Source of the DNA: a virus | Length of the DNA stretch: 64,000 bases | Virus record (IMG/VR): IMGVR_UViG_3300018005_000012 | Location: 27,435-91,434 of that record | Reading direction: 5' to 3' (one strand) | Shown: positions 1 through 64,000 of the stretch, piece by piece | How positions within the stretch are numbered: the stretch's first letter is position 1 | Layout of the letters: every line of letters starts with the position of its first letter | Translations under genes and position numbers: made by a program | The notes under the pieces: generated by a model | Told to the model about the DNA's origin: nothing | Seen by the model: the letters and a program-made list of their open reading frames with translations, nothing else | Database searches by the model: none

Positions 1-255
1 AACATAGGCAGGCCCACCCATATCCACAATCTTTGCTGGAGCCGCACCACCCCCATACCCTATGTATTGGACATCAGCATACAAAACCAACTGAGTGTAA
101 GCCTTTAGAGAGAGAAAATTATATTGAATAGAGTAACCAGAGATGGGAGAACATCCACCGATACAAGAGAGATTTGAAGTGAAGATAGGAAGTTTCGTAT
201 TCTGAACTAAAGGCCCACCTCTGCCAGCGAATCTAATCGGATTTTTGAGAACCAC
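1..255 (-). CDS. hypothetical protein, partial (runs off the left edge)
   Basis: Open frame from GTG at 255, just after the stop of the upstream gene, to position 1: MVLKNPIRFAGRGGPLVQNTKLPIF... Confidence 0.55.
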   Translation of the reverse strand, partial: MVLKNPIRFAGRGGPLVQNTKLPIFTSNLSCIGGCSPISGYSIQYNFLSLKAYTQLVLYADVQYIGYGGGAAPAKIVDMGGPAYV

Positions 256-257
256 GT

Positions 258-2198
258 TTATCGCCCTGCATGGGTGTTAAGATGATTGAGATAGTCTTTC
301 TCATACTTGAAAGCCTGCCCATCGAACTCACAACGGAAGGCCCCCTCTTGCTTCTCTGCCTCTGGTTCTTCAGTGGGTTCCTCTTCAGGTGGCTCTCCTT
401 CAGGTGGGAGTTCGGGTTCCTTACCCCCCTCGCCAATAGATGGCGTGGGTGGCCCCTTCTCCTTTGGCTCGCTAGGTTCCTTCCCCTTCTCTGGCTCTGG
501 CTCTTTGCCCTTCTCCTTATCCTTCCCCTTCGGCTTCTTGGGTGGAGTAGGCTTTGCAGTAGGCTTGGTAGTAGGCTTCTCAGGAACCTTACCCACCCAC
601 ATCTGTTCTCCATTGTGGAAGAGGATGGCCTCAAACTCCTGAAGGTCACGGAAGACTGTTTCATCCTGTGCAAACCAATCAATCAGAACGTCCAAGTCCT
701 GAGGTAGAATGTGTTGGAAAGTGAAGATGTAGGGCGAGTTGGCTAGGATGTCCTTGTTAACATCAGCCGTTCTTCGAGCCGCAAAGATGCCGCCCACATT
801 GTAGTTACGACCAACGTTGACCAACTCATTGAGCATACTTCCGGGCTTGGAGTTGTAACGGTCAACCTCGTCCAACACTATCATACAATCTCCTCTCTCC
901 AATGCTGCATAGATTATCTCATCTACACCCGCTTGGTCGGAAGGCGTGACCTGATGATAGTCTATGTTTGGCTGACCATTATACTCAGCAAAATTACCAA
1001 GAGCATCCAATAGGATAAACTGATAGTCCTTAAGGATGTCCGATAGAAGCACCTTGATGAGATTGGTCTTGCCCGAACCCGTCTTACCGAGTATGGTAAT
1101 CTTGTCCGAGACATCAACCTCAAGTTTGGGCTTCTCTTTGCTCTTCGCTTCTACAGTCGCAGGGTCAGTGCCAGCGACCTTCTGGGCCTCTGGCGAGAGT
1201 TGGGACTCAGGCTCCTTGCCCTTATCCTTCTCTGCAATGCGTGGGTCTTTGAGTTCCTCGGTTTTCCGACCTTGATATTCGCTATGACCACACTCATCGC
1301 AAATCCATGAGTTTGTATCTCCACCATAATAAGACATCGCACCCCCACATTCAGGACAGACCACTTCCTCGCTCTTAGACTGCCCTTCTTTTTGCTCTTT
1401 GATAACCTCGTTACAATCTGCACAGTTGTTAGGGCAGACATCATTATCCATAACACACTCTACACAAGAAGGTTCACAATCCAAAGAATATTCTTTCTTA
1501 CCATAGGTTTTTGATTCCCAATCTCGTTGTGGAAAACAGGTAGGGCATTCGGCATATCTTCCTTCATGATGCAGTATCTTGTGTTCTTCCTCACTGAACT
1601 GGGCTTCGCCTGTGAACTCTGAACTCTCTTCCTGAAGTTCGTCTCCATTATCTTCATCTGGCCCAAACTCCAATTCAATGAAGTCTTCAACATCTCCAAT
1701 TGGATACGAGTAACCACACTGAGAGCAAACCCACTTCCCCGCCTTCAGTGCGTCTGCTTGCTCTTCTGGCCCCATAGCCCACGGAAAGCCACAGTCGGGA
1801 CAATCGAAGAGAATGTAATCATCAACATCGCCCTCTCCCTTACCAGTAGGTGCTGTCATTTGAGTGCTAGTAGGAGTGAATTGGCTCTGAGTGAATGGAC
1901 TAACATTCTGTTGTGTAGTGGGGTTCAATTGCTGAGAAGGGTCGCCTTGGCTCTGTCCTTCCCAACCCTGTCCTGTTGAAGCGTCACCCTGCTCACCATA
2001 CCACTTCTCTTTCCATTCTGGATGATGCTGAAGAACGTGCTTGTCCATGTCCTCACTAGCCATCTCAGCCAAGTCCTGCCCACAGTCTGGGCAGACGGTA
2101 TCAGAAGACGACTGTTCAAATCTAACAGGGTCAGAAGGCTTGGAGCCAACACGGTGGTTAGGCCAATCTAAGACTTTCCTCACACTTTTGTCACTCAA
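258..2198 (-). CDS. acidic multi-Zn-finger protein with a C-terminal FtsK/HerA-superfamily (A32-like) P-loop ATPase
   Basis: Several CxxC/C2H2 modules; Walker A GKTGSGKT, Walker B IVLDEVD, Arg-finger-like GRNYNVG, downstream ILANS; Pro/Glu/Lys linker and terminal C2H2-like finger. Confidence 0.75.
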   Translation of the reverse strand: MSDKSVRKVLDWPNHRVGSKPSDPVRFEQSSSDTVCPDCGQDLAEMASEDMDKHVLQHHPEWKEKWYGEQGDASTGQGWEGQSQGDPSQQLNPTTQQNVSPFTQSQFTPTSTQMTAPTGKGEGDVDDYILFDCPDCGFPWAMGPEEQADALKAGKWVCSQCGYSYPIGDVEDFIELEFGPDEDNGDELQEESSEFTGEAQFSEEEHKILHHEGRYAECPTCFPQRDWESKTYGKKEYSLDCEPSCVECVMDNDVCPNNCADCNEVIKEQKEGQSKSEEVVCPECGGAMSYYGGDTNSWICDECGHSEYQGRKTEELKDPRIAEKDKGKEPESQLSPEAQKVAGTDPATVEAKSKEKPKLEVDVSDKITILGKTGSGKTNLIKVLLSDILKDYQFILLDALGNFAEYNGQPNIDYHQVTPSDQAGVDEIIYAALERGDCMIVLDEVDRYNSKPGSMLNELVNVGRNYNVGGIFAARRTADVNKDILANSPYIFTFQHILPQDLDVLIDWFAQDETVFRDLQEFEAILFHNGEQMWVGKVPEKPTTKPTAKPTPPKKPKGKDKEKGKEPEPEKGKEPSEPKEKGPPTPSIGEGGKEPELPPEGEPPEEEPTEEPEAEKQEGAFRCEFDGQAFKYEKDYLNHLNTHAGR

Positions 2199-2550
2199 CT
2201 TGTATCACCAAATAGTTGCTTGCCATTCTAAGCAGATTCGGGTCATCTTTGAAACACCCAAGACCACGATTGCAGTTTTCACATAAGACCCCTCTCAATT
2301 TGTTGGTCTTATGGTCGTGGTCGAGATGCTTGTTACGACCTTCAACTTCTACTCCACAAATCATACAATGAGAACTTGAATCGTAAACTGCTTGTGCTTC
2401 TTTCACATTCAATCCTCTAGTTTTCCAAGCACCGTGCCTTCCATTGAACTTCACACGCTCTGGATTCAAGGCTTTCCATTGTCTTAAATACTCTGGATTC
2501 TGCCTTCCATCAGGAAGCGAGTATGGAACCGTTGGTCTCTTATCAGACAT
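2191..2550 (-). CDS. endonuclease VII-like homing endonuclease
   Basis: CMICG...DHDH...RGVLCENCNRGLG signature. Confidence 0.85.
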   Translation of the reverse strand: MSDKRPTVPYSLPDGRQNPEYLRQWKALNPERVKFNGRHGAWKTRGLNVKEAQAVYDSSSHCMICGVEVEGRNKHLDHDHKTNKLRGVLCENCNRGLGCFKDDPNLLRMASNYLVIQVE

Positions 2551-2654
2551 ACTACATTGAATAAGCCCCTTCTCCTATTTAAACGTAGCCACTCCCTCGT
2601 AACGCAAACTCTTATAAAGGAGAAACGCCACTTTAAATATAGTATGTCTGATAA
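2540..2654. repeat. 15-bp perfect inverted repeat (TAGTATGTCTGATAA) bracketing a divergent promoter pair
   Basis: 2540-2554 TTATCAGACATACTA is the reverse complement of 2640-2654; each arm contains the ATG of one divergent gene; TATA boxes at about 2576-2583 (-) and 2611-2618 (+). Confidence 0.85.
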
Positions 2655-4542
2655 CTCCACCGATGACAAACCGAGAGATAACGTCATCACTGGCACACTG
2701 AAACGTCTGGGGTTCATCTCAGCCGCACCAAACAATCTGGTGACAGGAAAAGGATTGAGCGACCCAACTGCCCAAGCATCCTACAAGCCGCCCTTGGAAT
2801 CTCAGTTAGGACAGATTGATAGGGGTGAGGCGTGGTGGAGAGACTTCGCTTGGGAAGAGTATGCGACCAAAGACCTGCCCGGTCTCGGTCTAGGCTTCAC
2901 GGTCTACCCGTATGTTGCCGTCTGGGAGAAGATATGGGGAGCCGTCCCTACCGAAGACTACGAGAAGTATAAACAATACTACGTTCAGGAGCCGTTCATC
3001 AGAGCCACGATAGACTTCCACACACAGATGACTATCTCACAGGGCTATGAGTTGGACTACCCACTCGCTACTGTAGTGAAGGACGTTAAGGCTTTCCTTG
3101 ACAGACACGATTTCGTCAATCTACTGAAGGTCATGGTGAAGGATATGCTCGTCTTCGGTAACTCCTACACAGAGGTTGTCAGAACTTGGTTCTGCCACGA
3201 GACGGGTCACGACCTACAGGAACTAAGGATTTCCTATGAGACACAGGGAAAGGATGGAGAACCGGGATACTGGTGGACAGACAGAGTGGACGTTGCCGAT
3301 AAGCACAACAAGTTGTATCCGACCCACAAGTTGGAGAACCCCTATGGTGAGATTACCCGCTTCAAGCCACTCGACCCCATGTATATGCGTGTCAGAAGGG
3401 ATGCCTACGGAACCATCCTTGGGTATGTCCAGTATTACGTTTTTCCGTTGGTCACGTTCTTGGCTGACGAGATAGTTCACCTAAGATATATGCCTACCTC
3501 TTGGACTTACGAATCAGTCTACGGAGTTTCAATGCTGAGACCTATCCTCTTCCATCAGGAACTCATGAAGAACTATGAGCAAACGATGGGAGCCATCATG
3601 AATGTCTTCCTGAAACCGATGTTCCTAGTCCATGTTGGCACTTCAGATAACGGCCTGCCTACAGGAGAAGTAACCAACCAACAGTATAATGCGGTAAGGA
3701 GATACTTCCAGTCGAGCCAGCCCGGACAGTCCATCGTAATCAGAGCCTCAAGTCCCGTGAAGGTAGAGCCAATCAACCCACCCATTGACAGAATGCAGAC
3801 CACATCCTTCTGGCTTCAGTGGTTACACAACATGAGAACCTACGCCCTATCTGTTCCCAAGTTCTTCACCGACCCTGCTGGACTCAACAGAGCCACAGCC
3901 CAGACAGTAGAGAGAGGATACTTTACTTTCATCAGTTCCAACCGCCAGTCCTTGAACAGCCAACTAGAACGGAGCATCATGATAATGGTGTTGAAGTCGC
4001 TCTATGGTAAGGTTGCAGACGAACTCATCCATGAGTATGATGTGCCCAAGTTTATCTGGAAACCAGTGAAAGAGGACTCCCTAGAGGACAAAGCAAAAAC
4101 TTATTTACCCCTCTACGCAAGCCGTATCCTGACAAGAGATGAAGTCAGAAAGGCACTCGGCTTTGAGCCACTGGATGAGGAAGCGTTGGAACAGGAGATA
4201 GGTGAGACAATGCCACCTATGGCTCAGACAGGAGCAGGAGCACCCGGAGTGACACATGAAGGAACACCGACCTTCGGTAGTCCAGATGAGAAGATGGCCA
4301 CAAGACCGCCTGACGTTGGTGTATCGCCAAACGTAGGAGCCGAACCAGAATGGGGAGCAGACATGGCAGAGAAGACCGAACAAGGAGAAAGACTAACAGA
4401 GGTAGAAGACGACATAGATGCCTTGAGACAGGAGTTTAGTGCTCTTAAGAGAGAGGCACAAGGCTTGTTAGATATGCCCACTACAGAGGACATAGAAAAG
4501 AATCTAACAGAAATGAAGAAACGGCTTGGCGGGAAGCAATGA
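2644..4542 (+). CDS. portal protein
   Basis: Portal-like motifs DMLVFGNSY, PLDPMYMRV, DEIVHLRY, YGVSMLRPI, NRATA, ILTRDEVRKALGFEPL; start moved to ATG 2644 behind a TATA box. Confidence 0.88.
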   Translation: MSDNSTDDKPRDNVITGTLKRLGFISAAPNNLVTGKGLSDPTAQASYKPPLESQLGQIDRGEAWWRDFAWEEYATKDLPGLGLGFTVYPYVAVWEKIWGAVPTEDYEKYKQYYVQEPFIRATIDFHTQMTISQGYELDYPLATVVKDVKAFLDRHDFVNLLKVMVKDMLVFGNSYTEVVRTWFCHETGHDLQELRISYETQGKDGEPGYWWTDRVDVADKHNKLYPTHKLENPYGEITRFKPLDPMYMRVRRDAYGTILGYVQYYVFPLVTFLADEIVHLRYMPTSWTYESVYGVSMLRPILFHQELMKNYEQTMGAIMNVFLKPMFLVHVGTSDNGLPTGEVTNQQYNAVRRYFQSSQPGQSIVIRASSPVKVEPINPPIDRMQTTSFWLQWLHNMRTYALSVPKFFTDPAGLNRATAQTVERGYFTFISSNRQSLNSQLERSIMIMVLKSLYGKVADELIHEYDVPKFIWKPVKEDSLEDKAKTYLPLYASRILTRDEVRKALGFEPLDEEALEQEIGETMPPMAQTGAGAPGVTHEGTPTFGSPDEKMATRPPDVGVSPNVGAEPEWGADMAEKTEQGERLTEVEDDIDALRQEFSALKREAQGLLDMPTTEDIEKNLTEMKKRLGGKQ

Positions 4543-4682
4543 AAAGCGACAATGAGACGTTCTTCGCTTGCATTCGCCACCCCTGTTCTCTAACCTTTAG
4601 AGAGGTTTTCTTTCTGATACATCTAGGTTTCGAGCCATGCCCAATGTGCGGCTGTCCTTTAGGTTCTCACAAAGAAGTGTGA
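4539..4682 (+). CDS. 47-aa Zn-finger microprotein
   Basis: ATGA overlap with the portal stop; MKSDNETFFACIRHPC...CPMCGCPLGSHKEV. Confidence 0.55.
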   Translation: MKSDNETFFACIRHPCSLTFREVFFLIHLGFEPCPMCGCPLGSHKEV

Positions 4683-4683
4683 G

Positions 4684-4703
4684 AATCCTTTTATACCCTG
4701 CTA
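4684..4703 (+). promoter_or_regulatory. archaeal-type promoter of RPA; identical 20-mer at 12580
   Basis: AATCCTTTTATACCCTGCTA, 35 nt before ATG 4719. Confidence 0.75.
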
Positions 4704-4718
4704 CAGTAGGGGGTGGTA

Positions 4719-5558
4719 ATGACGCAACCTACAATCGAGGAAATGCTCCGCAAATACCCCGCCCTCAAACGGTTTGAGAGCAACCCAGACGCAGTTCGCC
4801 AACTCTTCGCAGAACTCAATCCTAAGAAGAGCCTCTCTGATTTAGGAGAGGGAGACTATGTGAATGGGATTGATGTCCTGATTGTGAGAGTCATTGGCAC
4901 ATCCTACTATGTGGGATGTCCAGTGTGCTACCGCAAGAAGGAAGGCGTTGAGATTGGCACATCATTCGACTGCACCGATGTCAAGTGCCATACACAGAGA
5001 GTCGCAACCAAACTGACCAAGTGGACACTGCTAGGTGGAGACGAAAAGACAAAGGCCATTCTCGACTTCCCACCCTTCGCCTACAAGATAGAAGACGGAA
5101 ACGAATACTTGGCGAAGGTTGTCAACATCAAAGGAAGAGTGCAAAAGATGACCGACCAAAAGCAGAATGGACAGGTGGTAGGGAAGACCCCCGTAATCAT
5201 GGTGAGAGACATGACTGTTGTCTCAGACATAAGAGACGCAGAAGTGGAACCTCTCGCAGAGATAATCACCAAATCTACGTTGGCAGAAGCCGCCCAAATA
5301 CCGTTGACTCCGACTGCCACAGCACCTACTCAAGCGTCTCCACCTGCTCCACCCGTCCCAACCATCCCCGAAGCCAAACTCAAAGCGTTCAACACTTGGA
5401 TGACCATCATGAAGACGGTGACAGATGCCCAACTGAAGAACCACGTTGAGAACAACCTCAAGTTGAAGTTGGATGACGTTCTGCCTCTTGTGGACAAGCA
5501 CTTCCTAGACAACAACCAGACAACCGTATTTACGCTGAGACCTGAACCTACACACTGA
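4719..5558 (+). CDS. RPA-like OB-fold ssDNA-binding protein with Zn ribbon
   Basis: YYVGCPVC...CTDVKC Zn ribbon inserted in an OB-fold as in RPA70C/archaeal RPA; Pro-rich linker and small C-terminal domain. Confidence 0.75.
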   Translation: MTQPTIEEMLRKYPALKRFESNPDAVRQLFAELNPKKSLSDLGEGDYVNGIDVLIVRVIGTSYYVGCPVCYRKKEGVEIGTSFDCTDVKCHTQRVATKLTKWTLLGGDEKTKAILDFPPFAYKIEDGNEYLAKVVNIKGRVQKMTDQKQNGQVVGKTPVIMVRDMTVVSDIRDAEVEPLAEIITKSTLAEAAQIPLTPTATAPTQASPPAPPVPTIPEAKLKAFNTWMTIMKTVTDAQLKNHVENNLKLKLDDVLPLVDKHFLDNNQTTVFTLRPEPTH

Positions 5559-5579
5559 GGTTCGGGTCTTCCCCTTTTC
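5538..5579 (+). terminator. hairpin plus pyrimidine tract after RPA
   Basis: AGACCTGAACCT...AGGTTCGGGTCT followed by TCCCCTTTTC. Confidence 0.5.
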
Positions 5580-5583
5580 TGAA

Positions 5584-5597
5584 CACCTTTAAATAGT
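5584..5597 (+). promoter_or_regulatory. shared promoter CACCTTTAAATAGT (copy 1 of 4)
   Basis: Identical 14-mer at 9784-9797 (-), 34626-34639 and 43374-43387. Confidence 0.8.
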
Positions 5598-5620
5598 CCC
5601 GTCACTCTTATCTCCTTAGT

Positions 5621-6712
5621 ATGCAACCGCCTTACGCACCTGCATCGCCCCAACAGCCAGCACCGAAGCAGGGCCAGCCGAACTATCCTAACATCGAGAA
5701 GTTCAATGAAGAGCAACCCAAAGGGCCATGTGCACTTTGCGACCAACCGTGGGAAAATCATTGGACTATAGACGACCATGAGTATATGCCACTAAAGACG
5801 GAAGAGCCAGCCCCTAGTGATGTTTGTCAAGAATGTGGAGACTTGCTTTCAGTAGAAGAGATAGAAAAGGGTGAGATATACTGTTCTAACTGTAAAACCG
5901 ATGTTATGGAGAAACAGGAACCAGACCCTAGCAATCCTGATAGAGAGTTGGACACTGACCCTGAGATTCCAGAGCCAGTAGAGCCGGGTGAGGACGAGGA
6001 CGAGAAGAAGCCTTTTGACGGTAAGCCAGTCACAACCGAAGGGCTAGAGGTTCCAGACAAGATTGAGATACCTGAGAGGCTCTACAACGACCTGATGATG
6101 ATGATTGAATACTCCGTGAGTAATGACAATGAAGCGGGTGGCTTCCTCATAGTTGCCAAGCATGGTGAACTAGGTGTAGTGGGAGAGCAGTTTGGGAAGG
6201 ACAGGGAGATAGTGCTGGAGCCTAACGAGCAACTCCATGAAGGGGAGTCTCTCATTGGAACAGTCCATATGCACCCCGTAACTCCAACGGCCAGCACTGG
6301 CGATGTCTCTGGTTACTTGGGCGATGAAAACGAGAAGGTCATGGTGGTCGTGGGACAGGACAAGTCTATCAACTTCTTCTTCAAGACCCCCTTCACAGCC
6401 GAAGGAGACTACGGAGAGGAGATAAGCGACAACTTCGAGCAGGAAGACATGGATATGCTGGCCGAAGGGCTAGGCTTCATCTGGTATCGGGGCGAGGAAT
6501 CGGACAGGACTACCCTCAACCTCATGTCCAATACGGTGGACAACGTGGAGTTGAACATCGTAGAAGACGTTTGGCCCGTTGAAGACCTCGTGAAAGGGCT
6601 AGGGATTAAGGGCAGACCTGACATACCGGAAGAGTATTCAACCAAAAAACAGCCACTTCGTCTTCAGATACCGTTCCATCTACACTGCAACGAGAGAAGG
6701 CTAATTGGATAG
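5621..6712 (+). CDS. acidic Zn-finger protein with a JAB/MPN+ (JAMM) metalloprotease domain
   Basis: NEAGGFL...IGTVHMHP-x4-S-xx-D matches the JAMM motif E..HxH..S..D; N-terminal CxxC fingers. Confidence 0.75.
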   Translation: MQPPYAPASPQQPAPKQGQPNYPNIEKFNEEQPKGPCALCDQPWENHWTIDDHEYMPLKTEEPAPSDVCQECGDLLSVEEIEKGEIYCSNCKTDVMEKQEPDPSNPDRELDTDPEIPEPVEPGEDEDEKKPFDGKPVTTEGLEVPDKIEIPERLYNDLMMMIEYSVSNDNEAGGFLIVAKHGELGVVGEQFGKDREIVLEPNEQLHEGESLIGTVHMHPVTPTASTGDVSGYLGDENEKVMVVVGQDKSINFFFKTPFTAEGDYGEEISDNFEQEDMDMLAEGLGFIWYRGEESDRTTLNLMSNTVDNVELNIVEDVWPVEDLVKGLGIKGRPDIPEEYSTKKQPLRLQIPFHLHCNERRLIG

Positions 6713-6801
6713 CATAATCTTTAAATAGTCTGCTACCATAGGGTGTGTGCGAACCATCAGATGTATGACACCCATACTTGCCGTGTGAATGAAGCGTGAT
6801 T

Positions 6802-6820
6802 GGGGGTATAGTATACCCCC
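6802..6820. repeat. palindrome GGGGGTATA-G-TATACCCCC
   Basis: 9-bp perfect arms, extendable with GCGT/ACGC; lies downstream of an orphan TATA box at about 6720. Confidence 0.8.
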
Positions 6821-6860
6821 TAAACGCAATGTTTAATAGGTATGAATGTGAAAAGGGGGT

Positions 6861-7100
6861 ATGGTAGCCCTCTCAGACGTTGGGAAATATCTGAAGGAAG
6901 AGGCCAAGTTCCTTGGTGTTACTCTGTTGGCAACAGCCGCAGGGGGCATCGTTGGAGCAGTGATAGCATGGGTCATTTCACTATTCAGTGGAGTGCCCGT
7001 TCTCTCATCGGCAATCGTTCAGCCTGCCTTTGTAGCCCTAGCACCGCTAGGAGCATTGGCTGGCTTTGCGACCTCTTTCATACGCAGGATGTTGGCGTAA
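6861..7100 (+). CDS. small two-TM membrane protein
   Basis: Hydrophobic Gly/Ala-rich segments; TATA box upstream. Confidence 0.65.
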   Translation: MVALSDVGKYLKEEAKFLGVTLLATAAGGIVGAVIAWVISLFSGVPVLSSAIVQPAFVALAPLGALAGFATSFIRRMLA

Positions 7101-7171
7101 GGAAATCTACGCCAACACGGTTTTTTTCTAACCTAGCCTATATCTTTATATAGGTCACTCTCTAAGGAAAT

Positions 7172-7555
7172 GTGTTGCCAAAGAAAACATGGGGTGTTAT
7201 TGAAATTAGAAGAACCACCAGTGGGTGGTGGGATGGAGTTGTCAACATTGAAGCGTTGGTTGAAGCAGTTCCAGAGGTTACGGGGCCACTCTTCGATGTA
7301 GACAATGATAAGGGGCTGAAGCCTATAGCCGCCAGACGAGAAGTGCCAGCCGACAGGTCTTTCATGACTGAGACTCTCTTGAAGGAAATGGGCATCCTTC
7401 ATTACAACGACTCGTGGATAGGCTCGGATGAGATAGAAGAGGTCTTCAGCGTTACAAGACCGAAGAAGGGATGGGCCACCGTCTTCAATCTCATTAAGAA
7501 CTTTGCCTCACAGTATGGCGGAGAGAACGTAAGGCTGATTGTCTGGTTTAGTTAG
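7172..7555 (+). CDS. hypothetical protein
   Basis: ORF behind TCTTTATATAGG; ends NVRLIVWFS, a common phage-protein terminus. Confidence 0.6.
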   Translation: MLPKKTWGVIEIRRTTSGWWDGVVNIEALVEAVPEVTGPLFDVDNDKGLKPIAARREVPADRSFMTETLLKEMGILHYNDSWIGSDEIEEVFSVTRPKKGWATVFNLIKNFASQYGGENVRLIVWFS

Positions 7556-7601
7556 GATTTTGCTTAGAATCTTTATATAGGTTGCTCACTAAGGGTAGCC
7601 G

Positions 7602-8561
7602 ATGAACATATCCAGAAAGACAGCAACACGAGTTCTTCCTTCACTCATAGTCGCAACTCTACTTGTTCTGGCCATCATGATACCAGTAGTGTTGGCATGG
7701 AACGGAACCTGTAGCGAAACCTATCCATCAGACACTAACCTTGGCACAGCATCCGTATCAGCAAACGGAATTTATCATGTTGTGCAAGGAGACCCATTCA
7801 CAATTCCTAGTCTCACTGGTTGGTGTTGGAATCTGAATGTGAATGTGCCAACGAAGGGCACGACCACAACCACAGTAACTTCGCCTACCACTACAACTAA
7901 GACGATGCCGACTACAGTGACGAGCACCGTTACTGGCCCAACAACAACTAAGACCGCTACAACAACCCTTCCAGCAAATACAGTGACAAACACACAAACT
8001 TCTACAGAAACGCAAAGTGTCACTACAACTGAAACAGAGACCCTTCCGGTCACTACTACACAGACTCTTACACAGACTAGCACCGAAGTCCAGACTCAGA
8101 GTGTAACGCAAACTGAGACAACAACCGTAACTAACACGGTAACTGGTGAGGGTCAGAATGTGACTGAGACAGTAACAGAGACTAACACACAAGTTGTTCC
8201 TGTAGTAACGACTCAGACTGTTACAGAAACAACAACAGAGTTTGGTATTGGATTTGTTACTCAAGTGATAACAACGACTCTACCGAACCCGAACACTGTT
8301 ACTCAGACCACAACTCAGACTAACACCCAACCGACCACAGTAACGGCACAAGGCCCAACGATAACAACGACAGAACAGGGGCCGACTGGAACCGTAACAC
8401 ACACAGTCACACAAACTGTCACTCACACACCACTAACCACTCCTCCGCCCACTGGCAACTTCCCCATCTTAGGACTTCCGTTCCTAGTATGGCTTTGGGT
8501 ATTGGTGGCTGGCGGCTGTGGTATCGTCATAGGTTACACCGTCACACGGAAGAAACCGTAA
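7602..8561 (+). CDS. Thr-rich cell-surface protein (signal peptide, Thr stalk, C-terminal TM anchor)
   Basis: N-terminal hydrophobic signal, long T/V-rich repeats, TM helix followed by RKKP. Confidence 0.8.
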   Translation: MNISRKTATRVLPSLIVATLLVLAIMIPVVLAWNGTCSETYPSDTNLGTASVSANGIYHVVQGDPFTIPSLTGWCWNLNVNVPTKGTTTTTVTSPTTTTKTMPTTVTSTVTGPTTTKTATTTLPANTVTNTQTSTETQSVTTTETETLPVTTTQTLTQTSTEVQTQSVTQTETTTVTNTVTGEGQNVTETVTETNTQVVPVVTTQTVTETTTEFGIGFVTQVITTTLPNPNTVTQTTTQTNTQPTTVTAQGPTITTTEQGPTGTVTHTVTQTVTHTPLTTPPPTGNFPILGLPFLVWLWVLVAGGCGIVIGYTVTRKKP

Positions 8562-8567
8562 AGGGAC

Positions 8568-8600
8568 TCAGGGATTAGTCCCTGATTCCTTCCCCCTTTT
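8568..8600. terminator. hairpin between convergent genes
   Basis: TCAGGGA-TTAG-TCCCTGA followed by a pyrimidine tract. Confidence 0.5.
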
Positions 8601-8913
8601 AAATAAGAACGTGCAAGAAGTAGAGTATCGTTGCTAAGGCCGCACCAGACGCAATTACTCCGCCTATGGTAGCGAAGAGTTTAATCGTAAAGTCCCTGTA
8701 GTCTGTGCCCTTCTGCACTCCTCTTTCGAGAACACCAACACGCTCTGCCAAGACAGTGCTGTTGTGATTCATAATGGCACAACTCTCTTTAATCGAGTCT
8801 ATCTTCACTCCAAGTGTGGCTCTATCGGCTTTGCTCTCAGCAATGAAATCAGTCAACTTATCATTCAGTTGAAGTAACAAATCTCGTGTGGTTGAACCAT
8901 TCTCAGCCATCAC
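8599..8913 (-). CDS. coiled-coil protein with C-terminal TM helix (holin/XhlA-like architecture)
   Basis: Heptad-rich N-terminal region plus one terminal TM segment. Confidence 0.55.
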   Translation of the reverse strand: MMAENGSTTRDLLLQLNDKLTDFIAESKADRATLGVKIDSIKESCAIMNHNSTVLAERVGVLERGVQKGTDYRDFTIKLFATIGGVIASGAALATILYFLHVLI

Positions 8914-9755
8914 GCTTCACCCTTCTCTGGCGTTGGCTCTGAGGGAGTGGGCGAAGTCAGACTTCTCATATACTCTCTTGGCGAGGCCATATGGATAGTC
9001 TCTTCGGGTGGTTCTTCGACTGTCTCTTCTGGCGTTGGGAAGCCCATCTCCTTTGCCTCCTTTAGTGCTGTCATGATACTGTTGACGACCTCAATCGCAC
9101 TATCTATGTCCTCGAAGTCCAAGTCTTCGATAGTGGCCAAATAACTCTCGATTCCCTGAACGAGATTGGTTGCATCAGTTAAAGCATCAGTCAAGACCGA
9201 CTTGACCATCTTAGCATCAAGCGGTGCTTCCTCTTCCCCTTTACTTGCTTCTTGATAAGTCTTACAAGGGCAATCTGCCGCACCGGGAAAATAAGAGGTG
9301 GGTGCATGACAACCATCTTCTTGATGATAACCTTCTACATGACCACATACACACTTGCCCTCTTCCTCTCGCATGGGTATGTCTTCTGGAGCAGTGAACG
9401 GTGTCCTTTTAGTTGCAAACTCTCCAGTCTCGGCTTGGTGTTGACTTACATGATGACTCCTCTTTTCGGGGTCAGAAGGTAGTTTGTTTCCACAGACTGG
9501 ACACGGATGGCCTGATTCCTCATCCTCACTTCTGCTTACCTCAATAGGCTCGGTGGGTGAGACCTTACTGTTAGGAGTAAGACACTCTTCGGCTTTTCTG
9601 AGAGCATCTTCAGCCTTCTCGTAGTAGGCCATCTCAGTCCCCCTTACCTTATCAATCTCAGTCATAGGGTCGTCCCGACTGTAGAACTCTTCGGCCTTAG
9701 AGACATCCTCTTCGGCCTTCTGAAGCAGGGCTGGCCAACTCAGTTTGTAACTCAT
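8910..9755 (-). CDS. acidic Zn-finger protein
   Basis: KAEE/KAED four times, CPVC..HH, CxCGH..C..CxC modules; CACCTTTAAATAGT promoter. Confidence 0.7.
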   Translation of the reverse strand: MSYKLSWPALLQKAEEDVSKAEEFYSRDDPMTEIDKVRGTEMAYYEKAEDALRKAEECLTPNSKVSPTEPIEVSRSEDEESGHPCPVCGNKLPSDPEKRSHHVSQHQAETGEFATKRTPFTAPEDIPMREEEGKCVCGHVEGYHQEDGCHAPTSYFPGAADCPCKTYQEASKGEEEAPLDAKMVKSVLTDALTDATNLVQGIESYLATIEDLDFEDIDSAIEVVNSIMTALKEAKEMGFPTPEETVEEPPEETIHMASPREYMRSLTSPTPSEPTPEKGEA

Positions 9756-9802
9756 CCTATATCAAGTCTTTATAGGGTTGGGAACTATTTAAAGGTGCTG
9801 TC

Positions 9803-10510
9803 CTACAGCAATTCATGAGGCGACTTCAGAAAGACTTTCCAATCTATCGGAGTCGGTTTACGCTGGTAGAGTTGATAGAACTCATTGACGTAGTTCTCTG
9901 GATATTGGCTCCGTCTCAGAATCTCTTGAAGTGAGAGAGTAGGGTCTACTGGGATTTTCCATCGCACAGGGGTAGGATGCTCAGGGTCAACCGAGTGCTT
10001 GGTGAGGGTGATGCGACAAATCCTGTCCAGACTTATGAAGACTCGCTTATCGTGAAGATACTGAAGCCAAGTGGCTAGGTTCCAATAGAGTTCGTCCCGA
10101 TACTCACGCAACTCTTTGTAGGTAGCGGGAGTGATGTAGATGTAGAAGTGGAAACCCTTACCCGCACTGAAGAACATATCCACGTTGTTCCAGAACCGAG
10201 TGCCAAAGAACTTTGCCTTCTCCAAGACACTGGTGAAGGTATCACCATCTTTCACATCTATGTCTACAAAGAGTCGGTTAATCACCACTGCATCCTTCTG
10301 CTCTTGTGGCCACTCTTTGGTCTTAAGAGGGGCATAGAATGGGAAGTAGGCATCTTCAACCCCAATCAATCTATCTAATACATAACTATAATATTCGCTG
10401 ATTGTGCTCACATGGTATCTATACAACCCTACGTCTGCCGGAATCTGAGGCAGGTCTCTGTCCCAATAGGCTTTCGCCAGACTAAGTAATGGCATATTTG
10501 ATTGAGTCAA
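9803..10510 (-). CDS. archaeo-eukaryotic primase catalytic subunit (PriS-like)
   Basis: AEP motifs LFVDID, FSAGKGFHFY, RICRI. Confidence 0.8.
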   Translation of the reverse strand: MTQSNMPLLSLAKAYWDRDLPQIPADVGLYRYHVSTISEYYSYVLDRLIGVEDAYFPFYAPLKTKEWPQEQKDAVVINRLFVDIDVKDGDTFTSVLEKAKFFGTRFWNNVDMFFSAGKGFHFYIYITPATYKELREYRDELYWNLATWLQYLHDKRVFISLDRICRITLTKHSVDPEHPTPVRWKIPVDPTLSLQEILRRSQYPENYVNEFYQLYQRKPTPIDWKVFLKSPHELL

Positions 10511-11828
10511 GATTCATGGCCTTTATTTGTTCCACATAAGTCTGAGCCTGTTCAATTACATCGTCCACAATCTTCTCCAAGTCGCCCACCATCAGAACCT
10601 CCACTGCGGCCAATCTTGGCAGATTGTCCACCAGAGCACAATTCAAAGCCCCACCCCGAATGTGAGGGAAGGAGTGAGCGTAGTGGGCTTTGAGAAAGGA
10701 TGAGACTTCTATTATCTCACAATTCTCAATCTCCTCAAAAAGCCCTCTCTCATAGACAGGTGTATTGCAAAAGTCCCGAACCTTGTGATTGAACCAGAAC
10801 TTCCTCAGAGTCAGGGTTATCCTCTCTTCTAAGGCCCGATAGTCATCAATCAATCCCTTGTGCAAATCGCTGTCGTATCCCATATCTTGTAGCGGAGCAT
10901 AGTCTCCATATGCGAGAATCCCAAACCGTCTCCCCATTGCGTAACTATTTCTGCAAAGGAAGCCGAGAATATCTCTGAAGACGGAGACATGAGTTCCCTG
11001 TAGAGCGAGAGGATTGGCCGTCACTACAAAGGGACACGCACCTGTCACCGATAGTGTTGTGCCACCGCCAGCCACCGTTGCCCTTCCCGATTCCAGAAAG
11101 CCCAACAAGAATCCTGCCATGTTCTCTACCGTCTGGCTCTCAATCTGGTCTATGGCAAGCGGATAGTATTGCTCATGGAACAAGCCGTAAGCCTTGTCGT
11201 CAGTCCACTTGGCCGACCCTAGAAGGGTGTTCTTGGTGGCCTTATCAATCAGTCTACCAGCCAACTCGAAGAAGGTGCTCTTGCCAGTGTTGGGCGGGGT
11301 AATCTGCAACTCGTGAGGCTGATACCTCATGACATAGCCTCTTGGCAGGGTGGCCCTGTTAGCCAAAACCAGAGCAGGGTCTCTTGTGCAATTGTATTCC
11401 ATGATGCCCTTGATGAGATTGTTATACTCTTCGGTGGGTTTGTCAGCCACAACATCGAGCCACCTACCAAGAGTAGCGTCATTGAACTGATAGTCCGTCC
11501 CGAAAACATACATTCCCAAATCGTTCCATTCTTCGAGCCTTGGGTCGCCTCTCTGAATCTTATTCATGATGTAACCCTGCTCCTTCAGTTCAAAAATCCC
11601 ATCTAAATCCTTAATAGTCATCTCAGTGAGAGGTAAGGCAGACTTCTTGCTATGGATAACACTCTTGGTATCCACGATGTAGATAGGCGGAGTTATCACT
11701 GTCGGATAGGCCCGATAGAGTTTGGCCCCAACGGTAATGAAGATTCCGTTGTCAGTCTTCTCAATCTCCGACTTCTGATAGATGGGTTCGACTTGCTCAA
11801 ACGTATTGAGCACTTTGTTTTCGGACAA
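10482..11828 (-). CDS. MCM-like AAA+ replicative helicase
   Basis: PPNTGKS (Walker A), LAIDQIE (Walker B variant), LESGRATV, TANP, GRRFG; adjacent to the primase. Confidence 0.65.
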   Translation of the reverse strand: MSENKVLNTFEQVEPIYQKSEIEKTDNGIFITVGAKLYRAYPTVITPPIYIVDTKSVIHSKKSALPLTEMTIKDLDGIFELKEQGYIMNKIQRGDPRLEEWNDLGMYVFGTDYQFNDATLGRWLDVVADKPTEEYNNLIKGIMEYNCTRDPALVLANRATLPRGYVMRYQPHELQITPPNTGKSTFFELAGRLIDKATKNTLLGSAKWTDDKAYGLFHEQYYPLAIDQIESQTVENMAGFLLGFLESGRATVAGGGTTLSVTGACPFVVTANPLALQGTHVSVFRDILGFLCRNSYAMGRRFGILAYGDYAPLQDMGYDSDLHKGLIDDYRALEERITLTLRKFWFNHKVRDFCNTPVYERGLFEEIENCEIIEVSSFLKAHYAHSFPHIRGGALNCALVDNLPRLAAVEVLMVGDLEKIVDDVIEQAQTYVEQIKAMNLDSIKYAIT

Positions 11829-11910
11829 CTACTTACCCTTCGTGAGTATCCTATTTAACTGTTCTCACCCATAATTCTTTAAATAGGCCGATTGCGTAGG
11901 GTATGGTAGC

Positions 11911-12579
11911 ATGGCAGAGACGGAGAAGCCAGTTGAGAAGCCGACAAAAGAGGCATTGGAAGACCTTTATCCAGATGTGGATATGCCCCACCTTCAGACT
12001 GTCATTCAACTGCTCTATCACACTGGCTATGAGATTGACGACATTGAGAGCATGGATGCCACTCCCTATGTAAGAGTCTATGTGGGTGGTGAAGAGTGGT
12101 TCATCATGAGCGATACTGAGGCCGATGAATATGCCGAAGAGGACGCAGAGAACTTGTTTGACGAGATGGAAATGGATGCGTTGCCCGGAGACTGGCCCGA
12201 CTTCATAATGAACAAAGATGACTTCGATAGTGCTCTGGCTGAAGCCATTCAGAACTACATTGAAACCGCTAGAGAGGAGCCGTCCAACGACCCTACAACC
12301 TACGATAGCAAACTAGACGAGGAGATGGCCGGAGCCAATACCGCCTCAGAACAGGACTTCGAGGATTATCTCACTACTCAATGGGTTCCAGATGGAGACG
12401 TTATCCAGTGGTTCATCAGCGAGTATGGCCACGAAGCCTTTAAGGAGACAGCCAATGTTGATACTGCGGCTCTCGCCAAACACATCATGGAAACAGATGG
12501 CAGGGGTTCCATCATCTCTGACTACAATGGAGAAGAGATTGACCTTGGTAAAGGTTACTACGCCTACAGATTAGCATAA
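11911..12579 (+). CDS. highly acidic protein (possible DNA mimic)
   Basis: Very D/E-rich; C-terminal DGRG..ISDYNGEE...YYAYR; own TTTAAATA promoter. Confidence 0.6.
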   Translation: MAETEKPVEKPTKEALEDLYPDVDMPHLQTVIQLLYHTGYEIDDIESMDATPYVRVYVGGEEWFIMSDTEADEYAEEDAENLFDEMEMDALPGDWPDFIMNKDDFDSALAEAIQNYIETAREEPSNDPTTYDSKLDEEMAGANTASEQDFEDYLTTQWVPDGDVIQWFISEYGHEAFKETANVDTAALAKHIMETDGRGSIISDYNGEEIDLGKGYYAYRLA

Positions 12580-12599
12580 AATCCTTTTATACCCTGCTA
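12580..12599 (+). promoter_or_regulatory. promoter of the RadA-PriX-PolB operon; identical to the RPA promoter
   Basis: AATCCTTTTATACCCTGCTA, 34 nt before ATG 12614. Confidence 0.75.
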
Positions 12600-12613
12600 A
12601 CGAAGGGTAGCCT

Positions 12614-13594
12614 ATGAAATTCCTCGAATTAGACGAACCCATGATACCATACATCTGTATGGGAACCTGCGGTAAGAAGCAGGCCGGAAAGAGCCTCTAC
12701 TCTCGTGAGTTGGGCTATAAGATAATCAAAGAAGAGGGGGGCGAAATTCTATGGCTGTCCACCGAAGAGCCTACTGACTTCATGTTCACCATCGAGATTG
12801 AAGAGCATGAGGGGTGGGATAAGGTCTTCGCTAAGAAGTATGGTGTCGAACCTATCGTCCATTGGGAGTATCTTCCGAATGCGGAAGAGGTCATGCGATA
12901 CATCGGAGTGGATGGCAGAATCATCATTACTGAGGCAGAACCAGTCGAACCTAAACCTCTGAAAGACATAAAGGGAGAGACACCAGAAGCGAGAGCAAAG
13001 AGAGAAGAGGAAGTCAAGAAAGCGGCAAACGACAGACAGAAGGGCATCAAGTTGGAGTTCAAGACCATTAAGGTGGACACCGACCATTCGCCACTCGCCA
13101 AGATGCTGGAAGAGCACGACATCCGTTACATCGTTCTCGACTCCCTTACCACGCCATTCGACCAACTCCTAATAGGTGGGAGACAGAACTTCGGCATCAG
13201 AGCACAACTTGAGGAAGCCTTCCTGAACACCACTCAACAGTTGGTCGTCAAGAGGGGCAAAGTGACCAAAAAGAACATCTACGTCATGACCACCAATCAC
13301 ATCACCAACGACCCAACAGACCGTTTCACAAAACTGATGATTGAAAAGGAGTTAGTAGAGAAGGGTGGTGGGGCGGTGGGTTACAATCTCAAAGTCCTCT
13401 ACGGCTTCAAACCAAAGCAAACGCCTCACGGTTCGAGAGAGGTCTGGGTGATAAGGTTCCCCAACCTACCGGACTATGGCAAGATGTATAACCTACTCAT
13501 CACCAACAAGGGCTTCACCAAGACATCGAAAGACGAATTGAAGGATGTAAAAGAAGAGCAAAAGGCTGAGAGAAAAGAAGCGAAAGAAGCATGA
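12614..13594 (+). CDS. RecA/RadA-superfamily ATPase
   Basis: GKKQAGKS, ILWLSTE, YIVLDSLT, TNH, GGGAVGY; charged insertion of about 45 aa. Confidence 0.75.
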   Translation: MKFLELDEPMIPYICMGTCGKKQAGKSLYSRELGYKIIKEEGGEILWLSTEEPTDFMFTIEIEEHEGWDKVFAKKYGVEPIVHWEYLPNAEEVMRYIGVDGRIIITEAEPVEPKPLKDIKGETPEARAKREEEVKKAANDRQKGIKLEFKTIKVDTDHSPLAKMLEEHDIRYIVLDSLTTPFDQLLIGGRQNFGIRAQLEEAFLNTTQQLVVKRGKVTKKNIYVMTTNHITNDPTDRFTKLMIEKELVEKGGGAVGYNLKVLYGFKPKQTPHGSREVWVIRFPNLPDYGKMYNLLITNKGFTKTSKDELKDVKEEQKAERKEAKEA

Positions 13595-13746
13595 CTCAAT
13601 TAGCCAATGAAAAGGAGTTGGAAAAGGCACGAGAGTCATCAGTAGAGTTGTTGGATAGAGAGGCTCGTCTCCAACTTCTAAAGGACAACCTAAACGAAAT
13701 CAAAAGGAGAGTAGAAATAAGACATGAGCAACTTAGACAAGTTTAA
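13591..13746 (+). CDS. LANxxEL-motif microprotein 1 (51 aa, coiled coil)
   Basis: ATGA overlap; MTQLANEKELEKAR... Confidence 0.65.
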   Translation: MTQLANEKELEKARESSVELLDREARLQLLKDNLNEIKRRVEIRHEQLRQV

Positions 13747-14125
13747 TACAGCCAACTTCAAGGCCCAATTCCATACGGAAGGGGAATACACCGGAAGCGG
13801 AGACATGGGCGGCAGTTACGAGTATATCGCCAAACTCCTGCTCAATCCTGTATCGGATGGTCGGAACAGACTCCTATGGTTGGTTCTGGCTCCCTATGCT
13901 GTATCCATCCTCAAACTGGATAGAGAGAAGGCCATAGACTTGGTGACAGAATACATAAAAGCCTGTCACGAACTCAAACCCTGTCAGGATGTGATTGATA
14001 AGGTGGAGCAATATGTGGACAATGCGGCAAACGTGGAGAACGGATTAAAGCCGCCTCACTTGGATACTCTCCAACAGAGCGACCCAGAACTATATGAGAT
14101 AGTTCAAGAGGCGATTAGAGAATGA
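13724..14125 (+). CDS. priX: primase non-catalytic subunit PriX-like
   Basis: LLLNPVSDGRNRLLWLVLAPY...KPPHLDTLQQSDPELYEIV resembles the recalled Thermoproteota PriX consensus. Confidence 0.72.
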   Translation: MSNLDKFNTANFKAQFHTEGEYTGSGDMGGSYEYIAKLLLNPVSDGRNRLLWLVLAPYAVSILKLDREKAIDLVTEYIKACHELKPCQDVIDKVEQYVDNAANVENGLKPPHLDTLQQSDPELYEIVQEAIRE

Positions 14126-14310
14126 GTCTAGCCAATGAGGAACAACTTTTAGAAGCGAAGTTCGAGTCCTTCATACCATTTCGTCCTTTGCTTTTGGATG
14201 AACACAAAGCAATTTTTGTAATGATTAACTCAAAGGTAGTTGACGATTGGTTTGTGCTGACCGTTAAATTGACTAATGGAGACACAATAGTATTTGGTGA
14301 GATGAGATGA
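14122..14310 (+). CDS. LANxxEL-motif microprotein 2 (62 aa)
   Basis: ATGA overlap; MSLANEEQLLEAK... Confidence 0.65.
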   Translation: MSLANEEQLLEAKFESFIPFRPLLLDEHKAIFVMINSKVVDDWFVLTVKLTNGDTIVFGEMR

Positions 14311-14456
14311 GTCTAGCCAACCAACAGGAACTTGATGAGACCAGAGAACCGTGGTGGTCACACTTGGATTCTACAACCTACGCATCAATAACGATTCCAA
14401 CTTGTATGTATGGGATGCCCCGTATCCATGTCTCAAGAGAGGCGATTTCAGAATGA
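14307..14456 (+). CDS. LANxxEL-motif microprotein 3 (49 aa)
   Basis: ATGA overlaps at both ends; MSLANQQELDETR... Confidence 0.6.
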   Translation: MSLANQQELDETREPWWSHLDSTTYASITIPTCMYGMPRIHVSREAISE

Positions 14457-14647
14457 TTCCCTTCTATCTCTTAGTCAATCAAGTGGAACTTGCTCGTGCA
14501 AAACACGCCAAGTGCCCTAGTAAGCACTCGTGGAATTTAGAGATTGATACTTGCAAAGACTGTGGAATCTTGAGAGAAGAATACGAGGACTTCATCGTTG
14601 CAAAACTTACCTTAAGAGAGGCGTTTGGAATTGATACCATTCGATAG
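14453..14647 (+). CDS. LANxxEL-motif microprotein 4 (64 aa, Zn finger)
   Basis: ATGA overlap; MIPFYLLVNQVELARAK..C..H..CKDC. Confidence 0.6.
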   Translation: MIPFYLLVNQVELARAKHAKCPSKHSWNLEIDTCKDCGILREEYEDFIVAKLTLREAFGIDTIR

Positions 14648-16739
14648 TGCGACCTATACCACACAGAACGGGAAGGTCAAGATGAAGGTCTATAGGAATG
14701 GAGAGGTCGAACTCATAGACCCCACACCCATGCCCTACTGTTACGCCCCGGCCAAGTATGAGATTCAGACGCAAGCCAAGATGACGAGAACAGACTTCAG
14801 GACTTTCGATACGGGAGAGGGCGTGAAGAGATACACCTTCCCACAGCCTATGAACGTAAAGGCGTTCCGTTCATTCCAAGAGGCGAAGGGCATTCCTATC
14901 TATGAAGCCGACAAAAAGTATGTTGGAGTTTGGATGGCAGACAATGAGTTCGTATGCGATGACTATCCTAACCAAGCCGCATGGGACACAGAAGAAGACG
15001 ACTCGAAAGCCAAGCCCGACCCAGAGACGGCCAACGTTCCAATCACAGCCATAGGCATAGTCTATAAGGGCCAGAGGTATGCGTGGACTGGTATAGAGAA
15101 GGAGATTCTTAAGGGGGCAGTGGACTTCATAGTGGAGAACAAGATTCATATGTTGAAGGGTTGGAACACCCACTTCTGGGACGTTCCTTTCTTCGCCAAA
15201 CGACTGGCCTTTGCGGGTATCAAATTCGACTTCAGTTCCGTCAGGTTCCTAGACTTAGCCCTCTGCTATCGTTTCATGGAAAAGAACTTCCGAAGTCAGT
15301 GGTCGTTGGAGAAGGTAGGCAGACGACTGTTCAATGAGCAGAAGCCCTTCGTCAATACCAGACTCAGCACCCTACCGCCAGAGCAACTAAAGGAGAGGGT
15401 GTTGTGGGATGCGGAGATGACTAATAGGATAGACGATAAGAAGGGGTATACTGGGGTGGCTACACAACTGGCCAAGCAGAGCCATATCTTTCCAGACCAG
15501 ATATTCGGAATCCACCCCCTCAAGAAGTCCATCACCATTACTCCTGTCTTAGACCAATACTTTCTGCGGTATGCCCATAAGATTAACTATGTATTACCAT
15601 GTAAGTCGGGGTATAAGCAGAGGCCAAAATATACAGGAGCATGGGTCGAAGTCTTCGAGCAAGGGTTCTTTGAGGATGTGCTACAGTATGATGTAGACTC
15701 CCTATATCCCAACATCATCCTAGCGTATAAGTTGGCCCCATTGAACAGGTTCGAGTTGGTGGAACCTATCGTCAAAGACCTGCTTGCTGGCAAGCGAAAC
15801 GCTAAAGACGAGGTAGAGAGATGGGCTATGAAAATCACGGTCAATGCCCTGTATGGTCTCTTCGCTAGTTCTTACTACAGATTTAAGGCCGTAGAGGTGG
15901 CAGATGCTATAACCTACCACGGAAGGGACATCGTTACCCATACAGCAGAGTTCCTAAGAAGTATGGGTTATACGGTCTACTACATAGATACGGACTCTTG
16001 CTTCGTGAAGGGTAAGTTCGATGAGGCGGAGACTATAAGAGACCTGATGAACACTTATATTCAGAGGACATACAACGTGGACAATATCAAGTTCGGGTTG
16101 GAGAACGATTGGAGGCTGCTCGGATTCCCAAGAGGAGCCAAAGGAGAGAAGACCAAGAAGCGTTACTATGGTATAGTCCATGTCAACAAGAAGGGTGAAG
16201 TGGTGGACAAGTTTGAAGAGGCTGGCATGGAAGGGTTGCGTGGAGATTGGTGCGAGTTGGCGAGGAACGTGCAAGACGCAATCAAGAGGTTCCAAGTCAC
16301 AAAGGTTCCGAAGGAGAAGATGCTTGAGTTCTATGAGGATACGAAAGTCAACTTATACAAAGGACTCTACGACCCCCTTCTGGTTATGGAGAAACATATG
16401 GGGAAGGATGTCTCAGAGTATGGTCAAATGAAGAAGGATGAGAAGACGGGGAAGATAAGAAAGATGCCCACCCCACAACACGTTAAGGCTTTGCGAGATG
16501 CGATGGAACATGGATGGGTTCCCAACGATATGGTTCAGTATGGTGTGGTTCAATACTATATGTGTAGAGGAGCCATACCCAAACTGGTCAATCTAGTGAA
16601 GCAGGGTGAGATAGACTATGCTTGGTATTGTAGTCACCAGATAGACCCCATAGTGTGGAGACTTGGCCTCATCGAAGAGATGACCAAGTATAAGAAGGAG
16701 AAGGTTCAGCCATCAGACCAAACAACTCTTGTTTCTTGA
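14625..16739 (+). CDS. polB: family B DNA polymerase
   Basis: ExoI WDTE, ExoII GWNTHFWD, ExoIII WDA; polymerase motifs DVDSLYPNII, KITVNALYG, YIDTDS, KKRYYG. Confidence 0.95.
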   Translation: MELIPFDSATYTTQNGKVKMKVYRNGEVELIDPTPMPYCYAPAKYEIQTQAKMTRTDFRTFDTGEGVKRYTFPQPMNVKAFRSFQEAKGIPIYEADKKYVGVWMADNEFVCDDYPNQAAWDTEEDDSKAKPDPETANVPITAIGIVYKGQRYAWTGIEKEILKGAVDFIVENKIHMLKGWNTHFWDVPFFAKRLAFAGIKFDFSSVRFLDLALCYRFMEKNFRSQWSLEKVGRRLFNEQKPFVNTRLSTLPPEQLKERVLWDAEMTNRIDDKKGYTGVATQLAKQSHIFPDQIFGIHPLKKSITITPVLDQYFLRYAHKINYVLPCKSGYKQRPKYTGAWVEVFEQGFFEDVLQYDVDSLYPNIILAYKLAPLNRFELVEPIVKDLLAGKRNAKDEVERWAMKITVNALYGLFASSYYRFKAVEVADAITYHGRDIVTHTAEFLRSMGYTVYYIDTDSCFVKGKFDEAETIRDLMNTYIQRTYNVDNIKFGLENDWRLLGFPRGAKGEKTKKRYYGIVHVNKKGEVVDKFEEAGMEGLRGDWCELARNVQDAIKRFQVTKVPKEKMLEFYEDTKVNLYKGLYDPLLVMEKHMGKDVSEYGQMKKDEKTGKIRKMPTPQHVKALRDAMEHGWVPNDMVQYGVVQYYMCRGAIPKLVNLVKQGEIDYAWYCSHQIDPIVWRLGLIEEMTKYKKEKVQPSDQTTLVS

Positions 16740-17114
16740 AGCACGAATCTCCTTCTTTACCGATGCTTTCACAAATTGACAACTCATACAAAGCACTTGA
16801 ACATCTTCGGGATAGTTATTGGTCTTAAGCCAACGATAAAGAGCAGTCCCACTTCGATAGACATTGGCTCTTTGTATTTTGCCATCACCATTAATATGGT
16901 CAATCGAAAGTGCTCGTGAATCGTGAACAGGACATAATCCCTTGTGCCAACAATCTTCGCCTTGACACATACAATGGGGCGGATTGGTTCCAGAATAGTG
17001 GACAAGAACTTCAAACTTCAATTGATGATGGATTTTCTGTTGAAGTAACTTATGTTTGACATACTGCTCTGGCTTCTTTTTCCAATATTCTTTCATCTGC
17101 TCATAGGTAGTCAA
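16713..17114 (-). CDS. HNH-type homing endonuclease (IDH...QVLCxxC family)
   Basis: ALSIDHINGDG...LYRWL...VQVLCMSCQ. Confidence 0.75.
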   Translation of the reverse strand: MTTYEQMKEYWKKKPEQYVKHKLLQQKIHHQLKFEVLVHYSGTNPPHCMCQGEDCWHKGLCPVHDSRALSIDHINGDGKIQRANVYRSGTALYRWLKTNNYPEDVQVLCMSCQFVKASVKKEIRASRNKSCLV

Positions 17115-17147
17115 CGGTATCTCTATAAGATTGCTTTCTTATAAACA

Positions 17148-17396
17148 TTACTTGTAAGCAGTAGGTAGTGGTGTATCGCCTTCTTTCTCCATACGGTCAT
17201 TTACTTCCTTAATGAAAGAATCGAAATTATGGGCATTGAGAAGAGTCATCTCCAAGTCAGACTTGTAGTTGGCCATTATCACACTCATCTTCCTGCTCTG
17301 GTCTTTGATGATGCCAAAGCACCCTACTAGGAGAAGGGTATCAATGAGAGTAATCGCACCGAACAGAACTAGAAGAGCCACAGTGATTAAGTCCAA
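17148..17396 (-). CDS. small membrane protein
   Basis: Probable TTG start right after the HNH stop: MDLITVALLVLFGAITL... Confidence 0.55.
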   Translation of the reverse strand: MDLITVALLVLFGAITLIDTLLLVGCFGIIKDQSRKMSVIMANYKSDLEMTLLNAHNFDSFIKEVNDRMEKEGDTPLPTAYK

Positions 17397-17397
17397 T

Positions 17398-17835
17398 TTA
17401 AACACCCTTGCATTGGAGCCACCACTCCATTGCTTTATTGTTAATCTCATCCATTCTCCATCCCGTTCTCAGATTATGTCTCACATCATTATGTAGACTT
17501 GAAGGAATGTAGATGGCAACAGATGGAGTCACATGATGAAGATGTGCTCCTTCAAAGGACTTATTTAGAATGAAATCGGTAGGAAGGTCACGTTCCCTTC
17601 TATCCTTATAAAGCCGTCCCTTCTCTGGATGCTCTCTTGCCCATTTTCGCTTATAGCCCAAAACCTTCTCTCGGTTAAAACTTTGCCATTTGGCAACCAC
17701 TTTCTTAGAACAAGACTTACATACAAACTGAGGAGAAGATGTCCCACGGTCATTGTGAAACGTCCAATAGAAGTCGGTAAGAGGCTTAATCTGATGACAA
17801 GCATTACACTCTTTAGGGTCAGACGATTTGTTCAA
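17398..17835 (-). CDS. HNH-type homing endonuclease
   Basis: CNAC..KPLTDFY..CKSC Zn finger; HLHHV...LHN catalytic region. Confidence 0.65.
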   Translation of the reverse strand: MNKSSDPKECNACHQIKPLTDFYWTFHNDRGTSSPQFVCKSCSKKVVAKWQSFNREKVLGYKRKWAREHPEKGRLYKDRRERDLPTDFILNKSFEGAHLHHVTPSVAIYIPSSLHNDVRHNLRTGWRMDEINNKAMEWWLQCKGV

Positions 17836-17878
17836 GGTATAGGGTATATCCCTTCTTCGGAGTATATAAGGATTCTAA

Positions 17879-18268
17879 TCAGGTAGGGAGATTGTAGGTC
17901 TCGGTCATAGTCACATCTACAACATAGTAGAAGGGTTGGCCACCCTCATGTTTCGTTCCTATCTGTGTAATCCTAACCAGATGTCCAACGCTTTCTACAT
18001 CTATTAGAAGTTGGTCTTGTGATTGCATCCCCGCAAGCAGAGTTTCGATGTCCTCGTGACCAGTGAAGTCTTGCGGAACCGCTATCTCCATGTTGTATTC
18101 GGCATTGTAAGCACCCACTATAAGAGAGACATCTGAGAAGGCTTGGACTCGTGAATAGGTCTTGAGTTTGGCCTTTCTCGACTCATCAAAACTGACAACC
18201 TCTAAGTTTATCGGAACTCCCAATGGAGTTCCTGTAGGACTAGCAGGCACAAGTGTAATCTGTGTCAT
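17879..18268 (-). CDS. putative distal-tail (Dit-like) protein
   Basis: Beta-rich 129-aa protein at the end of the tail module, ending VDVTMTE. Confidence 0.4.
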   Translation of the reverse strand: MTQITLVPASPTGTPLGVPINLEVVSFDESRKAKLKTYSRVQAFSDVSLIVGAYNAEYNMEIAVPQDFTGHEDIETLLAGMQSQDQLLIDVESVGHLVRITQIGTKHEGGQPFYYVVDVTMTETYNLPT

Positions 18269-18311
18269 CGAGTAATGAAGGAGCGAAGTTCTATTTAACT
18301 CTATTGAGCCT

Positions 18312-20198
18312 CTACAAGTCGTTTATGTTGTAGATGCCATCCTCACAAAGAATCACAGGTGTCCCATTGTAAGACAGCATTTGCACCGTTGCAAAGGGAG
18401 CGTAAGCATCAGTAAAAGTAACTTTACTATCTGGAAGATGCTTGGTTGTTGCCAAAGTGAAAGCGGGATAGTTGTAAATGTAGACCGTAGCAGGAGTGCC
18501 TCGTGTCGCAACATAGAACTTATTGCCTATGAGCAACATTCTACCGACTATTCCTTGAGCATTCGGAACCGTAAGGACGAGAGTAGGGGTAATATTGCCA
18601 CCACCACTTAGAGTCAATTTATAGACATGACCCACACCATCGCCACAATAAACGTTGCCATCTAGATAAGCCAAAGCCCCTACAGAGTGGGCAAAAACAC
18701 CAGACGCAAGCCAAGTTAATGGAGGAGTAAAGGCCATAACCGTCCCTAATTGAGCGACAATCCACCAAATATTACTTCCATCGTATAGTGATTCGTTTCC
18801 AGCAGTGACCTGATGAGGGTCAAATGTGTTCACTTGAAAAGATAGGGTCGGGTCATATTCAAAAAGCCATCCGCCCTCGCTGAAATATACGTTGCCACCA
18901 GCCGCTATAGTCAGGACTGTCATAGTGTTAAGAGGACTAAAATACGTTGCCACAAGAGTCATGGTGATTGGGTCTATTTCGGTAATTGGAACCTCCGGTG
19001 GGGGAATGGGAAAGGTAAATGTATCGTAGGCCGCATAGAGATATACTCCATCATACCAAAGATTGTAGGCATTGAGACCACCACCAAGCCCCTGATTGAA
19101 AGTAGCAACAACAGTTCCATAGATATCTACCTTGTAAATATTACCTACACTTGCACCAGTATCATAAGTAGAAACATAGAAGTAAGTTCCATCTGTGGCC
19201 ATTGCAAGGCAATCGCTAAGAGATATGATTGGGGGCACTGGCACTGGAACAGGTGGGGCAGTAGTATCAATATTTGTTTCACCATCCGCCTTTATCAGAC
19301 TGAAGGAGATGTCATACAACTCCTGTCCTGTAGCGGTGACAGCAATAGAATCTGTAGTCGGAAGAGGCACACCAACCCATCCCGCTTCACTGTGTCTCTT
19401 TACATCACTAAGGTATCCAGTAGCCTGTTGGGTGGGAGTGACGAGTTCCAAAGGAATGGCTCTCACAAGTTTGTCCTCTAGCCACCGATAGGCCGCTACA
19501 GTAATCTTCGGTATTGTTACTGCCTTAGACCTGCTCGAAATGCCCAACTGCTGGATGATGTCTATGTCGTTGGGAATGGTCTGAGATTGAGTCTTCTTTG
19601 GAATAGAAACGTTCAAACTTTGCCCACCCTGATTGATGTAGTCACCAGACCCAAGAGCCACATAGTCTATAACGGCTCCATTATCAGCATACATGGCAAT
19701 TCCCCAAACATCAGAAGCAGGAGAAATCGCATATGTGTAATGAGTATAGAGACTCGAAGATAAAGTAAAGTTCTTACTGAGAATCACACCAAAAGCGGAG
19801 TTTAGAAGTTCGATAGTAAGAGTGGAACTCACACCAAGGTTCTTTGCCCTGAGGCGAATAGAACCTATAGTGTTATGAGGAAGAGCAACGGGGAAGTCCT
19901 TCTCTATCACAACAACACCAATCTGATTTGGAAGAGTGAGTTCGTCTCCATTTGAAAGGACTGGACTAGGAGCACCAAAGGCTCCATATGTGGTCACACC
20001 ACCAGTCATTGTGCTAGGACTGGCTGTATTGGAGAAGGTAATAGCATTGTCAGTGGTGTTATCCCACCAACCGAGCATTCCAGCAGGAACACCGGGGCTT
20101 ACAAACAGACCAGATTCATGGTCGGCTTGTTTGAAGGAATCGTCTTTCCAAACCAACCGCCTTATCTCAAGACCAATTGGTATTATAGTTGAAGCCAT
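18312..20198 (-). CDS. tail-tip/structural protein with a C-terminal beta-propeller-like domain
   Basis: Repeats DGTYFYV/DGVYLYA/DGSNIWW/DGNVYC; tail module context. Confidence 0.6.
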   Translation of the reverse strand: MASTIIPIGLEIRRLVWKDDSFKQADHESGLFVSPGVPAGMLGWWDNTTDNAITFSNTASPSTMTGGVTTYGAFGAPSPVLSNGDELTLPNQIGVVVIEKDFPVALPHNTIGSIRLRAKNLGVSSTLTIELLNSAFGVILSKNFTLSSSLYTHYTYAISPASDVWGIAMYADNGAVIDYVALGSGDYINQGGQSLNVSIPKKTQSQTIPNDIDIIQQLGISSRSKAVTIPKITVAAYRWLEDKLVRAIPLELVTPTQQATGYLSDVKRHSEAGWVGVPLPTTDSIAVTATGQELYDISFSLIKADGETNIDTTAPPVPVPVPPIISLSDCLAMATDGTYFYVSTYDTGASVGNIYKVDIYGTVVATFNQGLGGGLNAYNLWYDGVYLYAAYDTFTFPIPPPEVPITEIDPITMTLVATYFSPLNTMTVLTIAAGGNVYFSEGGWLFEYDPTLSFQVNTFDPHQVTAGNESLYDGSNIWWIVAQLGTVMAFTPPLTWLASGVFAHSVGALAYLDGNVYCGDGVGHVYKLTLSGGGNITPTLVLTVPNAQGIVGRMLLIGNKFYVATRGTPATVYIYNYPAFTLATTKHLPDSKVTFTDAYAPFATVQMLSYNGTPVILCEDGIYNINDL

Positions 20199-20206
20199 TA
20201 TCTCAC

Positions 20207-21334
20207 CTAAAGACTATTGACCACCTGTATCACTGTGTATGCTGAAGTAGTGACCCCATTTGCATCGGTTCCTATCAATTTGAACAGCCCATGATAGGTA
20301 GTGGAGTCTCCACTTATAGGAATAGCCGGAGCCACATAAAGAGTAATTATGACAGGAAGAGGCGGACTGTTTCTACTGAATCCAGAAGGTATCACAATCT
20401 GATTTGTGTAGACAGGATTAACACCACCAATGCCAAAATCGTAAGTCACACCATTATAGTAGATGGTGCTATTGGCAACATCTATTACGTTATCGGTTGG
20501 TTGAAATGCGTTGACTGGTTGACCAAGAGTAATGGTGACATCCGTTGGTGCGGTAGATTGGGGTTCAAGAGGATAGAAAGTGAAATACAAAACAGCAAAA
20601 TTTGGCGGAGTAAGGCCAGCCCCATTAGGGAGCAAATTCACAGTATTGGCAAAGACCAACGGATTAGTTACAGGGTCAGGAGATTTGGTTGGGTCTGAGA
20701 GTATTTTTCCATACACTCCTAATCCATAATTTGTCACACTCGGTAAGACTACAAGTGTGAAACTACAAGCGGCATACTTGGGATTGAGAGGGTCTGAATT
20801 ATCTAAAGCATAGATGTTGACCTGATAAGAAGGTGGGTGATTGGGGTCAATAGCACCACCAGTGCCTAACGGATTTATCCAAAGAGTCTGATAGTTCATA
20901 GCCGCATAATAATGGAGAGGATTGGTCGTATCAGTCGAAGGAGTAAGAGTGAAAAAAGCGGGTGCTCCCTTCCAACCGTTCTCTATACTATCATAAGTGC
21001 CTGTAATCCAATTAGCAGGACTTGAACCTATCTGTCCTTGCCAATCGGCAGTAGTCGCATCAATCGGATTCAAATTTGGGTCTACAATGGTATCAATCCT
21101 TTGTATGAAGAAGGAAACGGCCAAGGTGTCATGGAAGCCTTTGATGGCAGAAAGATAGATTGTAACACTATCTTTGGTGGTTGCGGTAGCAGTATTAGTA
21201 GGAACTAAAGGGCCAGTGGGCGGATTGGGTGTTGAAGGGGGGTTGGCTGGAACGGTGTAGTTCTGAGGCACTTGAATCATGGCATTGTCTACGCCTATCT
21301 GGAAGTCGATTGAAAGCGTGGGCGGTGGAACCAT
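20207..21334 (-). CDS. tail-associated structural protein
   Basis: Beta-rich P/T/N composition; tail module context. Confidence 0.55.
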   Translation of the reverse strand: MVPPPTLSIDFQIGVDNAMIQVPQNYTVPANPPSTPNPPTGPLVPTNTATATTKDSVTIYLSAIKGFHDTLAVSFFIQRIDTIVDPNLNPIDATTADWQGQIGSSPANWITGTYDSIENGWKGAPAFFTLTPSTDTTNPLHYYAAMNYQTLWINPLGTGGAIDPNHPPSYQVNIYALDNSDPLNPKYAACSFTLVVLPSVTNYGLGVYGKILSDPTKSPDPVTNPLVFANTVNLLPNGAGLTPPNFAVLYFTFYPLEPQSTAPTDVTITLGQPVNAFQPTDNVIDVANSTIYYNGVTYDFGIGGVNPVYTNQIVIPSGFSRNSPPLPVIITLYVAPAIPISGDSTTYHGLFKLIGTDANGVTTSAYTVIQVVNSL

Positions 21335-21373
21335 ACTAAGATTCTAGAGGGTCTGAGGGCTTATAAATGTTCC

Positions 21374-24300
21374 TTACGGAGCCACATATCCGTGAGTTCC
21401 ATACACCCTTCGTTGAGTGGGGTCGTATACAATAGCGTTGTTAGGATTGCTAGTTCCACCGCTAGTGTAAATCTTAGTGTGAGCAGGGTCACACAGAAAG
21501 GAGTAGTTGACATAGACAGTATAGACAGCGTTAGTAGAAGCAGTCTGTGTGAGAGCCTGTGGCGTTTGGGTTCCAACTGCAATCGTTCCATCGTCCTCAA
21601 AGACCGTGGTTGGAGCAGTCACAGTAGTAAGCAACTTGAGATTAGACGAGGGATAAGGATTGGCTGGACTATTGGCTCTGTAAATATTGTAACTCTGAGC
21701 ATACGGAACGGCTGGCCAAGAGATTTCAATGGTTTGAACAGCCGGAGGCGGAACCCAAGCCGATTCGGATACTGCATTAAGAGCAGGTTCAGGCACACTG
21801 TTATTGTTAGTGTTGTCTAGAGGAAGATTGAATGTAGTGTTTGCTTGGGAATATTCGGTCTCGATGCCTTCTGGATTCAATGCCGCTATGACATACCAAT
21901 ATTGGTCGCCACCCACAAACGATGAGCCAACAGGAACAGCATTTCCAGTGTATGCAACATTCAATCCTTTTGGCTGTCCTGCGGCAGTAAGAGACTGAAC
22001 AAAGGGTTGGGTATTGGATGTGGGGGCCGTAAGAAAGTCATCCGAGAATGAGGGAGTAGGCACATTAGTAATGTATTCAAAAAGAAGCGGGTCTTGAATC
22101 AGGTTTGTAGTATCGTAAAATCCTCGATAGATGTTGTAACGAATGACAGGAAGCCCTGTCGTTGGGTCTATAACTGCTGGCCAAGTGACAAGCACAGGAC
22201 TTATGTTAGTGCCAAAATTGACACTAAAGGTCTCATACGACATACCAAACTCATTATTGTTAGAATCAACAGGACAATATATGTAACAAGGGCTATTCGC
22301 TGGCCCTGCTATTACACCACCACTTACAGTAGGTGCGGGAAGAGACGAGAAGAGTGGAGTAGGACACCAAGGCAGTGCTCGTGAGTTGCGAAGTATGATT
22401 TCATACTTTCCACTCAAGTTAGGGTTTCCAACATCGTCATAAAAGAAAGGAGCAGAAGTATCAGTTCGAGGAGGTGGAGGCGGTAAAGATGTATGAGACT
22501 TAGAGATGAGAGAAAGGATGTTGGCTAGTTGATTGAGTGGTTGAATTCCATCATATATGGCCATCCCGTCTGGTTGGATGACCGTCAAATAGACATCGTT
22601 TGGTGTGACAGATGTATTGCCAGTAGAAGTGGTTTGAGTATCAACTTCAACCCCAAATTGATAGATAAGAATGTCGTCTCCTTTCACCGAGGCTCCACTT
22701 AGACTTATAGCATCCATAGTATTAGGTGTGGTCTGGGCAAAAATCGGGATGTCCAAAGACTCCTCATCCGCAACCCACACTCCACTCATTAGGTCTGGCG
22801 GTTCGTCTGCAACTTTTACATTGAAAGGATTATTTCTGTTGGTAATGAAGTCACCACCACTCTGATGGGTAGCCGCCCCTTCCGCTTGTCGCCCCCTTCC
22901 AAGCAAAGTCTTAGCGGCTGGCTCGACTACAGTATACATGAATTGCATTGCTCCTGCGGGAGACCCATGTATTTGATTATAGTTGGCGGCATCCCAATCT
23001 GCTATCGGAACATTCTGAACAGGGAAGGACAGAGTAAGTGTAATATCCTCACCATCGTCTGGATTCCACGTTATGTCTATAGTCTTGATTCTAGCAGTGA
23101 AAGCGGCTGTTATGAGTCCTGTCGTTATACTATCGTAAGAACCTTCCAAAAGATTCCCATTGCTATCTTCCATCACATTAGCAAGACTTGGAGCATTTAC
23201 CAGAACATAGTCTCCCGGATACATCGTATGGGTGCTTGCGTAAACGTAGTCTGGCTTTATCACGATGTTGGGGATAGGGTGCTGGAAGAAGTTGATGCTC
23301 GTCCCTACAAAGCGACTAATCTCTCCTTGGTCTACTACGTTGGAAAGGGATTGGTTAGTCTGTTTCAACCCATACTCAGCAATGCTTCTCTGATTGTCTA
23401 TCGGAAGAGCCACCACATCCGACCCCTGAAAACTGCCGCCAGAGAGAACATAACTGTTGTTCATCACCAAATAGTCGTAGGTGAGGTCAATTGAAACGAT
23501 GCTATCTCCTTCTGAAAAGATTATAGTATCTATAGGTTCGTATCCGTTTGTCACTCCAAACTCTACATAAGACATTGGATACACAAGAGCAGACGGAAGT
23601 GTTCCGATAGGGTCATAAGAGTTGTCTCCGAGATGGATTCCTGTTCTGTTGTTGCCATTGCCCAACTTACTATGAACAGGGTCGAAAAGCATCACAGTTA
23701 CAGTCGGTAGTTTGGGCGTAACAAACTCAGGATGTGGAATAGTAGAAGTAGGAGTGGGGTAGTCTCCAATGTCCATTCTATACTCTGCAAGGAAAGGCTT
23801 GCCTTGGTTGGAATTGAATAGAGCAGATGTTACCAATCTATCCACCACAGCAGAGATAGACTGATATTGAACATTCATATTATCATTCACCACAATAGTA
23901 TCAAAATCAGTAACATATGGGGGTATTACACCTATATTCATATTCCCTGCTCCATCATCAGCCAAATTAGCCAAGTGGAGTGGGGGAAGATGCCCAGTCG
24001 AATAGGACTCTTGAAAGGCAAAGGTAACGATGTCTGCCCAAAGTTGGCCAAAAGCCAGACCCAATGTTGGATTGAGATACACCAGATAAGGGTTGGTATT
24101 AGGCTGAAGTGGCGGTGGACTCTTACCTGCAATCTGAAAGAGACGGGTCTGAAGCATATACCACAGACTGGCAATCTGAACGGTGGTAACAAGTCCATCA
24201 TCGGCAACGTGATAGGTCGGATTTGTAGTCATTCCTCTGAACTTGAGAGTCGTAGTTGTGTCTGAATTAACACGATAGATGTAGACCTCTCTAGCCGCAT

Positions 24301-24460
24301 CAATCTTCTGGATTCCAGCGAGAGTGATGGTTGCATTGTCTTCGGAAGGGGCGATGTTGCGTTGAAATTTGATGTCTTTGAGAGGAGCAAGATAGGTTGG
24401 AGTGGGCAGAGTATTGATGTCTGAGTTGTATGTGACCAAGTAGTTGATTTTGTTAGACAT
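21374..24460 (-). CDS. baseplate hub/tail-tip protein with Fn3-like C-terminal repeats
   Basis: Directly after the tape measure; SIAEYGLK and PGDYV hub-like motifs; two WPAV..YNIYR repeats. Confidence 0.7.
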   Translation of the reverse strand: MSNKINYLVTYNSDINTLPTPTYLAPLKDIKFQRNIAPSEDNATITLAGIQKIDAAREVYIYRVNSDTTTTLKFRGMTTNPTYHVADDGLVTTVQIASLWYMLQTRLFQIAGKSPPPLQPNTNPYLVYLNPTLGLAFGQLWADIVTFAFQESYSTGHLPPLHLANLADDGAGNMNIGVIPPYVTDFDTIVVNDNMNVQYQSISAVVDRLVTSALFNSNQGKPFLAEYRMDIGDYPTPTSTIPHPEFVTPKLPTVTVMLFDPVHSKLGNGNNRTGIHLGDNSYDPIGTLPSALVYPMSYVEFGVTNGYEPIDTIIFSEGDSIVSIDLTYDYLVMNNSYVLSGGSFQGSDVVALPIDNQRSIAEYGLKQTNQSLSNVVDQGEISRFVGTSINFFQHPIPNIVIKPDYVYASTHTMYPGDYVLVNAPSLANVMEDSNGNLLEGSYDSITTGLITAAFTARIKTIDITWNPDDGEDITLTLSFPVQNVPIADWDAANYNQIHGSPAGAMQFMYTVVEPAAKTLLGRGRQAEGAATHQSGGDFITNRNNPFNVKVADEPPDLMSGVWVADEESLDIPIFAQTTPNTMDAISLSGASVKGDDILIYQFGVEVDTQTTSTGNTSVTPNDVYLTVIQPDGMAIYDGIQPLNQLANILSLISKSHTSLPPPPPRTDTSAPFFYDDVGNPNLSGKYEIILRNSRALPWCPTPLFSSLPAPTVSGGVIAGPANSPCYIYCPVDSNNNEFGMSYETFSVNFGTNISPVLVTWPAVIDPTTGLPVIRYNIYRGFYDTTNLIQDPLLFEYITNVPTPSFSDDFLTAPTSNTQPFVQSLTAAGQPKGLNVAYTGNAVPVGSSFVGGDQYWYVIAALNPEGIETEYSQANTTFNLPLDNTNNNSVPEPALNAVSESAWVPPPAVQTIEISWPAVPYAQSYNIYRANSPANPYPSSNLKLLTTVTAPTTVFEDDGTIAVGTQTPQALTQTASTNAVYTVYVNYSFLCDPAHTKIYTSGGTSNPNNAIVYDPTQRRVYGTHGYVAP

Positions 24461-24462
24461 GA

Positions 24463-25338
24463 TTAATACACACCTCTTTGTCTCTGTGCCGCTAGAAGGG
24501 TCTTAGCCAAAGCCGTTTCCACTTCCTGTCTCACTCTTGCCAAGTCCACATTGCTTGAAGCGTTAATGGTAATCTGAACGTTGCCCATTCCTGCTCCAGC
24601 CGTCCCACCTTTCGGAACCACGGTCTCGCCCTGATGGAGCGTATATGGGCCAGTTCTAGGAACATAGCCACCGCTTTGCATACCGGGTGCAGCAACATGG
24701 GGAACTGTAGCCGCCTGATATAGCCCAATTCCTAATGCGGCTATGCCACCAATAACCGGAATCATTGAAAGTGCCATTCTTGCACTACTCTCAGCCGCAC
24801 TCGCACCGACCAACCCCAAAGAAATAGTAAACAAATTCATAGAGGTTATCACATCAGTAAAAGATGAAGTAATGGTCGCCAAGTTCTTGGCTGTTGCTGT
24901 AACATAGTCATTGAGAGCAACCATCTCGTTCTTCTTAGACTGAGTGTAGAGAGCACCAACATAACTTGCGGCTGTGGTTGCTCTCGTTGCCTGTTCTGAG
25001 CCTTTGCCATAGATATTGACAGCCGTTGCCTGCAAAGCAAGTGCCTGAGTATATTTATTCTGAGTCTGAATGACATTGATTTGAGCCTGATACAAATCCA
25101 CCAACTCATCAATGTTACCAGATACCATGTCGGCTGTAGCATTGAAAATAGTCTGCCAATCCTTTATAGCAGTCTGAAACGTTTTCACTCCCTGAATAGC
25201 CGCATTCTGAGTATCAGAAAGTGCGTGTAGTGCTTCATTATATTCTTTAACCGAAATAGCCTCGTGCTCCAGTGCCATTTTTAGGTCTTCTATACTTTCT
25301 GCTAAGTCGATAATCTCTTTCCCACTCAGAGTTGGCAT
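24463..25338 (-). CDS. short tape measure protein
   Basis: Helical and Ala-rich, with hydrophobic segments and C-terminal MQSGGYVPRTG..LHQGETVVP; located after the chaperone. Confidence 0.75.
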   Translation of the reverse strand: MPTLSGKEIIDLAESIEDLKMALEHEAISVKEYNEALHALSDTQNAAIQGVKTFQTAIKDWQTIFNATADMVSGNIDELVDLYQAQINVIQTQNKYTQALALQATAVNIYGKGSEQATRATTAASYVGALYTQSKKNEMVALNDYVTATAKNLATITSSFTDVITSMNLFTISLGLVGASAAESSARMALSMIPVIGGIAALGIGLYQAATVPHVAAPGMQSGGYVPRTGPYTLHQGETVVPKGGTAGAGMGNVQITINASSNVDLARVRQEVETALAKTLLAAQRQRGVY

Positions 25339-25352
25339 CCTACTCTATAAGT

Positions 25353-25903
25353 CTACGTCTCGCCTTTTAAGCCTTCCGCCTGTCCTAACTTCTTCTGTTC
25401 TCTCTCAAGTCTCCTCTTCTCGGCTTCAATGGTAAACTCATGGGCTAGAAGGAGTTCCCTTATCTCAAGACTGGTCATCTTAAGGGCTTCCTCTCTGGGG
25501 ATGCCTATCTGGTCTTGGAGCACTTTCAGAACGACATACTTGTTGTATTTGTTCAGAATGGCCTTGGCTTCGTTTACTGTTTCTTGGTCTTTTCTTGTGG
25601 TAACTCCTGTAACGGTAAGTTCTTTAAGAGCGATAAAAAACTGGTTTCGTATTGGTTGAATCTTCGTATCTCAACCCAAAGATGCAATACCACTTCTCTA
25701 TCCGCCACTTTCACCGCTTGTATGGACTCAAACTTAGGGGCGGCTGTCCCATAGAAGACAGTAAGGGCTTGCTGTTCCACAATCTTGTTTTGGTTGGCAT
25801 CAACAAAGTCGTCCACGACAGCACCCTCTTCAAAGCCAAAACGCTTGATGGTGTAGGTCACTCCCTTAATCTTTAGAACCTTAGTGTCGGTAGTCACAAA
25901 CAA
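25353..25903 (-). CDS. tail assembly chaperone, long (G-T) form via -1 frameshift
   Basis: In-frame slippery T TTT TTA at 25640-25634; -1 frame open to 25353 and encodes GIPREEALKMTSLEIRELL. Confidence 0.8.
25574..25903 (-). CDS. tail assembly chaperone, short (G) form
   Basis: Between tail tube and tape measure; IKGVTYTIKR. Confidence 0.75.
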   Translation of the reverse strand: MFVTTDTKVLKIKGVTYTIKRFGFEEGAVVDDFVDANQNKIVEQQALTVFYGTAAPKFESIQAVKVADREVVLHLWVEIRRFNQYETSFLSLLKNLPLQELPQEKTKKQ

Positions 25904-25931
25904 TAGAAGGGCGAGAGACTATATAAATGTT

Positions 25932-26306
25932 TTACTCGCCACGAATGGCCCTTGCGTTCTCATCGAGCATTCTCTTCAAGTCTTTCGCCTCTAGTTCCTG
26001 TCTGAGTCTCATTACCTCACTTGCGGCAGAACCAGCCACTACGTTCTGATAGGGGTAATCTCGCATGACCTCTGCAACAGAAGGAAGGACTTCTCCTCTT
26101 TCTCTTGCAATTTTCCCTATCTCTGCATCTCTTTTCGCACCCACATATATGCCCATAAGAGCGACTGGAACAATTATTGCGGTCATTGCTCCAATTCCTA
26201 TCATTATCACTTCAATGTTTCCCATGAGTGTTCCTAGTGCCGTCATGCCAACTCCTATCAGACAGGCGATTCCGTATCCCCATCCACTTGTCATTTGTTT
26301 TTTCAC
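25932..26306 (-). CDS. two-TM membrane protein
   Basis: Two hydrophobic helices; own TATA box. Confidence 0.6.
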   Translation of the reverse strand: MKKQMTSGWGYGIACLIGVGMTALGTLMGNIEVIMIGIGAMTAIIVPVALMGIYVGAKRDAEIGKIARERGEVLPSVAEVMRDYPYQNVVAGSAASEVMRLRQELEAKDLKRMLDENARAIRGE

Positions 26307-26366
26307 TCTCCTGAGCAGTGGTATAGTGAGCAGGCTTTATAAGGTTTCTTGCCGAAATGTCAAGTT

Positions 26367-27518
26367 CTATGTGTGCACAGTGGCTCCAGTGGCAGTCCAG
26401 TCCAAGTTCAGAGCAACTAGGTCAGCAATGGGTAGGGTGAGGTCTATCTTAGGTAGCACCGCACCTGTATAGGTCAAATAGTAGGTGGTAGCGGTAGAAG
26501 ACTTGTATCCAAGTTTCAAAGTAATCTCCTGTTGAGACAGACCAGATGGGGCGATATCCAAATCAACAAGATATACATCACCACCACCAACAGTTGGAAC
26601 AGGTGAAAATGCGGCAGTGGTTATTGTGGTTGCAGTGTTTGACAAGATTATCTGCTTTTGACCAGCCGCAGGGCCAGTGAAGTAAGTAAGAGTCATGCCA
26701 ACAAAGGCATTGACTGTCCAACTTTTGGTGCTGTCAGTTAGTATCGTTGCTATTGCACTTGTAGTTGTGCCTTGAATATTCAAGATGTTGACCTCATTCG
26801 CTACATCAGTGAAAGTGGCAAAGGTGGCTGTGATAGTGCCATCGGCCTTGCGTATCAGAGTCGGAATGCTTCTGATAACGTCTGTATCAAACTGAGGCAC
26901 ACGCTGTAGATTATTGGTGATAGTGCCAGTGAAGGTCAAAGCCTGCACTCGTGGAGTTCCGGTTGGAACCTGAACACTCTCTTGAGAGAAGTAGAATGGG
27001 ATGTTGGTAGGGTCAACAATGCCGGGGTCAGTAGGGAAGGTAGGGCCAACAGGAAGCCCATTCATGATGTTTTGACACCAATAGGTGACTTCGACTTCGA
27101 GTGCTCCCCCTGTCTTTCCGCTAATCCGCACACTATTAGCCACGGCTCCAGTAACGGTATAGGTCTGGAGTGTATCATAATTCTTGATGATGAAAACGTG
27201 AGAGACCGTATTGACTCCAAGACTGTTAATGTCGTCAATCAGCATTTTAATGTCCTGTGGCCAATAGGTGATGGTGAAGTCTACGTTTCTCTGTCCTTTC
27301 AGTAGGTAGGCAGGAAAATCAGTCATCCCATCCATTCTGTAGACAAAGATTGGATTCTTATCTATCGTTGCCTTCATATTCTGCACTGCACCAACCCAAT
27401 TGTAGACGGTTCCACCGGGATTGGACGTAGAGAGAGGAGCAACCCCATAGATGGCTTCTGGATACCATCCTACTGCGGCTCTCCAACCTGCGGCTATAAG
27501 CGGAAATGTAGTCGGCAT
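26367..27518 (-). CDS. tail tube (major tail) protein
   Basis: Beta-rich, upstream of chaperone and tape measure; FTGTITNNL, ends LNLDWTA. Confidence 0.7.
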   Translation of the reverse strand: MPTTFPLIAAGWRAAVGWYPEAIYGVAPLSTSNPGGTVYNWVGAVQNMKATIDKNPIFVYRMDGMTDFPAYLLKGQRNVDFTITYWPQDIKMLIDDINSLGVNTVSHVFIIKNYDTLQTYTVTGAVANSVRISGKTGGALEVEVTYWCQNIMNGLPVGPTFPTDPGIVDPTNIPFYFSQESVQVPTGTPRVQALTFTGTITNNLQRVPQFDTDVIRSIPTLIRKADGTITATFATFTDVANEVNILNIQGTTTSAIATILTDSTKSWTVNAFVGMTLTYFTGPAAGQKQIILSNTATTITTAAFSPVPTVGGGDVYLVDLDIAPSGLSQQEITLKLGYKSSTATTYYLTYTGAVLPKIDLTLPIADLVALNLDWTATGATVHT

Positions 27519-27559
27519 TCTAAGAAGATAAGGGCTTCCCTTCTATTTAAAGATGTCTT

Positions 27560-28018
27560 CTACAGAGCGTAAGTCATTAACAGTCCTTCTTCATCAGGAT
27601 TCTGGTAGTAGTGAGGAATGGTCAAATTGGCCGTATACCCGAACTTCTCATACATCCGAATGGCAGGCTCGTTGCTCTTCCGCACCTGAAGTCCGGCCAT
27701 CGGCAAGCCTCGCATCCTCATCGCTCTATGTGCCGCTTGCATCAGAAGTTCTCCTATGCCCTGCCTCTGGTGCTCCTTATCTACGGCCACAGAGATGACG
27801 AGACCCATCATCATATAGCCAATCTTCTCCTCTCTACACATAACGTAGCCCACCACCTTGCCATCCACCTTGGCTACATAGAACATATCGCCAAACTGGT
27901 TGTAGTGAGTCGTCCAAAACATCGGTTGATAACGCTCTGGCATACTAGCCATGTTGAGTTTCATGCAAGCAGGGATGTCGGCTCGTGTGGCATGAGTAAT
28001 AGCAAAAGTTACACTCGT
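27560..28018 (-). CDS. ard1: Ard1/RimI-family N-terminal acetyltransferase; apparent start codon reads ACG
   Basis: MPERY, VVGYVM, VISVAV..QRQGIG, LQVRKSNEPAIRMYEKFGY, HYYQ; frame continues 18 codons upstream of ATG 27964. Confidence 0.85.
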   Translation of the reverse strand, partial: TSVTFAITHATRADIPACMKLNMASMPERYQPMFWTTHYNQFGDMFYVAKVDGKVVGYVMCREEKIGYMMMGLVISVAVDKEHQRQGIGELLMQAAHRAMRMRGLPMAGLQVRKSNEPAIRMYEKFGYTANLTIPHYYQNPDEEGLLMTYAL

Positions 28019-28518
28019 TTTAACTCACCATTTTTTGCTCTCTTGATGAATTGACAACACATACAGAGGACTTGGTATCCCTCTGGAAAGTTGTTCTTGA
28101 TGAGCCATGGATAGATTGCTTGGGTTCCTATTGCTTTTAAATGTTTGTTTCCACCACCTTCAATGTGGTCTATGCTAAGTGCTCGAATGTCTTTGGCTAG
28201 AGGACAATTCGGAAGATGTTTATGAAAGATGTCTCGACAATGGGGTTCAATAGCATCAGGGTCGAAAATTCTGGTGTAATGAAGCAGAACAATCTCTTTG
28301 TTCGTCACCCATCGCTCATGACTTGCGACAAGAATGAATTTGCGTTTCTGTCTGTAATAGCCTTTCTTTTGTTTCAACACTTGGGGTTTTCGACTAGCGT
28401 AATTCTCTTTGCTTCGTTTACATTGACATGACTTACACGCATAATAGTTCTGGCGAAAGGATGCTGGATACCAGTTATCTTCGGTAAGAGAGACACCACA
28501 ATACTTGCAAACTGCCAT
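28009..28518 (-). CDS. HNH-type homing endonuclease (IDH...QVLCxxC family)
   Basis: CKYC, CKSC, ALSIDHIEGGG, YQVLCMCCQ. Confidence 0.78.
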   Translation of the reverse strand: MAVCKYCGVSLTEDNWYPASFRQNYYACKSCQCKRSKENYASRKPQVLKQKKGYYRQKRKFILVASHERWVTNKEIVLLHYTRIFDPDAIEPHCRDIFHKHLPNCPLAKDIRALSIDHIEGGGNKHLKAIGTQAIYPWLIKNNFPEGYQVLCMCCQFIKRAKNGELKRV

Positions 28519-28575
28519 ACCCATTCTTCGGCACAAGACTATTTAAGTCTTATGGAGAAAAGTGGTCTTTCAGCA

Positions 28576-29274
28576 TTAGGTAAATCCAAGTATCTCAACA
28601 AACTCCTGAAGATACTTCTTAGGGATAGTTTTCCCACTTCGATAGGTCTTCGGGAGTTTGCCCAATATTTCATCCTTTGAGAGAGGACTGTTTAAAAGGT
28701 CTTTGAGAGTAACACTTCCTATCGCTTTCGCAAACTGACTACCCATTGCATCTAGCAGATATTCTCTCTTCTGTTCAAGTGTCCAATCACGCTTCATACC
28801 CTCTCTTAAGGGGTAATCTTTCTTCTCCTTAGGCTTGCCCAACTTCACGTTCTGATGAGTGAGAAAGAGGGCGGTGTCATACTTATCCGTGGTGATGACC
28901 AATCCTACACCAAAGGCACGGAAGGCGGTCAATACCTCATAGAAGGCCATCTTCCTCTCTGGATGATGGCTAAAGTAGTCCGACAAACTCAACCACTTCT
29001 TGACCGACCAATCGTAGAATCCTAGCCCTTCGAGAATAATGAAAGGCTCATAAGCATCCTTGTTGTTCGAGAGGTCTTTCAACTGTTCAAAGATACGTCC
29101 ATCATGAACAGAGGCCAGAAAGTCCTTCAGTTCTTTCCTCTCATACATCCTGTTCTTCTCCACGCCCTGAATGATGATGTCAGTGCCAATCTCAGAGTCC
29201 ACTACAGTATCGGGTGGCAGATACTCCTTCAGAGTCTCAAATTCCTGCTTGTTGAGGAAGAGCGTCATAACCAC
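28576..29274 (-). CDS. ERCC4/XPF-family nuclease
   Basis: TDIII..YERK...DFLASVHDGRIFEQL...IILEG. Confidence 0.85.
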   Translation of the reverse strand: MVMTLFLNKQEFETLKEYLPPDTVVDSEIGTDIIIQGVEKNRMYERKELKDFLASVHDGRIFEQLKDLSNNKDAYEPFIILEGLGFYDWSVKKWLSLSDYFSHHPERKMAFYEVLTAFRAFGVGLVITTDKYDTALFLTHQNVKLGKPKEKKDYPLREGMKRDWTLEQKREYLLDAMGSQFAKAIGSVTLKDLLNSPLSKDEILGKLPKTYRSGKTIPKKYLQEFVEILGFT

Positions 29275-29699
29275 TCACACATCTCTTTCAGAGATGAGAA
29301 GATTTGGAAAGCCTCTTTTGGAATATCGTAAAACTTCTCATTATCTCCGCCTGCCTTGTTGGGCACAACGACCATCGGAGAAGCCTTGATTTTGTCTACT
29401 GAGGTTATGAACACTCTCTCCGAGATTTCAATCAAGAGGTCGAAGTTTAGCGACTCATCGGGAAGATGGACAGTAGAAAAGTAGTCCAAATCGTAAAAAC
29501 GCTTCTCTATTTGCAGTCTCTTCTGATTCCCATGAATTGAACACAAAATGTCAAATGGAGACCTATCAGGAATAGTCTTTCCGGCCTCTCCCAAGACCTC
29601 GATTCCTGCCTCTTTCAATGCGACAACCACAGCATTTTGCCCTATCATACCTAGTTCCCCATGTTCCTTGTCATAGATTTTCCTAGTTCCTTCTGGCAC
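29265..29699 (-). CDS. putative PD-(D/E)XK nuclease
   Basis: PFDILC...QIEKR spacing. Confidence 0.45.
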   Translation of the reverse strand: MPEGTRKIYDKEHGELGMIGQNAVVVALKEAGIEVLGEAGKTIPDRSPFDILCSIHGNQKRLQIEKRFYDLDYFSTVHLPDESLNFDLLIEISERVFITSVDKIKASPMVVVPNKAGGDNEKFYDIPKEAFQIFSSLKEMCEWL

Positions 29700-29701
29700 A
29701 T

Positions 29702-29929
29702 CTATCCCTTTAGCCCGAACCTTAATAAGTGTTTCAGCGTCTTGAGGCTGGTGTTCTCATCCCAATTCACGTTCTTCTTGATAGACTTATCCCAACACTT
29801 ATCACCCATTGGATAGCCCATTCCTGTAACACTTATCGTGGCCAACTCCTTCCCATTACAGAAGAGGCACAGTTTGTCGTCTATGGTCGGCACATTTCCC
29901 AACGGATTTGCTGTCGCTTTCTTGCCCAT
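29702..29929 (-). CDS. small Zn-binding protein
   Basis: CLFC..DKC; own TATA box. Confidence 0.55.
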   Translation of the reverse strand: MGKKATANPLGNVPTIDDKLCLFCNGKELATISVTGMGYPMGDKCWDKSIKKNVNWDENTSLKTLKHLLRFGLKG

Positions 29930-30120
29930 ACCACCCCTATGGCATAAACCTTTTTAAGTCTTTCTGTCCATAGGTTGCCGATGAGATTCGACATACAGCA
30001 TCTCTGTGCCTGCAATTGCGGATGCAAAAGGATGTGTCCCATAGACTATGACTTGTGCATTGTCTGTGTAGCCAGTGGTCATGTAAAACCCTTAAATAGG
30101 GTGGCGAGAGAGGGTGTGGT

Positions 30121-30273
30121 ATGAAAGAAGAAGAGTTCAAAGCCCAGAACCAGAAGGAAGCCCAACTGTGTCCAAGAGGACACGCCCATGCTAGAGCCAG
30201 AGACGAAGGGAAACTCAAGTGTGAAAGTTGCGACTGTGCAGTAGTATGTAGGGTGGACACACTTAGAACTTGA
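30121..30273 (+). CDS. 50-aa Zn-ribbon microprotein
   Basis: CTTAAATAGG promoter; CPRGH...CESC. Confidence 0.6.
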   Translation: MKEEEFKAQNQKEAQLCPRGHAHARARDEGKLKCESCDCAVVCRVDTLRT

Positions 30274-30320
30274 TATTTCGGCAAAAAGACTTAAATACTC
30301 GCTCCATATACATATAAGGT

Positions 30321-30845
30321 ATGGTCAACTGTAATAGGTGCGGAGTTGAGTTAACTCCTGAAAATTGGTCTGCAAAAGGAACACATGGATTCAGATGTAA
30401 AAATTGCCATGCCTTAACAATGAGAGAATGGCGACAAAAGAACCCACAAAAGGTTCTAGACTATCGCAAAGACTACGGTAACACTCATAGAAAGGAGATT
30501 CGTGAAGGAGATGCACGACACAGAGAAAGAGCCAAAATTATCGTCAACGAATACTATTCTAATGGAACGAATGCGTGTGCAGACCCCCATCATTTGCATC
30601 TTCCCAATGACCCCATTGCTCGTGATATTCGTGCTCTTGAGATAGACCACATCGGAGATGATGGACAAGACGAGAGAAAGAAACTTGGAAAGGTAGGGTC
30701 TGGATGGCTATTCTACGATTGGCTCATTAAACACAACTTTCCAAAGGGATACCAAGTGTTATGTGCCAGTTGTAACCGTATTAAGCAAATAGAACACCTT
30801 AAGAGAGAACGCTTAAATAGGTTAAAGCAGATACCCCTGCCATGA
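30321..30845 (+). CDS. HNH-type homing endonuclease (IDH...QVLCxxC family)
   Basis: CNRC, CKNC, ALEIDHIG, YQVLCASCNRIK. Confidence 0.8.
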   Translation: MVNCNRCGVELTPENWSAKGTHGFRCKNCHALTMREWRQKNPQKVLDYRKDYGNTHRKEIREGDARHRERAKIIVNEYYSNGTNACADPHHLHLPNDPIARDIRALEIDHIGDDGQDERKKLGKVGSGWLFYDWLIKHNFPKGYQVLCASCNRIKQIEHLKRERLNRLKQIPLP

Positions 30846-31164
30846 GACTCGTAAAGAGAGGTGATAAAACAATTGGCATATAGGAATCCTGATAGAGAAG
30901 ACCCTGATAGCCATAGTTGCTTTCGGTAAGGCTCGTGAGATACAGCGAAGGACTGGCATCCTTCTAGGTCTGGAGAGTCATTCTATCATTTCTGAGATGT
31001 GTAGGCTCTGGGGTGTTAACAACGCAGACGAGTTCTATATGAGGATGAACTCAATGACCAATGCCGAACTTATAGCGGCTGTGGATGCGGCCAAGGCCAG
31101 ACTAAGAAAGAAGAAAGGATTGACGGTGGCAGACCAAATAGAGGTGTTGGCTGGAGTTGCCTGA
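30842..31164 (+). pseudogene. frameshifted or recoded gene of about 100 aa
   Basis: Promoter then ATG 30842 gives MRLVKRGDKTIGI-stop; another frame continues IGILIEKTLIA... to 31164 without a nearby start. Confidence 0.5.
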
Positions 31165-31828
31165 TTCTCGCAAACTTTCCGACATTGAGAAGCAACTCGT
31201 CCAACAGAGCATTCAGAGGCACATGGACGAACTCTTCCAGTGGACTCAGGTGAAGATGGCTCTCCGTCTGCTTAAGGAAGACGAGGGCATAAATCAGGAC
31301 GAATTGAAGTATGTGGAACAGGGGTTGAACGGGGTCTTCAACAACATCCTCAGAGACATCGTGCCAAGAGTGGAGAAGAGAAAGAAGACCTTCATTGAGA
31401 TGACGGATGAAGACTTCGGTGAAATGGTCAAATCCGACCCTCTACTCTCTTACTTCCGAAAGGAAGATTTCATCTACCACGTTACGGCCCCAGACTACGA
31501 AGAGAAGGAGCATCCCATCAAAGACCTCATCTATTCGCCACCTAGCAACAACCGTTTCATGCTAATCGCAACCATAGGAAAGGACGCTCATGGCGTAGAG
31601 CAGAGTTGGGCAATCGTAGACTCCAATCCAGTCACCCAAGCAGTTGTTTCAACTAACAAAGATGGAACTCCCAAAGATACGGTTGCTCACGGAGTCTACC
31701 GAATCTACTGTTTCAAGTGTAAGGAGTTCTTTACCTTTGAGTTGAATGCGGGACAAAACGTGGAGCAGATAGCCTGCGACAAATGCAACTCCACGATAAT
31801 TGAGAAGAGGTTTAAGGTTCATCAGTAG
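31157..31828 (+). CDS. hypothetical protein with C-terminal Zn ribbon
   Basis: GAGGTG SD-like sequence upstream; CFKC..CDKC. Confidence 0.65.
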   Translation: MPDSRKLSDIEKQLVQQSIQRHMDELFQWTQVKMALRLLKEDEGINQDELKYVEQGLNGVFNNILRDIVPRVEKRKKTFIEMTDEDFGEMVKSDPLLSYFRKEDFIYHVTAPDYEEKEHPIKDLIYSPPSNNRFMLIATIGKDAHGVEQSWAIVDSNPVTQAVVSTNKDGTPKDTVAHGVYRIYCFKCKEFFTFELNAGQNVEQIACDKCNSTIIEKRFKVHQ

Positions 31829-32264
31829 TTTCGAGAACGTTGGCAAGAAGATAATTATCTGCCAAGGCTTTCCATTCCGTTTTTTCGAGAAACCCAAGTC
31901 CAGTATTGCAACCATTACAAAGTAAACCTCTTACCTTACCAGTTTTATGATTATGGTCAACTCCATATCCATGTTGAGTTCTTTTCAATGGCTTTTGGCA
32001 AATTGCACAAAGACCATTTTGAACTAACCACATTGTCTCAAAATCTTCTAAAGAGAGACCAAGTTTTTTCAAACGCATAATGAGAAATTCTTGTTTATCT
32101 CGTCTCTTAATGTGCCGAAGTCTTTCCTTTGCCTGTAGTTGTTCTCTATGTGATTTACGATATTCTCGATTGTATTCGTTCCAGTGCTCCCTATTTTTAC
32201 GTCTCCATTCTCTGCAATATTCCTTATTATCATAAGGCATATAATTACCATAATACAGACTCAC
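31812..32264 (-). CDS. endonuclease VII-like homing endonuclease
   Basis: CAIC..VDHNH.TGKVRGLLCNGCN. Confidence 0.85.
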   Translation of the reverse strand: MSLYYGNYMPYDNKEYCREWRRKNREHWNEYNREYRKSHREQLQAKERLRHIKRRDKQEFLIMRLKKLGLSLEDFETMWLVQNGLCAICQKPLKRTQHGYGVDHNHKTGKVRGLLCNGCNTGLGFLEKTEWKALADNYLLANVLETTDEP

Positions 32265-32521
32265 TTATAAGTGTTTCCATACTCTTCGGCCAAAGTTTCG
32301 TCAAGCCTTTCTGCTATAGAAATCAAATAAGTTAGATAATGATAAAACTCGTGAGCCAATGTTTGTTTTGAAACATTACTATTTACAACAATGACACATT
32401 TCCCAATATCAAATTGGGCTTCAAAATCATCGTGAATTTTGGTGGCCATCACTCCTATATAGGGAACACGATACTTTTCACATAAACCATCTATCATTCG
32501 TTGGGCTTGTTCATGATTCAT
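32261..32521 (-). CDS. minimal zincin-like (HExxH) protein
   Basis: TLAHEFYH; in an AT-rich insert together with the EndoVII gene. Confidence 0.55.
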   Translation of the reverse strand: MNHEQAQRMIDGLCEKYRVPYIGVMATKIHDDFEAQFDIGKCVIVVNSNVSKQTLAHEFYHYLTYLISIAERLDETLAEEYGNTYK

Positions 32522-32605
32522 TCAATCACCTTATAAGGCCATAATACAAGACCTTCACCCGCTTAGTCATAACACTTATAACCACCCCAAACTATATAAA
32601 CATTC

Positions 32606-34159
32606 ATGAGCAGTGTGAACGAAAGGCTCCTTAAGACCATAGAAACCGAGTTCGGTCAAATCAAGGACATACAGCCAAAGGACGTAGAGTTAGACCTTAG
32701 TGACCCCGTTACATTTGTTGAGAAGTATGTGACCCTGCCAGAGAAGGCCCCACCCGAACAGAAGACTTGGTTCGAGAAGCGGCCTTGGCTTCCAGAACTC
32801 TACCGAGATGAGAGCAAACGAATCGTCATAGTCAAGGGCAGACAGATGGAAGTCTCCGAGTATGCTGTCAATATGCTCTTCTATTGGGGTCTCAAGTGGC
32901 CGGGAAAGTATATCTACGCTTCATCTTCGGGTGAGAAGGCAGACAACTTCAGCCACGATAGGTTCCAAAAGCAACTGCTCCGAAGCCCCACTCTTCAAGC
33001 CCTCACAAGAGGGCAGGCTGTCAGAAGGATTGTCTATGGCAACTCTCAACTCTACTTCATGACAGGCTATGAAGACACCAAAACCTTGAGAAGCATTGAC
33101 GCTGATGGCATCATTCTAGACGAGTTCCAAGACTATAGAGCCAACTCCGTCCCTATCGCAGAAGAGGGCATCCAACACAGTGCTCTGAAGAGGCTGTGGG
33201 TAATCGGAACGCCTCTGCTAACCGGAACCAACTTCTCCAATCTCTGGGATAACAGCACAAAGAAGGAATGGAAGGTGGATAAACAAGTGTGGGAAGTGGA
33301 GAATCCTGAGTCCGATAAGGCATGGACTGGATACCACATCAGTCAAGATTTCGCTGTGAATGTCTGGATTACACCAGAAGACATGGAATACAGACGCAAG
33401 AAGAAGCCACGACAGGAGTTCATGAACGAGGTCTTGGGGCTATTCTATGCTGGTCTTGGCAGACCAACTGACTACGGTTACATGAGAACCCTCTTCAGTC
33501 CGGTCTTGACGAAGGGACAGTTTGCGGCAAACGATTTGCTACTGGCTGGTGTAGATTGGGGTGTCTCAAAGGCCAACACCGTCTTCTACGTCATCCGTCC
33601 CCGCCTCTTGGAGTTACCAGACATCTACACTCTCGACACCATCTACATCGAGAAGGTGGAAGACCCAGACCTCACCAAACAGATTACCAGAGTGGCCACC
33701 CTGCTCAAGACCTTTCCCATAAGACTAGCCATGCTAGACTATGGTTCAGGCTTCGTCCAGAATCAGACACTCTTCAAGGAGTTCGGCAATCGTGTGATGC
33801 AAGTGGAGTTGGGCAGTGGCAAAGCGGGCCAACCCATCACCATTGAAAACACACCTTTTGGCAGATTTGTGAAGGTGAACAGAACGTGGGCCATTGACAC
33901 GGCTATGGATTACGTCACCAAACCAGAGAGGTTCAGAATCTACAGTGAGGTAGATGAAGGAACACGAGACTGGATTATCAGCGACTTCCTAGCGGAGTAT
34001 CCAGAGAACAGCACGACTACGGGCAAGAAGATATGGGTTCACAACCCCGATACCACCGATGACGTTCTCATGGCCTTCGTCAACGCTGTAATAGGCTTCC
34101 ACCTTCAGAAGGGCTCCACGGTATCGGGAAATGCCGAAGACTGGATTTCCTTCGTCTAG
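32606..34159 (+). CDS. terL: terminase large subunit
   Basis: KGRQMEVSE (GpA-like Walker A), ILDEFQ, IGTP; nuclease motifs GVDWG...DDVLMA. Confidence 0.88.
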   Translation: MSSVNERLLKTIETEFGQIKDIQPKDVELDLSDPVTFVEKYVTLPEKAPPEQKTWFEKRPWLPELYRDESKRIVIVKGRQMEVSEYAVNMLFYWGLKWPGKYIYASSSGEKADNFSHDRFQKQLLRSPTLQALTRGQAVRRIVYGNSQLYFMTGYEDTKTLRSIDADGIILDEFQDYRANSVPIAEEGIQHSALKRLWVIGTPLLTGTNFSNLWDNSTKKEWKVDKQVWEVENPESDKAWTGYHISQDFAVNVWITPEDMEYRRKKKPRQEFMNEVLGLFYAGLGRPTDYGYMRTLFSPVLTKGQFAANDLLLAGVDWGVSKANTVFYVIRPRLLELPDIYTLDTIYIEKVEDPDLTKQITRVATLLKTFPIRLAMLDYGSGFVQNQTLFKEFGNRVMQVELGSGKAGQPITIENTPFGRFVKVNRTWAIDTAMDYVTKPERFRIYSEVDEGTRDWIISDFLAEYPENSTTTGKKIWVHNPDTTDDVLMAFVNAVIGFHLQKGSTVSGNAEDWISFV

Positions 34160-34194
34160 TAGGCTTTAAATAAGACGAGTATTATAATACTCAT

Positions 34195-34638
34195 ATGGAT
34201 TGGTCTTACGTTGCTGGTCTGTTTGATGGGGAAGGTAGTGTTACATTCCTCAAAAATAAGGGGAGTTTCCATCTTATGATAAGCATTTCGGCTTCACATC
34301 AACCAACTCGACAAGCATTGGAAGAGTTCTTAACTCAGAGGGGGATTAGTTCGTCTACTTCCACTACCAAAAATCCTTTGGGTCAAAGTAGTCGTATCGT
34401 AATAGAAAACTGGGATGGAGCAAGAAAGTTTTGTCATGCCATTCTTCCTTATGTAATCGAGAAGAAACGTCATATTGCGATAGTATTCAAGATTTTCCAA
34501 TTAAGAACAAAAGTGGCCTTGAATGATGAGATGTTTATCTCTCATACTGCCGAATTTGACGCTTTGCGGCAAGAACTTCATGCTCTAGCCAACAAAGGGC
34601 CGTCCCTTAAGAGAGAGTGGGAAAACACCTTTAAATAG
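34195..34638 (+). CDS. LAGLIDADG homing endonuclease (single motif)
   Basis: YVAGLFDGEGSV...ILPYVIEKK. Confidence 0.88.
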   Translation: MDWSYVAGLFDGEGSVTFLKNKGSFHLMISISASHQPTRQALEEFLTQRGISSSTSTTKNPLGQSSRIVIENWDGARKFCHAILPYVIEKKRHIAIVFKIFQLRTKVALNDEMFISHTAEFDALRQELHALANKGPSLKREWENTFK

Positions 34639-34662
34639 TTCCCTCACCCTAATCATGTTAGT

Positions 34663-36249
34663 ATGGCACAGCCCCCAGATGAAGGAGTCATTCCTAGAGA
34701 CCCAACAGTTTGGAATTACATTGAACCGAGTGCTCCTGCTCCAGAACCAGAGGCCCAACCACTAAGTCCTGAGACAGCACAATCTACACCTGCTCCTTAC
34801 GATACAATAAATGTTGCTTTGGACGGATGGGAATATCGCATCTTCACAGAATGGTTGGGCGAAGACGAGATAGAGCAAAAGAAGAATGTGGACATCTTCC
34901 TTGACATACTTAAAAAGTATGACTCCTCTGCGTCAGCCACTCATGAGAAATCTAAGAAACATTCCGGCTACTCTTGGGTATTTCGTTTCGGCTTGCTTGG
35001 CGACCCTGCAAACGTGACAGAAGCAATCGAGAATACCGATGCCCAACTCCTTAGTATGACCTCAAATTGGAAAGTAAAAAACGGAACAGCGAAAGCACTT
35101 GTGAAAAGGATGGATGGAACAGAAGACGTTTACGAACTTCCTCCAGACCTAATCTCTTCCGACATCGCCACCACCATGTATAGACTTCTAGACTTGGTGC
35201 AAACTGGCGGGACTAAACCATCCCCTGAGACTGAATCCAGAACCTCAGAACTCCGCCAAATGACATCTCCCGATTCTGATGAGTATTGCACAGAGCATAA
35301 TAAGACGGGTGCAGAACACACCGATGAAGAGAGAGAACAAGACATATTAGGAGCAAAAGGAGAGGAAGGCTATCCAGAGGACAGAGTTGATATGAAATTG
35401 TCATACCCCTCAAGACCAGAACCAGTGCCAGAGCCAGAAGAGAAAGAACCGCTTATAGACATTCCGAGTCTTGTTGAAGGTATACAAAGAGGAGAGAAAG
35501 AGGACGAGGCTGGTCACAAGTGCCCAAATTGTGGGTCATACAATACCACCCCAATAAACGAAGCAAAAACTCAATACAGATGTCTGGACTGTCACGAGCC
35601 TTGGGAGTGTGAGAAATGCACCAAAGATTGGGAGAAGAGTGAAGATGATGGCATCGCTAGTCTTGAGTCAGAATTAGAAGGTTTAGAGACTGCCATTCAG
35701 AGCATGGACTTTGGAAATAAGAGTTGGACTCCGGGCTATCAGGCCGTTCCAAAGGCTCTGACTGAAGGTAAAGAGCCATTCAAACACAAACCAATCAAAC
35801 CACGAATGGGAGACCTGCCCGGTTCCGAGACCACTGAATTTGACGAAACTGGAAGACCCAAGCAATATCCCTATCTTGAACAAGAACCCATGCCAGAGCC
35901 AGAGCCGCAACCCGACTGGGGCAGATGGAAAAAGGACGTAGATACCTACAGCACAGAGATGTCCAATCTCATTGACACCGTTCTCAAAATCGGAGACGAC
36001 CCAACAGGGACTCCTGAGGCGATAGAAAAGACTGGAAAGGTAGCCGCAGACAGAATGAAAGAGATTGTGGATTGGGCAACAGAGTTGCTTGAGAAGGTCA
36101 CAAAACAGATGGAAACCTCTCTAGACGCAGGCCCAGACCCAGAGTATATCATAGACAGTCTCCAGAACATGATTGACTACGGGAACCGTTTCCATATGCT
36201 TCTCATCCAAAGTCAAGAGAAGGCTAAGACGATGAGCATCCCACAGTAG
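34663..36249 (+). CDS. acidic multi-module Zn-finger protein
   Basis: CPNC..CLDC, acidic linkers, helical C-terminus ending KTMSIPQ; CACCTTTAAATAGT promoter. Confidence 0.7.
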   Translation: MAQPPDEGVIPRDPTVWNYIEPSAPAPEPEAQPLSPETAQSTPAPYDTINVALDGWEYRIFTEWLGEDEIEQKKNVDIFLDILKKYDSSASATHEKSKKHSGYSWVFRFGLLGDPANVTEAIENTDAQLLSMTSNWKVKNGTAKALVKRMDGTEDVYELPPDLISSDIATTMYRLLDLVQTGGTKPSPETESRTSELRQMTSPDSDEYCTEHNKTGAEHTDEEREQDILGAKGEEGYPEDRVDMKLSYPSRPEPVPEPEEKEPLIDIPSLVEGIQRGEKEDEAGHKCPNCGSYNTTPINEAKTQYRCLDCHEPWECEKCTKDWEKSEDDGIASLESELEGLETAIQSMDFGNKSWTPGYQAVPKALTEGKEPFKHKPIKPRMGDLPGSETTEFDETGRPKQYPYLEQEPMPEPEPQPDWGRWKKDVDTYSTEMSNLIDTVLKIGDDPTGTPEAIEKTGKVAADRMKEIVDWATELLEKVTKQMETSLDAGPDPEYIIDSLQNMIDYGNRFHMLLIQSQEKAKTMSIPQ

Positions 36250-36286
36250 TCAAATCTTTAAATACTAAGAGAGACATACCCTTGCC

Positions 36287-36613
36287 ATGAGTCTTCCAGA
36301 TGAAGTTCCAAAGACTGAGGCTCAGGTCATGGAGGTAATGAGAAACCTATTCTCATCCACATATGCTCTCGATAAACCCGACAGAGAACTTGTTTTCCGT
36401 CTCATGCAATATGGGAAGGATAAGGTCGGATTGGAGAAGGAAGAGATAGCCCTGCTCCAAGCGAAAGGACTGATGGATAAGGACGAGACTTTCCTCATTC
36501 CAGATGAGTTCTGGTTCAGAGGCTTGGTAACGCCTTCCTTCTGGCTTAAGTGTTTGTTGGCCTTTCACGATTTGTTGGACTTCACCGGACTCCAAGGGGA
36601 AGAGAAGAAATGA
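36287..36613 (+). CDS. hypothetical protein
   Basis: Own TTTAAATA promoter; first gene of a coupled three-gene run. Confidence 0.6.
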   Translation: MSLPDEVPKTEAQVMEVMRNLFSSTYALDKPDRELVFRLMQYGKDKVGLEKEEIALLQAKGLMDKDETFLIPDEFWFRGLVTPSFWLKCLLAFHDLLDFTGLQGEEKK

Positions 36614-36975
36614 AACTCCACCCACAGGATTGGGTTGCCATCGTTTCAATCGTCTCAGACATAGTGATAGGAGCCGTCTTCTTTACTATGGGCAATATCC
36701 CAATGTCACTGTTCGCCATCGCTGGAAGCATCGTACCAGTCGTGCTCGTGGACTACTACGAAGACCGCTTCTACAGAAGGGGAGGAAAGATTACTTGGCT
36801 TGACTTCATGCAAATTCGGGATTTGATGGCCCACGGAAACAACTTTGAGGCCATAAAGTTTACCATGAAACGAGCCTTCAACATGGACGAAAAGGAGATT
36901 CTTGTCCTCAAACCAGAGGAGTTCGCAAACCTTATGAGCAAGTTGCGTGTAGAACAACGCAAAGATGAGACATAA
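36610..36975 (+). CDS. membrane protein
   Basis: ATGA overlap; two N-terminal TM helices. Confidence 0.6.
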   Translation: MKLHPQDWVAIVSIVSDIVIGAVFFTMGNIPMSLFAIAGSIVPVVLVDYYEDRFYRRGGKITWLDFMQIRDLMAHGNNFEAIKFTMKRAFNMDEKEILVLKPEEFANLMSKLRVEQRKDET

Positions 36976-37268
36976 TGGCTTGGCTTCCACCCGACTTCTC
37001 TGAAGCCCTACAGGGGCTAGAGACCGAAAAGTATGTGTTCGTGAAGTGTTTAGTATGCCAATCGGTCTACAGGTGGGGCATCTATGGCTTTCAAGAGGGG
37101 GCTGTCCACTGCCCGATTTGCGGGGCTGTAACTTGGAATCCTAAACTGGTAAGCAAGATGGACTACCTCCACTTCCTACAGAAGATGGGAAGCGTAAAGA
37201 ATCTAGCAGACTTACAGAAGAAACTCTGGGACTACAGACGAAATGATGAGAATCAGCAAAGACGCTGA
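36975..37268 (+). CDS. Zn-ribbon protein
   Basis: CLVC..CPIC; TAATG overlap. Confidence 0.6.
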   Translation: MAWLPPDFSEALQGLETEKYVFVKCLVCQSVYRWGIYGFQEGAVHCPICGAVTWNPKLVSKMDYLHFLQKMGSVKNLADLQKKLWDYRRNDENQQRR

Positions 37269-37280
37269 ACTACTCACTAC

Positions 37281-37481
37281 TTAGGCCGGAGCAATCTGCT
37301 CTTCTGTGGTTAGGAATACGACTACTACACCTACGACAGCCGCTACAAAGACAACGACTGGCCCTGAAACGGCTAGAGGGAGATATGCCGGAAGTATGGC
37401 TCCTAGCAATGCCCCTAGTGCAGTTACGACACCTATACACAGACCAAGGATTGGCTTACTCACGGATAGAGTTGTGGTCAT
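37281..37481 (-). CDS. small two-TM protein (holin-like)
   Basis: 66 aa, almost entirely hydrophobic. Confidence 0.55.
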   Translation of the reverse strand: MTTTLSVSKPILGLCIGVVTALGALLGAILPAYLPLAVSGPVVVFVAAVVGVVVVFLTTEEQIAPA

Positions 37482-37981
37482 GTCTTCTTCTTACGTTTGC
37501 TTCCCTTATAAGCATTCTGTAGTATCTCTTTCTTCATCTTTCCCATTGCTTTTGCGTAAGGGCCAAAGTCTATGACTGGAAATGGCGTTACAATCATATC
37601 TGGCTTGGGTTGTGGAAGGTAGTTCGTAACGCCATCGGCTAACTCCTTAGGAAGCAAGCCTCTCTCTATCATCTCTTCAGTGTGGATAATACAAGCGATG
37701 TTCCACAGGGCGGCTGAAAGGTGGTCTTCCTCTCTATATCCCTCTCTCCATTCGTTGAGATGGCGTAGAGCACTGTCCAAGAATCGAGTAATGGGAATCC
37801 CTTTCTCCCAGTTGCGGTCTCCATACTTCCGTGCCCCGTTCTCATAGTGCTTGGCCAACCTTCGGAGAACTATCGGTGAGATAAGGTCATAACGTCCCTT
37901 ACCACATTGAATGTCTCGCACTGCTCCCGTTTTGAACTTTTGTCTCGTTCCTGAGTCTTTGACCTCTTCGTATTCAGTCAT
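37478..37981 (-). CDS. dATP/dGTP diphosphohydrolase-like protein (DUF5664)
   Basis: TGAVRD..GKGRYDLI, GARKYGDRNWEKGIP, SALRHL, EDHL.AA.WN. Confidence 0.85.
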   Translation of the reverse strand: MTEYEEVKDSGTRQKFKTGAVRDIQCGKGRYDLISPIVLRRLAKHYENGARKYGDRNWEKGIPITRFLDSALRHLNEWREGYREEDHLSAALWNIACIIHTEEMIERGLLPKELADGVTNYLPQPKPDMIVTPFPVIDFGPYAKAMGKMKKEILQNAYKGSKRKKKT

Positions 37982-38469
37982 TTGCTCTTCCCCCTTGCCA
38001 GATTGAATGAGGCGATGAACTCATCAACACTGGTGAAGATGGCTGTAGCATAATACACCAACCACGGATGCCCCATCTTGGTCTTATCTTCAATTATGAT
38101 GTAAACAGGATGATGAAGAACTTTGCTGGCATAGAAGACTTCCATCGGTGTCCCAACTGAAATTTTGTCCGTGAAGAACGCAACAACACCATCGGTCTTT
38201 CGTATGGCTCGAAGGTCACGTTCCACCACAACTTTCGGAACGTTGGCTTTCAATCCCCATCTAGACCACTTCTGTCGTTCTGCTTTGTCCTTTAACTTCT
38301 CCTTCTTGGATAACTTGTCGAAACGTTTAACATCGGTTCGCCCTTCAACATCATAGAAAGGATTGACCAACTTAAGCCCTGTCTTCTTCTCTATCTGTAG
38401 TTCTTCCTTACGGAGCCGAAGCCTATCTCCGAAGGGATGGGCCATATACAGTGTGTGAATCCGTTTCAT
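37978..38469 (-). CDS. nucleoside 2-deoxyribosyltransferase/nucleotide hydrolase-like protein
   Basis: LYMAHPF, NPF, RDLRAI..TDGVVA, SVGTPMEV.YA. Confidence 0.8.
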   Translation of the reverse strand: MKRIHTLYMAHPFGDRLRLRKEELQIEKKTGLKLVNPFYDVEGRTDVKRFDKLSKKEKLKDKAERQKWSRWGLKANVPKVVVERDLRAIRKTDGVVAFFTDKISVGTPMEVFYASKVLHHPVYIIIEDKTKMGHPWLVYYATAIFTSVDEFIASFNLARGKSK

Positions 38470-38550
38470 GGCTTACCCCTCGCATCCAAAGTATAAAAGG
38501 ATTCTGTTCCCCCAATCTTTATATAGGTCGCAAACGGTAAGTATGCTATC

Positions 38551-38739
38551 TTGGTAAAGGAATGGAAAAAGTTGATTAGCACGGCTCATGCGACCACCCG
38601 TATTGCTCACATCAATGCTGACTTGATTCGAGAACTCATTCCAAACGCCACTGCAAAGACTCCGCTTCGTGGTAAATGGACTGTCGAACAGAGAGGAGAT
38701 AAGAAGGTTCTGATTCTAGAGATACACGAGAGCGAGTGA
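38551..38739 (+). CDS. small protein, possibly AbrB-like
   Basis: Own TATA box; beta-helix-beta pattern. Confidence 0.45.
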   Translation: MVKEWKKLISTAHATTRIAHINADLIRELIPNATAKTPLRGKWTVEQRGDKKVLILEIHESE

Positions 38740-38743
38740 GAGA

Positions 38744-39037
38744 ATGGCCGAACCCCAACCGAAGACGAGGCATCGTGAGCCGCAACATCGGACACTATTC
38801 GTCCCTATAGAAGACCTCAACCTGAATACACCAGAAGGGCAGGATGAGTTGTTGAAACGGATGCAGACGCTTCTTGCCACTCACGACCACAATGGCCTAG
38901 ACTTGAATGCCTTCAAGATTCTGCAAGCCACCGTAAAGACCAAGACCGACCTGAACGTGCTAAGACTCTTTACCGAGATGAAGAAAGAAATGGACGCATG
39001 GAAGGCCCGTCAAGAAGCAAATGAGAAGAATCCTTAA
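38744..39037 (+). CDS. hypothetical protein
   Basis: 97-aa ORF in operon with the preceding gene. Confidence 0.55.
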   Translation: MAEPQPKTRHREPQHRTLFVPIEDLNLNTPEGQDELLKRMQTLLATHDHNGLDLNAFKILQATVKTKTDLNVLRLFTEMKKEMDAWKARQEANEKNP

Positions 39038-39064
39038 ATACTTAGCCACTATAGGTATGCCGTC

Positions 39065-39175
39065 ATGAAGGGAGAAAGAGAGGAAAGACGATACTACTTC
39101 TGGAGAACGATAACAGGGACGATTTCAGCAGTGGGCACGATACTCGTTCTCTTGAAGGTCTTTGGAATAATCTAG
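39065..39175 (+). CDS. 36-aa single-TM micropeptide
   Basis: CTTAAATAC promoter; MKGEREERRYYFWRTITGTISAVGTILVLLKVFGII. Confidence 0.55.
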   Translation: MKGEREERRYYFWRTITGTISAVGTILVLLKVFGII

Positions 39176-39663
39176 GCTTCCGTCATGAAGGGCACGCCTG
39201 ACTCATCCTTCGGCTCTTCGAGGTCATACTCTTCTGAAGTCTCGTCAGCCGGATTCCCCTTATGCTTCTCGCTCTCGTAAGTGGAGCCTAACTCGCTCTG
39301 AGTCTCTGGAGTCGTAATCATCGCATCGCCATCTGGCGTGGTGATGTAACCGCCATACTCAGTCTCGACCACCAATCCTTGGTCTATCAGACTCTTCACG
39401 ACTGGCTTGACCTTTGGCGTTCCTTCCTTCACAGCATCCATTATTGCGTCATGGAGTTCAGAATCCTTCTCCTGAATCTCAAAGGCGATGTCGGCCATGC
39501 TTGCTGGCCCACCATACTCTTCTTTGTAGTGGGCAATCTGAAAGAGCACTTCGGCTTCGAGGTCTAAGTCATCTCCACCTTCCAAGCCCGTCTCTGGAGC
39601 CATCTCCGGTTCCTTTGGCTTCTCCACAGGCTCTTCAACTGGTTCTGCGTTTACCTCTGCCAT
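39172..39663 (-). CDS. acidic winged-helix protein
   Basis: SMADIA...SLIDQGLV..YITTPDG wHTH pattern. Confidence 0.6.
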   Translation of the reverse strand: MAEVNAEPVEEPVEKPKEPEMAPETGLEGGDDLDLEAEVLFQIAHYKEEYGGPASMADIAFEIQEKDSELHDAIMDAVKEGTPKVKPVVKSLIDQGLVVETEYGGYITTPDGDAMITTPETQSELGSTYESEKHKGNPADETSEEYDLEEPKDESGVPFMTEA

Positions 39664-39714
39664 AGGATAGGAGTAGTCAAGGTTATATATTAGGCTTGCG
39701 TTTACAGTAGTAGG

Positions 39715-40188
39715 ATGAGCACTAACACTCCGGTTCCCTACTGTAACACTCAGGACATCGTAAAGCAGTTGGGCTTACAACAGTCCACCACTGACCCTAG
39801 CAAGTATATGGTCTGGCAGATTCCGACCAGCACCGACATCATCAACACCTTCGTAAAGCAGGCCAACGAACAGACCACTTCACTCTTTGGAGACCTCACT
39901 CAATCTTATTCATACGGACTCGCCAAGCAGTATGCGACATGGAGAGCCGTTCTCAATCTAATTGAAACGATGACCGTGAACTGGGTGATTGCTGGTATGC
40001 CTGTAACAGTAGGCGACATCAGTTTCAGTCGTCTCGGAGCCATGCAAGCGGCAACCGTTGAACTTAAGGAGAACGCAATCAGAGAGTTGGCGAGACTCTA
40101 CATCATGTTGTCCGAGTTCAGTTTCCCCAACAACTACCATAGCCCAAGCCCGTTTGTGGATACGGGAGGTCAGATGTTCTTCTCTTAG
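39715..40188 (+). CDS. head-tail adaptor (gp15/gp6-like)
   Basis: PYCNTQDI, helical core, TVGDISFS; first of three neck genes. Confidence 0.6.
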   Translation: MSTNTPVPYCNTQDIVKQLGLQQSTTDPSKYMVWQIPTSTDIINTFVKQANEQTTSLFGDLTQSYSYGLAKQYATWRAVLNLIETMTVNWVIAGMPVTVGDISFSRLGAMQAATVELKENAIRELARLYIMLSEFSFPNNYHSPSPFVDTGGQMFFS

Positions 40189-40197
40189 GTGGTATAG

Positions 40198-41577
40198 TTG
40201 ACCAATTACACGGTTGCGGCCTTTGACGGAACACCCGGCACTAATGCGACTACTGTAGACTCTTACACAATTGGAAACACATCCTTCACCCTCCAATTCC
40301 TAATACGCAGACCTGTTGCCCCGGCTAGTGATGTTCCGTGGAAGTTCCTTACTACGCTTGGATATATGTGGCTCCAAGAAATTGGTAGTGGTTTTGCCAA
40401 CATAAAAGAGATACGTTGGGATACTCATGATTCTTCATTTGGCAACTTAGCCGCCTCTAATGACCATTGGATATTCTATTCCTATGCCTATGATATGGTT
40501 GCACACACAGTAACTCTACTAATGTCAGATGTCACAGATGTAGGTAATTCAAATAACATAGATGTGACAGCATATTCAGTTTTGAACTCAGTTCCAGCCG
40601 CACCCTTTGGCCCTTTCTCTTCTGGCACTAACCCCTTCAACTTGGGAGACAATGGGTTTAATTTTGCGGGAAGAATATTTGGTGGAGCGGCCTACAATAC
40701 GACCCATGCAATTGATGATACTACCGCAAAGACCGACATTATGAAAATAGTCAATAGCACTGTTTCAGCCGACAGCATCTATCTGTTTAACGGAGAAGGC
40801 GGCCAGATAGAGGAGTATAAAACGGGACACAACCTCAGTCCGGTAGGCGGAATAACCTTCCCAATAATTACTCTTACCCCACCCCCTACTTTAGTCACAA
40901 TTACAGATAGTGCAACTGCAACCGATTCTGTCTCCACTCTCATAAGTGGAATTAGTATAACAGACTTCGCTCTTGCAACTGATAGTGTGATTAGTTACAA
41001 ACCTACGATTATCACAGACTTTGCCTATGCCGAAGACAACATCTCAATTAACAGAGGCACAACCGTAATCTGTGGAACACCCTCTGGAGCCATTCCTCTA
41101 ACACCAATGGAGAAAGACTACATCAACCTCAGTTACCAGCAGATAATAGACATGAGTGGACTTCCCATTACCTACAGGATTGCGACAATAGTTGGCGAAG
41201 ACGCATACGAGCATCCCATCATCACCTACACCGACAAAACCATCGTAGCCTTCGTCACCATCCTCAGAAACGATGAGTATGAGTATGTTGAGCCGGGATT
41301 CCTGCCCAATCACTACGCCAGTATGTGGGTCTACTGCGTGACTCCACAAGTGGGAGACCATGTAGTATGGCAAGGGATTGAGTGGGAAGTAAGGAACTCC
41401 ATACCTAAGGTGATAGGTGGCGATACCGTCTACTATCAAACCATCCTCAGAAGGGTGCTTGCTCGTCTACCACTTACAGGAGAGCCGGGAGATGGAACTA
41501 ACTTAGGCGATACAACAGGGACAGGCGGAACCCTTATATCCGGTGGCGTTCAATATCCACCCGAAGGCGACCCATAA
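40198..41577 (+). CDS. head closure (stopper)-like protein with an N-terminal lectin-like domain
   Basis: C-terminal PQVGDHVVWQGIEWEV...YYQTILRR; ITDxAxAxD repeats; beta-sandwich N-terminus. Confidence 0.55.
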   Translation: MTNYTVAAFDGTPGTNATTVDSYTIGNTSFTLQFLIRRPVAPASDVPWKFLTTLGYMWLQEIGSGFANIKEIRWDTHDSSFGNLAASNDHWIFYSYAYDMVAHTVTLLMSDVTDVGNSNNIDVTAYSVLNSVPAAPFGPFSSGTNPFNLGDNGFNFAGRIFGGAAYNTTHAIDDTTAKTDIMKIVNSTVSADSIYLFNGEGGQIEEYKTGHNLSPVGGITFPIITLTPPPTLVTITDSATATDSVSTLISGISITDFALATDSVISYKPTIITDFAYAEDNISINRGTTVICGTPSGAIPLTPMEKDYINLSYQQIIDMSGLPITYRIATIVGEDAYEHPIITYTDKTIVAFVTILRNDEYEYVEPGFLPNHYASMWVYCVTPQVGDHVVWQGIEWEVRNSIPKVIGGDTVYYQTILRRVLARLPLTGEPGDGTNLGDTTGTGGTLISGGVQYPPEGDP

Positions 41578-42038
41578 TGGTGCTAATCTCTCAACCGCCA
41601 ACCGGGATAGACCCTATCCTCTTTCTACAGAACTTACTAGAAGGTTTCGTCTTTGACGAGAAGGGAAACGTTGTGCCCTTAGGAACCGTCTTTCCAAAGT
41701 CCATAAACAAACTGCCAAGAGTGATTGTCAACCAAAAGACAGAAGAGATGAAGTTCATCAGTATCCCTGCTCTCAGACGTAGGTGGACTACGCCCTTCAC
41801 CCTCGAATGTTGGGCCTTGAGCGTGGAGCAGAGATACGCCATAAAGCAAAGTCTTATGGCCAGATTGGATACACTTACTGGCAACCCCGGAGTGCAACTT
41901 GCAGATAACTACGTCTATATGTGGTTCAAGATTCATGAGCCAAAAGACCAGCCGAGCAGATTTGGACAGCCCGTATTCACGATAGGTTTCGAGGTTACTC
42001 TGGTTTACGATACCCTAACCGGAAGTGTGCCCCCATGA
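41577..42038 (+). CDS. tail terminator/completion-like protein
   Basis: LPRVIV, FTLECWA; position after the stopper. Confidence 0.55.
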   Translation: MVLISQPPTGIDPILFLQNLLEGFVFDEKGNVVPLGTVFPKSINKLPRVIVNQKTEEMKFISIPALRRRWTTPFTLECWALSVEQRYAIKQSLMARLDTLTGNPGVQLADNYVYMWFKIHEPKDQPSRFGQPVFTIGFEVTLVYDTLTGSVPP

Positions 42039-42166
42039 TAACAAGAGAGCAAGTTCCAATAGTCAATACAGGTGCTCTGTTTATTCCATCCTAACATCCT
42101 CTACAGAGAGGAGTGCTTTGGCCAATTAGCACAATCTTTATATGTTAGCAAAGGATATACCAACAT

Positions 42167-42694
42167 ATGTCTCGTTGTCGTGTCTGCAAAATTGAACTTA
42201 CGTCAGAGAACTGGTTTCTCTCGAAACAAAAGGCTCATTCCTACATCTGTAAATCGTGCCATAATACCTACAATCGAAAGAACGTGGCAAAACACTTACC
42301 AGAAATCAAAGCAAAAAAGAAACGTTACCGAGAACAAAATAGAGAGAGAATAAGAGAAGGTTGGATAGAGTGGTTCAGAAAACTAAAATACAAGGCCCTA
42401 TGTTTTGTTTCTGGCACAGACCCGCCTCAGTGTGCTAATCCTTATGGTATGCACGAGCCTAATTGTCCTCTTCTAACCGCTATAGAGAGTCTTTCAATAG
42501 ATTATATTGCTGGTGGTCATAAGAGAAAGAACCTTCCTTTCAGTGCACCACTCTATTCTAAAATTCTAAAGGAAAAGAAATTTGGAGAATGGCAAGTCTT
42601 GTGTATGTGCTGTCAATTCATCAAACGATACAAAAATCACGAAATACCAAGTCATGTTGTTAGTTCAACAGAGTTGACCGCTAACAACGCATGA
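42167..42694 (+). CDS. HNH-type homing endonuclease, probably inactive (IDH changed to IDY)
   Basis: Paralog of 28009 and 30321; SIDYIAGG, WQVLCMCCQ. Confidence 0.72.
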   Translation: MSRCRVCKIELTSENWFLSKQKAHSYICKSCHNTYNRKNVAKHLPEIKAKKKRYREQNRERIREGWIEWFRKLKYKALCFVSGTDPPQCANPYGMHEPNCPLLTAIESLSIDYIAGGHKRKNLPFSAPLYSKILKEKKFGEWQVLCMCCQFIKRYKNHEIPSHVVSSTELTANNA

Positions 42695-42960
42695 GCCAAC
42701 TCATCAAAGTAGGGGCTGTTCACCAACCCACCCACCAAAGAATACTTCTCGGCCAACTCGCCCACAAGCGTTACAACGTCCTCATCGTCCACCACTTCCG
42801 ACCCACAGTAGATGGCCATCGGAGCCTTAGTCTCCTTACAAAAGACGAAGTTGTAGTCAAGAACTCTTGCAATGTGCTTAGTGTGCTTACAATCCTCGTG
42901 GTTCCCTTCAAATAGCAAAACATAATGACCATCACTCGCCTTGGCCCCAGATAGCCTCAT
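42652..42960 (-). CDS. hypothetical protein
   Basis: Own TTTAAATA promoter. Confidence 0.55.
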   Translation of the reverse strand: MRLSGAKASDGHYVLLFEGNHEDCKHTKHIARVLDYNFVFCKETKAPMAIYCGSEVVDDEDVVTLVGELAEKYSLVGGLVNSPYFDELAHALLAVNSVELTT

Positions 42961-43031
42961 AAGGGATATACGGTATACACCTTATTTAAACATTCGCAAC
43001 ACAACCTTTAATAAGGGTGCGGAGAAGGGGT

Positions 43032-43370
43032 ATGTTCATGTATAACGCAGAAATCAACCGAGAATGGGGCACTGAGGTCTATCCGTTAATCCTCACGCCA
43101 ACGATGAAGGAACTGCAACTCAGCAAAGGGACTGTTTGGAAGAACACAGTAGACAAGAAGGGCAAAGTCATAAGTGATATGGCAGACCGCCTCACTAGAA
43201 AGACAGGCATCAAACCGAAGGGCACTCACTTCAAGATGGACGTAGGCCAAAGGAAGGTAGGGCTGAACGAGTTGCTGGTCATCCACGCCAAAGAGGACGG
43301 CCTGAACGACTTTACTAAGAGAGTCGAACTGATGGCTATCCCCATGAAGAGCGTAAGGAACCGGAAGTAG
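43032..43370 (+). CDS. hypothetical basic protein
   Basis: TATA box upstream, divergent from 42960. Confidence 0.55.
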   Translation: MFMYNAEINREWGTEVYPLILTPTMKELQLSKGTVWKNTVDKKGKVISDMADRLTRKTGIKPKGTHFKMDVGQRKVGLNELLVIHAKEDGLNDFTKRVELMAIPMKSVRNRK

Positions 43371-43410
43371 GAACACCTTTAAATAGTCCAATCTCCCTTA
43401 TTTACTTGAG

Positions 43411-44310
43411 ATGCCATTCGCTGATTACAAGGACTTTAAGGACTGTGTGGCGAAGAATAAAGATAAAGACTCGCCTGACGCTTACTGCGGTTACATCAAA
43501 CATCAAGTTGAAGGCGGAAAAAAGAAAGAGGAAGTTTGTGTTGAATGCGAAGAGCATGAGGCTTACCACCTTGAGGAAGAGGTCAAGAGGATGGAAGAGG
43601 CAATGCCCTATCCGTGTGAGTATTGCTCACTGAAGTTCCCAAGTTACGAGGCTCGTGCCGAGCACATGGGTATTGACCATCCAGACAAGTTCCCACATCA
43701 AGAAGAGGCCAATGCTGAAGAAATCAACAGACTACGCTTCCTGAATCAGAAGGAAGTGGACTACGGCCTGCCGCCAGATGAGACGGCTGAACGAGATGGC
43801 CTTATGAAGAAACTCTATCCCAACGTTGGAAAGGAAGGGCCAGCCGCATTGGGAGAAGAAGGGAGAAAAGAGCCACACACAATGTGGAACCGTGGGCGAC
43901 TTCCGAGGGGAGCAGAACACACTTTGGAAAAAGTAGGTGGGCCAGAAGCGTTGGGTGCACCTGAAAGTGAGTTGGAAAAGGCCAAAGCCGAGTTCCTAGA
44001 TACTCTCACAGCAACGGTTGACCTAATGACAGTAATGGCAAAAGACACTGGCTATATGAGCGTCTCTGAGAAGGTAAGCCCTACCAAACCAACCTATATG
44101 TATGAGGTCAAGCAACCGATGGCCGATGTCTTTGTAAAGCAGGCAGGTGGCTTAGAAGTGAAAGTCAACTGGTTCAACGAGAGTATGGCCGAACTTCAGG
44201 ACATCGTAAAGAGTGCCAACAAGTTCTTCACTGATGCTGGTTGGAACTCCAAAGAGGTAGTAAGGGAGTATGAGAAGCACAAGAAGAAGTGGGGCAAGGA
44301 CTGGGATTAA
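43411..44310 (+). CDS. acidic multi-module Zn-finger protein
   Basis: MPFADYKDFKDCV..AYCG, CVEC, CEYC..H..H; CACCTTTAAATAGT promoter. Confidence 0.7.
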   Translation: MPFADYKDFKDCVAKNKDKDSPDAYCGYIKHQVEGGKKKEEVCVECEEHEAYHLEEEVKRMEEAMPYPCEYCSLKFPSYEARAEHMGIDHPDKFPHQEEANAEEINRLRFLNQKEVDYGLPPDETAERDGLMKKLYPNVGKEGPAALGEEGRKEPHTMWNRGRLPRGAEHTLEKVGGPEALGAPESELEKAKAEFLDTLTATVDLMTVMAKDTGYMSVSEKVSPTKPTYMYEVKQPMADVFVKQAGGLEVKVNWFNESMAELQDIVKSANKFFTDAGWNSKEVVREYEKHKKKWGKDWD

Positions 44311-44532
44311 ATGATAACCGCATCTTCGTCTACTGTGTATGTGCCATTACCACCTTGCCGAGTCTGTAGTGGAACGGGAATAGTCTATGGCTTGGATGGA
44401 AGACCCTATCTCTGCCCAAAGTGCAATGGTGAAGGAACACCTATGCCTACTTATCCAACACCAATCTATTGGTGTCAACCACCGTATGAGATTGGAGACC
44501 CCATAGGCCAAGAGCCGATTACCGTCTGCTGA
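44311..44532 (+). CDS. DnaJ-type Zn-finger microprotein
   Basis: CRVCSGTG...CPKCNGEG. Confidence 0.6.
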   Translation: MITASSSTVYVPLPPCRVCSGTGIVYGLDGRPYLCPKCNGEGTPMPTYPTPIYWCQPPYEIGDPIGQEPITVC

Positions 44533-44569
44533 AGTCCTTATATAGTTCCTCTACCTTAATTCTACTTGT

Positions 44570-47143
44570 ATGTCTAAGGATGAGGCTTACGGTAAGACGA
44601 CTCCATATGCCACCTGTCCTATCTGTAGTGATATAATGCTAACTGAAGAGTATGACGACCACATGATACACAGTCACAACCAAGAACAACGAGACACGCT
44701 CACCAGACAAAAAAAAGATGAAGGGCCACAAGGCCATTTCTATGGCGATGTCTGGTGGAAGTATGAAGCAGACCCAGAACTAGACCAAATCAATCCAGAC
44801 TATTGGGACATTATCTCCAACGAAGCATGGGAAGGAGAGGGATGTGAGATATGTCGGGAGATAGTCCAAAACGTAGAGCAAATGGATGGAAAGTATTTCA
44901 TCTATGCGACCCCAGAACAAGAGCAACACATGACCGAGATGTTTGGTGTTGCACCCGGCCCAGAAGAGGCGACATCGGGTTATCTCGACCCTTCAGACCC
45001 CAAATGGACACAGGGAACAGTTCCACACATCCAAGAGTGGCATCAGAAACATCCCGGTGGCAAAGGTGGAGGAACGTTTGGGCCACAGTCAGGAATGACA
45101 AGAGGAGAGCCTACTCGTGACGAATGGAGTCCCGGTTCCTACCTTGATGAACTTGGTATACCTTGGACTCATAAAAAGAAGTTGAGCGAAATAGACCATG
45201 CTGAAACAAGTGAACACTCCACAATAAGAGAGGGGGAACCGGGTCATCCACTGATTGAGTATGACATCTTTCTAGAAGATGGTAGTTACATTGCCATTGA
45301 AACTTCTCCCGGTTGGCATAAAGGTGGGCCAAGTGAAGGTAGTTTTCCAAGGGTCACTTTCGATGACGAATACAAAGCCGAATTTGCCAAGAAAAATGGT
45401 ATTGACTTTATCACAGTTGACCCCAAACAGGACAATGTAAAATTCATCAATAGGGAATTGGTTCCCCGACTACAATCGTTAGGGTATGATGCTGAAGAAG
45501 TAGGTGCAGGAGAGTTGACAGGAGACATACCGATTCCACCTGTAAAGGGCGAAGAGAAGGAAAGACTGATATGGTGTGGCGATTGTGGTAGCCTCTTCGA
45601 GACCAAGCCAGAATTGACCAAGCACTTCCAACAGACCGGACACAGTTCTGTAGGCGAAGGAACGGCAGAGAAAGTAGAAGACAAAGGAGACTACTTCGAT
45701 AAAGAGATTTACTTGGACAATGGCTATGGCTTCAACTTCACCACAACCATTAGTTATCCAATAGACCCTGCTCTTCCTATGCTGATTGATAGTAAGACCA
45801 AAGAAGAATTGGAGAAAGAGAGAGATGAACTCATAAAAACAATAACAATGGCCATAAATAGAGCCGTTGCAGAAGACCCTCAAGAATTAACAGATGAGGA
45901 TATAGAGGAGATTGTAAACTATATGACTGCCTACGATAGAGTTCTCCCTAAGAATCTACAAATGATTGCAGACGAACTTACCGTTGCAAGAGACAGTGTT
46001 GTGGCCAATAATGCTAATGCAGTTGTAGAGATAGAGATGCTTTTACAGGCTCTAAATGATGCTGAAGGCGTTGCACCTGAAGACATGGGAGTGGAACTAG
46101 AAGACTTGGAAGACATACCTGATGTAGAAAAGGTAGAAGAGTTTGAGAAGGGCAACCCCTTCAACCAGCAATATATCTACCGAGAAAAGGCAGGATACGA
46201 TTGGGATTACAACGTGAAGTATAGAGAGAAGCCCATCCTTGAAGAGCAAATTGATGTTCCAGAAGGCGTAGTTCCACCCGAAGGATATGCAAGACAAACC
46301 GATGAAGAAACAGCCTACAGTATTGTAGAGCACTTGAAGGAAGGGCCAGAGGCTTTTGATTCGTGGAAAGAGTTCGTAGAACACTTCCAATATTTGGCAG
46401 ACATCAACTATCTCTCTCTTCTACAACCCCCTATTGTGTCTGAAGAGTTCTACCAAACCTACAAGCCTCTCATAGATGGGGCAAGCAGACAGATGACTAG
46501 ATACCCTGACCTTAAAGAGCAGTCTGGAATCAATCAGAACATTCCCACTGGCAAATATACCACTGTAGAACCTCTAGCCCTAGACCAGTCCCAGAACGTG
46601 CCCAGATACCCAGAGCGTGGGAAGGTCAACACCATAGAACAGGAAAGTGGTGGAGAAGAGTTGGCGGCTGACAGCCACCTGTTCCAAGAACAGGAAGAGG
46701 GCGGAGTTTACCTAGCCTGTCCGAAATGCACTGGCAGTGGTGGTCTCTACGATAAGAGAAATGATAGATGGATTCCCTGTCCAGTGTGCGGTGGGACGGG
46801 CCACGGAGAGAAGCAGTTCGATTGGCCAGAGGATGTGAGAGATGTGAAGAGCGAAGGACGATGGGACAGGCCACAAATTCCCGACCCTAAGAGAGCAAAA
46901 CAATTGGAAGACTGTCAGAAGATAGTAAACGAAGTAACGGATGCTATCACAAAAGCAATTGAAGAAGGCGAACTTACCTCAATGGAAAGCGATACGATGA
47001 TTAACTACTTGGCCGAAATCCAAGACGCACTTGCAAGGGAGAACATTGAAGAAGCAGCCTCTATCATACGCAAGATGACAGAACTTGTAGATAGAAAGAC
47101 TGCAACTATGTCTGAACCCCAAGCCGAGTTAGGAGAGCCGTAA
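44570..47143 (+). CDS. large acidic multi-module protein with Zn fingers and a Vsr/DUF559-like nuclease domain
   Basis: C2H2 and CxxCxGxG fingers; YDIFL..IAIE...WH...DEYKAEFAKKNGI; ends ATMSEPQ.. Confidence 0.65.
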   Translation: MSKDEAYGKTTPYATCPICSDIMLTEEYDDHMIHSHNQEQRDTLTRQKKDEGPQGHFYGDVWWKYEADPELDQINPDYWDIISNEAWEGEGCEICREIVQNVEQMDGKYFIYATPEQEQHMTEMFGVAPGPEEATSGYLDPSDPKWTQGTVPHIQEWHQKHPGGKGGGTFGPQSGMTRGEPTRDEWSPGSYLDELGIPWTHKKKLSEIDHAETSEHSTIREGEPGHPLIEYDIFLEDGSYIAIETSPGWHKGGPSEGSFPRVTFDDEYKAEFAKKNGIDFITVDPKQDNVKFINRELVPRLQSLGYDAEEVGAGELTGDIPIPPVKGEEKERLIWCGDCGSLFETKPELTKHFQQTGHSSVGEGTAEKVEDKGDYFDKEIYLDNGYGFNFTTTISYPIDPALPMLIDSKTKEELEKERDELIKTITMAINRAVAEDPQELTDEDIEEIVNYMTAYDRVLPKNLQMIADELTVARDSVVANNANAVVEIEMLLQALNDAEGVAPEDMGVELEDLEDIPDVEKVEEFEKGNPFNQQYIYREKAGYDWDYNVKYREKPILEEQIDVPEGVVPPEGYARQTDEETAYSIVEHLKEGPEAFDSWKEFVEHFQYLADINYLSLLQPPIVSEEFYQTYKPLIDGASRQMTRYPDLKEQSGINQNIPTGKYTTVEPLALDQSQNVPRYPERGKVNTIEQESGGEELAADSHLFQEQEEGGVYLACPKCTGSGGLYDKRNDRWIPCPVCGGTGHGEKQFDWPEDVRDVKSEGRWDRPQIPDPKRAKQLEDCQKIVNEVTDAITKAIEEGELTSMESDTMINYLAEIQDALARENIEEAASIIRKMTELVDRKTATMSEPQAELGEP

Positions 47144-47327
47144 CGTGGTAGCACTTTCCATTGAAAAAATGACCCTCACAATCACAACTACTTATCCTAT
47201 CAATCTTATTGTAGAAGACATTATGCCAAATGTTTGAGTATCGTTTAGAGGGAACCCTAGCAAAAATCAGGTCTCCTTCCTGAAGCACCTCTATCCTATC
47301 AAGAAGACTTTGGCTTACCGAGTCCAA
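47106..47327 (-). CDS. SWIM Zn-finger protein
   Basis: CDC.......CYH. Confidence 0.65.
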   Translation of the reverse strand: MDSVSQSLLDRIEVLQEGDLIFARVPSKRYSNIWHNVFYNKIDRISSCDCEGHFFNGKCYHVTALLTRLGVQT

Positions 47328-47550
47328 GACCCCTCAACCTCGCCTGCTTTTCTGCTTCAGTCTCAAAGGGCATGACGACTCCTTCCTCATATCTCATCCC
47401 CTCTTCAGCCGTCTGAGACTCTGAAGTGACTGGAGTAATTTCGCCAAGTCCGCCACCCGTCTCATAGACGATGCACTCTGGCCTCTGATGGTCGAGGTCG
47501 TCCTGCGTGGTCTTGATAGTGACATGGTGCGTCACACATACTTTCTCCAT
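47299..47550 (-). CDS. hypothetical protein
   Basis: Own TTTATATA promoter. Confidence 0.5.
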   Translation of the reverse strand: MEKVCVTHHVTIKTTQDDLDHQRPECIVYETGGGLGEITPVTSESQTAEEGMRYEEGVVMPFETEAEKQARLRGLGLGKPKSS

Positions 47551-47591
47551 ATCTATCGGAATGGTATGGTTGGGAGTGCTATATAAAGATT

Positions 47592-48272
47592 CTAAGAGTC
47601 CTCTTCCGGCTCCTCAATCTTCGTCTCGAAGTCCTCAATCTTGAGAGGCTTCTTGGTCGTGTAATCAATCATTTCTTCTTCTGGCTTTATCCATCCCTTC
47701 TCAAGTTGGATAGACCTAGCCAAGAGATAGAAGATGGTGGCAATGGCCTTTGCACCCGCATTGTTAGCCGGGATACAGAAGTCTACGTCCTCGAAGGTGG
47801 CGTTGGTGTTGCAGATGGCTATCACTGGAATGCCGACATCTCCAGCCTCCTTCATGGCCCTTCGGTCTCCCCTTATGGCTTCGCCTATCTTCTTTGGTAT
47901 GCCATTGGTCGGGTCAGAGACAATCAACACATTGGCATCAATGTAGTATTGGGATTGGGCATTCGTGAGACAACCGGGCATGAAGCGATGGAAGACGGTG
48001 GGTATGAGAGTGGCCCTCTTGAATGCCGTAAGAGCGTTCTCGAACCTCGCATCGGTGGCATAGAGCACAGCACTTTCGGACTTGACTATGAACTTGCCAG
48101 CCGAGTCCAGTCGAGTGAGGATGGCGTTCACATCCAAGATGGGATTGCCGCTTGGAGCATATTCGGTAACAAATTGGGTCATGTCTCTAGTCACTGCTCC
48201 TCTGATTCCCAAGTGTATTCCGGTGGCCTTTAGAGGCTCTTCTGTGAGGGTCTTGGGCAGGATGTGACTCAT
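47592..48272 (-). CDS. rps2: archaeal-type 30S ribosomal protein uS2 homolog
   Basis: TGIHLG, RFMPGCLTN, LIVSDP, AMKEA..VGIPVIAICNT, VDFCIPANN, IFYLLAR, IEDFETK. Confidence 0.92.
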   Translation of the reverse strand: MSHILPKTLTEEPLKATGIHLGIRGAVTRDMTQFVTEYAPSGNPILDVNAILTRLDSAGKFIVKSESAVLYATDARFENALTAFKRATLIPTVFHRFMPGCLTNAQSQYYIDANVLIVSDPTNGIPKKIGEAIRGDRRAMKEAGDVGIPVIAICNTNATFEDVDFCIPANNAGAKAIATIFYLLARSIQLEKGWIKPEEEMIDYTTKKPLKIEDFETKIEEPEEDS

Positions 48273-48490
48273 TGCTTTTCACCTATCATCTCTAATATCA
48301 CATCAGGACAAATATGGTCATCTTGTGGCTTATACTCATTAGCCAACTTTTTAAGACCATTCAATTTTTCATGTGCCCAGAATTTGCATTCAGATTCGGG
48401 GACGGGTTTGCTTGAAGCAAAATCGAGCCAATGATATTCCAATTCGACTGCTTTCCCCATTGAGTCAATACACTTCTGGCAGTAACTCAT
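48269..48490 (-). CDS. hypothetical protein
   Basis: ATGA-coupled within the operon. Confidence 0.55.
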   Translation of the reverse strand: MSYCQKCIDSMGKAVELEYHWLDFASSKPVPESECKFWAHEKLNGLKKLANEYKPQDDHICPDVILEMIGEKQ

Positions 48491-48651
48491 TTCTTTGGTT
48501 CCACCCGCATTACATAAGTGTAGAAGTAAATCGTTGAACCGTCTTTGGTAGTCCCTTCGAGATGACCCCCTGCATATGGATGGCCTTCCGTTGAATCAGT
48601 CTCACACACCATCTCCAACTTTACTATCTCTACTCTTTCTCCTATTTTCAT
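48487..48651 (-). CDS. 54-aa hypothetical protein
   Basis: ATGA overlaps at both ends; MKIGERVEIVKLE... Confidence 0.55.
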   Translation of the reverse strand: MKIGERVEIVKLEMVCETDSTEGHPYAGGHLEGTTKDGSTIYFYTYVMRVEPKK

Positions 48652-49112
48652 GTCTTACTCGCCTCTACCGACTTGAGATAATCTATTACTTTAGGTAATA
48701 GTCCAGATTCTACCAGTCCCACAAGAACATTACACCGATTACAAATGATTCCTCGCACTTTATTGGTCTTATGGTCGTGGTCAACACATGGTTCTTTCTT
48801 ACCAACAAAATCTTCACCACAGATTTTACACTTATTGTGCTGATTCTGTATCATCTTCGTGACATCCTCTATCGTCAATCCATACTTTGTTTTGAAATGC
48901 CAACGTCTACTATCTAGTCTTGCCGCCTCAATGTGAGCATTCCTATAGTTCTGACTTCCTCTTTTCACCATCTCATAATAACCTTTATGCTCTTGCGACA
49001 AACAAGACTCCGAGGGCTTACGAGATGTTCCCCTTTTACAACTTTTACAGATAGAGCGATAGTATGTCTTTCCATTCTTGCTTACAAGTTTAACTGTGTT
49101 GTATTTGCTCAT
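48648..49112 (-). CDS. endonuclease VII-like homing endonuclease
   Basis: KYGLT, CKIC, VDHDH.T.KVRGIICNRCN. Confidence 0.85.
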   Translation of the reverse strand: MSKYNTVKLVSKNGKTYYRSICKSCKRGTSRKPSESCLSQEHKGYYEMVKRGSQNYRNAHIEAARLDSRRWHFKTKYGLTIEDVTKMIQNQHNKCKICGEDFVGKKEPCVDHDHKTNKVRGIICNRCNVLVGLVESGLLPKVIDYLKSVEASKT

Positions 49113-49115
49113 GTT

Positions 49116-50303
49116 CTATCCCTTAGAGAGTTCTACCGACCTCACCAAATCATCGAGTATGGCCTCAATGTTGTTGGTATGAGTCTTGGCAGAGCCAGCA
49201 GGCTTTATGCCACCACCTTCCATAATGGCTGGATTGGCACATCTGAAGACCCGCCCTATGTGGAGTTTGCCGTCCCTTCCACCCCTACCAGAGACATGAA
49301 CCCCATACTCAGGGATGTTGTTGATAACGAACCAAGTCTTATGGTTGGCGTTGCTCAACTTACTACATAGAGCAGAACCCATGTTCCACTTATGACTGAT
49401 GATGGTCACACCAAAGTCAGGATAGTCAAGTTGGGTATAGTTGCCTCGCTTCTCTACATCTCCCTTGTTCTTTCTATAGTTTACGGTAAGTTCCAGAAGC
49501 ATCTTAAGATTGGGACTTACTGTCCACCCACCCACGGCTTCTTTATTGACATACTCGTAAAAACCGAGCCAATTAGGAATCTGCTCCATCTCCTTCATCG
49601 CTTCATAGCAGACGGGTGGAGCCTTGTTGTATATCATGCGTCTAGGGTTGTGGAAGAGTTGGGCGTAAAACGCTAGGATGCTCCAATCGTAACTGCTATT
49701 CAGAGCCTTGGAAGCAAGCAAGCCCCGCATGGAAGGATGCTTGTCTAGAAGTTCTTGGAAGAGAGGGCCGCCCTCTTTGGTCTCGGTTGCGACATCTCCT
49801 TCTAATCCTATCAAAGCCCATTTGTCCATGTTGACCAAAGGCCAATTGAACTTCTTGACAAAGTTGTAGGCTATACCAGTGGTGCAGTTTTCGGTGGATG
49901 ATTCGTAGTAGAAGAAGGGCAGGTTGGGAAAGACAAACTTAGCCCTCACGTTCTCCAACATCTTGACAAAGATGCCAAAATTATCTTGGTCTTCCACTTC
50001 AGGGTCGGGTGGGTGGTTGTCTAGAATGATGGTATTGATGCCATTGGCTAAAAAGGCTGTGGCATAGTTCAACATATCCATGCCGCTTCCAATGTCCAGA
50101 ATGAAGACCGTTGCTGGCTTCAGGTCAAGAATGTCTGAGACATTAGAATCGGTCATCCCAAAGATGTCCCAGTCTTGCCACATGACAGTATGCGTGGCCT
50201 TAGGGTGCATCTGTGTAACGGCATTATGGATGATGCGAGTGGCCATCATTCCATCAGTATCTTCATCGCTGAAGATGACGGTATCAGTGTTTGTGTTGCT
50301 CAT
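49116..50303 (-). CDS. DHH-family RecJ/Cdc45(GAN)-like protein
   Basis: DEDTDG, ILDIG, ILDNH (DHH variant), SGRG, GGGIKPAG (DHHA1 variant). Confidence 0.72.
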   Translation of the reverse strand: MSNTNTDTVIFSDEDTDGMMATRIIHNAVTQMHPKATHTVMWQDWDIFGMTDSNVSDILDLKPATVFILDIGSGMDMLNYATAFLANGINTIILDNHPPDPEVEDQDNFGIFVKMLENVRAKFVFPNLPFFYYESSTENCTTGIAYNFVKKFNWPLVNMDKWALIGLEGDVATETKEGGPLFQELLDKHPSMRGLLASKALNSSYDWSILAFYAQLFHNPRRMIYNKAPPVCYEAMKEMEQIPNWLGFYEYVNKEAVGGWTVSPNLKMLLELTVNYRKNKGDVEKRGNYTQLDYPDFGVTIISHKWNMGSALCSKLSNANHKTWFVINNIPEYGVHVSGRGGRDGKLHIGRVFRCANPAIMEGGGIKPAGSAKTHTNNIEAILDDLVRSVELSKG

Positions 50304-50337
50304 ACCAGACCCTTAGTAACCAACCTATAAAAAGATT

Positions 50338-50523
50338 CTACTTCTTCTCGGAGAACGGCCCAATCTTCTGAATCTTGAATTGTTCAAAAAGACACTCTCT
50401 CATCTCCGTAGTGTCGCTTTTATGAAGTAGGCGTTTCGTCTTCTCGTCTTGAATGTAGTGATTGCGGTTCTGACAGTAATTCATCTCTGGAAAGTGTGGC
50501 TTGTTATTGTCTGAGGTTATCAT
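50338..50523 (-). CDS. hypothetical protein
   Basis: ATGA-coupled to the exonuclease gene. Confidence 0.5.
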   Translation of the reverse strand: MITSDNNKPHFPEMNYCQNRNHYIQDEKTKRLLHKSDTTEMRECLFEQFKIQKIGPFSEKK

Positions 50524-51176
50524 ATGCTCCTCCGCAACCCTTTGATGTAGGGTAGAAGTTTCTCATGGGCCTTCTCCAGAAGGATGACATCCCGCTTGTT
50601 GTGCTCCTGAATGTAGTCTCTGGCCTTCGGACTGAGTAGTGCTTGAGTCCAGATGTCTGGGTCAAGGTGCGTCTTAAGCCCTTGCAAGCCCAAGAGGTTG
50701 CCCACGTTCTCCAGTCTGTTTCGGCTCAACTTCAGTTTGGACTTCGCCACATAGTAGAGGTCGTGATGGATGACAGAACCATACTCTGGAAAGGCTAGGC
50801 CCCACTTCAAAGCACGAGTGCGTATGAAGGGAATGTCGTAACCCGTTCCGTAGTAGGTCACTACCATGTCGAACTTGAGCAAATCCACAAGAAGTTTCTC
50901 CATGAGAGGCTTGTCCAACCTCAATGCGTCTATGTCTTTCTGCTCAATTACATTTGAGTAGATAATGTCTTTGCCTCTTACCTTAAAGGCATAAGACAAA
51001 AGAACACCGAAGTCCGCATCCAAATTGGTCGCTTCAATGTCGAAGTAACCAACTCGAAAGTCGTTTTCAGTATTCTCTACGAACTTTGTCCAACATTCTG
51101 GATGTTCTGTTCCACGGTGGCCGTGAACACAATGCCAATGTTCGGCAACAATCAACAGTTTCTTTGGGTCTTTCAT
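50520..51176 (-). CDS. DEDDh 3'-5' exonuclease (RNase H-like/YprB-type)
   Basis: YFDIEAT, TYYGTGYDIPF, HNKRDV. Confidence 0.85.
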   Translation of the reverse strand: MKDPKKLLIVAEHWHCVHGHRGTEHPECWTKFVENTENDFRVGYFDIEATNLDADFGVLLSYAFKVRGKDIIYSNVIEQKDIDALRLDKPLMEKLLVDLLKFDMVVTYYGTGYDIPFIRTRALKWGLAFPEYGSVIHHDLYYVAKSKLKLSRNRLENVGNLLGLQGLKTHLDPDIWTQALLSPKARDYIQEHNKRDVILLEKAHEKLLPYIKGLRRSI

Positions 51177-51177
51177 G

Positions 51178-51912
51178 TTACACTACCACACCCTTCGTTG
51201 CCAGCCCTTTTAAGTGTTCTGCTTTATGAAGCCCCTCTACCGTCCCACAATCCAAGTATACACCCTTGGCCTTGACCGCCTTGAATACTGTTCCCTTTAG
51301 CATCATTAGTGAGATAACATCACCCATAGTTCCTCTTTGGAATTGGCCATACTTTGAGAGTTGTTTCACCGTAGTCTTCATCATATCTGTGAACACCCAA
51401 CCCTCTGAATGAACGTTAAGCGTCCCACAAACGTAGGGCGGAGTCTTGATTTTTCCTTTCCAATCGAGGGTTAGAGCAGGTCGTCCAAGCATATCACCCT
51501 TCGCCACCACTATTGCGTGTTCTTGTTCCATCAACCTATCCATAAAGTTGAAGTTCTCAAAGTAGGAGTCAATGGCCGAGAAGATGACCTCTGTGAAGAC
51601 TCGATGAGATGAGAGAGCCGGAAACGCACTGGTCATCCAAAGAGAGGGATTGTTGACCTGACCATTCCTATCTTGCTGGTCTAAAAAGGTGCTGATGCTC
51701 TTATCCTTGAAAGTGGTCGTTACATTCTCATGAAGCCAGTTGTTCCACCAACCTTGATTCCACTGATTGTGAACTATCCACACCGTATCTGCTGGCACAG
51801 CATCAATAATCCTCTCAAAGAGGCGAAGACCGTTAACGGCCAACAGGTGTTTCTGCACCGCTTCGACTGGATACCCACCAGCCATCAGAACAAGCACACG
51901 ATTCTGGCTCAC
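51178..51912 (-). CDS. divergent sugar-phosphate nucleotidyltransferase-like protein
   Basis: LMAGG..KHLLAVNG, AIDS, YLDCGT. Confidence 0.65.
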   Translation of the reverse strand: MSQNRVLVLMAGGYPVEAVQKHLLAVNGLRLFERIIDAVPADTVWIVHNQWNQGWWNNWLHENVTTTFKDKSISTFLDQQDRNGQVNNPSLWMTSAFPALSSHRVFTEVIFSAIDSYFENFNFMDRLMEQEHAIVVAKGDMLGRPALTLDWKGKIKTPPYVCGTLNVHSEGWVFTDMMKTTVKQLSKYGQFQRGTMGDVISLMMLKGTVFKAVKAKGVYLDCGTVEGLHKAEHLKGLATKGVVV

Positions 51913-52061
51913 TTCATCATCAACCTCTCTCGTGCTCTTTCTAGTATTTTTGTAACGTAGGCGTTGTAGAGGTCAGCCGTGGCTACCTCATTTGTCTCAA
52001 ACGTGACCTCTGCCGTGGTCATGATGAATCCGTGGTCGTCCAACGTTATGGTTATCTTCAT
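51909..52061 (-). CDS. 50-aa hypothetical protein
   Basis: TTTAAATA promoter; GTGA overlap with the next gene. Confidence 0.55.
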   Translation of the reverse strand: MKITITLDDHGFIMTTAEVTFETNEVATADLYNAYVTKILERARERLMMK

Positions 52062-52102
52062 CGCAATCCCTACTCTCCTACCCTATTTAAAGATTCTTGA
52101 TG

Positions 52103-53020
52103 CTATGCCAGCATATTCATTCCTTTTCTCACAGTCCAGAAGTCAGACGCTAGGTTGGAATTGATGAGATAGGCATACGGAATGGTGAAGTATCCCTTCT
52201 GACCCCATGAACTACCCCATGAGTTGCGACAGATGAATCTTTGGCTGGCATCGTCATATCCGAGACACATTACAGCGTGACCACCCAAGATACTTTCATT
52301 CGGCCCCGGCATCGGGACTACACCAGTCTGAGCCACTACATCAGACTCAAAACTACTATAGACGGTGAAACCGAAGACGAAGGGGAAGCCTGCGTCTAGA
52401 CAAGCCTTTATATCGGCCAACGTAGTGATTCTGAAGTATTGGGTAATCTCGTGTTGAGTTCCTTCAGTATAGGCATTGGCTGGCGGTTGGACGACAAATT
52501 TGCTGATGTCGTATGCCCATGTCGCTTCGTAACACGACCCTTGTGATGCAAGAGTAGACGCACCATCACGAAGTTCTGCTCCAGAATCGGTGCTAGTCGT
52601 TCCTTCAATAGCCCGTTCATTCCAGTAGATGAAGAGACGAGAGAAGTTGAGTCCCCCTGTCTTCTCCTGAAGACCGTCCTTAATTTCGAGGAACTGAAGT
52701 GCTCCAGCCCAAGCATTCGCAGTGCAACTTCCTAAATCGCCTTGGTCTTCGATTGGTGAGTCCTGTGGCCTCAAGTCAACATGATTATTAACGGGTGGAG
52801 TTGGAGTTGGCGGGGTCGGAGGCGGTGTCGGTTTTGGGCAGAAACTATTCTTGAGCCAAGTTACGAAATCATCCCATGCTCCTGTCTCAACGACTTCTGC
52901 CTTTTTTACTTCTCTCTTCATATCCTGCCCTGCGTGATAGATGAAATCACGAGAGTCTGGATGGTCTTTTCGCCAACCATTGTAGTTATGCTTCTTAGGT
53001 TCCTTCTTAGTTTCTGGCAT
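52103..53020 (-). CDS. papain-like cysteine protease (C1A)
   Basis: QGDLGSCTA, GGHAV, RNSWG..WG.KGY. Confidence 0.92.
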   Translation of the reverse strand: MPETKKEPKKHNYNGWRKDHPDSRDFIYHAGQDMKREVKKAEVVETGAWDDFVTWLKNSFCPKPTPPPTPPTPTPPVNNHVDLRPQDSPIEDQGDLGSCTANAWAGALQFLEIKDGLQEKTGGLNFSRLFIYWNERAIEGTTSTDSGAELRDGASTLASQGSCYEATWAYDISKFVVQPPANAYTEGTQHEITQYFRITTLADIKACLDAGFPFVFGFTVYSSFESDVVAQTGVVPMPGPNESILGGHAVMCLGYDDASQRFICRNSWGSSWGQKGYFTIPYAYLINSNLASDFWTVRKGMNMLA

Positions 53021-53056
53021 TAAGCCTTAATACCCTTCCTTCCTATTTAAATGTTA

Positions 53057-53359
53057 TCAGAGTCGGGGCACATCCTTCTCTGTATAGGTCAAAACGCTTC
53101 GTCCCTTCTCATGTTTGATAGTGAAGACCACTGCTACCAGAACGAGACTCTGGTATTGGCTTTTGATGGTCTTGAAGAGTTGAGTGGCATAGGCTTGAGG
53201 ATTAGCCCTACTCTCCTGAGAGATACCCATCATCATCGTATAGAGGTCAAGTCGAGTCTTCCACACGACCTTAGGTTCAATCTCCTTCTCTCTCATCTTA
53301 GGAATGTCTACCACAAGAGCGACTTCTGGCTCCCCATCGTAGGTGTAAGTAAGTTGCAT
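53057..53359 (-). CDS. hypothetical protein
   Basis: Own TATA box, divergent pair with 53396. Confidence 0.55.
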   Translation of the reverse strand: MQLTYTYDGEPEVALVVDIPKMREKEIEPKVVWKTRLDLYTMMMGISQESRANPQAYATQLFKTIKSQYQSLVLVAVVFTIKHEKGRSVLTYTEKDVPRL

Positions 53360-53395
53360 GGCAAGTTTATATACGGGGCCACCTATTAAAGGATT

Positions 53396-53854
53396 ATGGC
53401 AGTTGGCTCGGCATTCGGCACTCAGGAAAACCCGGTATTCTGGCGTATCTCAACAGACATGAATCCTGCTCATAAGACGCTTCAGATTCAGTCGGACACT
53501 GCCGTAGTCTATGTCTTCCACGATGAAAACTCTGGCCCGCTAGGTGAGGCACAAGCCCCAGATGGAACATGGAGTCCATTCGTAGCAACAATAACCTTCG
53601 ATATACCCTATCCAGCCACCGTTGAAGTAAACGTGTTAGATGCGGCCAGCCATCAATCATTAGGAACAGGTCAACTAGAACTCTTCGGATTAGATGTCTT
53701 CAAGATGAGAGTTACCTACACGAGCAACAACCCTGCTTCACACGGTTACATTGATGCCATGATTAACGGGAACCGCCAAACCGTCTATGGACAGAACTAC
53801 ATACAACAGGAGTTCTACAACGAGGACGTTTGGACGAGGGGAAGCGATGGGTAA
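53396..53854 (+). CDS. hypothetical beta-rich protein
   Basis: TTTATATA promoter. Confidence 0.6.
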   Translation: MAVGSAFGTQENPVFWRISTDMNPAHKTLQIQSDTAVVYVFHDENSGPLGEAQAPDGTWSPFVATITFDIPYPATVEVNVLDAASHQSLGTGQLELFGLDVFKMRVTYTSNNPASHGYIDAMINGNRQTVYGQNYIQQEFYNEDVWTRGSDG

Positions 53855-53908
53855 AAGTATGGATTCCGGTAAAAAGACTTATATAGTTACCACTGCCTAG
53901 TATAGTCC

Positions 53909-54454
53909 ATGACCAAAGGACATGGATGGAAATCAAAATATGGTAGAAACTGGTATATTGAACATAGAGACGAGCAACTTTTGAAAATGAAAGCATGGCG
54001 AGAAGCAAATCCAGAGAAGATGAAAGCGGCTCATCAACGATGGAATGCTACTCATAAAGAACAGAACAAACAAACCCATAAAGAGTATCGTAAAAAGAAT
54101 CGAGACCGTGTGCGTGGATGGAAGAACGACTGGTATGAGAAACATCCAGAGAGGAAGAAAAGTATAGACAGAAATACTTACTTCAAAAGAGAACATGGTA
54201 TAACTCTAGAGACGTATGAGAGAATGATACAAGAGAGAAATAATAAATGCGATATATGCGGTAGCGAATGTAACAAGACAACTTCTTCTGGTAAGAAGTT
54301 AGAACCGTGTGTAGACCATAACCACAAGACAAATGAACTAAGAGGATTGCTTTGTACTCGCTGTAATCAAACACTTGGTAAAGTAGAGGACAACACCGAG
54401 TTGCTCTCTAAGATGATAGACTATCTCAATAGAACGAGAGGAAGCGGCAACTAA
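53909..54454 (+). CDS. endonuclease VII-like homing endonuclease
   Basis: CDIC, VDHNH..RGLLCTRCN. Confidence 0.85.
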   Translation: MTKGHGWKSKYGRNWYIEHRDEQLLKMKAWREANPEKMKAAHQRWNATHKEQNKQTHKEYRKKNRDRVRGWKNDWYEKHPERKKSIDRNTYFKREHGITLETYERMIQERNNKCDICGSECNKTTSSGKKLEPCVDHNHKTNELRGLLCTRCNQTLGKVEDNTELLSKMIDYLNRTRGSGN

Positions 54455-54706
54455 CTACTCTTTCGGATTGTGTATCAGAGTCTTCCAATACTCTCCTCTA
54501 TCAACCAGATAGCCCGACCCATGACACTGAGGACAGGGCTTCAGACCCTCTGGAGTGGCTGTCTGCAACTGTTCAGCATTGGCTAAGATAGTTGTGGTTC
54601 TCGCCACAAATTTCTCAATGGCATCGAACTCGTCTGCCACCGCATCACCCGAACATCTGGGACATATCGCCCAGACTCTCTTTCTGTTCCTTCGCAAACT
54701 GTTCAA
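54455..54706 (-). CDS. Zn-finger protein
   Basis: CPRC..CPQCHGSG. Confidence 0.55.
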   Translation of the reverse strand: MNSLRRNRKRVWAICPRCSGDAVADEFDAIEKFVARTTTILANAEQLQTATPEGLKPCPQCHGSGYLVDRGEYWKTLIHNPKE

Positions 54707-54896
54707 CTAACGTGGCTTGGAAGAGCGTCCTCATAAGGATGACCTTGCATTCTGCTAACCAGTGCTCCTTCTCCACTAGGTCATAGAGTTCGATGATTTC
54801 GGCTGGTTTCATGTCAGGATGTAAAGTGGAGGCAAACTCCACAAGACTCCTCTCCATCGCCTTATCCACTATTCCAGTATACTTACCCATGCTCAC
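54645..54896 (-). CDS. hypothetical protein
   Basis: CTTAAATAC promoter. Confidence 0.55.
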   Translation of the reverse strand: MSMGKYTGIVDKAMERSLVEFASTLHPDMKPAEIIELYDLVEKEHWLAECKVILMRTLFQATLVEQFAKEQKESLGDMSQMFG

Positions 54897-55171
54897 CCTA
54901 TCCTTTCCTAAGTATTTAAGTGTTCAGTTTTTAGAACTTTCTCAGAATCCTTATTAACTCTGCTTAACATAGCGAGCCTATGGCACGCCTCCCCTATATG
55001 CGAGCCACCAACTCTCTGGGTTCACTGGGCGGAGAAGAAGTCGAAGATGCCAAATAAGCAAGAACAAATCTGAACACTATGGTTCACTGGGGAATCCTTC
55101 TTAATAGTGTAGGTATGGGGCCGAGCCGTAAGGCTGAAATGTTTATATAGTCAGCCGAGTATGGGTAGGCG

Positions 55172-55363
55172 ATGAGCACATCAACAACCCATTATGAGGG
55201 CTATTGGATAAAGGAACCAATATGGAAAATCTTAGAGACCTTTCTTATTGAGAAAGGATATAGTCAATCTGTAGCACACAGAGCCGCAGTAGAGGAAATG
55301 TCCGTTCTTTGTGAGAGAGCCGAACACAGAGCAGAAGCAATAGTCGCAAGTGAGACAAAATGA
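55172..55363 (+). CDS. hypothetical protein
   Basis: TTTATATA promoter; first gene of an ATGA-coupled run. Confidence 0.55.
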   Translation: MSTSTTHYEGYWIKEPIWKILETFLIEKGYSQSVAHRAAVEEMSVLCERAEHRAEAIVASETK

Positions 55364-55659
55364 GCACACCAGCCCCACCTGAGAAAGAACACTATCCTGC
55401 ATTTGAAGATAGTGACATCGTAGTTCTAGAAGGGAAAACCATGAGTAAAGGTAATGGTTGGTGGCAAGCAGTTTTGTTAGTTAAGACTTATGGAAAACTT
55501 CAGTGTAAACTTTACCTTTGGCAAGAAAGGCAAGATAAAACAACAGGTCAAAAGGTTTGGAAACGAAAGCAAAGTTGGACTATTAATTCATACAATTGGA
55601 CAGATACACAAAAAGTCATTAACGAATTTCTAGAGAAGCGTAAGACGATGAAAATATGA
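55360..55659 (+). CDS. PC4-like ssDNA-binding protein
   Basis: KLYLWQ...WKRKQSWTIN..NW....I.EF pattern of the PC4 fold. Confidence 0.55.
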   Translation: MSTPAPPEKEHYPAFEDSDIVVLEGKTMSKGNGWWQAVLLVKTYGKLQCKLYLWQERQDKTTGQKVWKRKQSWTINSYNWTDTQKVINEFLEKRKTMKI

Positions 55660-56066
55660 ATCATACTGATTATACAAGAGAATGGGGTCGCAAACATCCT
55701 GAATCTAAGAAAAATTCACATCTAAAGAGTAGATACGGAATTACTCTTGACCAATTCAAAGAAATAGAATTAAAACAAAATGGTCTATGTGCGATTTGTG
55801 ACCAACCATTACCTGTAAATCCCAAGTTCCATCAGGTTGACCACAATCATCGAACAAATCATCTTCGAGGAATTTTATGTTTCTCTTGTAATCGTTTAAT
55901 CGGTGCTTGTGGAGAAAACTATCTTATACTTGCGAAGGCTATTGATTATTTGATGGATGACTCAGAAATGATACCTAACTGGGAGGAATGTAAGAAGATA
56001 ACAGACGAGTTCTTAGCCAAGAGAAAGACCGTGGTTTCAACAACTCCGGTGTATGAGAGGAAATGA
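55656..56066 (+). CDS. endonuclease VII-like homing endonuclease fused to a displaced PC4 C-terminus
   Basis: RYGIT, CAIC, VDHNH, RGILCFSCN; tail NWEECKKITDEFLAKRKT. Confidence 0.82.
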   Translation: MNHTDYTREWGRKHPESKKNSHLKSRYGITLDQFKEIELKQNGLCAICDQPLPVNPKFHQVDHNHRTNHLRGILCFSCNRLIGACGENYLILAKAIDYLMDDSEMIPNWEECKKITDEFLAKRKTVVSTTPVYERK

Positions 56067-56269
56067 GCACCTTAGACGACCAAGTGAAGAAAGCCTTTGC
56101 CGGGCTTATCACAGCCAATGATTCTGTCCTAAGTAGAGACCAGATTAAAGCCATCTACTTAATCTGTGAAAACGTAGACTTTGCTAGGGCAGTAGGTAAA
56201 GAACTCATAAGACTAGGGATAGTCAAGATTCCGAAGGAACCCACTTCTTCCGAAAGTCAAAAAACCTAA
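56063..56269 (+). CDS. hypothetical protein
   Basis: ATGA overlap. Confidence 0.5.
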   Translation: MSTLDDQVKKAFAGLITANDSVLSRDQIKAIYLICENVDFARAVGKELIRLGIVKIPKEPTSSESQKT

Positions 56270-56423
56270 TCAGATTCTTCCTGTATAGATTTCGGGCCTG
56301 TCGCTTAGTGTAACCCTGTGAAACTAGGGTGTTCACAATCTCGTCTCTTGACCTCAGTTCCATGAGGCAAGTATAGATATACTGCGAGATAGATGGGTAG
56401 CCAAGAAAGGGACGGTAGGGCAT
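56223..56423 (-). CDS. small helical (HTH-like) protein
   Basis: SRDEIVNTLVSQGYTKRQA. Confidence 0.5.
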   Translation of the reverse strand: MPYRPFLGYPSISQYIYTCLMELRSRDEIVNTLVSQGYTKRQARNLYRKNLIRFFDFRKKWVPSES

Positions 56424-56771
56424 TTACGGGTGGCCTACGATGATGTTGATTGTAAAGGTTTCAGTTGACTCTTCTAAGTTGACAGGTGGTAAGGGTGGTA
56501 GAGTGTCGGTCATTACGAGTTCAGCATCAAAGGTTCCTAACTCGTCAAAGTTACCAGTTGCGACTTGGTAGGTGCAGATTCCAAGAAGTGCTTGAGGAGC
56601 AGTGCTAGAGCAGGCTCCTGAGAAGAGCATAGTAGGGCTTTCCTCTTGTGTGAAGGTATAAAGGGTAACAAACAGACCAGTAAGGTCTCTCACAGTCCCA
56701 TCAGCGTTCTTTACGTTGAACGTGAGAATGTAGCCGAAATTGTGTATCTTGACGACCAGACCTGTTGGCAT
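56424..56771 (-). CDS. BppU-like fibre adaptor protein
   Basis: LTFNVK..DG...DLTG, GICTY..GNF..GTFDAEL. Confidence 0.55.
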   Translation of the reverse strand: MPTGLVVKIHNFGYILTFNVKNADGTVRDLTGLFVTLYTFTQEESPTMLFSGACSSTAPQALLGICTYQVATGNFDELGTFDAELVMTDTLPPLPPVNLEESTETFTINIIVGHP

Positions 56772-56810
56772 CCTACCTTTCTTTTAGTGAACCGACTATT
56801 TAAAGATGCC

Positions 56811-56927
56811 TCACTCTTGGCTCTCTTGCACGAAGGTAAGGTCTATGGGTAGAGTCTTCGTAACCATTACCTTCTTAGGCATGACGCTGACCGTTATCTG
56901 TAAGACCTCACCAGTGGGTGCAGGCAT
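56811..56927 (-). CDS. 38-aa microprotein
   Basis: CTTAAATAG promoter; MPAPTGEVLQITVSVMPKK... Confidence 0.5.
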   Translation of the reverse strand: MPAPTGEVLQITVSVMPKKVMVTKTLPIDLTFVQESQE

Positions 56928-56952
56928 GAGATAGATAAGGAAGGTGGGCTAT

Positions 56953-59742
56953 TTAAGGACTGCCTTCTTCCTCTTCAGGCCACTTGGTTCGGAGCACGAT
57001 GCCCTTCTTGAAAGCCTTTACTATGAGGTCTTTCACCGTTATCTCCTTAACTCTTGCGTTGATGCGAGAAACCTTGGTAGCATGGCCTAGTGCACTTATA
57101 CCTAACGAACCTTGCACTATATCATTAGTAATCACAGACGCTAAGAGATTGGCTCCTATTGCACCCTTCGTCTTCTGATGAGTTATTACCACTCCTAATA
57201 GGGAGGCCCCTATCTCTCCTACGACCAAATCATTGGTTCTAACCACGCCAAGTAGTTGACCACCTATACTACCCTTTACCACTTGGCTGATGATGTTCTG
57301 TGCCGTTATCTGAGTGCCTATCTCTCCAACCACCGCTTGACTGATGATGACCGTTTCTGCGGCACTCGCACCAATTTCACCAGCGACCTTATCACTGGTT
57401 ATGGGTATTCCGTGCTCACTTACTCCAATCTTGCCAGAGACTACATCATGAGTGATAGGTATCCCATGTTCGCTTACACCAATCTCACCCTTCACTTTTT
57501 GGGCGGTGATGACTGCTCCTATCTCTGAGACTCCAACGCTACCCTTGACTATATCTCTAGTGACCACTGCTCCAAATAGGCTTTCACCAATTTCACCAGT
57601 CACAGTTTGGTGTGTAATGGTAGATACAGCACTCTCACTTACACCAATCTCACCAGATACTACATCATGGGTAACGACTGTGCCAACCTCCTTCGACCCA
57701 ATTTCTCCCTTTGTTTCTTGGTGAGTAATCTTTGAGACGGCCAATAGAGAGTCACCGATTGCACCTGAAACGAGGTCATTCGTAATCACCACACCAAGTG
57801 CATTGGCTCCTATACTACCGCTAACCAAGTCACTGGTTATAACACCAAGACTCAGACTGTCACCTATACTTCCCTGTGTCTCTTGATGCGTAATCTCCGA
57901 TACAGCCATCAATTCAGCACCGATAGTCCCAAACGTTTGAAGACTTGTAATCGCTACCCCAGTCTCCGAGACACCGATACTTCCTGAGACCACATCATTA
58001 GTGATTATCTCTCCTTGAGCACTGCTACCAGCACCGACCTCAACATACACATAGTCATTGGTCACAGTCTTCGCCTTCAGCATATCTCCAATCTCACCAA
58101 CCACTTCTTGGTGGGTAATCTCAGTATCTAGTGTGAAAGCATCACCAACTTCTCCAACAACCTCTTGGTGAGTGATTTTTAAGGTCTCGCTCAGATTGGC
58201 TCCTATTAAACCATAAACCATCAGACCAGTTATTGCGACTCCTGATAGTGAATTACCAATCTCTCCCATCACTTCTTGGTGAGTGATGGTCATTACACCA
58301 GTAATCTCATCTCCAATTTCGCCTACCACTGCTTGGTGAGTGATTTTTGATGTTCCACTGATACTTCCGCCAATTGAACCAGAGACCACATCATGAGTGA
58401 TTGCAACACCAGAAGCAGTATCACCAACGGCTCCTACTGTTTCTTGGTGAGTGATGGTCATCACACTAGAAGCAGAGTCACCGATTCTTCCTGAGACAAC
58501 ATCATCAGTAACCACTTGACCTCTAACCGAGTCTCCAACAGAGCCAATGACCGCTTGGTGGGGGATTGTAGTTACTCCGCTTATACTGTCTCCTACCGCA
58601 CCATTGGCCGTCTGATGAGTTATCTTACTTATCCCATTAACAGAGTCGCCTATGGCTCCGGCTACTAAATCGTTAGTCACGGTCTTTACCGTGAGGCTGC
58701 TTCCAATCTCACCTACCGAAGTTTGATGAGGTATGGTTACAACACTAGATATAGCATCTCCTATAGAACCAGATACCTTATCATTAGTCTTGACTACACC
58801 TGTAACACTATCACCCACTGCTCCAATGACCACTTGATGGGTTATCTTAGCCACACTCGAAGTAGCGTCACCAATTGAGCCAGAGACCTTATCATTGGTC
58901 TTAATGCTTCCAGAACCAGCAGAACCTAGTGAGGCCGAGATAATATCACCAGTCTTTACACTACCAGAAGTGCTTCCACCAACTCCCGCACTTACTGTCT
59001 GATGTGTGATAGTCGCAACACTAGATGCGGCATCGCCTATAGCACCTCTCACTGCTTGGTGAGTTATCTTGGTCACACTAGATGCACTGTCTCCAATCGA
59101 ACCAGATACTTTCTCATTGGTCTTAACTGAACCAGAAGCAGAATCTCCGATACTTCCACTAACTTTATCGTTGGTTATCACTTCTCCTAGAGCACTGCTA
59201 CCAGCACCCACATTCACATATACCTTATCATTGGTCACAGTCTTTGCCGTTAGATTGCTTCCAATCGCACCCGTTGTCGTCTGGTGTGTTATCTTCACTA
59301 CTCCAGAAGCACTACCTCCTATAGACCCGCTTACCTTATCGTTGGTCTTTACTGCTCCACTAGCACTATCCCCAATAGACCCAGATACTTTATCGTTGGT
59401 TTTGACCGAGCCTGAAGCACTACTTCCAATAGTCCCGCTTGCCTTGTCATTAGTCTTGACGGAACCAGAGAGGGCATTACCAATGGCTCCCTTTACTACT
59501 TGATGACTTACTTTTGCAACGCCAACTAACCCATCTCCAATTGCTCCATTTACTGCTTGATGGCTTACCTTCGTAACGCCAGCCAACCCACTCCCGATTG
59601 ACCCACTCACTATCTGATGGATTACGACTGTTGCTGAGATTCCGCTAACAACTGTTCCACTTACTGGCTGTGGAGGGATTTGCTCGTAGATGGCTTCATC
59701 ACTCGGAAAGGGAGTAGTTAGGAAGTTCCCTAGACTGGCCAT
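56953..59742 (-). CDS. long repetitive fibre-like protein
   Basis: More than 40 tandem 19-21-aa repeats (T[HN][DQ]xVxGxIGxSxxG). Confidence 0.75.
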   Translation of the reverse strand: MASLGNFLTTPFPSDEAIYEQIPPQPVSGTVVSGISATVVIHQIVSGSIGSGLAGVTKVSHQAVNGAIGDGLVGVAKVSHQVVKGAIGNALSGSVKTNDKASGTIGSSASGSVKTNDKVSGSIGDSASGAVKTNDKVSGSIGGSASGVVKITHQTTTGAIGSNLTAKTVTNDKVYVNVGAGSSALGEVITNDKVSGSIGDSASGSVKTNEKVSGSIGDSASSVTKITHQAVRGAIGDAASSVATITHQTVSAGVGGSTSGSVKTGDIISASLGSAGSGSIKTNDKVSGSIGDATSSVAKITHQVVIGAVGDSVTGVVKTNDKVSGSIGDAISSVVTIPHQTSVGEIGSSLTVKTVTNDLVAGAIGDSVNGISKITHQTANGAVGDSISGVTTIPHQAVIGSVGDSVRGQVVTDDVVSGRIGDSASSVMTITHQETVGAVGDTASGVAITHDVVSGSIGGSISGTSKITHQAVVGEIGDEITGVMTITHQEVMGEIGNSLSGVAITGLMVYGLIGANLSETLKITHQEVVGEVGDAFTLDTEITHQEVVGEIGDMLKAKTVTNDYVYVEVGAGSSAQGEIITNDVVSGSIGVSETGVAITSLQTFGTIGAELMAVSEITHQETQGSIGDSLSLGVITSDLVSGSIGANALGVVITNDLVSGAIGDSLLAVSKITHQETKGEIGSKEVGTVVTHDVVSGEIGVSESAVSTITHQTVTGEIGESLFGAVVTRDIVKGSVGVSEIGAVITAQKVKGEIGVSEHGIPITHDVVSGKIGVSEHGIPITSDKVAGEIGASAAETVIISQAVVGEIGTQITAQNIISQVVKGSIGGQLLGVVRTNDLVVGEIGASLLGVVITHQKTKGAIGANLLASVITNDIVQGSLGISALGHATKVSRINARVKEITVKDLIVKAFKKGIVLRTKWPEEEEGSP

Positions 59743-59781
59743 ACTACATTAGATAAGATAGTGCCGATATTTAAAGCCGTC

Positions 59782-61425
59782 CTATGATGAGAGCACTTGC
59801 ATCGAAGTCGTGACGGGGTAACTCTTCCCCGTTCCACCCGTCTGCTTAAGCGTGACCCTATAAAGGTTGCCCTTGTAGAAGGTCTTGCCGTGGAACCTGA
59901 TGAGGGGAGAGACTTGTGTTCCAGAGATAGTGGCCTGTTGGTAGATGTGGGAGTTGGAGTCATCAACAGCCGTGTATTCTCTAACAACCACCGTGTCTCC
60001 AGAGACCATGTTACGAAGGTCGAGAAAACTCTCCACTATGAAGTCTCCAGATTGGTTGCCTTCAGAATAGAGTTGTGCTATTTCAGTGGTTGAAAGACCA
60101 CGGTTGTAGAGACGGACTTCATCAATAGTGCCATCAAACATGAGACCACCATAAGTGCCTAATCTCCCAATTCCAAGACTTGTTGTGTCCTGATATATTG
60201 TTCCAGACCACGATAACGGGGTTCCTGCAACACCATCGAGATACAACGTTTCGGTAGACCCATTAAAAGTTCCAACTATGAAGTGCCAATTGGTATCAGA
60301 AATAGTAGCAGGGCCATATACTGATTTATCATGACTTCCATCTCCAAGGAGCATAAGAACATCATCACCAACAGTAAACTCTATCCAATAAGGCGAAGTT
60401 CCCGGCCCACTACCATTTGCCTTTCCAATGAAGATTTCTCTTGTTCCGCTTCGAGCACGTTTAATCCAAAGAGATAGTGTTATTTGTGAAACACTGAGAC
60501 TTGGAGAATATGGCACAGTCACATAATTTGAGCCACTGAAGTTTAGTGCGTTACCAAATTTTCCTATTGTCCATACTGGTGAACCTCCAAGTGTCCCTGT
60601 ATTAGCATATAGACTTGAATCGTAAGCATATGTTCCTGTTCCCTCATCAAAGTGCCAGATTCCTACAGCCCCACTTAAGGGCACAATATCTACAATGTCA
60701 GTTTCATTGTTGATGATGACAGAAGGAGCACCCTCGTTGTAGAGTTGTGCTGCCTCGGTAACAGATAGACCACGATTGTAGAAACGAACCTCGTCTAAAG
60801 TGCCAGTTATCCCATTTCCGTAACCAGTAGCATACGTTCCAAGATAGTAAGCCCGATTGGTTGATGGATAGACTGGTGTTGTCATACCAGCCGAAGAATA
60901 AGGTGCTCCATTACGATAGAAAGCGATTGTATTGGCAGAGTAATCTGCTACAATAGTCACATGAACCCAAGTATCATAGTATTCACCACTTGACCCAAAG
61001 AAATTGGAAGAACCAGCCCAAACAGGATTGACTCCGTTGGCATATTGGTAAATCAAATCATTTCCACTAAGATGAATCAGAACATATCCAACTGTGCCCG
61101 ATTGACTCGCATCACCAATGATTACTTGACCCCCCGGAGCATCTGTGTTAATCCAAAAACTGAAAGATATTGCCGAGTTAGTGAACGCAAGTGAGAGAGT
61201 TTGAACTCCTTGGTCGCTTGCCGTGACAAAGTGCAACGCCCTTCCATACACACCTTGAACCCATGTTGGTGTATTGAAAAGAGTTCCTGTTCTGCCCTGT
61301 CCACTAGCATCATAAGTGGTAGCCCCCGTTCCTTCATCCAAGTGCCACATCCCGACAAGACCATAGGTAAGAGCCGTTCCATTAGTGAGATTCTGGTCGG
61401 TCTTAGAGGCAACCGAGATTGTCAA
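59782..61425 (-). CDS. LamG/ConA-like double-domain virion protein, paralog A
   Basis: WH(L/F)DEGTG twice, DEVR.YNR twice; conserved C-terminal domain. Confidence 0.85.
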   Translation of the reverse strand: MTISVASKTDQNLTNGTALTYGLVGMWHLDEGTGATTYDASGQGRTGTLFNTPTWVQGVYGRALHFVTASDQGVQTLSLAFTNSAISFSFWINTDAPGGQVIIGDASQSGTVGYVLIHLSGNDLIYQYANGVNPVWAGSSNFFGSSGEYYDTWVHVTIVADYSANTIAFYRNGAPYSSAGMTTPVYPSTNRAYYLGTYATGYGNGITGTLDEVRFYNRGLSVTEAAQLYNEGAPSVIINNETDIVDIVPLSGAVGIWHFDEGTGTYAYDSSLYANTGTLGGSPVWTIGKFGNALNFSGSNYVTVPYSPSLSVSQITLSLWIKRARSGTREIFIGKANGSGPGTSPYWIEFTVGDDVLMLLGDGSHDKSVYGPATISDTNWHFIVGTFNGSTETLYLDGVAGTPLSWSGTIYQDTTSLGIGRLGTYGGLMFDGTIDEVRLYNRGLSTTEIAQLYSEGNQSGDFIVESFLDLRNMVSGDTVVVREYTAVDDSNSHIYQQATISGTQVSPLIRFHGKTFYKGNLYRVTLKQTGGTGKSYPVTTSMQVLSS

Positions 61426-63092
61426 TAGTTAATCACCTGCATTAGAGAGGTCACTGGATAACTCTTACCTGTTCCGGCAGTTTGCTTGAGAGTGACCTTG
61501 TAGAGATTCTTCTTGTAGTATATCTTACCGTGGAACCTCACAAGAGAAGCCACCTGTGCTCCAGAGTAGGTAGTTTGCTGATAGATATGAGAGTTAGAAT
61601 TGTCAATCGCCATATACTCCGTAATAACTGTCGTGTCTCCGGCAAGCATATTGCGAAGGTCGAGAAGCCCTTCCATCATGAAGTCGCCTCTCTCAAGACC
61701 CTCATTGTAGAGTTGGGCTATTTCACCAGTGGCAGACTGTCCTACAGATACTCCACCATCACTTAGAGCACGATTGTAAATCCTTGCTTCATCAATCCAT
61801 CCATCCCATCCCGGAGCACCACCCCAACAAATCCCTATATGCCAGTCATTACCTATGGTATCCGCATAACTCGTAACTGTTACCGACCCCTGACTTAGAA
61901 GTAAGATACCATCACAATAGATTCTAACTGTTCCTGCCTGATTAATTGCGGGTGCATCGTAAGAAGCCTCAATGTAATGCCATGCAGAATCATTCAAATT
62001 CTTGGAAACACTGTAATCGAAGCCATCTGCATAAGCACCTGCCTCAAAGTAAATAAGATGGTTCACACCATCATAGTAAAATCCGTTATTACCAGTAGCA
62101 CCTGTGCGTTGTATAATTGGCATATAACTGCCCGGAGTTCTAACCTTAACCCAGACGGCTATAGTTATTGGATTGGTTACATATCTAAGAGTGCCAGACG
62201 GGTCTGAGGTTTGAATGTAAGCAGGATTGTTTGGGCCAGTATAGGTGAACAGAGCACAATAGCCAAGTTTACCTACATCCCATCCTACGGTTCCTCCCGT
62301 ATTATTGTAAAGTGTTCCTGTGGCTCCAGATATACTTGCGTCATGAGCAGTCGTGCTCGTCCCTTCATCAAAGTGCCAACATCCAACCAAACCAGAAAGA
62401 GGCACAATGTCTATGATGTCATTCTCGTTGTTAATAACAACACTCTGATTATAGAGTTCCGCTACTTCAGTAGATGAAAGAGCACGAGTGTAGATACGAA
62501 CATCATCCATAGTTCCTTGATACCACTTATTACCATTGTCGTTTCCAATCATTAAACAATTCATTGATGCAGTAGAATAGACCGTTGTGCCATCTGATGA
62601 ACCATTTATGTAAAGGGTTATGTTGGAAGAATCAGAGACCATAGTAACAAAAGACCATTGACCATTAGTAAACGTATGACTCGACTCAAGAACATCACCA
62701 CCGCTACTTCTATAGTAAGCAAGATGATTTGTTGGTGAAACGAAGAATCCATTGCTACTATCTTGGGTTACTATACCAGACCAAGCACTCCTTAGAATTG
62801 GGTTTATCCATGCTGAAATTGTGAAACTTGTGCCCGAAGCGACTCCCGCTAAATCAACTGAGCAACCATTACCAGCACCACTTGTGAAGTTTAGTGCGTT
62901 TCCAAACTTTCCCGTTGTCCAAGTTGGCAAAGAATGAGTAGAACCAAGAGTTCCTATATTACCCTGACCACTGGTATCGTAAGCATAAATTCCTGTTCCT
63001 TCATCAAAATGCCAAAGCCCTACGATATTAGAGAGAATATCACCACCAATAGTGAGGTTCTGGTCGGTTTTTGAGCCTACTACGACTGTCAC
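61422..63092 (-). CDS. LamG/ConA-like double-domain virion protein, paralog B
   Basis: Same architecture as paralog A. Confidence 0.85.
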   Translation of the reverse strand: MTVVVGSKTDQNLTIGGDILSNIVGLWHFDEGTGIYAYDTSGQGNIGTLGSTHSLPTWTTGKFGNALNFTSGAGNGCSVDLAGVASGTSFTISAWINPILRSAWSGIVTQDSSNGFFVSPTNHLAYYRSSGGDVLESSHTFTNGQWSFVTMVSDSSNITLYINGSSDGTTVYSTASMNCLMIGNDNGNKWYQGTMDDVRIYTRALSSTEVAELYNQSVVINNENDIIDIVPLSGLVGCWHFDEGTSTTAHDASISGATGTLYNNTGGTVGWDVGKLGYCALFTYTGPNNPAYIQTSDPSGTLRYVTNPITIAVWVKVRTPGSYMPIIQRTGATGNNGFYYDGVNHLIYFEAGAYADGFDYSVSKNLNDSAWHYIEASYDAPAINQAGTVRIYCDGILLLSQGSVTVTSYADTIGNDWHIGICWGGAPGWDGWIDEARIYNRALSDGGVSVGQSATGEIAQLYNEGLERGDFMMEGLLDLRNMLAGDTTVITEYMAIDNSNSHIYQQTTYSGAQVASLVRFHGKIYYKKNLYKVTLKQTAGTGKSYPVTSLMQVINY

Positions 63093-64000
63093 GAGGACAT
63101 CACTTGCATTATTGAAGTGACAGGATAACTCTTTCCTGTGCCCACAGTTTGGTCGAGTGTGACACGATAGAGTTGGCTCTTGTTGGTGAGTTTACTATGG
63201 AAACGATAGACAGGGGCCGTCAGAGCACCAGTGAGAATGTCCTGTTTGTATATTTCCGAGTTCACGCCATCCGCAGAGACGTATTCTGTAATGGTTGAAC
63301 TATCTCCACTCACCATGTTGGTGAGGTCTACATAACTCTCTACAACGTAATCTCCAGTTTGAGCACCTTCGCTGGCGAGTTGGGCCACTTCTGCGGCTGA
63401 GAGCGCACGATTGTAGAAACGAACTTCGTCTATGGTGCCACCGAATGGGTCAGAACTAGGGTCGGTTCCTATCATGCCCGTTCCGGTGAGAGTTGTATTC
63501 AGTGCGATTCCACCACTAAGAGAGCCTGTGTAACCAGTTGACCCAATGTAAATCGTGACTGTTGTGGCACTCGCCACGTAAGTGAATCCAACCAAAGTCC
63601 AAGTGTTCAAAGGCACAGTTGCGGCTGTTCTCCAATCGTTGCCATCTGCATAAAATTGGAGAGCACCCGAGCCATAGAGCAACAGATAGACACTGTGGTT
63701 GGTGCCATACGTTCCGTATCCAAAGACTGCCGGATTTCCTGCGGGTGGGTAGGCCGTCAAGTAAACCCACGCAAACATACTTCTTGCGGCAGAACCAGTA
63801 GGCAAATTTGAATCGGAAAATGAGACGTATTGATTGCTTGCGGCCACAAATTGTAACGCCTTTCCGAATCTACCAGTCACCCACGTTGGAGTGTGAACCA
63901 ACGTTCCGGTGCGGGCATACTTACTAGCATCATAAGTGGATGTTCCCGTTCCCTCGTCTAAGTGCCAGATTCCAATGGCTCCGTTGAGAGGAACGATGTC
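63089..64000 (-). CDS. LamG/ConA-like virion protein, paralog C (5' partial)
   Basis: Frame open to the window edge (DIVPLNGAIGIWHLDEGTG); same C-terminal domain. Confidence 0.85.
   Translation of the reverse strand, partial: DIVPLNGAIGIWHLDEGTGTSTYDASKYARTGTLVHTPTWVTGRFGKALQFVAASNQYVSFSDSNLPTGSAARSMFAWVYLTAYPPAGNPAVFGYGTYGTNHSVYLLLYGSGALQFYADGNDWRTAATVPLNTWTLVGFTYVASATTVTIYIGSTGYTGSLSGGIALNTTLTGTGMIGTDPSSDPFGGTIDEVRFYNRALSAAEVAQLASEGAQTGDYVVESYVDLTNMVSGDSSTITEYVSADGVNSEIYKQDILTGALTAPVYRFHSKLTNKSQLYRVTLDQTVGTGKSYPVTSIMQVMSS

Follow-up and report, generated by a model that had tools for sequence, protein, structure and literature searches.

A virus-encoded paralogue of archaeal ribosomal protein uS2 with a candidate remodelled docking face

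Introduction

Why should a virus carry its own copy of a universal ribosomal protein, and what could that copy do to the ribosomes of its host? Viruses tend to carry exchangeable ribosomal proteins, some of which are incorporated into ribosomes (PMC6375957). As of 2023, the only ribosomal proteins known in archaeal viruses were eL21 (as L21e) and bL19, named in papers of 2021 and 2023 (PMC8651126, PMC10541130). The question is raised here by an open reading frame in 64 kb of DNA (hereafter the window, meaning the whole stretch analysed), which belongs to an IMG/VR virus record of 91,434 bases whose completeness is estimated at 79%. An original prediction, made from the sequence alone, described the frame as a remodelled uS2 and knew of no other uS2 in an archaeal virus. 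Its observation is confirmed by our analyses, and its interpretation, a reprogramming of ribosomes towards leaderless viral mRNAs, is partly supported.

Results

The open reading frame at 47592..48272 on the minus strand encodes 226 aa and is a genuine, intact, virus-encoded paralogue of archaeal uS2. The protein scored 62.9 bits against Pfam Ribosomal_S2 (PF00318), above the cut-off of 26.1, and 131.7 bits over residues 14-201 against NCBIfam TIGR01012 (uS2_euk_arch), below the equivalog cut-off of 211.5. By the TIGR01012 cut-off it therefore ranks as a homologue and not as a certified functional equivalent. The best sequence matches among solved structures were the uS2 proteins of Pyrococcus, Thermococcus, and Sulfolobus ribosomes (E about 1e-26). 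An AlphaFold2 model built with 76 homologues had a mean pLDDT of 92.1, and the top Foldseek matches of this model were the archaeal uS2 chains 1VI5, 9QF4, 9FHL, and 6TMF (target-normalised TM 0.83-0.93, rmsd 1.6-2.2 Å). Model and structure search thus both give the protein the uS2 alpha/beta fold, the same as that of cellular archaeal uS2 (PF00318, TIGR01012), and the claim of a full-length archaeal homologue is borne out. The viral protein is also similar in length to the solved archaeal chains (about 193-215 residues). It shares an acidic tail with cellular archaeal uS2, and a C-terminal IEDFET motif that is found in the uS2 of Nitrososphaerota and Bathyarchaeia. It differs from cellular Thermoproteota uS2 in being at most 40% identical and in scoring below the equivalog cut-off, and its gene lies in a viral replication-type operon, whereas archaeal uS2 genes have cellular surroundings.

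An insertion of about 12 aa after SDP had been proposed, and it is real. When aligned with HMMER, the uS2 proteins of Pyrococcus and Thermococcus have a 12-residue gap across from viral T122-G135 (47868..47909, minus strand), and the place is empty in all 89 cellular Thermoproteota uS2 sequences. The loop is modelled with confidence by AlphaFold2. Basic residues in or near it (K127, K128, R134, R137, and R138) give it a net positive charge; N123, G124, P126, and K128 are at least 94% conserved within the viral family, and within the insert pN is lower than pS. The basic loop is therefore a property of viral uS2 that no sampled cellular copy has. The motif changes noted in the original prediction are likewise found in the alignment with cellular uS2. 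The first G of GRFxPG, 99% conserved in cellular uS2, is H in the viral protein (HRFMPG), and NN[RK]GR reads NNAGA, with the loss of the two basic residues of NNRGR. The NNAGA change alone is no sign of lost function, because functional human uS2 also has NNxGA (NNKGA, in peptide G).

At 68 positions a residue is kept in at least 85% of the cellular uS2 sequences; the viral family keeps 36 of these, partly keeps 13, and has changed 19. Cellular G95, D157, N158, R172, R174, and W182 are all changed in viral uS2. Conversely, N43, P44, F77, N79, N123, G124, P126, K128, R138, N157, A158, and Y182 are conserved in the viral family only.

The changed positions were mapped by aligning the viral family with E. 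coli S2. In that protein a zinc pocket is built from H18, D188, D204, and D205; it faces the solvent at the interface of S1 and S2, in the cleft that separates head from platform, and S1 docks on S2 (PMC4288201). H18 aligns with viral I23 (T in cellular uS2), D188 with N155, D204 with N171, D205 with A172 (R/K in cellular uS2), and R208 with K175, and the insert follows a strand that ends just beside the positions aligned to the pocket. The face rebuilt in viral uS2 is thus homologous to the one that carries the zinc pocket and docks S1 in E. coli S2 (Byrgazov et al. 2015, PMC4288201), although the acidic zinc ligands of the E. coli protein are N in archaeal uS2. Since the changed positions and the insert align around this pocket, the main viral changes surround one face and are not scattered. 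A review places archaeal uS2 where the mRNA exit chamber ends (PMC7531240), as the original prediction had it, and by sequence alignment the viral changes and insert appear to ring a site beside the mRNA exit that corresponds to an exposed docking pocket. How the loop is oriented on the archaeal 30S is deduced from the bacterial structure by way of the same alignment.

We give a probability of roughly 0.55 to the reading that viral uS2 takes the place of uS2 on the host 30S subunit and brings with it a docking face, close to the mRNA exit, that is rebuilt and more basic. As a peripheral ribosomal protein, viral uS2 would still fold and bind like uS2, and would occupy the uS2 site of host 30S subunits during infection. 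One face would be altered, namely the pocket at the C-terminal edge of the beta-sheet, to which the conserved, positively charged 12-residue loop is added and around which the flanking residues (cellular T23, D157, N158, R/K172, R174, and Q138) are altered too. Judging from the position of the changes at the counterpart of the E. coli S1-docking site, the docking surface of the modified subunit close to the mRNA exit and the 16S 3' end would differ from that of the unmodified one. This surface could serve mRNA or a viral factor, or it could act against a host factor. We infer the incorporation into ribosomes as well as any effect on translation. Two features count against this reading: the 19 changed positions could weaken or abolish binding to the host 30S, and the protein stays well below the equivalog cut-off.

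The first gene of the operon in which uS2 lies, at 49116..50303 (minus strand), encodes a RecJ-like DHH phosphoesterase that matches phrog_2484 with 38 bits and Pfam DHH with 22 bits, the latter below the cut-off. D13, D15, D17, D70, and the triplets D95-N96-H97 and G363-G365 are invariant across five viruses, and we take these acidic residues and triplets to be DHH-type and DHHA1-type motifs. A TATA-like box, TTTTTATA (50326..50333, minus strand), lies 22 nt upstream of the DHH start and is the putative promoter. From DHH to uS2 the genes are joined throughout by 4-nt overlaps or a 3-nt gap, and between uS2 and the next gene, close to the uS2 end, lies another TATA-like box. Because of these couplings and flanking boxes, uS2 is the last gene of an operon headed by DHH, as originally proposed. 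Between the two genes lie about 840 bases with three open reading frames (48269..49112, minus strand), each coupled to the next by a 4-nt overlap: an EndoVII-family nuclease (48648-49112; PF02945, 65 bits) and two small frames (48487-48651 and 48269-48490). In four relatives DHH and uS2 are next to each other: L003 and L004 have a 4-nt overlap between the end of DHH and the start of uS2, and L005 and L006 have the pair side by side as well. The EndoVII frame and the 54-aa frame had no match in L003-L006, and the sole match of the 73-aa frame among them sits downstream of uS2 in L004. Judged by these sequences, the three frames look like a mobile homing-type cassette. The window holds three PF02945 EndoVII-family nuclease genes, within 48269-49112, 53909-54454, and 55656-56066. 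On the other side of DHH, at 50520..51176 (minus strand), is a stand-alone PolB-type 3'-5' exonuclease subunit (PF13482, 52.5 bits; phrog_403, 70.9 bits) that is syntenic in L003-L006. It is encoded far from the PolB gene (14625-16739), and a comparable split of PolB and exonuclease has been described for a Bathyarchaeia virus (PMC10541130). With a homing-type EndoVII nuclease, a RecJ-like DHH protein, and a PolB exonuclease subunit around it, uS2 does have the viral neighbours that had been claimed.

In the predicted operons uS2 is always co-transcribed with the RecJ-like nuclease and not with translation genes. This would suit a protein that works off the ribosome, as a decoy or adaptor that does not bind the 30S and uses the uS2 fold and the remodelled pocket to bind something else; a host assembly, hibernation, or quality-control factor, a defence sensor, or a viral partner could be the target. 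The same alternative would account for the 19 changes at cell-conserved positions, for the conserved signature of the family's own (N43, P44, F77, N79, R138, N157, A158, and Y182), and for the score below the equivalog cut-off. What it leaves unexplained is that the whole fold and 36 conserved core positions, including the IEDFET motif, have been kept, and that the changes are concentrated on one face instead of being spread over the protein. We regard it as a possibility to be taken seriously, if an unlikely one. A complex prediction for the DHH protein and viral uS2 gave a score of 0.00, which speaks neither for nor against binding.

A more specific form of the preferred reading, replacement of uS2 on the 30S with a rebuilt face, is that viral uS2 replaces the host protein to make specialised ribosomes, the conserved basic loop at the counterpart of the bacterial S1-docking pocket recruiting viral mRNAs or a viral factor, or excluding a host factor, and thereby biasing translation towards the virus. 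We hold this particular form to be unlikely.

To place the viral protein among its relatives, 1.84 billion representative proteins were searched. Only seven matched below E 1e-30, after which the scores fall from 150 to 113 bits, the level of cellular proteins. The best cellular matches in species-representative genomes came from Bathyarchaeia and Nitrososphaerota (34-40% identity). In a maximum-likelihood tree of 22 insert-bearing and 89 cellular sequences, obtained by a quick search and containing several long branches, all 22 insert-bearing sequences fell on one side of a branch (SH-aLRT 98), and the 17 core viral sequences grouped together (SH-aLRT 99). The insert-bearing sequences thus form one clade apart from the 89 cellular ones, and are closest to sequences labelled Nitrososphaerota. 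The viral clade is joined by five more distant uS2-like proteins (P0021, P0045, P0046, P0047, and P0052), in which the loop has other inserts, about 6 to 25 residues long; P0047 is encoded on a 162-kb contig. Used as single-protein queries against viral contigs, P0047, P0021, and P0046 gave no matches, and an alignment-based scan of viral contigs for uS2 returned the known relatives only.

Pairwise dN/dS of uS2 across related viruses was 0.10-0.16 (five pairs), in the same range as for six neighbouring genes (0.07-0.24). The gene is therefore under purifying selection. Because of these ratios, the excess of pS over pN in the insert, and the deep separate clade, relaxed selection and recent capture are excluded, and on this sequence evidence uS2 appears to have been captured long ago by the virus lineage and kept since. 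Purifying selection would also be expected if the gene merely supplied extra uS2 for the assembly or repair of ribosomes after host shutdown, leaving their behaviour unchanged, and this is how auxiliary genes and virus-encoded ribosomal proteins are generally explained (PMC6375957). However, a spare part should stay near the host protein, whereas viral uS2 shares no more than 40% identity with any cellular uS2 and has a conserved loop and residues that are found in viruses only. We find this explanation distinctly unlikely.

The translation signals of the virus were examined next to those of related viruses and of archaeal loci. The uS2 ATG overlaps the upstream stop codon as ATGA, and direct reading of the sequence confirmed the Shine-Dalgarno (SD)-like AGGTGA reported 6 nt before it (48279..48284, minus strand); most relatives have GGTGA or GAGG 6-9 nt upstream of their uS2 starts. 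SD-like 5-mers at a spacing of 3-11 nt precede 13 of the 88 predicted genes, uS2 included, where 2.7 would be expected at random positions. In the 60 nt upstream of the starts in the window there are 30 TATA-like 7-mers, all at 16-31 nt and 22 of them at 22-27 nt. Related viruses have the same spacing pattern, and Nitrososphaerota loci give a hint of it (10 of 29 TATA-like matches at 22-27 nt). In TACK archaea first cistrons are usually leaderless and internal cistrons SD-led. As judged by these motifs, the first cistrons of the virus are probably leaderless or nearly so, which upholds for them the earlier claim of leaderless viral genes, its internal cistrons are probably SD-assisted, and in its start signals the virus looks like its probable hosts.

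Several further motifs were seen in the window. A strong shared promoter-like box, CTTTAAATAG or TTTATATAG, stands at a fixed 22-27 nt before starts, for example upstream of 43411, 44570, 26367, 56953, and 5621, and many genes are paired divergently across a short bidirectional intergenic region (30-86 nt). A second motif, AAGGGTA or AAGGGA, is found 5-8 nt before several starts, often just after the TATA-like box (genes 7602-8561 and 12614-13594 on the plus strand; 10482-11828, 49116-50303, 48648-49112, and 50520-51176 on the minus strand). It matches the anti-SD imperfectly, and may be a ribosome-binding or regulatory element specific to the virus or its host.

According to the original prediction, viral uS2 takes the place of host uS2 or titrates its partners, and ribosomes thereby come to prefer leaderless viral mRNAs. 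The TATA-like boxes 22-27 nt from the starts of viral first cistrons are in its favour, as is the finding that leaderless translation in E. coli profits when bS1 and uS2 are lost (PMC7531240). The effect that the prediction had ascribed to uS2 deficiency is thus confirmed by the review, but it is reported there for bS1 and uS2 lost together. SD-like motifs precede viral genes as well, that of uS2 among them, and a switch away from SD-led starts would hurt the virus's own genes. Moreover, S1 docks on S2 in E. coli, and we know of no S1 in archaea. The probable hosts are likely to use leaderless mRNAs too: the mRNAs of TACK archaea are often leaderless and the host-type loci give a hint of the spacing, so the leaderless state gives no clear distinction between virus and host. 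A shift of translation towards leaderless viral mRNAs is therefore weakly founded, and we consider it very doubtful.

The gene lies in a bona fide virus genome and is no cellular contamination, as indicated by structural genes, the IMG/VR record, synteny, and bridging contigs. The genome encodes a portal protein, a gpA-type large terminase (TerL), a tail tube protein, and a DNA polymerase of family B (PolB), as well as a HerA/A32-like ATPase, an ERCC4 nuclease, and several EndoVII-type nucleases. Homologues of uS2 with 53-84% identity are found on four other IMG/VR contigs (105.7, 105.3, 37.5, and 106.9 kb) and on three metagenome contigs, and around them the gene order is kept: PolB exonuclease subunit, RecJ-like DHH, uS2, and then the same small genes. 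DHH and uS2 thus keep their synteny on at least four further virus contigs (37-107 kb) as well as on three metagenome contigs. The uS2 stretch is present in many peat and wetland metagenome runs, with no RNA run listed among those that contain it, contigs from independent peat runs that are not flagged as the source bridge both gene ends with zero differences, and the GC content of the locus is unremarkable. We found nothing in favour of an assembly chimera, which is ruled out by the same placement in the other virus contigs and by the bridging of both junctions, or of a decaying passenger recently taken from a host, which is ruled out by dN/dS, the deep monophyletic clade, and the ordinary GC content, and we give either practically no credence.

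There are no tRNA genes in the 64-kb window, and Pfam scans of 50 of the larger open reading frames of the 91-kb record revealed no other translation genes. Three consecutive genes at 59782-63901 have Laminin_G_3 (concanavalin-like) domains and probably encode tail fibres or receptor-binding proteins. Elsewhere the same record encodes an RlaP-like nucleotidyltransferase of RNA-repair type (PF10127; L170:11427-12041, outside the window) and a class-II glutamine amidotransferase-like protein (L169:10124-11797). The virus probably belongs to a tailed lineage of about 100 kb infecting Thermoproteota of peat and soil, with Nitrososphaerota or Bathyarchaeia as hosts.

Discussion

We found no published viral uS2, and among the searchable papers none that combines uS2 with archaeal viruses. 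A tblastn search with viral uS2 against 50,697 GenBank phage records gave no match, no PHROGs family matches it, BFVD holds no match at E 0.001 or better, and the term uS2 is absent from the text of the 2019 survey of viral ribosomal proteins (PMC6375957). Like the phage proteins bS21, bL12, bL9, bL31, bL33, and HPF described in that survey (Mizuno et al. 2019, PMC6375957), viral uS2 is encoded by a single gene in a tailed virus, is under purifying selection, and is peripheral. In contrast to them it is archaeal, whereas the host-assigned examples of the survey come from bacterial phyla, and it is large, at about 226 aa against 67-106 aa for most of them. It is also far more diverged from its cellular homologues and forms an old, virus-only clade. 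Archaeal tailed viruses with one ribosomal protein gene have been described before, namely the hafunaviruses with eL21 (PMC8651126) and a Bathyarchaeia virus with bL19 (PMC10541130), but there the protein is a different one and belongs to the other subunit.

The viral ribosomal proteins known so far are mostly small, of bacterial type, and found in phages. Here, a universal small-subunit protein of 226 residues appears to have long been kept by an archaeal virus lineage, with the surface next to the mRNA exit rebuilt. If viral uS2 enters host ribosomes, it would be a natural and easily handled case of the modification of archaeal ribosomes by a virus, and a probe for the function of the uS2 pocket in archaeal and eukaryotic-type ribosomes. 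Should the proposal of specialised ribosomes prove true, the virus would be the first to make a specialised ribosome in archaea by way of a universal core protein. The probable hosts are peat Nitrososphaerota or Bathyarchaeia, which are important to the nitrogen and carbon cycles and about whose viruses little is known.
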